Shown here: positions 1 to 54,931 of the stretch, piece by piece | How the letters are laid out: every line of letters starts with the position of its first letter | How positions within the stretch are numbered: position 1 is the first letter of the stretch | NCBI GenBank assembly: GCA_020536535.1 | Contig: JAHLWZ010000249.1 | Span: forward strand, 1-54,931 | DNA: 54,931 nt | Source: Pelomyxa schiedti | Taxonomy: Eukaryota; Protista; Evosea | Direction: 5' to 3' | Made by a program: the position numbers and the translations under genes | Notes under the pieces: model-generated | What the model was told of the DNA's origin: nothing | Databases searched by the model: none | What the model saw: the letters and a program-made list of their open reading frames with translations, nothing else

Positions 1-102
1 GCTGGGTCGCGTGGGGCTGCTGCTGCTAGTGGCGGGGGGCTCCTGCTTGATGTTGGCGTGGGGAGGAGGAGGCGGTGCAGGGGAGTGCTGTTGTTGTTGC
101 AT
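1..102 (-). CDS. RAD52: 5' part of a second RAD52 copy (runs off the window start)
   Basis: Near-identical to 11536-11638; encodes [23 protein letters not shown]. Confidence 0.75.
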   Translation of the reverse strand, partial: MQQQQHSPAPPPPPHANIKQEPPATSSSSPTRPS

Positions 103-264
103 TATCGAAGGTCGTTGTTGTCCCCCTTGGGCTTCGGTCGCTCCGAAAAAAGTGATTAATTAACTGAGAGGAGATCTGACAGGTAAATCTGGTGTTTCTT
201 TTTTTACAATTAGCCTCTGATTGTAACAGGACAATGACTGGTGTTGTATTGTATTGTTTTGTGG

Positions 265-1701
265 TCATAGCCTATCGGGGAGAGCGACAACTTGTTTGAT
301 GAGGAATTGCTTCTCTTCCTTGAATTGTTCGTCATCTTTTTGTTCAAATTAGTTAAGAGCAGAGAATGTATTAAACTACACTACCCTTGTCATTTTGAAA
401 GTTGTTGAGGAATCTGATCAGCTTTTCTTTGTTCTGGATAAGAATACGTAGAACGAGCGGAGGCTTGTTTGGATTCGCAACAAAGACCTGCACAGTGTAA
501 GTTCATAATTTAACGGGTGTAGTGTAGTACCTTGAAAACGTGGAACGATTCATACTGTATACGCTTGCTGCGGTCACGTAATAGATTCATCATTACACGT
601 AGATTTGTGCTGCTGCTTATGAATCGGGTCATTACATTGAAATTTGCGCGATCAAGTAGAAGTTCACCCAGCAGCTTCAGGGACTACAACACCTTGAGCA
701 TGCCAAAGGAAAAAAATCGGAAGAACTGGGTACCTGGGTTCGAGTAACAAAGTTGTCCTTTTCAAGAAGAGCCATGTATCTGTCAAAAAACTTGGAGCGA
801 TCAGATAATTTTGAATTTCTGCAGTTGTACTTTATCATAGTTAGTTTCCAAGAATCCCGATGCCATTTCTTTGTGATTTGTCAATATTTCCTGGGAACAG
901 TGTCAGGACGAAGTAAAAGGTTTTAAACTGTCACCTTCAGAGTGGCAAAAGCATCGCATGCAATATCAAATTGTACGGAATCGAGGTACTTAAACAAGGC
1001 CCAAACAATATCACCATGCAGCATAAGTTTATTTAGCGTTTCGAATTTGGAGCACTCGCGCAGCATCGCGCCACAGGTGAGGGCAACCTCGGGATCCTCG
1101 TACCTTGGTTGATGTTTATGTGATGTATTTGGCCTTACAGTTAAACGGCATACCCTCTTAGGAGTACGTCGAGAGTGATGGGGCTGCGGGAAATGTACTC
1201 GGCAGTTGGTGAGCGGCCGCCTACTTGCCTTCGCAATAAATTTACAAACATGAATGAAGCATCTCGTCTGGCTTCGAATTCAAGTTTCCCCATGGTCTGT
1301 ATCATTAGCGGTAATACATCAGTGGCAAAGCACTCATTGCAAATCAAAACTAAGTTCAACAGTATAAGTGACACATGAAAACGGGGAGCCAAAAAAAGTC
1401 ACCAGCAGCCTCTGGTCCATGCTCCGGATCCGCCAAAAGACCTCTGATAAAACTCAAGTTTTTTGTGGTCTCCTCAACAACCTGCACGACAAGCGAAAAA
1501 CGCAGGCCAAGGTGTTTTGAGTGAGTGAATGAACCAGCAACAACACACACAATTGAAAAAAAAAACAAACCCATAAACCAAAACCGAAACGACCGGGGAT
1601 TGACATCACACCTTTCTGGGGGCAGGGGCTGGCTGCGCCAACACAGTGAGCGACTCCTTGATCGACCTCACGACTTCTTGTGGTTTACCTCGCTTGAACA
1701 T
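265..1701 (-). CDS. MO25: MO25/CAB39 family protein, copy 1 (multi-exon)
   Basis: Spliced translation [11 protein letters not shown]...[10 protein letters not shown]...[17 protein letters not shown]...[12 protein letters not shown]...[21 protein letters not shown]...[14 protein letters not shown]...[16 protein letters not shown]. Confidence 0.93.
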
Positions 1702-1960
1702 CTACCTAGCTAGCCCCTTTGACGTCGCTTCCCGCGTAACACTCCCGTCGTATCCCCTTTTCGGGTTTTTTCTTGTTTACGGGAAATCTGGGTGATGGTT
1801 TACAAAAACAAAAATAAGCCTGTAGAACTCAGCTTGGGCAAGAACAACACATCGAGGGTCAATGAGGTACCCGTATATCTGCCAACAACCTCAGAGTGAA
1901 TGTCCCCACCAACCAGTGTTCAACAAGCGTGTAGCTGAAACGATTTGATGTTGGCAATCT

Positions 1961-2728
1961 CTAGTAACCATGTTTTTTATGTGTACGGGTGTTATGGGTG
2001 CCTGTTTTCGGTTCCTGAGAGACTTCTGTGTGTTTAATCGAGTGTTGGTGGATGAGGGTTTCTAGGTCACTCTGTATTTGGTAGTTATTACGAGAGAAGA
2101 GTCAGAATAGACAGCCATACCTGCCAACCAGCCTGGCCAGTTCCCTGCACCCAGTGTCACAGTCCCCTTGCCAGAACACATCCCGGTAATTGCTGGGAGA
2201 ATCAAATTGAAGCCCACCTAGTGTGTGATATAGTGAGTAATGTTACAGTGCGGGAGTGGTAGGGAGAGGAGGTACCAGGACTGATACCGAGCATGGTGAG
2301 GAGTGGGTCATCCGGCGTTATTCCGGCCTTTTCCCGGTTGATAAGGAGTCGCGGGACAGTTGGACGCACCTTTGAAGAATCAATGTTATCATACTTAATG
2401 GCTTTGGGTGTACCTTATCAACCAAGGATGCAAATGGTTGTACAACAAGGGAAGTACCCAAAATGATGAGCAAGTCACACTATATGGGGTAAAAAGGCAC
2501 GAAAAAGCCAACGAAATTCAACCTTTGGGAAGTCAGTTTTGAGCCGTTTCATGAAGGACAAGGGCAGTGATTCCCCAAAGAATACAATATCTTGTTTAAC
2601 ATTAAAGAAAGTTTAACTTTCCGTACTTTACACTTCACAAACCTGGCTTCACAAGGCCATCACACTTGCGGCACTTTGGAATTGAATCAGCTAAAATTTG
2701 CTCTGAAACTTTGTGAGCACTGAGACCA
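1961..2728 (-). CDS. Sirtuin C-terminal exons, copy 1 (partial, cut by gap; apparent 4-bp deletion near the 3' end)
   Basis: PKCRKCDGLVKP, IVFFGESLP, GTSLVVQPFASL, LLINRE and GDCD motifs; duplicate of 13480-14249. Confidence 0.8.
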
Positions 2729-2828
2729 NNNNNNNNNNNNNNNNNNNNNNNNNNNNNNNNNNNNNNNNNNNNNNNNNNNNNNNNNNNNNNNNNNNNNNNN
2801 NNNNNNNNNNNNNNNNNNNNNNNNNNNN
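2729..2828. other. Scaffold gap (100 N)
   Basis: Run of N. Confidence 1.
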
Positions 2829-2929
2829 ACTTGGGAGTGTTTGTTACAACAAATTGTTGCTTTGACAACCTTGTCAGCACTGTTAAATATTGAGTTGGCT
2901 TAAAACTTAAAAACTTTTTCTCAGACCAA

Positions 2930-3060
2930 AAAGTCCATACCTCCGCCCCCAGGGCGGAGGTTTTTTTCCCTATCAAAAAGTGCATACCTCCACCCGGGCG
3001 GAAGTTTTTGTCGGGGCAGAAGTATGTACTTTTTGATAGGTAAAAAACTTCCGCCCATTG
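2930..3060. repeat. Imperfect inverted-repeat (foldback) cluster, possible transposon end
   Basis: 2952-2996 is approximately the reverse complement of 3013-3056; recurring aaaaagtNcatacctccgccc / gggcggaRgttttt units. Confidence 0.7.
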
Positions 3061-3069
3061 ACCCAGATA

Positions 3070-3436
3070 TGTGTTCGTCGACGACGTCGGCGTCGGTGTA
3101 CATCAGGCACCTGTCGGGGGCGATCCAGCCAAGCACCGCAGAGTTGGGGACGACGCGGCAGGGGACCTGCGCGAGGCCCAGGGTGTGGGACAGGCTGAAG
3201 AAGACCTCGTAGCCGGTGCGGGCGCCCAGGCCGAAGTTGGCGAGCACGGGGCGGGCGACGGCCGTCACCCACCTCTTGCCGATGCACTCCACGAGCACAG
3301 AAGGGGGCAGCACGGCGGCGTGCCGGGCGCGAGGGAGCAGGGACGACGCGAGTGCGACGAATTGATCGGCGGCCGTGAGTGCGCCGGGAAGACGCCTGAG
3401 AAACTCAAATTCTACGTCGTCGCTGTCCCTTATCAT
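3070..3436 (-). pseudogene. Lineage-specific family gene, apparently 3'-truncated paralog of 4767-6290
   Basis: LPGALTAADQFVALA...LPPSVLVECIGKRWVTAV.RPVLANFGLGARTGYEVFFSLSHTLGL shared with the neighbour; similarity ends where the inverted repeats begin. Confidence 0.6.
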
Positions 3437-3570
3437 CAATTCCGTAGATTTTTGTTTCTTTGAAGTCATCAAAAAAAGACAAATACATTGGCTGCTTGCT
3501 GTATCCAACAGATAGGTCTCTCGTGTTTTTTTTATCCCGCCAAATACTACCACCTCTTTGTACCCAGAAT

Positions 3571-4654
3571 TCAGTGATTAGATACAGGAATCAGTTTCAC
3601 GGTGGTGTCGAAAGAGTGAAGGGCACAGGCATGGTACCAGTACACACACTGGCCATCAGCTGTCACTCTTTGTGAGTTAGTTCGTATTCGACCCAAAGTG
3701 GAAAACCACACACAGAACATACCTTGGGAGCGTGATTGGTTGGCAAAGGGAAACATCACCAGCAAACATTTCCACTGTCCCTGAATTCAAGTCCACCTCG
3801 ACCGTGAATTCAGTTCCCTTTCTTTGCATGAGCATTCCTGCTGGACAGTTTTCTGGAGGGGGTGTGTTGAAGTAAAAGATATCAGGTTCGCTCCAAAAAA
3901 CTGATCCAGTGTGGCAAGTGAGCATCACTGAGAATACACATCCTGGAGGCTTGCAAAGGTGCTGATACCCACTGAAGGTGAAAGTGCTCACGTCAACCTT
4001 GGTTGTGAATCCGATGATTCCAACCATAGTACCGCCGTTCCTGAACATTGTTTTGTAGCACCTGTTTTCACATGTCACTAAAAGAAAAGTGAAGTCAGAG
4101 AAAGGTTACCTGCTTGTGGCGTTGGTTTTTTTCCATTGTGCCTTTTGGTTCAGATCAAAGGTTTTTGTAACAAGTTCTTCAGTTGCTCCCCATCCACATG
4201 TCCATCTCAGTGTTTTGTTGATTTCCTTCACCCGCGATAAGTCTACCCCCGAGTATTCAGGCAAACAGAAGCTGTCACTTGAGAGAATCCACAAATACGC
4301 ATCAATATCGCGTCCCCTTGTCCTGGTTGCAGTCATTCCACTGTCAGTCACTTGAAATGTCTCATTCTCCATGAACTGCAACCCAGTTAGAACTCATTGG
4401 AAAAACCCAGAAAAAATACACACCTCGATGCACTCAGGTTTCAGCAGCAAGCAAATAGCTCTGATGACATCAGGTGGCAAGCACCTCACCGTCCCACAAT
4501 GTGGATTATCCCCTGGTGCCAGCGTGTTTCTCGTGAAACCGAAAATTACAGCGACGCACGCTCGCCTCCATTCCTCCCTTGGAATGGGACACACAACAGA
4601 TCTGCAGATGTCTCGCGAAACCGCTGCCTGCAGCGCACTCAGCACCCTATACAT
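3571..4654 (-). CDS. Hypothetical multi-exon protein with an N-terminal LPPDVIRAIC motif and a SPRY-like beta domain
   Basis: ORFs 4394-4654, 4106-4381, 3677-4078 and 3571-3765 can be joined by short GT-AG introns; FTVEVDLNSGTVEMF resembles SPRY-type strands. Confidence 0.6.
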
Positions 4655-4766
4655 AACCGAAAAAAAACAAAATGATCTGTTTTTCTGAGATGTTTCTCAA
4701 GCTTGAGGCTTCGATCTTCGTAGAAAAGGGAGGGAGCTAACATAACTCGAGGAGTCTGCAACTACC

Positions 4767-6290
4767 TCAATGTCGCCATGCACGTGAAGTGAACACTTTT
4801 GGGGTGCGGAATGTGATGGGTGCAATTGACAGAGGGAGGACACCCCTGGGCATCATGGTGATGGTGAACAACGTGGCACCTGACACAGCGTCAGTGAATG
4901 TGTGCATGGACAGTGGCGCGGCTGTGTTGTATGGGAGCCCAAGCCTCCTGCTCGATGATGGGTGGTGCCTGATGTGGAGAACTTCACACTCTGGGTCATC
5001 ATTGAGTGCTGCATCCCATTGGGGCTGTGGGAGAGCGGATTGCACAGTTGTGCTGGTGACAAGAAGGCCGCATCCTGATGTGACTGCCTGTGTTCCTGGT
5101 GGGTGCCTGTATGTGCACAGTGGAGTGGGGCGAGGATGGACGCACCTCCTCAATTGGGCTGCCTCGCACAGTGATGACAGAGCAAATACAGATGTTGATG
5201 AGTGGTCACTGGTTGTTGTGGCGAGGTGGGCCTCATCAACTGCCTTCACTTCCAGCGGCTCTGTTACGTTTTTCAGCCATGCAAGATGATTCCCTGTGCT
5301 GATACCAATAAGCATCTGATTGTAGGAGGTACTGGCAGCTTTCTTGAAGGAGAGGTACTCAAGGGTCTTCTGTGTGGTGAGAAACCTTTTTACCTTCTTC
5401 CTTTGCTTGTGTACTGTTGTGACTGGCAAGTAATAACTCCCTTTTGCCCTGTCAACCAGCGGGGCACACAGCCCCGCAGAGAGCTCAGCAGATAAATCAC
5501 ATTCAGCAACGATGGTCGGACTGGTAATATCGCCTTCCTTCCAGACCTCGTTCAAATCAACATGTTGAACTACGATGCAGTTCCCCTCCTCAAGGAATAT
5601 CAGCTCCAGAGTGTCAGACTCCGAGTCATACTCACTGGTTGTGCACCAGAACCTCAGCTGCAGCAGCTCCTTAGCGACGCGACACTCGGTGTGGTCATCT
5701 GACGCCACCCCATCCTGGACCTTCCACACCAGCAGCTTCTCTGACCTTTTAGGAGAAATAGCGATCCACCTGGTGCCGCACGCGGCCCTCGCGGTCCTAC
5801 TGTCATCGTCCCTCCACTCCGCGAGCACCTTGGGCCTGTCTGCTCCGTCCTCTCCCTCGCTCAGCTGGCCAACGATGACCTTGTGGTGCTGGTAGTCCGG
5901 AGTGTCCCCGCTGAGCAGCACGCACCTGTCTGGGGCGATCCATCCCAGCACGTTGACGTACAGCTCGACGCGGCAGGGGGCCTGGACGAGGCCCAGGGTG
6001 TGCGACAGGCTGAAGAAGACCTCGTAGCCGGTGCGGGCGCCCAGGCCGAAGTTGGCGAGCACGGGGCGGTCGACGGCCGTCACCCACCTCTTGCCGATGC
6101 ACTCCACGAGCACAGAGGGGGGCAGTGCGGAGACGTGGCAGGCGCCGCGGCGGGCGGCGGGGGGTGGGCGGCGCCGTCCCATAATTTTTCTCGGCGTCAG
6201 GAACGAGGGCCAGGCGAGGGCAACAAATTGACTGGCGGCCGTAAGTGCGCCCGGAAGAAGTTGTAGTCCAACGTCTTCTATTCGCCTCAT
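4767..6290 (-). CDS. Intronless lineage-specific family protein (~507 aa)
   Basis: Long open ORF; paralogous to 6527-7999 (FSLSHTLG, EVKAVDE.H...TTSDHSSTSVF.LSSL, HTF.DA..G.TLFT). Confidence 0.8.
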   Translation of the reverse strand: MRRIEDVGLQLLPGALTAASQFVALAWPSFLTPRKIMGRRRPPPAARRGACHVSALPPSVLVECIGKRWVTAVDRPVLANFGLGARTGYEVFFSLSHTLGLVQAPCRVELYVNVLGWIAPDRCVLLSGDTPDYQHHKVIVGQLSEGEDGADRPKVLAEWRDDDSRTARAACGTRWIAISPKRSEKLLVWKVQDGVASDDHTECRVAKELLQLRFWCTTSEYDSESDTLELIFLEEGNCIVVQHVDLNEVWKEGDITSPTIVAECDLSAELSAGLCAPLVDRAKGSYYLPVTTVHKQRKKVKRFLTTQKTLEYLSFKKAASTSYNQMLIGISTGNHLAWLKNVTEPLEVKAVDEAHLATTTSDHSSTSVFALSSLCEAAQLRRCVHPRPTPLCTYRHPPGTQAVTSGCGLLVTSTTVQSALPQPQWDAALNDDPECEVLHIRHHPSSSRRLGLPYNTAAPLSMHTFTDAVSGATLFTITMMPRGVLPLSIAPITFRTPKVFTSRAWRH

Positions 6291-6526
6291 TTTTTTTGTG
6301 TTTGATGATGTCTTCCAGAGCAGGGTTGTTATTTCAAGTAAGTACTTGGCGGTTGATGATGCGAACAAGTACTTGTGTATCTGAAAGAGTCAAACGTTAC
6401 TTTCACTGCGGCATTTTGGTAGTTTTTTTTAGTTCTAACTAGAACTAAAAATTGAAGAAAGATCCTCGGGAAGGCTAAGGGTTTGGATATCTGGAAGGAA
6501 TTGACTGAAGGGTTTGCCTCTACTCT

Positions 6527-7999
6527 TCAGCGGAAGATGGGAGTTTTGAAAGGAACTTGAGTGATTGACTGAGGGAAGATGCCGTTGTTGAGAGTCATGG
6601 TGAACAAAGTGGTTCCTGTCAGTGCGTCAACAAACGTGTGTGTTGTTGTCACTGTGGTGGTTGCACTGTTGAATGGAGAGCCAAAGATTTTCTGAGATGT
6701 AAATGGAGTGTAGGTATTCTTCAACATTGATGCCACAAGTGCAGGTGCTGTTGAAAGGGAACTGGTGACTATCACACCACAACCAGCAGCAACTGACTTG
6801 GTTCCTGTTGGGTGTTGGTGTGTGATACAGGGGACTGCCTTATGTTGCTGAGCGAATGTGTTCATGTGAATGAGGGACGAGAGGGAAAACACAGATGTTG
6901 ATGAGTGGTCACTGGTTGTTATCGAAATGTGTGACTCATCAACTGCCTTCACCTCCACTTCTCCTGTGATGTTTTCAAACCACTTGATAGTGAACGCAGT
7001 GTTCAAATCCAAAAGTTTTTGAGCCTGCTTATCTGTATAATTCCCTATTTCTGTTGCAAAAGGCAAGTAATACTTTCTTTCAGCCCTGTCAACAAGTGGA
7101 GGGTACAGATTGTAAGCACACAGTCCCACAGCCGACAAGTTGCACTGGGCAATAAGCTCTGGGTCCACTTCTCTCTCCTTCCACGTAGTGTTCATATCCA
7201 GGTGGAAAACAGATAAAAACCAAGCTCCTTGCTCTCTATGATAAAAGAACACCTCCAGAATTTCAGAGTCACAGTCATACTGATTGATTGGTCCAAAGAA
7301 CCTCAGCGACAATAGGCACCCCATTGAGGAACAGTCAACCGCCATGAAGCTCTGAGCCAAGCCATCATCCCCAACCCTCCACATCATAAGCTTACTTGAG
7401 TCCTTTGGTGCCAGAACAATCCACCTCCTGTTGATTGCCGCAATTGGATAAGGATTCATGCACAGAGTTTCACTCAGTGTCATGAACTCAGGGCCCCACA
7501 TAGACTTCCCAATTTTGACAGACGCCGGTTCCTTGTCCAGGCCATGGAAAAAGTACACCACGTTGTCAGGCCTGGTCCACCCAAAGCAAGAGTCCCACAG
7601 CCCAACGTGCCAAGGCCCATTCACCACCCCAAGAGTATGTGACAAAGAAAAGCAAAACTGGCAGTGCTTCTCGAGCGGCCCGCCGGGGTCGGACGCGAAC
7701 GTGGCCAGCACGACGCGCTCGACGTCCATCACCCACCTCCGGCCAATGCACTCGGCCAAGATCCACCGAGGCAGCATCCACACGTAGCAACGACGGCGCT
7801 TGCGCCCGCGGTTTCGGTGTGGGCGGCTGCCGCCACGGTGTGGTTGTGGTTGGGGGGCGCTGCTGGAGGAGGGTTTCGTTGACAGGAGGAACACCACGGG
7901 GGGAGGAGGGCCACGGTGGAGGGCCAAAGCAAGTGTCAGCAGTTGCTGCCGCGCACCGAGAGACACGACTGTGCCTCGAACGCCACCCTGCATCGCCAT
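6527..7999 (-). CDS. Intronless lineage-specific family protein (~490 aa)
   Basis: Long open ORF with full-length similarity to 4767-6290. Confidence 0.8.
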   Translation of the reverse strand: MAMQGGVRGTVVSLGARQQLLTLALALHRGPPPPVVFLLSTKPSSSSAPQPQPHRGGSRPHRNRGRKRRRCYVWMLPRWILAECIGRRWVMDVERVVLATFASDPGGPLEKHCQFCFSLSHTLGVVNGPWHVGLWDSCFGWTRPDNVVYFFHGLDKEPASVKIGKSMWGPEFMTLSETLCMNPYPIAAINRRWIVLAPKDSSKLMMWRVGDDGLAQSFMAVDCSSMGCLLSLRFFGPINQYDCDSEILEVFFYHREQGAWFLSVFHLDMNTTWKEREVDPELIAQCNLSAVGLCAYNLYPPLVDRAERKYYLPFATEIGNYTDKQAQKLLDLNTAFTIKWFENITGEVEVKAVDESHISITTSDHSSTSVFSLSSLIHMNTFAQQHKAVPCITHQHPTGTKSVAAGCGVIVTSSLSTAPALVASMLKNTYTPFTSQKIFGSPFNSATTTVTTTHTFVDALTGTTLFTMTLNNGIFPQSITQVPFKTPIFR

Positions 8000-8272
8000 C
8001 CTCAGGATTATTAGCACGACTTTTCAACCATTCGTCATCCACGCAGCGGCCTCTGACTTACCGCTAACGTAGCGACAAAAAAGCCTCAGAGAGTGCCAGG
8101 ATTTGGTTCACTTACCAAGGTGGGCACAAAGTTGCCAAGGTCTGGGCGGTGTTCAGTACAAGATGTCCACGTCTCCGTCCACGTGGGAGCACCGAAAGTA
8201 GCCTTGATGATCGTTGACTCCCAGAAAACCAAAGCACAGAAAAAAAAAAAACTTGCTTTTGTATCGGCGGCG

Positions 8273-9703
8273 ATGTTGTCCGTGATCATACCGACGTATA
8301 ACGAGAGGGGCAACATGCCCAAGATCATTCCCGTATGTTTGTTCTTTGTTGTTCTTGATAGTCTTTTTTTTTTCCCTTTGCTCATCTCGCGGTTGTTGTA
8401 GGCACTGTCCGAGGAGCTTGATAAAGAAAATATTCGTTACGAAATCATTGTTATGGACGACAACTCCCCAGACAAAACAAGCCAAGCGGTACGCCTGCAC
8501 CTTCATTTACTTTTGCTATTAAAATCTATAATCTATGAAAATTCTTAAATGCACACTTCCGTAAAACTAACCGTACACCTGTAAAACCGCGCTTTTTTTC
8601 TGATGTTTTATAATAGGTACAAGACCTTGCACAGCAGGGCTACCACTGCCGCTGCGTTGTTCGCAAGACAAACAGGGGACTTTCACCGGCTGTGATTGAC
8701 GGGTTCGCAGCTTGCAAGCCTGGTTCGATAAGGTTGGTAATGGATGCTGATTTGAGCCACCCTGTGGAAGTGGTGCCTAAGCTGTACCGCGCTATTGCTG
8801 ACGGCAAAGCTGAGGTTGCCGTAGGCAGCAGGCACTGTCTGGGTGGAGGGATTGAGAATTGGCCTCTCAAGTATGTTGCCCGCATCGACATTGGGATGAA
8901 GCTAATCTCATGGCAGGAGGAAAATTATATCTTGGGGAGCAGCTCTCATGGCAAAGCCGCTGGCGACCTGCAGTGATCCCATGAGTGGTTTCTTTGCATT
9001 TACTCCCTCTGTCATTGAAGGTGTGCAACTGAATGCCAAAGGATTCAAGATTCTCCTGGAAGTATATTTTGTATTTCCATTTAATACTCGACTTAGTTTA
9101 TTATAGGTGCTTGTCAAGGGACACTACAACAAGGTGGTTGAAGTCCCCATTGTATTCAAGGATCGAGAATGGGGTGAAAGCAAGCTGGGCCGGGGCGTTA
9201 TCGTTTCGTACATTCTTCACCTGATCGCTCTTTATCTTACTCCCGGAACTGCACCCTTGTTGAAGTTCTTATTTGTAGGCGGCTGCGGAATGATACTGGA
9301 TGTAACCCTATTCACAATACTAACGATGCTTCTTGGCTTTGGAGGCATTACCGGCCAGCTTACATCATTCTGTGTTGCCTTGATGTGGAACTTCATCATG
9401 AACAGAATCTGGACCTTTGGGAAAACTGGCCAGTCAAATGTACTAGTGGAGTTTGCCAAGTTTGTAGCTGTGGCCTGTGTTGCACTCCTTGTTAGGACCG
9501 GCCTGTTTGAAGGAGGTAAGAAATACCTTGGGATCCACAATGCCCCCTGGGTTCAGCTTCTCTTGGTTGGTGTCATTATCTCTGTTACTGCTATCAACTT
9601 CATTGGCAGCAGGTGGCTGGTGTTCAACTCAAACAAAACAACATCAGCCTCAAAGCCAAAAGCACCAGCCCTTGCCCAATCCAAGAAAAAGAAGAAGCAC
9701 TAA
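8273..9703 (+). CDS. DPM1: Dolichol/polyprenol-phosphate mannosyltransferase (GT2) fused to a C-terminal GtrA-like membrane domain
   Basis: MLSVIIPTYNERGN, EIIVMDDNSPD, VMDADLSHP, VGSR, SDPMSGFF, GFKILLE, EVPIVFKDREWGESKL, then KFLFVGG...WNFIMNRIWTF; 4 introns. Confidence 0.88.
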
Positions 9704-9776
9704 ATTAAGTTGTTGGATAAAAAAAAACCTATGTCAAGAAAGGCTTATTTATTTTCCCCTCAGTTTTATTTTGGTG

Positions 9777-11638
9777 TCAGGGCCTATTTGGTGGATGTTG
9801 TTGGAAGGACTCAGTCCTTGGTCTTTTGCCCAAGGGTGGTGTGGGTGCTTGGGCTTCTTCTTGAAGTAGTTGTTCGAATTCTTGGCTTTGTAGGTCAGTG
9901 TCAGTTGAAATTGTGGTGTTGCTGGTATTATTTACTGCTGTTGTTGTACTAGATGAAGTTGGTGCGGTGGGTACTGTTGTGGATGTTGCTGATGATAATG
10001 GAGGGAATTGCATTAAAGAGTCCGGGGGTGATGGATTGGCTTGGATTTCGGCCTCAAAGTCATTGAGTCCGGCATAGAGGTCGTCGTAGTCAAGGCCTCC
10101 AAGGGTGTCCAATTCGGTGGAACTTGACAAGTCCGGATCCGGACTGGTAGCCGATGCTTTTGATGTGTTGGCAGCGGTATTTGTATTTGCAGTTGGTGTG
10201 TGTGGTTGCTGTGGTGATACTACAGGGGGAATTGGGGATGACTTTGGTGCGGAGGGAATTGGTTGTGCTGCAGCAGTTGTTCGCTGCGGCTGCTGTTGTT
10301 GTTGCTGTTGCTGTTGCTGCTGTTGTGGGGGTGGTGTTGTGGTTTTAGCGGGAATAGTTGGTTTTGCTGGTTGGGGAGGTGGGGTGTGGCTGCCAGTGGT
10401 TGGTGCCTGTATTGTTTTTAGCATTAAATTCGTACAGGAGGATTGCATACAGCCGGTGAGGCGGGGTTGGGTTCTGTTTTTATTGGCGTGTGTTCTGCTG
10501 ATCTTTTTCGCATATCGTCGTATGAAGCAAGGGACTTGGGATTCTGGAGGGATATTAATTTAATCAAACGGAAAAATATTACAACACCTTTTGAGGTATC
10601 TGTACAGTTGACAAATAGTCTTTATCGTAAACAGTGTTACCTAAGGCATTTCCAAAGACACGAAGAGCTCTTTTTCGGGCGTCAGAAACAGCTTCCTAAA
10701 AAAAGAATGAGTGAGGTGTCACTAGATGTGTATATAACCTTCTTAGCAAGTTCTATGGCTGCCCCTTTCACCTTTTGTTCGCTCATTCCAAAACCCACAT
10801 CCTATCAAAAGTCTATTTGGTGACCCTCACTGACCATGGTATTACCTCGTGGTGGGCTCCGTTTTTGAGAGTAACCTTCACAACCGCGGTAATTCCTACT
10901 CTCCATCGCCCATTAGATGCTTCAACCTACAGTTGTGTCAAAAAGTTGGTTACAAAAAGGAGGAAATGCTCACGAAGTCAGGGCTAATGTCTATTACATC
11001 AGAACTCCATCCCTCAAACCCAAAAATACTGTTCGCAAGTTCTATAACCTTCCAGCTTTCCACATAGGTGAACTGTTGGTTTCCAGCACCAATCCTCTTC
11101 GAGAGACAATCTATTGTTTTCGGAAATGTTAACATGGTATGTTGTTCAATCCCGATATTTATTTAGTACGCATGATAATAGGGTATAAGAGTACTCTTAT
11201 ACGTAATTAATTACACACACCGGCGGGTAGTTTCTTTTCCAGTAGCCTTCTTATTACACTTAGTTCGTCCTTCTCCCACTCGGTGTTACCAAATAGCTTC
11301 CCACCTGGTGCCCCTCCTCCGTCCCCCGACGACGACGAGGACGACGAGGACGAGGCCTGTGACGCCGCGGGCTCCTGCTTGTGCTGGTGCTGCACGGGCT
11401 GGTAGAGCTGCCCAGGCCTCGGCCCCAGCCCCTGCTGCTGCTGCGGCGGGGGCATCGGCATCGGAGGGGGCTTGTTGGGCTGCTGCGGGGGACGCTGCGG
11501 GGAGGGCGGGCCCTGGGGCTGGGGATGGGGGCCGTTGCTGGGTCGCGTGGGGCTGCTGCTGCTAGTGGCGGGGGGCTCCTGCTTGATGTTGGCGTGGGGA
11601 GGAGGAGGCGGTGCAGGGGAGTGCTGTTGTTGTTGCAT
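9777..11638 (-). CDS. RAD52: RAD52/RAD22 DNA repair and recombination protein with Pro/Gln-rich termini
   Basis: [51 protein letters not shown]-like region, [21 protein letters not shown]. Confidence 0.9.
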
Positions 11639-11801
11639 TATCGAAGGTCGTTGTTGTGTGTGCCGCTTGGGCTTCGGTCGCTGCGAAAAAATGTGAGAAA
11701 TTACTGTTAGTAGATCTGACAGGTAAATCTGTGGTGTTTCTTTTTTTACAATTAGCCTCTGATTGTAACAGGACAATGACTGGTGTTGTATTGCTTTGTG
11801 G

Positions 11802-13213
11802 TCACAGCCTATCGGGGAGAGCGACAACTTGTTTGATGAGGAATTGCTTCTCTTCCTTGAATTGTTCGTCATCTTTTTGTTCAAATTAGTTAAGACAGAG
11901 AATGTATTAAACTACACTACCCTTGTCATTTTGAAAGTTGTTGAGGAATCTGATCAGCTTTTCTTTGTTCTGGATAAGAATACGTAGAACGAGTGGAGGC
12001 TTGTTTGGATTCGCAACAAAGACCTGCACTAGTGTAAGTTCTTAATTTAACGGCTGTGTGTGTAGTACCTTGAAAACGTGGAATGATTCATACTGTATAC
12101 GCTTGCTGCGGTCACGTAATAGATTCATCATTACACGTAGATTTGTGCTGCTGCTTATGAATCGGGTCATTACATTGAAATTGGCGCGATCTAGTAGAAG
12201 TTCACCCAGCAGCTTCAGGGACTACAACACCTTTAGCGTGCAAAAGGAAAAAAATCGGAAGAACTGGGTACCTGGGTTCGGGTAACAAAGTTGTCCTTTT
12301 CAAGAAGGGCCATGTATCTGTCAAAAAACTTGGAGCGATCAGATAATTTTGAATTTTTACAGTTGTACTTTATCATAGTTAGTTTCCAAGAAGCCCGATG
12401 CCATTTCTTTGTGATTTGTCAATATTTCCTGGGAACACTGTGTCAGAACGAAGTAACAGGTTTTAAAATGTCACCTTCAGAGTGGCAAAAGCATCGCATG
12501 CAATATCAAATTGTACGGAATCGAGGTACTTAAACAAGGCCCAAACAATATCACCATGCAGCATGAGTTTATTTAGCGTTTCGAATTTGGAGCACTCACG
12601 CAGCATTGCGCCACAGGTGAGGGCAACCTCGGGATCCTCGTACCTTGGTTGATGTTTATGTGATGTGTTGGACCTGACAGTTAAACGGCATACCCTCTTA
12701 AGAGTACGTCGAGAGTGATGGGGCTGCGGGAAATGTACTCGGCAGTTGGTGAGCGGCCGCCTACTTGCCTTCGCAATAAATTTACAAACATGAATGAAGC
12801 ATCTCGTCTGGCTTCGAATTCAAGTTTCCCCATAGTCTGTATCATTAGCGGTAAGACATCAGTGGCAAAGCACTCATTGCAAATCAAAACTAAGGTCAGC
12901 AGTATAAGTGACACATAAAAAAAAAGGGTGAAGGAAAAAAATCACCAGCAGCCTCTGGTCCATGCTCCGGATCCGCCAAAAGACCTCTGATAAAACTCAA
13001 GTTTTTTGTGGTCTCCTCAACAACCTGCACGACAAGCGAAAAACGACAAAGCGTTTTGAGTGAGTGAATTAACCGAGCAACAACACACACAACTTTCAAA
13101 AACCCCGGGGATTGACATCACACCTTTCTGGGGGCAGGGGCTGGCTGTGCCAACACAGTGAGTGACTCCTTGATCGACCTCACCACTTCCTGTGGTTTAC
13201 CTCGCTTGAACAT
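11802..13213 (-). CDS. MO25: MO25/CAB39 family protein, copy 2
   Basis: Same spliced protein as copy 1; nine exons with GT-AG introns. Confidence 0.93.
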
Positions 13214-13479
13214 CTACGTCGCTACTAGCTAGCCCCTTTGACGTCGCTTCCCGCGTGTCACACGCCGTAGTCCCTTTTCGGGTTTTTTCTGGTTTACGGG
13301 AAATCTGATTTACTGGCACCCAACAAAAACATAAAGCCTGACCATGACACCCGATTTCACGGACTTCTGTCAAGGGTGGTCGGTCCCGTAAATCTCCCAC
13401 TGCCTCTTGACTGATTACGCAGAATTGGTGGCATGGCCGAGAAGCTTATTGCTGAAATCACTTGATATGTCTGCACTCT

Positions 13480-16742
<3,263 letters not shown>

Positions 16743-16952
16743 CGCTTCGTGATTAAAAAAAACGATAGTTTTTGATGGAATCTTTGATTCCTGAATCGGC
16801 AAGCCTGTTGATTGGCGGAGGGGTGGTGAAGATGCGGGGCAGATGGTAGTATCACAAAAGGGGGAAGGCTTTTGATACAGCGTGATGTTGTGTGTGTGAC
16901 TTGCCCTTTGGTTTGGTGGTTGGAGTTTGGAGGTGGGTGTTTGTTTTTTTGG

Positions 16953-19900
16953 TTAGGATTTACTGGCAGCATGCTTCTTGTTGAGCCTTTTTACCCGTCG
17001 GGGCGGGGTTGGGGTCTCGGGTGCTGCGGGGAATGTTAGAATCATGGGATGAAAAGCGTGGGGTTGTGGTACACACATGGGTTGTAATCGTCGTCTTCCG
17101 TTTTGTCAGAGTTGCTGTCACTAAAGTGATGCACCCGGCGTGTTTTGTGGGAGGTGCCGGATTTGCCTTCCTTTTCATCCTTTTGGTTCGCGGTTTTGGA
17201 TTTCGGCGGTTTTTCATTCGTTTGCTTGTGAGTTGGTTCTTTTCCTTTTGGTGAAGAGCGATTGTAAGTGGGGATTGTTTGTTTTAGGAGAGAATTTTTG
17301 GAATACCTTCAGAACTACTGCCGCTGCTCTTTCTTGGCCTCTTTCTTGTGGAGGGATCCCGTTCTGGTGACTGTGCATGCTTTTTTGGTTTTTTGGTCCT
17401 TATTTTCTGTGCCGGTTTCCTTTTGGGTTTCGGCTTTGTGTCACTCCCTGAGTTGCTCTCACTGTCACTTGAAGTCTTTTTTTTCATTGCTTTTCTGCTT
17501 TTGGGCTTGGTTTTATGCTTGTGTTTGCCGGTCTTAACTCTTTCTTTTGGTGACTTTTTCTTCCTTCTCTTCTCTTTTTCTTTCCTGTCTTCCTCACTTT
17601 CCTTTTCACTCCAGGAATCGCTCTCCCTACGCTGGTAACCAATTGGTTTGGATTTTATGATTTCTACGGAGTCTCCTCCATTGAGTACACTTCCGCTTCC
17701 GCTTCCGTCATCAACATCTTTATCATCAATTTGGAGCGGTGCCTCACCGTCATCATCATGGTGGATGTCTTGTATAATAACTGAGTTGTCAACGGGCTCA
17801 TTGACAGGTTCTGTAGACGGTGAATCATCATGTTCCTGCTTTGCTTTGTTGTTCTTGGTAGCTGTGGAGGGGGCTTGAGATTCAGTCTCTGTGGGTTGTT
17901 TCTTTGGAGACTGGACATTTCGTCTCTCTGGTGATGATTGGGGAGTAAGCTGTTGTTGGGGCTCATTTCTCCTTTGGGATGAACCGAGGTTGTTGGTATT
18001 ATTATATTGAAAAGTGTCTCCTCTGAAGATATTGGGGGAATGTGTGAAGTGTTGCTTGAAAACTACTGCAAGCGAGGTTCTCTTCTTAGAACTACTGGGT
18101 GTAGCGGGGATAATTTGTTCTGGCCCATGATTTCTGGTATAAGGGCTGATTCTAAACCCAGTGCTCTCATTTTCTCTACTGTTCTCATTTTCACTGCCAG
18201 ATATGTAGTCGGTATCAAAAATATAACTCGCCATAGGAATTGGTGATGGTTCGGGGATGTTCACAGGTATTTTTGGAATGAAAGGTGTAGACACTGAGGA
18301 AAATGAGTTGGATGTTTTAGCTTCAATACGACTAGGGGAAGGAGACTTTGTCGGAGAAACAGAGTTTCGAGAGGAAGAAGACTTTGTAGGGGAAACAGAT
18401 TTTCGAGGGGAAGTAGACCTTACTGTAGGAGAAGAAGACTTTGCGGGGGAAGGAGGCTTAACAGGGGAAACGAATTTTTTAGGGGAAGGAGATTTTGCAG
18501 GGGAAGGACATTTTGTGGGGGAAGGAGACTTAACAGGGGAGGTGGACTTTGTGCGCTGTAAAACTTGGCGAGTGTCACTTGAGGCACTGTCGGTTGACTC
18601 TTCATCCACATAATTTTCTTTCTGGGAATCAGGACTGAATAGATTCTTTTTGTCTCTAAGGAGAAAACTTTACGAAAAGAATAAGGTACCTTCTTGCAAG
18701 CAAGGATATCGGGAGAAGGCTTTACTGTGTCGGAAATCCGTTGCATAGTCCTGGGGGTATAAATTTTCCTTTCTGTTGATATTGATTCCCGTTTGCCTGA
18801 TTAGGTGATATTAGTGGTGGGCGAGAAGGAGGAAAGAAAACCTGGAGTTCCGGGTGTCGGAGGAGGTGTGGCACACCTTGGAATTTCGTCACTGCTTAGT
18901 TTTTTCTCGGGCCTCTCCTCGGTGTCGAAGGAAGTTTCTGTGATGGGTATGGGAGGCCCTTCCAAGATTTGTGATTCATTACTCGAAGGAGACCCTTCTA
19001 AAATTTGAGATTCTTCACTTCCTTCACTTGAATCATCCCCGCTAGGGTCTCCTTCCTGTGTTCCTTCCATGTCTTGATCGCTTTCAGAGGTATTCTTCTC
19101 TCTTGTATCAGAATCTTCACTCGAGTGCTCACTATGAGTGATTATTTCTTTGGTATCAGGTGCTGTATATATCACAGGATCATCTGTATCTCGGAGACTT
19201 TCTGTGACTGAGGCGTGGGCGTTCGCGAACTCCGAGTTTCCGTCACTTGAACTCTGTTCTTCAATGTGATTGTCACTATCATTATCGGTCTCATTTGCAA
19301 ATCCCACTCCTGTGTTACTGGAAGCCTCCATTGTATTTCTTACAAGTGTATCTGTTGAGGAAGAAACAGACTTGCTGCTTTCCAGAACTAGTAATTCTGG
19401 TGTTACTTCTGATCGGTCCAGTGGTAGAAACGAATAGGTTGTAGGAGTTTGAATAGATACAGAAGTAGCCGAGTCCTGGGGCAGTGCCGGAACTTTATAT
19501 AAGCACGGGATCTGGTAATTATCACATCAAGAAAGTAAGACATATCTTCATACATGTGGGTTTCGGGACTTGGAAGAAGGTTTAGTGTTTGTGGCTAACA
19601 CTCCAATTCGCTTATTTGCACTATTGCCAGAGTTAGCAGAAGCGGGTACTTGGGGTTGTCGGGCTGGAGTGGCATATGCATTCAATCTTTTTGCTTCTGT
19701 CCTTCTCCTTGTAGTCGGTGACCTTGAGGAAAATGAGATGTTTTAAACAGGAACTGATCTTACAGATGAAGTTGTGTTTTAGAACTTGTTTCAACTTTTT
19801 TCATACTTGTTTGTGGCTATATTGGAGATTAGCTTATAAACGGAAATGAGTGGAACCTTAAGGACTCCTTTCATATCTCGAGCCGTCAAGTTTGTGTTCT

Positions 19901-21020
19901 TTTTGTCTCCGGGTACAGACGTTCGAAGTACTTTCCTCTTCACGCTGCCAACGCCTGAAGAGGTACCTTCTCCAACGCCAATCACACCACAAACCCCACC
20001 CCCAGCACCAACTCTGAGAGTTGTTGTAATTTGCTTAGATTTCGCTGTTGTCATAGGAACAATCCTTTGCTTTGGAGCAGCAGGGGTCCTCAGGGCCGCT
20101 GTAGCTTTGTTGGGTATGCTAGAGGTTGCTGTCCGCATTTCCGCATTTCTGGCTGGCTGGACCTTTTGCTTCCCCGGTACTACAGGTTGCATGTATTGTT
20201 TCAGTGGTGAATTCTGTGGTACTGGCTTTTTGTGGTATGGTGTTGGAAGAAGATGCACAGGTTTTTTGACACAATCGGAGCCAACCAATGAATCAACTGG
20301 AGCAGAGCCGCGAGATGACGAATCCATCGATTCCGCAGTTGCACCAGGTTTCGATGAGATAAGGGATACAGGCGAGGGCGAGGGTGAGGCTGCTGGTTTC
20401 TTGGATGCCGATTGCGTTGCCTGTTTAGGCAGCAGGTGCACAACTTTGGTACAGGGAACTGGTGTGGCTTTTTTTTTTCCGATGGCGAGTTAGAGAAGAG
20501 AAAGAGAAAGAGAGAGAGGGGGGAAAAAAGAGCCAAATAGTAACAAGAAGTGAGAGTGGCCAGTACACATACAGCTAGCAGTATTGATCTTGGGCCTCTT
20601 CGAAGTAGGCGGGGAGGCCTTCACGCCGTCCCCAACCCCGACCCCGACACCAACGACACCACGACGCTGTCCACCCCCACCACCCCCACTACTCACACCC
20701 CACGACGACGACGCTGGTGTCTGCATGGGTGACAAGGCCGGTGCAACAGGCGACACGGTGAAGTCCCTCGTCGTTGTAGTAGTTGTAGTCGGAGTAGTAG
20801 TAGTTGCTGGCCTGCTGTTGACAACATGACGAGGAAGAGGGCGTGTGGTGGGGGTGCTAGGTGTGGTCGTCCCTGATTGCTGCTGCTGCTGTTGCCTGAG
20901 GTGGGCGAGGACGTGGGGGCTGGTGCCAGCCCCGGGCGGCGATGACGACGAGGACGCGGTAAGGTGGTGGGGGTGTCTGCTGGGGGTCGGTGGCTCCCTC
21001 ACCTCAGGCCCCTGATGCAT
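16953..21020 (-). CDS. Large low-complexity Ser/Pro/Thr/Lys-rich protein of unknown function (multi-exon)
   Basis: Successive long minus-strand ORFs (20490-21188, 19791-20441, 18801-19331, 17284-18609) separated by short introns; predicted end ...PETPTPPRRVKRLNKKHAASKS*. Confidence 0.65.
18330..18545 (-). repeat. Coding 18-bp tandem repeat encoding SPxK-type units
   Basis: SPVKSPSPTKCPSPAKSPSPKKFVSPVKPPSPAKSSSPTVRSTSPRKSVSPTK. Confidence 0.85.
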
Positions 21021-21238
21021 CGGGTCGTGTTTCGATTTGATTTTGTTGTTGGTTAGGCGAACACCTGCCGTCGTGATTTGGGTGATTGGAGGAGAGGTCA
21101 CCAGTGCCGACACAGCAGGTGAGATGTGGGGGGCGGGGGGGGGTGTATTGTATTGTTGCGCCCCTAAGCACCTCCCATCCTGAGTCACCCCTCCCGGTTA
21201 TGGGTAGGCACCATCAGAACACTTTTTCGGCTCGAGTG

Positions 21239-24105
21239 ATGAGTGGGGGAAGTAGTGCAGGAGGTGTGCCGATACATAGTTGTAGTTATAATTGCCCAAT
21301 TCACCAACGACATTATTAGAGTTCCCAGTAGCATCCAAGGAGTTGTCACCTGAGGGTATGCTTGTTTTTGCTTGCTTGTTTGTTTGTTTGTTTGTTTACT
21401 GGCACCCAATTGGGTTGGGTTGGGACAGAGTTGGAGTTGGCCAAAGATGACTCAATGCCTCTGTTTGAAAAGACCATTAAACACTTGCAAAGTCCAGCTT
21501 CCAGCCACAAGTACTTTCCTTCTGTCCTTTTTTCCCACATCACTGTTATTTATTTGTTGAGGCTCAGTTTAGGCTATCAGCAGTAAGGGAATTATGTGAA
21601 GCGGCAGTGGCCGGAGGTTCTAGAAAAACTTTGAAAGAGCTGCTCCCTGTTATCCTCAGTGGCGTATTATGCACTGCCAGTAATCCAAACGATTCAACTG
21701 CTACTACATGTGACGTTGCAGTGAAACAGGCTGCTGTAGAGCAAATGAGTGATTTCTCAATTTATTTATTGAAAGTTGCTTGTATTTTGTAAGTTAATAA
21801 TATTGTAATGCCCAAAATAGTCTGGCGTTCAACCTCTGGCTGACAGTGTTGTGGATGTGATTGTACCTCGAATGGCACTACTTCTAACTGATGAATCCCC
21901 GCAAGTATTTAACAAGAACCGCTTTATTTCCTGATACATTTAACAGGTCAGAGAAGCTTGTACCAAAACTTTTTCTGACATTGTAAACCACTTGCACCAA
22001 GTGAGTGACAATTAATCAAAGGGGGGGTGTTAACTCCGATACAGGAGCTCCTTAGATTTCATGTGTTGCCTGTTATATTAAAGCTCAGCAGTAAAGCAGA
22101 TGATGAGACCTCCCGAGCTCAATCTTTGCAGGTGTCTCTGGTCTTCTCAGAAACCTAATAATATAATTTCAGATCATAGACAACACTGTCATTGCTTTTC
22201 CCAAAGAGATTTGTTTGCATTCCTTTATTCCAATTCTGCAGTCTCTCTCTGAAGATCCCTCATACCGCGTACGAAAGGTAACTGTTGCATTACAACTCAC
22301 AACTCATTTTCAAAGACAGTAGCAATGCATTTGGGAAACATAAGTATTGTTCTGGGTCCTGTTGGGGTCGTGTCAACTATTGTAGTTCACATGTTTATTT
22401 ACTTTTCCCCTTACTCCTCGAAGGCTCCGATATATTTGAAGCTTGCAAAAGATCCAGTGTGGTGTGTGCGGAAATCTTGTGCCGATTCTCTTACTGTTAC
22501 TTGCAACCACCTTCCTCTCCAATCTAAAAGTATGCTGTGTGAAGTCCTCAGGTTCCTGACTGCTGACGTAACTCACCTGTTGGCTGCTAACCCTAAATCC
22601 ACCCCAGAGCTCCCGCTGGGTGAAGATATCTGCATACCAGCACTTAGGAGAAGTGCTGGCTCTATTACCACCTGCGCAGGTATGGTACTCCTTTTCCCCT
22701 TGAATGCTAAGTCCTTATTTGACAGGTTAGTGTTGTTTAGCTCGTCATGTTTAGTGATATCTGCAGATTAGTGACGATTTAATTGAGTTGTACACAAGAA
22801 TGGCTACTGATTCCCTCAAAATCGGGGACAGTGACGTCAGGCTGTTTTGTGCATATTCTCTTCCCGGTAGTTTAATATTCAAAAAAGTAATTAATTCTTA
22901 ACTCTCACACTGCTAAAGGAGTTCTTACCAACCTGGGAAAAGGGAAATGGTCAGTTTTCAAACCAACATTTGATGTACTGTCCCAGGATTTGCAAGTTGT
23001 GATCTATTATTACTTCCTTAAACTCACGTTCTTTAGTGGAAAGTAAGAAAGTCACTTGCCCATTCATTGCACGAGATCGCCAAAATCATTGGTTGTGAAC
23101 TCACTGTTTCCGATCTTCTCCCCGTTTTTTCGCAATACCTGAAAGACCTAGATAGTGTATTTTCCTTCTTCTCAGCTCCTTTTTTAACCTTACCATGGTT
23201 AAGGTGAAAGTAGGAGTTATCAAGAACATCAGCAATTTTCTGTTCTCAGTACCCCCTCAAGAGCGAGCTCAGTTCACAGACGTGATAAAGGAAATGTGCG
23301 TTGGTGACAACTGGAGAATGAAGAGGCTCATCGTAAAGTAAGTGCATACTACTTTCCACTTTCTTTTTACCCTAAACACTCAATTCTCATCACACCATAG
23401 ACAAATAGGTGACATTGCTAGGCTATACAACACACCGGAAGGTGTCCTCATGGTACAAACTCTATTACTTCAGTTAATCAATGACCGCGCCGCTGTTGTC
23501 AGAGTGAAAGCCTGTAAAATGGTACTCATTCAAAGTCTAACATATTTCGTTCTAATGGGATGAATAGGTGGGTCCCGTTGTGGCCTCGTGCATGATCAAC
23601 GACGATAGTTACCCTGTAAGGAAAGGGTTCTATGCAAAACTCATAGAATTCGCACAGGACAACTGCTTCAGAATCCGGCAATTGTATGTTCTTTTACACC
23701 TATTCAATAACACCACTCTAATAATAACAATGGCACTGCTGTACAATTTGTGATATGTTGTACTGACATAAAAAAAACCAATTGTATTACTAGATATGCG
23801 ATGAGCTGTCACAGCATGATAGGGGTCATTCCTGATGATGAGTTTACAACAGACTTACTTCCAACTTTGTTGAGGTTACACACTGACCCTGTAGTCAATG
23901 TTCGTGTGATTGTGGCCAGTACTTTGGTGCAACTCAAGGCAATTGCAGGTAGTACCTACTATATAGATGTAATAACAGAAGAACCTGGGTTTTGGTACTA
24001 ATGGAATTTTTAGGCAAGACAGAGATATCACTTGACAGAGCACTACTAAAGTTAAGAAAAGATGCTGACAAGGACGTTCAATTTGTGGCAAACGTAAAGT
24101 CGTAA
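21239..24105 (+). CDS. PPP4R1: HEAT-repeat protein phosphatase 4 regulatory subunit 1-like
   Basis: FCAYSLPG, WKVRKSLAHSLHEIAKIIG..LTVSDLLPVF..YLKDLD.VKVGVIK, D.VVNVRV, DADKDVQF; many short introns. Confidence 0.82.
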
Positions 24106-24219
24106 TAGTATGCGTGAAGCAGAAAGCGTTGTTTTATTTGGTGTGAAATAGATTCAATGCAGGTTTTGAGGTCATGGTGGTGAGATTTTGTAATAAACAG
24201 TCCGGAAGTACAAGTGTAA

Positions 24220-24684
<465 letters not shown>

Positions 24685-24845
24685 TCAATCATCCTCTCCA
24701 CGCCAATCTACTCCAACAACCCATGACATTTTAATATTTCTTGTTTTCTTGTGGGCCAAACCAATGTTTACTTGGCATCACCACATAGTAACAAAGGTGC
24801 TTCATTTTTCAAAAGTGATTGAAGTATGTAGTACTGTGAGGTTTT

Positions 24846-26053
24846 TTACTCAATTTCCCAATATACATGGTAATCTGCCTTTTTCCCTGATTTTGTGAAA
24901 CCAAGCCTCTTGGCCTCAGAGAACAGTGCTTGAAAGCATGCAGTTACTTGAGTCTTATCAGCGATATCAACCTATCATAGATATTTAAGTTTCTAGGTGG
25001 TGTACTTGGGATTGTTCCCACACCTGAAAGAATGGGCAATCAAGACTGGCAGCACATTTCATGGCTTCATCTTCGACTGGAGTTACACTGGCCTCAGAGG
25101 GTGTGTACTCATCGTTGGTTACATCTGCACACCTGATGCACGCAATAACAAGAGGTACTTTGGACAGGCTAACATGACAGGCCTCCTCATAGCCTTGATC
25201 AGTGATCGAGACATCACCATAGTCAAACTTGTGCTCATTTCGGACCGTATCCTGTTGTGGGGAATCAGCTTATCTGTGAGAGAGGGATAGCAGTGTACCG
25301 TTTTCCTCTGGTGCAGTATTGTGTATTGCAGAGTGTTTTTGAGAAATGCCCAGCTTTTGGAATTCCCTTGATCATACCAGAAAACGAAAGCCTCGTGGTT
25401 TAAAGTGTCAATCTTACTCAGGTATATGTTCACATTTGGTTCTTTGGTAGGAATATTGAGAAACCGCGGATTTGTTCCTTGCATGCAATCAACTATAAAA
25501 GGGTAAGCAAAAGTTCATCAAAGAAAAAAAAGAGAAAAAGAGGAAAAAAGAAAACCAAGGTAACATTTCACCGCTATTATTGTAGAATTGTAATTGTATT
25601 ATGGCACGCACGCACGCGCGCGCGCACACACATACGGCTATAGTCCCAAACCTCGACTATGTTAGTCTCCCCCTTTACCGAAGTAGGCAATGAGAAATAT
25701 TCGTAAGTGACAGTGGGACCCTCATACGACACTGGCCCTGCGTCGTACATCCTCCCGACAATCGGCGAAACCCCTCCCGCGTTGAACGGCTGCGTCCCCT
25801 CGTGGAACCGCGACGACTCGCGAAGCCGATCGACCCACGCCGGTTCGCCCATGAACCGCCACGAGTAGCCCACCACCGCCACCCGCAGCGTTCGCATTGC
25901 GGGATCGTAGTCGCCCGCGCCCCCGCCGGCAGCACTAGGCGGCGACGCCAAAGGGAATAATGGGTGCGTTTCCCTGACCAACGTTTCCCTGACCAACGGA
26001 GCTGCCTCTACGCTGGGCGTCGACGCTGTGGCCTTGGTACCGGAACTCCCCAT
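24846..26053 (-). CDS. Highly divergent Ras/Rab-fold protein with a putative N-myristoylation site
   Basis: MGSSGTK; LRVAVVGY, IVEVWDYS, AFVFWYDQGNSKSW, VPLVIACIRC, EDEAMKCAASLDCPFFQV follow small-GTPase strand order, but G1 and G4 are degenerate. Confidence 0.6.
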
Positions 26054-26357
26054 TTCTTTCTCTTATCTGAGAAAGCACCTCCAGACTGTTGGGGCCTGCG
26101 CTAGGTAGTGGTTGATCAGGACTTAATTGTGAAGGTGGTTATCAATACTCTCTCAGGGTGAGGATGTCTCAGACTTGATGCGGGCAAGTAGTGTCAAAAA
26201 AGAATAACGTGAAGCAGCGATGCATCGTAATTTAAATTTTACGTAGCTGTTCGCAATCAAAACACAAATAAAAACAAACCCACAACAATAACACCTGGTA
26301 CCCCCTACCCATATAACCAACACACCATATAGCGCATACACTATCCATACATACAAC

Positions 26358-26608
26358 ATGGCAGACAGACCGCCGTCACCCCCACACAAGAGAGGCCGTG
26401 TAGCAGACCCACAACCACAGCCACAGACGCCAACCACAAGCACAACAACCACCACCACCACGAGTACGCCCTTGTCCCCTCCCCCTCCTCCTCACCAGCA
26501 CCAGCAACAGCAACAACAGCCAGGAGGTGAGCGTGATCGTGATTTCCGTCAAAGTGGCCCTAGGCAGTCCCCAGAATCCGCTGCCGCTGCGGCTCACCGC
26601 GATTACCG
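26358..26608 (+). CDS. Partial duplicate of the PIWI first exon (cut by gap)
   Basis: MADRPPSPPHKRGRVAD... as at 27386. Confidence 0.7.
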
Positions 26609-26708
26609 NNNNNNNNNNNNNNNNNNNNNNNNNNNNNNNNNNNNNNNNNNNNNNNNNNNNNNNNNNNNNNNNNNNNNNNNNNNNNNNNNNNNNNNNNNNN
26701 NNNNNNNN
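26609..26708. other. Scaffold gap (100 N)
   Basis: Run of N. Confidence 1.
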
Positions 26709-27087
26709 CGAAGTAGGCAATGAGAAATATTCGTAAGTGACAGTGGGACCCTCATACGACACTGGCCCTGCGTCGTACATCCTCCCGACAATCGGCGAAA
26801 CCCCTCCCGCGTTGAACGGCTGCGTCCCCCGTGGAACCGCGACGACTCGCGAAGCCGATCGACCACGCCGGTTCGCCCATGAACCGCCACGAGTAGCCCA
26901 CCACCGCCACCCGCAGCGTTCGCATTGCGGGATCGTAGTCGCCCGCGCCCCCGCCGGCAGCACTAGGCGGCGACACCAAAGGGAATAATGGGTGCGTTTC
27001 CCTGACCAACGGAGCTGCCTCTACGCTGGGCGTCGACGCTGCTACGCTGGGCGTCGACGCTGTGGCCTTGGTACCGGAACTCCCCAT
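26709..27087 (-). pseudogene. Second copy of the GTPase-like exon 1 with two 1-bp deletions (allele, pseudogene or contig-end error)
   Basis: gtcccctcgtgg vs gtcccccgtgg and gacccacg vs gaccacg relative to 25677-26053. Confidence 0.55.
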
Positions 27088-27385
27088 TTCTTTCTCTTAT
27101 CTGAGAAAGCACCTCCAGACTCTGGGGGCCTGCGATAGGGAGTGGTTGATTAGGACTTAATTGTGAAGGTGGTTATCAATACTCTCAGGGTGAGGATGTC
27201 TCAGACTTGATGCGGGCAACTAGTGTCAAAAAAGAATAACGTGAAGCAGCGATGCATAAATTTGACGTAGCTGTTCGCAATCAAAACACAAATAAAAACA
27301 AACCCACAACAATAACACCACCTGGTACCCCCTACCCCATATAACCAACACACCATATAGCGCATAGACTGTCCATACATACAAC

Positions 27386-31555
<4,170 letters not shown>

Positions 31556-31671
31556 ACCCATCCAATAACCAACCAACACAAATAAACACCTGTTTTACAT
31601 ACTGCTTTTTTTCTTAGTGATTTCAGTTTCCATCTTTGTTTGGTGTTGCGTCCGAGCATCACTCAGGTGTT

Positions 31672-33954
31672 TCATTCAAAGAATGACAATGGTTTTCCAT
31701 GCAGATACAGGCAGATTTTTGTTATGGTTGGTAACTTAGAAGAACACAGCTCACGTATCTCGTCGACTGTGATTCCAAACCTGTGTATCATGAACAATGT
31801 CACGTGTGGTGATAATGCAATTCCAGGCAGGAAGGTTCGAATGAGGGTGGTGTTTATTGCGTCGCCATAGTGCCTCAGTATCATCTGCCACCCTGCAAGG
31901 TCAATGTGTGGGCCAGGATGGTCAGTGAGCGTGCCAACGAGCTGTTTTCGGTGTTATTCTATGAGTTGGTTGGGGAAGGTGGCGGGGGTACATACATCAT
32001 CCAAGGGAATGTCAAATGTGTCAAGAAGCCACTGTGCACAGCGGTTCTTTCCAGAGGAAAGAAGCTTGAACAAGAGGCCATTGCCATTACTGTTGATGTG
32101 GGAGTACTGGAGGTCGAACTTGCGAATCACCCACTTCACAGTTTTGCTTGATGGCCATGTTTCTGTGTTAATCAGACACTCTCCCATGAACTCTGCTGTA
32201 GGAATCGCAGAGGTATACTCACCCACAAGCTGGAGGAAGTGCTGGAGGATTTTCAGGTCAACCATCAGCCTAACCATAACGAGCTTAATTGTACTGGAAT
32301 TCCATTGACGTGCACATGTTGGGAAGGTTTCCAGCAGGAATATAACAGCATCTGACCGGTTGTTAATGATTAAATGAAAAATGGCATCATCGACTGAGCT
32401 CTGTTTCAAACTCAACGGTTGTGGGAGGTGATGTATGAACCACTTCAAACCGTTCAAAAGAGGCGAACTATAGACAGAGCACAACTCAGTCAGTATGCTT
32501 TCAACGCAACCTGGTTTGGAATTGATGTGATCCATCACGTGGAAGGTGATATCCAACCACTCTGCCACATCAGTGTTGCTCTTCTCCAGTGCTTTTTTCA
32601 GGCCTTTGGTGATGTCACTTGGTGTGAGTGTCACCCTCGTTGAAACCCACTTGGCAAGTGATGAGGAAGAAGAACCGCTTGATGTGCAACAAGCCAATAA
32701 AAATAATTCTGTGGTTGGTGCAAATTCCTTCTCAGTTATCAACCACTCAGCAAACTCCACGTTTCCAAGATGTCCACAGAGATAGCTCAAAGTCCCCTGA
32801 CTTGGGTCAAGAGACAACGTTGTCAGCACCCACTTGGCAACGTCTGGATTGAGTATATCTTTCAGGAGGTTGTCATCAACACCGGCACTTCGGATATCAG
32901 CTTCAAAATATTGGCAATCTTCCACGGATGCATGTGCGTTCCTGAGCAGGCAACGAACTGGTTCCTCCTTGTAGTAAGGCACAGGAAATTTCTTCTCAAT
33001 GAACCACCTTGAGTTCGCAGGGCAACCGGAAATCATACACGATCTAAACAAACTCTCAAGCTTGGCGGTGCCAAGGGTATTCTCCAAGTGAAATTCGTCA
33101 AACAACCATCTGACAATTTTCTGTTTCCCACAGAACCTAGAAAGGGATTCGTACAGCATCCACGAGGCATCGCGCGTCCCAATCCCAAGAACAGATAGAA
33201 GCCACCTGGCCACCTCCACGCTGTCAGAATCACACAGGAGATCAAAAATAGGGATCCCACACGATGCCCTCACATACTCAATCACTCTTCTCCTCAGCAC
33301 ACCAGCACCACCACCACCTCCTCCCACAACAGCAGCACCCCCGACCTCGGCCGCTTTTTCTTCATCGCCATTGCCGTTGCCATTGCCTGCAACAACAACA
33401 CCACCACCACCATCGGCGGCCTTCCACGTGGCCACACGCCTACCGTCCCACAGCATCGGCAACGTGCCGTGCCACTCATCGCCACAGTCTCCCAGCAGTG
33501 CACGAGCGGCCCGCAGGTGGCCCTCCCAACACAGCCCGTCGAGCGCCGCGGCCACCTCCTTCACTGCGATCGCGAGTGTGCGATTGTGCGCCTGACCGGC
33601 CGTCGTGGCCGCCGTGGTGCCTGTTGGTGGTCCCCTGTGGTTGGAGATCCACGCGACGCACGAGGGGGCGGGGGCCCGGGCCGCGAGCGCGATGCAGCCG
33701 TACGTGGACCCTGAGTAGTTACCCGTGAGCGTGCGGGGGCCGCCGAGTGCCCTGCGGCAGGCGAGGGCCACGAGGGGGAACATCGCCTCGGCCACCGAGA
33801 ACACGTCGACGTGGCCCCGGCACCAATCCCTGAGGACTGTGGCGGTGGTGTCGTCGAGCCAGCCGGGTACCACGACCATGTCCCACACAACTCGCGAGAG
33901 GGTAAGCACGCGACCGCGGGCCACAAAACGTTCGCGGACGTCGGTCGCTGACAT
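31672..33954 (-). CDS. Lineage-specific protein with degenerate ankyrin-like helical repeats
   Basis: 666-aa first exon with recurring ..VA.WL / C..G..AEWL units; last exon 31672-~31950. Confidence 0.75.
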
Positions 33955-33955
33955 A

Positions 33956-35828
33956 CACCGGGGGGCAAGTCAAGTGAGAAAAACAGAATTTTTTAGTGAG
34001 CAAGGCAGGGTGAAGCGGCCCGATTTTGCCGGGATTTGTTGATGTTTTGTGCCGCGGGGCGGTTGGCGCGGCGCCGCGGCGGCAGCGCGGCGTGTGTGTT
34101 CGTTGAATCGGGTCTCGCCGCGGCTGCGCGGCCTTGACATAAATGGGTTTTGGTGATTGTTCAGTGGCTTGTGTCTTTTGATTATCGCTAGAACCACAAA
34201 AAAAAATCGACGAGGGGAAGCCATGCCGCCAGTGGTGAAGAGGAACAAGCAGTGGACAAGCAGAACCCATTTGCTTTTGGTTGTCTTCTTCGCCACAACT
34301 TGTTAGCTAATTATTTTATTTATCGGATAAATATTGTGTTTTGAATTTTATTATTTAACGAATTTATTTTTAAATAATTATAATGCATTAACTTCTTTAT
34401 TATTAATTAAAATTATTAATTATTAAGTTTAAAATTATTAAATAAGTATAATTACGCCTCCAGTTCTTTTTTCCATTCAACCTGTATTAGAAGTCTCCGC
34501 ATTACACCAGTATTTACGGCAGCTTTCCACCAGTATGTGGCTTCTTCTTTCTTCGTTTGCTCACGTGAGGATAATTTAGGTGCTGGACGTGGTGTCTGTA
34601 ATCCCAGCTGGCTAGGTAACTTCCTTCTGTATTTTATTATACTGGCGCGGTGGTATGGTTCTTTTTTTTTTTTTACAGTTGCGCCAGCTTCCGAGATGGC
34701 AACCGCCAACGCTCATCCCTCCCCCCTCGTCACCCCACTCAACGTACTAGGTACCAGAATGGGCACCACTCCTCACCTCACACCTCTATGTACAAGCCTG
34801 AAGTCGAAATCGACTTCAGGCAAAAAAAAAAAGTTTTCCACCCTTAAGTCCTTGGATACAAAATCGTGCCTCGTTTTTTTAAATCCACATTTTGGAGAGA
34901 AGTGGGCGTTGTGGGTACGCATGAGAGTGAAAGAGTAAGAAGGGAAATTTGGGCCTGGTTGTGCACCCGTCACAACAAAGTGTGGTAGTTGGAAAGCGGA
35001 AAAGCGGGAGAGTGGGTTAGGGAAGTTGGGGTTGGTCAGTCCGGTACCTACAACTGTTCAGCAATTACAAAAAAGGAGAAGGATGTACGTCGGTGGTTGT
35101 CATGTCAGCAGCAGCAGGCAAGTTGACCACCTAAGTGTAAAAAAAAAAAAAAAGCATACCAGTGTCCCAGCGCTATGGGAAAAAGAAAACAAAGAAACAA
35201 GAAGCCACATACCAGTGGAAGGCTCGGAAATACATTAAAGGGGTGCGGCAATGCTGTGGGCCTTATTACAAGGCGTAAATGCGTAAAAAATTACTTTTAA
35301 TTAAATTAATAATAAATAATTAATAAATAAAATATATATTAAATATTTAATATATGTGGCAAAGGTACCTCGGTTAGAAATTTGGGCTACCCCAGTACTA
35401 TAGCTCTAACCACCCCTCCGCGGCTCCCCGCCACAATATATAAATTAATTTAATTGATTCAGAAATAAAACAATTAATATTAGATGGAACGACGTGATGG
35501 AAGAGACAAGGCGGGTACCGCTTGTTCCTCTTCACCCCAGGGCGGCATGGTCTCCCCTCGTAGCAGCGATTTTTTTGATGGTAGTGGAGATAAACAAAGA
35601 GGCAAGTCACTGCACAGTCTCCACAACCCCAAACATGCCATTTATGTCAAGGCCGCGCAGCCGAGGCGAGACCCGATTCAACGAACACACACGCCGCGCT
35701 GCCGCCGCGGCGCCGCGCCAACCGCCCCACGGCACAAAACATCAACAAATCCCGGCAAAATCGGGCCGCTTCACCCTGCCTTGCTCACTAAAAAATTCGG
35801 TTTTTCTCACTTGACTTGCCCCCCGGTG
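33956..35828. mobile_element. Non-autonomous DNA transposon with 191-bp TIRs flanked by TA (Tc1/mariner/IS630-like)
   Basis: 33956-34146 is the reverse complement of 35638-35828 (3 mismatches by eye); TA|CACCGGGGGGC...GCCCCCCGGTG|TA; AT-rich blocks inside. Confidence 0.88.
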
Positions 35829-36255
35829 TAGCAGAGTGTCGTGACATCTCGTAGAGATTTTTGGTATTGACGGTGGCTACTGATGGCTTGTGTACAAATC
35901 CGAGAAAGAGAACTGGAGGTACTCATCTCCCAGGAGAGCTGCCTGACAAGATTGGCCATGATGTGTATATCGTTCTTAGCCGTACCAGTCGCTGCTGCAT
36001 TCCTCAGTTTGTAGATGTGAATTTATGTGACAATCTGATTGTCTCTTACTTAATTTCCTAGTACGAAGTATGTAGGAGCTAGAAACAATTTGTTTATTTT
36101 GCATTCTTCCCACCTCTCCTTTTTTTCATCCATAAAAAAAATAATTCGTTCTTTTCCATGGCCTGCTGGCACCAGGGTGAAAAACATGTAAAATTTTCCA
36201 AGTTTCACCCCATTTAAATGGGGAAAAAACCAGAACTTGGGCGTTAGTGTTTAAG

Positions 36256-38023
36256 TTAATGGCCAGTGGGTATCTTGTGGGCAACATTCTCGCGGTGTAT
36301 GAGGTGGCAAGTGTCATCCACCAACTTGACATGTTGGTCTAACTTGGTTGCCCAGTCATTGAGCACATCAGAGGCGTCCATTCTCTTCCCAAAGCGGACA
36401 ATTCCGGCGGGTCTGTCTAGGCGGGCGTATATGTCCTTGCTGACAACTGCAATGGAGAGTTTGTCTTCAAGTTCCTCGGGTGTGAGTGAAAGCAGCTGGA
36501 CGAGTCTTTTGAAGGTGATTTGCGTGTAGTAGCGTGCAATTACTCGGAGGTTGTGTGCTATGACACGGTCACGTAGGTCGGACCATGATGTAGAGTTTGG
36601 GTCGCCAGTAGCAAAGACATCAACCTCAGTTATGCCGGGGTCAGTAGCTGTGGGAGACAAAAATTCCTTCGTCTCTGGCCAACTGTTGAAAAAAATTAAC
36701 TTTGGGGAAGTAATTGGGGAAAATAACCTAATGAGTTCTTGTGTGGTAAATTTCTGTACAAGCCAAAAATACTTGGGCAAATCCTTTGTGTGCTTATCAG
36801 AAAGCATTCGGGAAACAATGTCAGCTTGCTCCATGCCGAAATTGGATAAAACTGAATGTGTAACAACGTGTTTTAGAGCTGCTTGCCACTTCAATGGATC
36901 CTAGTCCCGTGTTAAAAGGATTGCGTTTGGAGTTTAGAATACCTGTTGCACAGAAGGTGTATCATAAATATGAAGGTAGCAGCGGCATATCTCCAAGTAG
37001 TTTTTGGAATTCTTGTAGTAAATAATCATCAATTGGTAAAACTTAAGCTTCAATTCTTCCATGTCCTTCTCTAACAATAGAGTTCTGTTAACCTGCAAGT
37101 GGATGAATGGAAAGTGAAAAAGTTGTGATGATCTCACCTTATTTGATAATATGAGACCTCTTACAAAGTCCTGTGTGGCTAGGCATAGCCTCACTTGCTC
37201 CAAAATGAACCTTGTCTTCTCCCTCCTATCCAGACTGCCATAGGTCTCTATTTGTATCTCCTGCATCAATTTACTTGCGGTAAGCTGGTCCCCTTCTTTC
37301 TCGTGAAGTTCGGCAAGAATCTCGGTCAGATTAGCACGTTCCACTTCTACAAAAATTTTCCCTTCAGTAATTCCCAGAAGATTCCGAATAAGATCCATTC
37401 TCTGTTAGGAGGGGAGAGGTGACTAATACAACTGAGAAAAGATTCCGCCACACCGTTGCCTTAAAGGAAGGGTCTGTCATCTCCTTCACAAACAACAAGC
37501 CCTTTTGCACGATGTGCTGAATCACGGTCTTCAATTGTCCGCGTCTCTTGGACAGTAGCAGCAGGTTGTCATTCAGGGCCCTGAAGTGAGAAGGAAAGTA
37601 GGGGGGAAAAAAAGTGAATAAAGAACACAAAAAAATAGTTAGCACACACTTGAAGTCCCTGACCTCCCAGCACAACGAAACAATTGCCAGCGCCACTTTT
37701 GAGGTCTGAGTTACGTCCTCCGCATTCCTAGCGTGCTTTTCCAGCAACAACAATCTCTCCACGGCCTTTGCGAGATCCGTCTTGGCCAGTGCGGAGCACT
37801 CGGGAAGAGCGATGGCCAATTCCGCGTGGAACGCCTCGTCCACAACGCGTTTTTTCGCCGCGCGAGGCACCGCTTTCGGCTTGGGGATTGTCGCAGTCGC
37901 AGATCCAGATGAAGGCGTGTTGGTTGACGTAGTTGGCGTTGTTCCGCTGGCGGCACCCTCGTCCTTTTTGTCGTTGTTGGCATTGTCGCCACTTATACTT
38001 TCGTTCTTCTCGTCTTCCTGCAT
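36256..38023 (-). CDS. RPN5: 26S proteasome lid subunit RPN5/PSMD12
   Basis: LLLLEKHARNAED, LLSKRRGQLK, ITEGKIFVEVERA, QIETYGSL, ILEQVRLCL, RVIAHNLRVIARYY, ARLDRPAGIVRF, HLIHRE. Confidence 0.95.
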
Positions 38024-38320
38024 TGGCGCCACGCTGCCGAGATTTTTTTTTCTTTTTTGTTGCTTCCGAGCAATCAAGTTTTTCTGGGCGTGCTCTACAT
38101 GGAAAGTACTTCCAGTTTCTTGGAGCAACGTTCACACTCCGCGTAGTTGGCCAGTAGTTCTGATCTGTGTGCCCCTCTTCAGTTAAGAGTGAACACCCCA
38201 GATCTCATTCCGCGAACCATTCACCGAATGTTCAGGGCTGATGGGTGCAAAAAATAACGGATTTTGCGTCACCGATGAGGCAAAAAAAGGAAGCCAGAAA
38301 ACAACGTCATTCAAACAGGC

Positions 38321-39294
<974 letters not shown>

Positions 39295-39400
39295 GAAGAT
39301 TTAACATATGTAAATAAATAAATGCGTGGGATTACTTCCACACAAAATTTCTCTTCTTTTGGACTTAACTTGTTCTGACTTATATGCCCTGTTGACTCTC

Positions 39401-42400
39401 TTACAGGCGTGGTTTCCCACAAGTCAGACACACCTTGGTTTTTGTGGGTCTCATATTACATAAGGGCATTTGTGCAAGCACTTACTTGGGCACCTTGTTG
39501 AAGTAATGTGTTACAATTACTGCATACATCTGTTTTCTGTGTTGTTTCCGTATAAAACTGTGGTTGTGTTTAGTGAATGTAAAAAAGTGAGTATGTGAAC
39601 AGACCAGTTTTGTTGAGCCTTGTGTTGAAACAGGGGCAGTGCTGGGGTTACATATGTTTCCAAAGAAAGCCTATCATTGCAATAAATACCTGTAATTTGC
39701 AGATGATAATGATTCTGGTGAGCTCAAGACACTGGGTGATATAGGATCAAGGGTAGGGTCTTGGGACGGTATTACCGAGGCAGTGGCTTGTGGACAGTGC
39801 GCTATTTGTGGTTAATTGGTTATATTAGATGCATGTATTTTATTTAAATCGCTATTTTGTGAAAAGAACCTGAAATGATATTCAAAACATCAGAGAATGC
39901 CGGCCGGGATGCTGGATTGTGTGCCCAGCACTTGTTTACAAGCTCACAAATATTGGGGTTGGCAGGAGGTAGTGTTGGTCTCTCACCCCTTTTGTCAGTG
40001 GTGAGAGTACATTATCTTACACGCCCATACAAACTGAATCTTTTTGAGAAGTACGGTTGCTTGATGAAATTCACTCCACGGCAATACTCTTGCAATCATC
40101 TCCCACAACATGAGTCCATAGGAGAAAACGTCAACGGCTTGCCCATAGTCACTGCCCATGTCCATTTCAGGAGCAGAGTACCTTTTAGAGGTTGTAAAGG
40201 GAGGTACAAGGGAACTTCATATCCTTACGCAGGAGTACCAACACTGGCAGTAAACTGATGACTATCAGAGCACCTTGCTAGTCCGAAATCGGCTTTTGTT
40301 TGTATTTTTATCATTCGTCAGAAACGAACAAAAGCAAAAACCCAAACCTATTTTTATTATAGCCCTTGTCCAATCTTGTACCAAAATATTTGCTGGCTAC
40401 TTGAAGATCAGCCATTAATAGGGGAGATGAGAGAAACCTTCAGATCTCTATTTCATACTGATAAGTGCAAAAAAAAGAGAGGCGGGGGGAGTGAAGAACC
40501 TGTGCATTAACTTCTGACTGTGTATGTAGTCCATTCCACAGGCAATCTTATCAACTCGTTAATTCGAGATAACAAGATTAATGTGTTACATTATAGGCGA
40601 GCCGATACACTTGAATGTCACTCATTGGATATCTATGTGGATCATACATGTATTTGGTCAAATTTCCACCTGGAATGAATTCCGTAACCAAGCAAAGAAA
40701 ACCTTCTTTCTGTCCAGGTAAGAGAAATTGGATTTTTTAAAACACAAACCTGGAAGTAGCCAAGACTACTCAACACGAACTTATGTCGTACAGTGGCCAG
40801 GGCTGTTACCTCTCTTATGAATTCATCTTGTTCCTTTTGATTCATGGCAGAAAATGGTTTCTTCAGAACTTTTATGGCATATTGTGTGTTATCTGTGGAT
40901 TTCTTTTTCCTACCAATATATACATTCCCATAGAACCCTTCACCAATCGTCTGTAGAATAGAATCAAAAACAATAGATGGTAAGGGAATGTACAATGGGT
41001 TCAATTTCGAAATCATTTGGTTTGAGTGAGGTGCCCAAAGAGAGGCTTGGAATTTCCGATACAAGTCCCGATATCAATTCTAGTGTCTGTAGAACATCTT
41101 TGATTGCAAACAAGAATTTGGCTCCAGTGTGAGTAACCAGGGCCAGACTATTGCGAGTGAGCTCTCTTTGGAAATTAAATCCTCGAAATGACTTGTGTTT
41201 CAAATCAACCTGGTGGCGAGCATATCAATTTCAGAGAGGTGCACGATATCTATAACTTCATCTGTTGTGCTACGTATCTGAATTTCTGTGGCAAGAATGT
41301 ATACGTTGTAGCTTCTATGGACCCACTTGTCTGGAAGTTTGACAGGAACAGGACAAAACTGCTTTATAACTCCTAATGACCGTAAGAATATGTAAAGAAA
41401 AAGGACATGAGTGTTACGTCGCTCATTTTCTGTACTGCCAATGGGGGATAGATCAGCAAGGGAAATTAAACCTGGTTTGTATAGGGTAAAGACCATATTA
41501 CATTTTAGGTGTCAGTACTCTTTGTGTGGTAGCGTTTTATGTGCTCTTGGCCACACACTACAGTGGTTGTCCCTGACACCGAACTGCAACGGATATTTGT
41601 AGTGGCCTCACAAATGTATTGGGGTCTAAGCACAGTGGTTAACAACTGCAAAAAAGGGACTTGTTGGAGAACTTGTCTGGTCGTCTTATATCAAACAAGG
41701 TTATCCCGTGTGTGCATCCTGTCAGAACAATGGGACTATCACCAAGACAGGAGCAGCAGAAGCATGTGCAACGTGAAGGGTGTACGTGTTGAAAAAGAGT
41801 AACTCGCGACGGAGACCAAGATGCCACAACTGGTATTGATCCAAAGTTTGGGATAGGTGGTGGACCTTGTGGATGTGGAGGTAGTGGAGGTAGCGGAGGA
41901 GTAAGTGGAAGTGCAGGTGAAGCTGAAGGTGAGGGAGTGCGGGATTTTGAAGGAGAAGGCATTGGTAAGAGAATGTGTGGAGTTGGTGGTGTAGCCGGGA
42001 TTGATTGTGGTGAGGGAACTGTTTCCAGGCTCTCCACTTCTGTGATAGCTTCTGGTGTATCAACAGAAGAGGTTGAAGGTGTAGAAGGCGATGCCGTCGT
42101 GCCTGAAGAGCTGTGTAATGGCATTGGTATTGGAGTCGGGTTTGTGGAATTGGGTGTTTTATGAGATGAGGAATCGCCAATTCTCATGTCATGTACGGAT
42201 ACATCCTTTTCCGTGCAAACCACAAGCATTGTGTCATTGTTGTAAAAGTTGCAACAAATGGAACTAGAAACATCAGCAGAGAAGACTGCATCTCCTCTGT
42301 GGGCATCCCACACAACTACACCTCCAATACCACATGCAGCAGCAACCTTGGTCTCAGAAGTATCCAGAAATATAGGACTGCCAGGACAAGGAAGAACCAG

Positions 42401-43171
42401 TTTGGGAGTGAGAGGTTGCACACTACATGAAATCGCCGAGTGAGTAAATGGGGATGATTCTGAATCATGTCCCCACACTGTTACGCGTGAAGAGGCAGTA
42501 CTGTGTGGTGCTGGTGTACAAGAGGTAACTAGCACAAACCGATCCTGCCCGGGAATAAACTGACACGCTGTAACAGCCAATGCATCTCGATGAGTGGCTT
42601 CATACTTGGGCACAACACCAGGCTTTGGTACTAGTTGGAGAAAAAAAAAGTAAAACGGCACCGAGTTAGTTGCAGTGCTGGTGTCATTCTCTTAGCATAC
42701 AAATAGTAGTACAGAGCAATTTAGTAAAGGACCCAAAACCACAGGGAAAGAAACAAACAAAGAAAGAAAGAAGGGAGGGAGAGAGGGGGGAAGGGGCAGT
42801 AGCAGTGGTAGTAGATAAATACATTCCGCTAACTCGCTTACGAGAAGTGAAGGCTGGGACCTGCCGGCGTCGTGGGCCAGGAGGCCGCCGTCGGGGGTGA
42901 GGGCGACGCACACGGCGTTTGCGTTGAGCACGGCGGGCTTGGGGGGCCGCAGGCGGATGGGGTCGAAGCCGCGGCCGCGCGAGGGCCGCAGCACGACGCC
43001 GGTGCCCCCGATGAGCTGCCCCATGGCCGTGCGGCACCGCGACGCGAAGGCCAGCGACTCCCCGCCGCTGCGCTGGTTGCGCGCGACCGACACCTGCCGC
43101 ACGTTGCGCTCGACGATCGACGACGTGAGCCCGACTTCTCGCTTGTTTCCGCCGCCCCCGCTCGAGAACAT
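39401..43171 (-). CDS. WD40-like repeat plus tyrosine-kinase-like protein kinase with a C-terminal CxxC...CxxC zinc ribbon
   Basis: VVVWD, VSVHD, ITLFD repeats; IGEGFYG, AIKVLK, FIREV, HRDLKPANIL, ADFGLAR, GTP, YMAPE, DVFSYG; ends CSNC...CLTCGKPRL*. Confidence 0.8.
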
Positions 43172-43583
43172 CCCTTTTTCACCTTGTTGCTTGTTGTTGT
43201 CCTTCTTTCCTTTATGCTGATGCTGTTGTTGGTCTTGTTCTTGGGGTTGGTCTCTTGTGGTTGTGTGTTTCTTATTGCCGTACACGGCGCAGAGCGTTCT
43301 TGTGCAGTAATTTTGGGTTTCGGCGAAGAGAGTGAAAGGGGATAGATCCTGAGATAAGAGATGCGGAGGACGTGCACTTTCTATTCTATGCATTGATAAA
43401 TAGAATAGGTTTTAGAAGTTCCTGTGAGAGGAAGTTCCTTTCATTGATGTCACCCACAGTTGAATTTTTTCCTTTCTTAAACACCGCGGGATGACTTTTA
43501 TCACAATCTTAATTAAACCAATCCGAGACCTCAATCACAAACACAGCGGAGCAACAAGCAAATAAGCGACAAAACACGACAAG

Positions 43584-44545
43584 ATGCAACCACCTGTAAT
43601 GTCAACCGCAGCCGTCGCTACACCCACCCCAGCTGTTGCCACAACAGCCGCAACACCCGGTGTTAATATTCCAACTTTCAAGTGCGTACTCGTCGGTGAT
43701 GGTGGCACAGGAAAAACAAGTATGTTAACTCTCCTCCTTGGGGTTTTTTTTCCCTTTTGTAATAATGCTGAAATGACTTGTTATTGCTGTATCACGGTTG
43801 TGCTAACTTGTTTTTCCAGCCTTCGTTAAGAGACACTTGAGCGGTGAGTTCGAGAAGAAGTACATTCGTAAGTTTTCCAGTTTTACTTTATTTATCATTT
43901 ACCTTTGTCATGTAGCAACCCTTGGCGTTGAGGTTCACCCCTTGGTCTTTGCCACCAACTGCGGACCTATTCGTTTCAATGTGTGGGATACTGCTGGTCA
44001 AGAGAAATTTGGAGGCCTTCGCGATGGATACTACATCCAAGGGCAATGCGCTATTGTAATGTTCGATGTCACAAATCGAGTCACCTACAAAAACGTACCC
44101 AACTGGCACAAGGACTTGGTCAGAGTTTGTAAGTTCCTCCACTTCAATCTTCCTGCTGTATGCTAACCGCACTCAAAACACAGGTGAAAATATTCCAATT
44201 GTTCTTTGCGGCAACAAGGTTGACATCAAGGACCGCAAAGTGAGACCCAAACAAATCACTTTCCACCGCAAGAAGAACCTTCAATACTACGACATCAGTG
44301 CCAAGTCCAACTACCACTTTGAGAAACCCTTCCTGTGGTTGGCCAGAAAGCTTTCCGGGTATGGTCCAACTCTTAGAACCACAGTCATTCTAATTCACAA
44401 CAGAAACGCCGCACTTCAATTTGTGGAGGAAGTTGCCCTTCGCCCCGCTGAAGTCCAACTTGATTTGGAGCAAATGAGACAATACAAGGACGAAATCAAG
44501 ACTGCCAAGGCTGTGCCTCTTCCAGAGGACGAGGAGGACATTTGA
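43584..44545 (+). CDS. RAN: Ran GTPase
   Basis: [79 protein letters not shown], acidic tail LPEDEEDI. Confidence 0.98.
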
Positions 44546-44823
44546 GAGGCCCCAAGAGCGGTGTCTGCTGTGAACCTAGTTTTTTTTTTTGTTGGAATAC
44601 TGGGGTCGTAAGACCACAGTGAATGCCCCTTTTGCATTTGTTAAAGAAAAAACCAAGAAAATTGAGGGGAACGAAAGTAATTTCCCTCTTATCTATGTCT
44701 TTGCAAAATTGCAAAAAAAAAAAAAGCGAATTGAGAGGTACTTTTTTACATCCGGGTGAATACGTATCCTTTTGTTTGTTTATTCGCCCAATAATGTGGG
44801 TGGCGCAGAACTGCTAGAAATCT

Positions 44824-45239
44824 ATGGCATGCAAGATCCAACAGGCGACGAGTAGGTCCGAGGTAGCAGATCTCATTACAAGGCCCGTACTTACCATCGT
44901 GGAGTTCTTTGTACCGTGTATGAAATGACCTTTAAGTGTGATTTCACAATCCGAAAAGGGTGCCATGCATGCCTTGGAATTGCACAATTTTTTGACCAGT
45001 TGGCCATGGACAATCCGCTTGTGAAGTTTGTGAGTGTTGATGTGGCGAGATACAAGGAAATTGGCTTAGCATACTCGATAACGGCATATCCAACTTTCAA
45101 AGTATGTCAAGACACACCTACCCAGGATTAAAAGCTAACAAATAAAAAGTTCTACAAGAGGGGATCGCTACTTGACACATTAGAGGGGGCATCAGAGAAG
45201 CTCTTGGAGTCTAAAACAAGGCTATATTCATCAATCTGA
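44824..45239 (+). CDS. Thioredoxin with a WCHAC active site
   Basis: Spliced: LTIVEFFVPW|CHACLGIAQFFDQLA...FVSVDV...ITAYPTFK|FYKRG...LEGAS; the Trp codon is split by an intron. Confidence 0.85.
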
Positions 45240-45880
45240 CCGGACCAAAGATACAGTAGTATTGCTAGGGGATGAATTGCATTCTTTGGCGGGAAAGGGT
45301 GGTAATGATAGAATAGACGTTAGAAGAATCCTGTCCAGCACGTGTTCTTGCAACCAGTTCGAACTTGACGGGCAGTGATAGATTCCCCACAGTACTGCAG
45401 GAATACACCTTGGAGGATTGGTTTGTAACCACATGTCTGAAGAACTGCAAAAAAGATCTTACAATTCCGGCATTTTTATCCTAGGAGCGTTCGTTGAATG
45501 AAGAACTGGACTTCAAGTTTCGCCTTTACCGATATCGCAAAGTCAAACTCTGTCACTTGACAGGACCAGAGTTTTCACACCAGGGATTGGTTGGTGTAAA
45601 CGTGCTTTCCCCAGTTGCCGGAGTAACCAAGCTCTTTTTTGAAAATGAACCACTGGTGGCTGGCCAGTGTTGTCATTGAACATTTACAGCAGAAATGACT
45701 GTACAGCACAGAAGCCGAAAACAGCCTTTGTAGTTCTGTTACCAACGTTGCTGTTTTTCTACTTTCACTGGCACGACGATGGCTCTGTTTGTTGTTGCAC
45801 AGCATAATAAACAACATCGGAGAAAAAGGTGCCATTCCTTATTATGGCTTCTACTAAATACCAAGTTAGCGCTCACACCG

Positions 45881-46070
45881 ATAAAATAATCAACGGAACG
45901 CTGTCATTTTCGTTACCGTCGCTCAGTCTCGGTGGTCTGGTGTTTTTTTTATTCAGCCAATCAACAATTGGCTGAATAAAATAATCAACAGACCGGAACG
46001 CTGTCATTTTCCTTATCATCGCTCAGGATCGGCGGTCTGGTGTTTTTTTTATTCAGCCAATTATTGTTGA
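45881..46070. repeat. Two tandem copies of a ~95-bp unit with inverted ends (MITE-like or hairpin)
   Basis: ttggctgaataaaa...cagaccg...cggtctg...ttttattcagccaa; first copy 5'-truncated. Confidence 0.8.
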
Positions 46071-46321
46071 TGCACAACTTCCTTGTGGAAGAAAAACCGC
46101 CGCACCGGCCGTTACTGGATATCACTCACAGGCAGATCCTCTACTCCCGAAAGGGAGTGGCACTACTTCAGTGGACTTTTCACCACACTTTGTTTTCTCG
46201 GTTGTAATGTGTATTCCGGCAAAAGCGGGGTTGAGGGTGCGTTGACAGTGGAATAATTATCGAGTGCATTATTATTATTTATATTATTTTCATTGGTGAG
46301 CCAATACGCAATAGGGAGAAA

Positions 46322-47709
46322 ATGTGCATTATTGGGTTGTGCCTAGGTGTTCACAATTTGTTCCCATTCATTCTGTGTTCGAATAGGGACGAATATGTTG
46401 TACGTACTCCGTTGCTTCTTCATTTTGTACCCGTTTCTTAGGAAAGCACCATAGAATAGAGGAAATGTTGGCGTTCCACCTTCTTTAAACGAAGAAACTG
46501 GAATTATTGCTGGGAGAGATAAATTGCACTCAGGGACTTGGCTTGGCTTAAATACCATCACAGGTAATCGTAACTCTACAACTTTCCCTTACTAATTTGT
46601 TTAGGTGTCTTTTCAGCAGTAAACAATGTTAGGAGTAGTACTGCAAAGCGAAGCAGAGGAATCCTTGTTTCTAGTATTTTGGCTGGTACATCTGCCACTG
46701 AAGTATTACAAGACAAGTACCAGACTCGCTTATTAACTCTCGTTTTCTAACAACCTTCAGGCAAGAGTATGCTGGGTTTAACCTTGTCTATGGAAAAGTT
46801 CTTGGGGACGCTAGCAACCCTAAACCAGCGGTGTACTATGCCACTAACAGGGCTCCTGCCTGCCCTGATAGCACTGCGACTCCGACTTTTCAAGATGGAG
46901 TGTTTGCCATGGGAAATGATATCATTGGACAGGAGCATGTAAAGGTTTTTATTGCTTTGGTCTTCTTTGATATCTTATCCAAACCTCAGGTTCCATATTT
47001 GACGAACGGATTACAAAGAGTCATGAAGCAACACCACGCGCAATGGGAGTCCACTAGTACTGCAGCTGAGGAAATTCGGGATTCTCTTGCCAAACTTCTG
47101 AACGATACTTCCATTCCCCCATGGTCATGGCTTAGAATAGTTGAGAAGTTTCTCCCTTCAAGAGTGCGACCTCTTCAGCCGGCGTTCCGTACTTTCCTCA
47201 AAGTACTGGCTCTTTTGACCCCTATTTTTTTGTTACTGTCACTACTTATGGCCAGTAGTGTAGCCAGTAGGTTGAGCCTATCTACTTTCTTTAGTACTGC
47301 CTAACAATCAACAAGGATTTTTTGCACATTGACTGCAAGTTTGATTCTAGCACTTGTTGCTGGATTTGGGCACCACTTTAAGATGCAAAGAATATTTATC
47401 GACGTTTACCCTCCTTTCCTAGGATTCTTATCCTCCCACCGGCTTGCAACTGTAAACTTCCTCCACAATCAGTTTTTCTCCTTCTCTAATACCACCTTCA
47501 TCTCAATTTAGGTTTCTCAGACGATCATACTTGTATCCCACGAAGGAGAGGTCTTCTATTACTTCCGGAACACTATTTGTGGCAGCAAGCCCGTACAAGA
47601 CACACCCTGGACCGCGCTGCTCGCACACACACAACCACCATCACGTCAAGGTGGTGACCTGCCAAACAAGGAAACAAACGTAGGCCTGGAGCAGTCCTCA
47701 GGTGCCTGA
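46322..47709 (+). CDS. TANGO2: TANGO2/NRDE family protein
   Basis: MCIIGLCLGVHNLFPFILCSNRDEY, IIAGRDKLHSGTWLGLN, SRGILV, YAGFNLVYG, YYATNR, VSQTIILVSHEGEV. Confidence 0.88.
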
Positions 47710-48152
47710 TGACTTCCCATAAATCGCAGTACCATGCAATGTGCAGTGTGGTCAGTGAATACTCAGGGGATGAACCCCGACTTATTTGCGGTGCCACTTC
47801 CTACCTACCCCCTCCAGGCAGACGACATAATAAACACATTCTATTTTTCGTTTTTAGAGCACTCGGGCGGGGCATAATGTGGACTGCCAAAAAGAAAAGG
47901 TGGTTCTTGGGATTGCACGGGTCTTTATCATGGACTGAACACCTTTTTTGGTAGGCTGTCCACATTTTGCACAGGGTAGGTAGCTACTTTGGAGCCAGAG
48001 GTAACTTGGCTGGTGAGGGGAAGCATAACAAAGGGGACGAAATTGTGTCCCCAGTTTTATTATCGTTTATGTGGCGGAATTTTATTACAAACGAGAAGGC
48101 GTGGTGAAGTGCAAGTGGCTGGTGATGCTGTTGATGTGATAAAATCCGTCAA

Positions 48153-49903
48153 TTATCTCGCCTCGGCAATTAGCCTGTAGGTCTCGAAGCGGTGGTGTAT
48201 GACTTCGCGGTAATCATCGGAAAATCTCAACTCATGCAAAAATGGAAGCTAAGTAGTGTAAATTTGACGATGGGTGAAGGGGTTGAGGACACACCATTGT
48301 GAGAAGTTCGGTGTCGTTGTCGTCATCATACCAGCTCCGTATAGGGATTCCGTTGTCAATCTTTTATTTAGTTAGTGCACCGTATTCGAGCTTCAGTATC
48401 CAACTTGAAAGGCATAGGCCGAAGGAGTGTTGTCGATAATACATGTCTTGGACAGGTCTCTGTTTAACACAGACAAATCCTTCAAATAGACCCCATCTAC
48501 ACAAGTGCAGGAGTCACGGAACAATCTGTGACTGCAAGGAATTAGGAGAAAGAGGGAGTAGAAGATTCGCCATGATACCTAAAGTACTTGTACTGAGGGT
48601 CAATTTGGTCCAGGAGTGCATTTGCATATGCTAAGTGGGATGAGTTTACTAGAAAAAAAGCCAAGTGGCGGTTATTTTTACAGCCACCAATGCTTCACAT
48701 ATGTGTGTTTACTATTTAAGGCGTTCCCGTCTCTTCACCCTCTTTCATTCAATGGGAAGGAAGAAAGAAAGAAATAGAAATATTTACCTCTGTGAGATGC
48801 AGTGAAAATAATCACTTCAAATAATGTAGAAACTGCCCGCAAGAATTGATCCAAGTGAGGCCGTTTCCGGACAGGAACCTATTAATGGAACTCAGCTGGA
48901 GAGAATGGAAATTTCAAGCATACCATATGAATGGCACCTTCCCAGGAAACGGAGAGATTAATGTCTGCCCTCTCAGGTTCACAGTAACAATGGACTAAAG
49001 TTTCGTCTAGGTCCAGTACTAGAGTCTGTTGCGAGCTCAGAGAAGAATGCAGGAAGAAGGAGCATACCGGAAGAGGGGCGTCTGCACTCTTAGGGGGTAA
49101 GATAGGCTCAGAATAGTTCTCTGGTGGAATGATGTTTCGCATGAAAACGTAGGGATCGTTTGAAGCTCCATTTACAAAAAAATCAACTGATGGGTCCACA
49201 TCCACTGAAGATGTAGGTACCACAGTTTCCACAGCTTCAGGGTGTGCTACTTGAGGTTTGCGAATAGACCTTCCCATCATGCCGCCAACAACACCTCCAA
49301 CACCGCCAACAACACCCCCAACTACCCCTCCAACACCATCCACCATCCCGCCTACCACATCCACAACGGTCCCTGCAATAGCGTCGGCTAATGCAGCGAC
49401 TGGTGCAAACATAGTGACATCTGTACAGTCATCTTCCGGTGTTGGTGTTTCAGTTGGAGGAGGTGGTGTTGGTGGAGGAGAAGGCATTAGACCGGAATGT
49501 GTAAATGTGTGACGGTTGTGCAGGGTGGTGCTTTGTGGATTGGAAAGAGGTGTAGCTGCCCGATCTATCATGCGACCCAGTGATGAGTTGGGGCCGTCAT
49601 CCATTTCGTTATGATGTGGGGATTGGGTTGCATCTAATTCTATTAGTAAATAAGGTTAATGAAAGGTACGGAACCCACCTGTAAAAAAGGCGAAACAAGG
49701 GTCCTCATAGTCAGCCATTCTTTCATGTTTAGGGCCAGAAACGGAGACTTCTGATCTAAAATAAGCCACAAGGGGAACCCACAAAAGTAGTAAAACAGAC
49801 CGTTATGTTGAGGTTCAGTAAAAAATGAAAATAGGGGATCCTCATAGTCAGACATTGAGTTGCACATATTAGATCCCTTTGCAGTTCTCACACAGTGAAA
49901 CAT
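48153..49903 (-). CDS. CTD small phosphatase (SCP/CTDSPL2, FCP1-homology HAD); start codon uncertain
   Basis: [67 protein letters not shown]. Confidence 0.88.
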
Positions 49904-50464
49904 TTTCCCTTCAGATTTAAGGCCCCGAGAGCCGCTGGAAACAACTCGCTGTTTTTTTGCTCCCGACGTAGTAGAATCGACAAAACACCACAAACGCTAG
50001 AACGCTATGGCTGAATAAATCTTGTAGAGACCTGGCAGCTTTATACAGTGATGCAGATCTTGCGGTGTTGTGGGGCCGACGATCGGTTACACGTCTAATG
50101 GCACGCGCTTTGATTTCGCCAACAGGCGAGAAAAAGAGCCGAACTGGCCAAAGAAATAAATAAATTAGGCACGAAAAGTAGGCAGAACAATCTGGTTGTC
50201 ATCTTATGTCCCCGGGGATGCAATTCTTGGAACGTCTAGATCTTCTCCCTTTTCTTTTGTGTTGGTGCTATTTTGTGAGACACGAGGCTGTGAAGCCGCC
50301 GAAAAACAATTTCGGAATTTCAGTAAAACAATGTAACTATCAACACCAATGCAGAAACAAGGGAAAAAAAAAAATAAAAGAACACTTTTTTGTTGTTATT
50401 GTTGGTTTTGTTTGTGAATCCCATCAGAGATACGCCAAATCCACACCAAGTGGAATGAAACGTC

Positions 50465-51210
50465 TTACTCGCTCCAGTCCCTGGCGATCTTGAGGATGTA
50501 CTCAAACTTCAAGTGGACTTTGTTGTCATCGTCGACGAACTTCATCTTGGACTTGTAGTCGCCCCTCATGAGCAACCCAGAAGGTGCCTCGTTCCACTCA
50601 AGGCGAGGGATTTCGAGAGCCTGGAACTCGTTCTTTGGGGGATATGTGCCGAGCATTTCCTCATCAGACGCCACGGTCTTGCCTATTTTGCTGACAGTGT
50701 TGAGAATCTTGAGTCCCAGAACGACGTTGTGTTGGACGCGGAAAGTAACTGTAGGACCACAGGGGAAAAAAAAGAGGAGATATTAGTAAAATGCGTGCTG
50801 GGAAGTATGTATATAGAGAAGATAAAAGCGTACCGCGGATTTTAAATGATGAGCCCTCCTTTACAACCAGTGGTGTGCTGGCAGCGCGGAGAACATCCGC
50901 TTGATTGTTGAAGTGAAGAACAACTGGAGGGTGGTCCTGTCATTGTTTTAGTAACCGTGTGTGGGTTTTCTTTTTTGTTTTTCTGTTGTGTTAAGTGTTT
51001 TCATTTGGTGTGGTTAAGGTTGCTGTGTTATTTGTGTTGTACCTTGAAAACAATGGCGAATTCATTAATGACGACACGGCGAGGGTCGTCGGCGGGACCG
51101 ACATAGTGGGGGTCAATGCCAAGGGACTCGAGGTACTTAATCATGGCCGGATCTGCCCTCTCCTTTTCATAGTGGGCTGCAAGATTTACTTCCGGTGGTG
51201 GCGCCGACAT
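50465..51210 (-). CDS. Rho GDP-dissociation inhibitor
   Basis: KYLESLG, DDPRRVVI, VKEGS.F, FRVQHNVVLGLK, EEMLGTYPP, EAPSGLLMRGDY, KFVDDDNKVHL. Confidence 0.92.
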
Positions 51211-51359
51211 GTCTGCTGTGGTAGATTTTTTTTTTTGTTTTTTGGTTGTCTTTTGTTTTTCGAAAAAAGACGAAAAATCGTATTTTTTCGTGCCCGGTGG
51301 CTAGGAAAGGAAAGAGGGTAAATAATAAATTTATTGTTTTTAAGAGGCCTCACAGTTGC

Positions 51360-54299
51360 TTAGTTTGTAGGATAGAAAGACTTGGCGCAGTTTGTGACAA
51401 GATACACAATGGGGCTCACTTCTCTAATCTGAGAGACGGTATCCGGTGCCAGAAAAGGGCACGAATTTCTGTACCATTTGTCATTGTTGTAGTTAGGAAT
51501 ACAGGACAAAGTAGGGTACCTGTGGTTCAGTGGCAGGGGTAGCAACATGCGGTTCCGCTTTATCTGAGCAGTTCACAACATCTTAAGTGGGGTTAAAACC
51601 ACAACAATTAGGGGGTTACTGGCCTGTAACGTGTGGTGTTACGTCAGCACGTGTTGCATTTGCGGCAGTCTCACTATTCGGTTCAGAAGCAGGAAGGGGC
51701 TGTGGTTTCCCTTTATCAGCTTCCGCATCCTAAACTGTTATCAGTCGTTTGAAAAGTACCGGGATATTACCTCACATCGAGTTGGGGAAAATTCAACTTC
51801 TATGTCCGTATCAATAACTGATATTCCACCAGACGGGTTGTTTGGTTGCAATTCGAGCACTTCCCTGCTTTGAATTAACTGATGTCAACAGAGAGGGTCT
51901 ACATAGTGTACACAGTGCCCCGCGGTGTTGTTATCGGGAATATCTCCCCTTTGGTGAGTGCGGAAAATTTATGCAAGCACTGTTCTAGCCTGTTTATGGC
52001 AAAGTTGGTTTTAGGGGGGGAAAAGAGGAATTACAATGCTTTGGGGTTTTCTACACGTCTAAAAAAATCCGCACTACTTGGACCAAGTTTAACTAATTTC
52101 CCCTTCTCCAATCCTTGAATTGTGTTTACGTCAACTGTGTCACCTTCGTCAACGTGGAGCATTTTCATCATCTTTCTGGTCGTCAGTACAATCACGTTCT
52201 TCAAAACGGTACCCAGAACGGCATATAGCAGCAACCATCCGGCGCAGTAAACTCGAGAACTCCACAGTGAATTAACCGCCGATTGGCCCGCACTTCATAC
52301 ATAAGAGGACAGGATATGGATGTTTCTGTATGTCACGTAAGTGAGTAAATACAGAGTACAAAAACAACTTTCAGGATCCAACATCTTTTGAGGCAAGAAG
52401 ACTGTGGTAAAGTCAAACTGTAGACTATGAAGAAATTGAATTACTTTTTCCTCCAGATTCATAATCTTCCTTGGAGATAACTGCCAACGAATGGCAGGTT
52501 AACGTTAGAGACAAGGAGGGCTAAAATCTTGTAAGATTCTCAGAGGAGAAAAGAGTCAATTGACCTGTGGTGGGGTGTATCTCTGGGGATACACAGGAAG
52601 CATTCCATATCCTAAGTTGGTTGCTTGGAGAGAAGTAGAGTACGGATAGAGAGGGGAAGTTGGCAGGGGCCTTCTAACCATTTCTATTCGTTGTGTTGAT
52701 TTTTGAGAGGGAGGCAAAGTAGTAGGCGGAGTAACACCAAAATGAGACTTGTGTGTAGAATGAGTAAGCAGGTGTACACTCTGCAGAGGGGTTGTAGCTG
52801 GTTTAGTTGCAATTGGTAAGTTGCTTAGGTTTGGTGGTGTAATTTTCGTGCTTGTGTTAGCAAGAGGAATAGGACTGTGTACTCCCAGAACTGCACTTTT
52901 GGTGGGGATTGGGGGAAGGCTGGATCCTTGCAGGCGAAATTGCTTTGAAGAAGGAGTACCTTGAACCCTAGGATGCGAATGCCTATCCGAGTGCAGTGAA
53001 GGTGGTCCTTGCGTTAAAGTAGATGATTTGGCATTCCTGTTGACATCCAGAGCAGAAACTCTACTAGAAGCAGTGGTGGTTGAACTGGGAGCCTTATGTA
53101 CAGGACCGGAAGTGTGCTTGATAGCTGAATTTGATGCAGAAATTTTCGCAGCAGAGCTATGTGTAGGAGCAGACAATTCCTGCTTTCGCTGTGGAGGTTG
53201 TGTTACAATGGTAGCATCAACTTTTATCGAGCATGATGTGGGTGCTTCTTCCTCCTTGGCAGTGGAATCAGAGGAAGGAGGTGTAGTGCTTACAAGAGAG
53301 GGTGCCTTCACTGAATCTTCATGGCACACCAGTACTCTGTTGTTCTATTTTAGATCAAATTACTCCTCCATAGTGAACGACAAATAGCATAGCAAGCATA
53401 AATTAGTGAATCAGACAAATCACCAAAACACACACATCTGCAAGTGGAACCACCGGCAGAACTGTGTGTTGTTTTGTACCACTGGCACAACCAGCACCGC
53501 TGCCACACGTGACTTCGCCAGAGGAGCTCACTTTGGATTTGTCACTCCGCCTCTCCGCATCCTCCTTTCCAACAACCAAATTCGACGAGGCAGTAGCAAG
53601 TGCCGGCGTAGCAGGCTCCCTAACATTCCCATTCGGATTCGGATTCGCATTCGCATTCGGACTCGGATTTGCATTCGAAGCAGTGATTTCCCTCAGCACT
53701 TTACGCAGCAACGAAGCAACGCGGGCCCGCGTGGCCTCGTCGCCCCGGGCCGCTGCCTCCTCGATCCTGCTGCACAATCTGCCTATATCCTCCTCCCGAT
53801 CACGGGCGGCATTGGCAGCCTGGGATCCGCCGTTGCTGTGCGGTTTGCTCGCCGCGGTGGCTGTGGTCGCTGTTGCTGCTGCTGCTGCCGCTGTTGTTGT
53901 GGTGGTGCGCGCTGCTGAGGGTGAGCTGGAGCTATTGTGGGATGAGACGATTTTATCTTTGCCCAGAACAGTGTGGGTGGATGGGTGGTGGGTCACTGCC
54001 GTTGGGGCTGCTATGTTGCTGTTTGCAGTAGTAGTCGCCGTAGCTGGTGCATCGGGTGTGTGGGTATGTGCATGTGGAGGGGGAGATTTATGACGCGTCA
54101 GAGAGTGGGAGACAGCGTGGTTGAGGTGGATGTGGCCGTGAGGGCGAAGCTGCAGCGCAAGAGGGACCGAAGTTGCCTTTTGGGTTTTGTCACCGCTGCC
54201 GTTGCTGGGGGTGAAACGGGTGCGGATTATGGGAGGGGGTGGGGACCCAGAGGATGATACCGAGTGACTTTGGTGGTGCGGTTGGGATTCGGCTGACAT
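51360..54299 (-). CDS. UFD1: UFD1-domain protein with a very long low-complexity N-terminal extension; 3' end approximate
   Basis: [82 protein letters not shown]; upstream exons join in phase. Confidence 0.78.
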
Positions 54300-54347
54300 G
54301 AAAAAAAATCGATCAGTTCCAGTAAAAATGCAAGAAGGGTCCCGAAA

Positions 54348-54780
54348 ATGTCTCTCATTGGGCACGAGACTTCATATGATGATGAGCAGACGAGCAGGCG
54401 GGGAGGAGCCTCGGCCACGCCACGCTGCGCAGTGGGCGAGGCCGCCTGCCTGGGGCGCGTTGCGGATCTCGCGCGTGGTATGGGGACACGTCGCCGCGCC
54501 CTTCGTGCTCGCCTGCGACGCGGGCGACCAACGGCGAGTGCGCGTGGCTGCTGGGCCTCGCCGACGCGCTGTTCCCTTGGTGCCCCGCGCCTGCCGCGCC
54601 GTCGCGGACAGCATCGTGCCCGCCTCGTACGGCGACGGCAGGCACACGTCGCGGTACTATGTGCTCGAGCGCGCGGGGGAGGCGCGCAGCGCGAGGTGCA
54701 TCGACTGGGTGCTGAGGTCTAAGGTGTTGAGGAACAACACGAGGGAGTGCGCGGCTGTGATCAAGGGCCTGTGTGCTGGT
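54348..54780 (+). pseudogene. 5' part of a lineage-specific family gene (relative of 31672-33954) with apparent frameshifts
   Basis: Family-like peptides lie in different frames (ACLGRV / ISRVVW / WLLGLADALFP / LVPRACR / ECAAVIKGLC). Confidence 0.55.
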
Positions 54781-54809
54781 ATGTATGGTCTACGATGGCT
54801 TTGTGATTG

Positions 54810-54931
<122 letters not shown>

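Follow-up and report, generated by a model that had tools for sequence, protein, structure and literature searches.

A segment of 1,873 bp at positions 33956-35828 of the window (the whole stretch of DNA analysed, 54,931 nucleotides of the Pelomyxa schiedti contig JAHLWZ010000249.1) is very probably a non-autonomous cut-and-paste transposon of the Tc1/IS630 (Tc1/mariner) superfamily that was recently inserted into the 5' end of the gene Pelo_3206, with a transposase-encoding element of the same genome, here family B, as its likeliest mobiliser. The group to which the segment belongs, here family A, is a recently mobile, young multi-copy DNA transposon family. This family appears undescribed, because "transpos" and "repeat" are both absent from the P. 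schiedti genome paper, which leaves mobile elements unmentioned. A young and possibly undescribed element had been proposed in an earlier sequence-only reading of the locus, and both parts of that proposal are supported.

Structure of the element and copies of its family

The element is bounded by terminal inverted repeats (TIRs) with a core of 191 nt and three mismatches (98.4%), in agreement with the sequence-only reading; when the flanking TA is included, the arms (33954-34146 and 35638-35830) measure 193 nt and are 98% complementary. The weaker inner symmetry described in that reading was also recovered, reaching ~300 nt, as a mirror similarity of 88% over ~314 aligned columns between 33956-34253 and 35517-35828. 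Three further collinear mirrored modules lie deeper inside (34396-34442 / 35296-35343, 34510-34561 / 35184-35233 and 34651-34680 / 35133-35161), and the interior of the element is a decayed mirror image of itself (Table 1). The TIRs are pyrimidine-rich at their outward end. With respect to coding content, six ORFs of 80 aa or more overlap the element, and the four of them (85-133 aa) that were compared with Pfam gave no match; no Rfam family was found over 33800-35320. The element is without coding capacity and is therefore non-autonomous.

Table 1. Features of the inserted element and of the host gene, in window coordinates
Feature	Position	Strand	Remarks
Last exon of Pelo_3206 and 54-nt intron	31672..31995	-	Intron 31995-31942; exon 31941-31672, including the stop codon
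Main coding exon of Pelo_3206	31996..33954	-	ORF ATG at 33954; GenBank splice acceptor sets the exon start at 33947
Left TA, putative target-site duplication	33954..33955		The minus-strand ATG 33954-33952 opens with its A
Left TIR core	33956..34146	+	Starts CACCGGGGGGCAAGTCAAGTG
Extended left arm	34147..34253	+	Inward-facing ATG at 34223; arms 88% alike overall
Non-coding interior	34254..35516		Mirrored modules in collinear order, plus a unique part at the centre; nothing matched in Pfam or Rfam
GenBank 13-nt first coding exon of Pelo_3206	34704..34716	-	ATGAGCGTTGGCG, then donor GT; inside the element
Central 26-nt hairpin, then A run	34796..34821		Module common to non-autonomous elements with family-B termini
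Extended right arm	35517..35637	-	Inward-facing ATG, mirrored
Right TIR core	35638..35828	-	From inverted-repeat comparison
Right TA	35829..35830		Read from the sequence
Displaced 5' piece of the gene	35831..35847	-	In-frame ATG 35847-35845 and five and two-thirds codons (MSRHSA)

At least 71 family-A termini were found in the 52.4-Mb P. schiedti assembly, against none for a control pattern. TA lies directly outside 35 of the 37 distinct termini genome-wide, and the flanks are otherwise unrelated; the repeat is thus multi-copy and not the single-copy sequence that the sequence-only reading had named as the alternative. Copies of the TIR (scoring covered the best 40 of 142 candidates) are 93-100% identical to that of the window, and whole copies ~71-97%. 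Among 30 distinct arms, the majority base at TIR positions 21-190 reaches 91-100% per 10-nt window, while the outermost 20 nt are more variable and the interiors differ by up to ~29%. Paired copies of 1.6-1.9 kb are present on contigs C54, C416, C1459, C969 and C1512. Derivatives with internal deletions measure 263-1,493 bp, and the shortest of them, on C618, is 100% identical to the window TIR over 228 nt. Internal deletion derivatives are typical after gap repair. Inward tracing, which covered part of the unpaired termini, showed that the unpaired or odd ones belong to copies that are truncated or mutated, or are remnants of 24-49 nt beside ordinary genes. No autonomous family-A copy was found among 12 loci encoding a DDE_3 domain or among the termini traced inward, and none of these 12 loci carries family-A sequence; contig ends interrupt many copies, and an autonomous one could therefore be hidden. 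A comparison of the TIR core with public metagenomes returned no exact match.

Insertion into the 5' end of Pelo_3206

The GenBank model Pelo_3206 is one of ~100-600 paralogs in an ankyrin-like multigene family. Removal of the element and one TA yields MSRHSA-MSATDVR..., open for 31 codons upstream; the restored frame and the TA on either side both stand as the sequence-only reading had described them. The host frame is kept only when exactly one TA is removed with the element, a mild argument for TA duplication, and from this frame and the family assignment we infer that the TA is a target duplication as opposed to part of the repeat. The same reading had placed the insertion exactly at the start codon. 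An ATG does abut the element at 33954, borrowing its A from the TA; however, an ATG in the same frame lies upstream, at 35847, and is probably the native start; the TA falls 17 nt past it, where codons 6 and 7 of the longest reconstructed ORF meet. Since the sequence preceding this upstream ATG is similar to the stretch ahead of the start codon in the closest paralogs, an insertion within the first codons seems somewhat more likely than one exactly at the start codon. Annotated paralogs have 8 to 39 residues between the Met and the conserved block, a range that both ATGs fit.

The separation of a 666-aa exon from its upstream region, also put forward in the sequence-only reading, is upheld, but the 666-aa ORF is not the whole coding region: its stop codon sits in a 54-nt GT..AG intron (31995-31942), and the GenBank protein, of 744 aa, extends 89 residues past it. 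The GenBank model begins at an exon inside the element that is spliced over a 756-nt intron, the other intron of the gene being 54 nt. According to the genome paper, the annotation was built using PASA with transcripts. The 13-nt exon may nevertheless be a gene-prediction artefact, and the placement of a first exon within a transposon is a probable annotation problem. Transcript contigs were found neither for the 666-aa ORF nor for the 744-aa GenBank protein.

The mechanism proposed is that a transposase made elsewhere, most likely by the family-B element at C449:4892-8052, would bind the family-A termini, excise the element and insert it at a TA, which would be duplicated on insertion. Such an event would sever the body of Pelo_3206 from its promoter and first ATG, and duplication of the TA would leave an in-frame ATG directly beside the element. 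Pelo_3206 would now be either silenced or transcribed from within the element, and silencing would be tolerable given so large a gene family.

Superfamily, candidate mobiliser and competing readings

The element at C449:4892-8052 is a Tc1/IS630-like, two-gene element of 3,161 bp with TA flanks and a 29-nt TIR, and it encodes a DDE_3 transposase (Pfam, E 6.5e-12). Its TIR starts, after the TA, with CACCGGTGTGCAAA..GAGAAAACAG, and that of family A with CACCGG(G/A)G(T/G)GCAAG..GAGAAAAACAG; the window copy and the C449 element agree at 11 of their 13 outermost bases. The terminal alignment of the two families spans ~31 nt, and a free local alignment rises only ~2 sd above shuffles; this short similarity carries weight because it is located exactly at both tips. 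On C105, a family-B-type element is inserted at a TA within a family-A TIR. The Tc1/mariner/IS630 affinity suggested by the sequence-only reading is thus supported at the sequence level by the TA at 35 of 37 termini and by a DDE_3 element with near-identical termini and TA flanks, and the DDE_3-encoding family B of the same genome is the best candidate mobiliser of family A. PF01359 (mariner) matched neither this genome nor the control genomes, so that the search carries no weight.

It is improbable that the element belongs to another TIR superfamily, moved by an unknown transposase and carrying the TA as part of its terminal repeat. Such an assignment would agree with the lack of an autonomous long-TIR copy among the loci examined and of an empty site in the assembly, where the right flank is single-copy; the flanks of the other copies, among the loci fetched, likewise match no uninserted copy. 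However, termini of the TA/CACCGG type are common to a DDE_3 element of the same genome, and the host frame survives only the removal of exactly one TA. More doubtful still is an introner-like reading, in which the element would be spliced out of the Pelo_3206 transcript. A potential minus-strand donor (TCAA/GTGAGA) does lie in the right TIR tip, 18 nt inside, with the GenBank acceptor (TGTCAG/CG) 5 nt past the left TA, and the pair keeps the frame, giving a 37-nt first exon of phase 1, equal to the acceptor phase; the pyrimidine-rich outward ends of the TIRs and the 7.4 introns per gene of P. schiedti given in the genome paper point the same way. Yet such a frame match occurs by chance in 1 of 3 cases, a length of 1.87 kb is ~35 times that of the neighbouring intron, and no other family-A copy was found in a convincing coding exon. 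A chimeric inversion, raised by the sequence-only reading as an artefact of assembly, has a negligible probability. The genome paper describes a SPAdes assembly, run in single-cell mode, of micromanipulated cells, and multiple-displacement-amplified material of this type is prone to inverted chimeras, but the same structure with sharp TA/CAC boundaries recurs at dozens of unrelated loci, and copy number and independent flanks rule the artefact out.

The preferred assignment, a non-autonomous Tc1/IS630 element, can be set against known systems. Family A shares with Stowaway-type MITEs and internally deleted Tc1-like elements the TA flanks, the TIRs, the lack of coding content, the many copies, the deletion derivatives and a presumed mobilisation in trans. 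Unlike Stowaway-type MITEs, it is far larger (1.87 kb), and its TIRs of 191-300 nt are near-invariant; the name Stowaway-like MITE was rejected on size (usually <~800 bp), as full-length copies measure 1.6-1.9 kb and only deletion derivatives are of 263-923 bp. Family B resembles family A in its genome of residence, its TA flanks and its termini (CACCGG.G.GCAA), but it has a DDE_3 transposase, a second gene and a 29-nt TIR, whereas family A encodes nothing, and the two have nothing in common beyond ~30 nt at the tips. Tc1-like elements of the IR-DR type (Sleeping Beauty, Minos, S, Paris and Tc3) have a TA target and inverted repeats of ~200 nt or more, in each of which the binding site occurs twice, at an outer and an inner position. 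Family A is like them in its TA target and long inverted repeats, but the IR-DR architecture is absent: the terminal 30 nt have no second copy in the 320-nt arm, where the best match, 14-15 of 30, is at shuffle level. Foldback elements, which have arms of tandem subrepeats and a longer target duplication, were ruled out, since the arms are unique sequence free of tandem arrays or subrepeats and the flank is TA only. Tc1/mariner elements of other anaerobic protists offer a parallel in the presence of the superfamily in amoebae and other protists and in the idea that their ends may influence neighbouring transcription, the reports concerned being on Entamoeba repeats (PMC2657916), on Tc1/mariner and gene expression in Trichomonas vaginalis (PMC4021607) and on promoter activity of Tc1-like ends (PMC6446368); no sequence relationship to family A was found.

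Position of family-A copies near gene starts

At 9 of 30 family-A termini, an outward-reading ORF that starts with ATG and spans 150 codons or more begins within 100 nt. For TA sites taken at random from the window the corresponding share is 3.4% (p = 5e-7), a null drawn from all TA sites and not from intergenic ones. Beside the copies on C54 and C1459, genes read away from the element on both sides. BLASTP detected no kinship between the two flanking gene families. For the gene beside the C1459 copy no identical protein is on record as a GenBank model. The other family-A copies sit upstream of genes and not inside exons. The ankyrin-like and "DQF" gene families of Pelomyxa are large and fast-evolving.

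These positions raise the possibility, judged unlikely, that the TIRs act as portable outward promoters or 5'-exon donors, or that promoter-proximal TA sites are targeted, so that Pelo_3206 would be rewired and not killed. The enrichment at 5' ends, the diverging genes on C54 and C1459, the near-invariance of TIR positions 21-190 against the divergent interiors, and a Pelo_3206 model that starts inside the element under an annotation informed by transcripts would all suit this explanation. However, the sole pointer to a rewired Pelo_3206 is its GenBank model, the 13-nt exon of which may be a prediction artefact; several flanking genes retain 23-82 nt of their own upstream sequence; and selection alone could yield the enrichment in a compact genome, through survival in short intergenic spacers or beside redundant family members. 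The broader proposition that family A is a mobile 5'-end module, re-driving members of the ankyrin-like and "DQF" families either by TA targeting within ~100 nt of start codons or by an outward promoter or first exon in its 190-nt TIRs, is less probable again and is offered as speculation.

In conclusion, the analysis adds to P. schiedti a family of non-autonomous DNA transposons that is well defined and was recently active. The kind of element is ordinary, and what is unusual is that its copies often lie right before gene starts. Such a 5'-end preference, were it due to targeting or promoter donation rather than to survival bias, would be uncommon for a Tc1/IS630-type element and, if true, would provide a handle on the regulation of large gene families in Archamoebae.

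Structure, copies and age of family A

In the window, the transposon at 33956-35828 (1,873 bp) is flanked by TA at 33954-33955 and 35829-35830. The repeat finder returned arms at 33954-34146 and 35638-35830, 193 nt long and 98% complementary; without the flanking TA, the terminal inverted repeat (TIR) measures 191 nt with 3 mismatches, which bears out the coordinates and the description given in the sequence-only reading. When the element is aligned with its reverse complement, the symmetry reaches 33956-34253 and 35517-35828 at 88%. The same alignment shows three further mirrored modules, arranged collinearly on either side of a unique central part of about 450 bp, where a 26-nt hairpin lies at 34796-34821. 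Within the element, four ORFs of 85-133 aa gave no Pfam match, and Rfam returned nothing credible for it. The element is a real, non-autonomous transposon flanked by TA, very probably of the Tc1/IS630 type, a kind already known; family A, to which it belongs, is new as a family. Each arm also carries an inward-facing ATG (34223-34225, plus strand; 35547-35549, minus strand), at about 268-282 nt from its own tip and in the same context, ACGAGGGGA..CC ATG CCG CC; the ORFs that follow have 22-27 codons only.

In the genome, the 193-nt arm gave 41 scored matches among 142 candidates, at 92-100% identity, and a 20-nt terminal pattern was found at 71 sites, versus 0 for the reversed control. TA ends 35 of the 37 distinct flanks, in which the ten bases beyond it are without bias; therefore, the copies are independent insertions with a sharp boundary between TA and CAC. 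Both the copy number and the TA flanks uphold the earlier proposal of an element family. Paired termini delimit elements of 1.6-1.9 kb on contigs C54, C416, C1459, C969 and C1512 of the assembly, and internally deleted derivatives of 263, 891, 923 and 1,493 bp were also found. Termini with no visible partner were considered as autonomous copies and rejected, being truncated, having a tip with small insertions, or being remnants (24-49 nt, adjoining ordinary genes). Family-A sequence was absent from all 12 DDE_3 loci of the genome examined.

Over its full length, the C1459 copy has 96.7% identity to the window copy, and 228 nt of the C618 derivative of 263 bp are 100% identical to the left arm of the window copy. 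Because of this near-identity, family A has evidently been active recently, in agreement with the description of the element as young; the remaining compared copies stand at about 81%, or 71-89%, identity to the window copy. Across 30 distinct arms, the majority base at TIR positions 21-190 reaches 91-100% per 10-nt window, mostly 96-100%, and that of the outermost 20 nt about 0.9, a lower value explained by variation in G-run length and at some A/G positions. The C618 derivative (L001, C618:7423-7685) consists of 34 nt of one end and 228 nt of the other, and its flanks are mutual inverted copies (95.6% over 200 nt); it may lie within another palindromic repeat or be an amplification chimera.

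Family B and a candidate mobiliser

Family B is a second Tc1/IS630-like family of the same genome, whose ends read TA followed by CACCGGTGTGCAAA, as found with a looser terminal pattern that occurs at 93 sites for families A and B together, versus 1 in the control. Its member at C449:4892-8052 (3,161 bp, TA flanks, 29-nt TIR) encodes a DDE_3 domain (E 6.5e-12) in an ORF preceded by a weak helix-turn-helix ORF. Since the other members, of 2.3-2.9 kb, have only tips of about 30 nt in common with the C449 element, they are non-autonomous too. Beginning with the outermost base, about 31 nt can be aligned between the tips of the two families, with a common GAGAAAA(A)CAG block and 11 of the 13 first bases identical between the window copy and the family-B tip; further inward, this alignment shows no similarity. 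The central hairpin module of family A recurs in the non-autonomous elements of family B. On C105 (L073, C105:1440-1660), a family-A TIR is interrupted exactly at a TA (..CATTTATGTCAAGG..) by a family-B-type end, a nested insertion whose other junction is missing. Judged from these sequences, a transposase of the family-B type may move family A in trans, and it is the best candidate mobiliser of family A.

The C879 stretch resembles two tandem copies, and a diverged family-A relative (74% identity) lies just past its right end. In the right flank of the DDE_3-encoding C449 element (L043), just past 8052, an outward ORF that starts with ATG and has at least 165 codons begins within about 7 nt of the right TA, so that this element too abuts such an ORF.

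The insertion in Pelo_3206

The minus-strand ORF at 31954-33954 (666 aa) is a 100% match to the GenBank protein Pelo_3206 of Pelomyxa schiedti, whose model has 744 aa and begins MSVG. Its ankyrin matches are weak only, and its paralog family is very large (630 candidates in the genome, of which at least 96 were scored as matches). Most of these ankyrin-like paralogs are ORFs of about 650-750 aa free of introns; a block SRVVWD..GWLD is conserved at the N-terminus. The published genome, obtained from seven micromanipulated cells, comprises 52.4 Mb in 5,337 scaffolds. In two RNA runs of that study, about one quarter of the words sampled over 32500-37300 as a whole were present.

When the flanks are joined with one TA, the ORF is open for 31 codons upstream, and the first ATG in it, at 35847, precedes the element-abutting ATG at 33954 by six codons. 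The distance from Met to SRVVWD is 8 to 39 residues among annotated paralogs, and therefore both ATGs fit. The 25 nt ahead of the upstream ATG (ccaaaaatctctacgag ATG TCA) resemble the pre-start sequence (ccaaaaaa..acgattcg ATG TCA) in the closest paralogs, for which reason an insertion that separates codons 6 and 7 of the coding sequence is moderately favoured. The claim of an insertion exactly at the start codon holds in that the element is close to the start, but its position was probably off by 17 nt. The presumed duplication of the TA would keep the element-abutting ATG whole.

Features of Pelo_3206, of its relatives and of the other families (L-numbers, stretches fetched from the genome)
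Feature	Location	Strand	Details
Pelo_3206 and ankyrin-like paralogs	window 31672-33954; e.g. L048-L052	- (window)	
First exon of Pelo_3206 model	34716-34704	-	13 nt, inside element; encodes MSVG start
First intron of Pelo_3206 model	to acceptor 33949-33948	-	756 nt; GenBank model
Later intron of Pelo_3206 model	31995-31942	-	54 nt, holds the ORF's stop codon; GenBank model
Non-autonomous element with family-B termini	L044 (C757:43127-45979)		
Non-autonomous element with family-B termini	L046 (C912:43113-45387)		
Non-autonomous element with family-B termini	L045 (C879:56736-61406)		
'DQF' members	L067:1178-2413 (C481), L013, L014, L018, L022, L007		

Gene starts beside family-A copies

Thirty family-A termini have 600 nt of flank or more; beside 9 of them, an ORF that starts with ATG and spans 150 codons or more begins 1-82 nt from the element and points outward. 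The control, all 4,827 TA sites of the rest of the window in both directions, gave 3.4% (binomial p = 5e-7), a comparison that cannot separate the three ways in which the pattern may have arisen: the element may target promoter regions, its TIR may act as a promoter, or insertions may simply survive in short spacers beside redundant genes.

Five of the nine adjoining gene starts belong to 'DQF', a second large family of proteins of about 400 aa, with no Pfam match; of its 219 candidates in the genome, at least 105 were scored as matches. It forms tandem arrays on C1002, C481, C621 and C1419, and C621, C362 and C1149 carry both this and the ankyrin-like family. Ankyrin-like genes lie beside termini in the window, on C45 and in the left flank of C54, with an additional one detected by tblastn on C467. 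A MORN-like gene adjoins the C1459 copy; a related but shorter ORF on C315 has 138 codons, too few for the 150-codon threshold. The C54 and C1459 copies have outward-reading genes on both sides. In the 'DQF' paralog next to the C1459 copy (L008:1693-3039), CAG stands in place of the start ATG of its closest paralogs, and no identical GenBank protein was found for it; it may be a pseudogene.

Because the GenBank model of Pelo_3206 starts inside the element, and copies of family A tend to directly precede gene starts, the insertion may have changed the expression of this gene.
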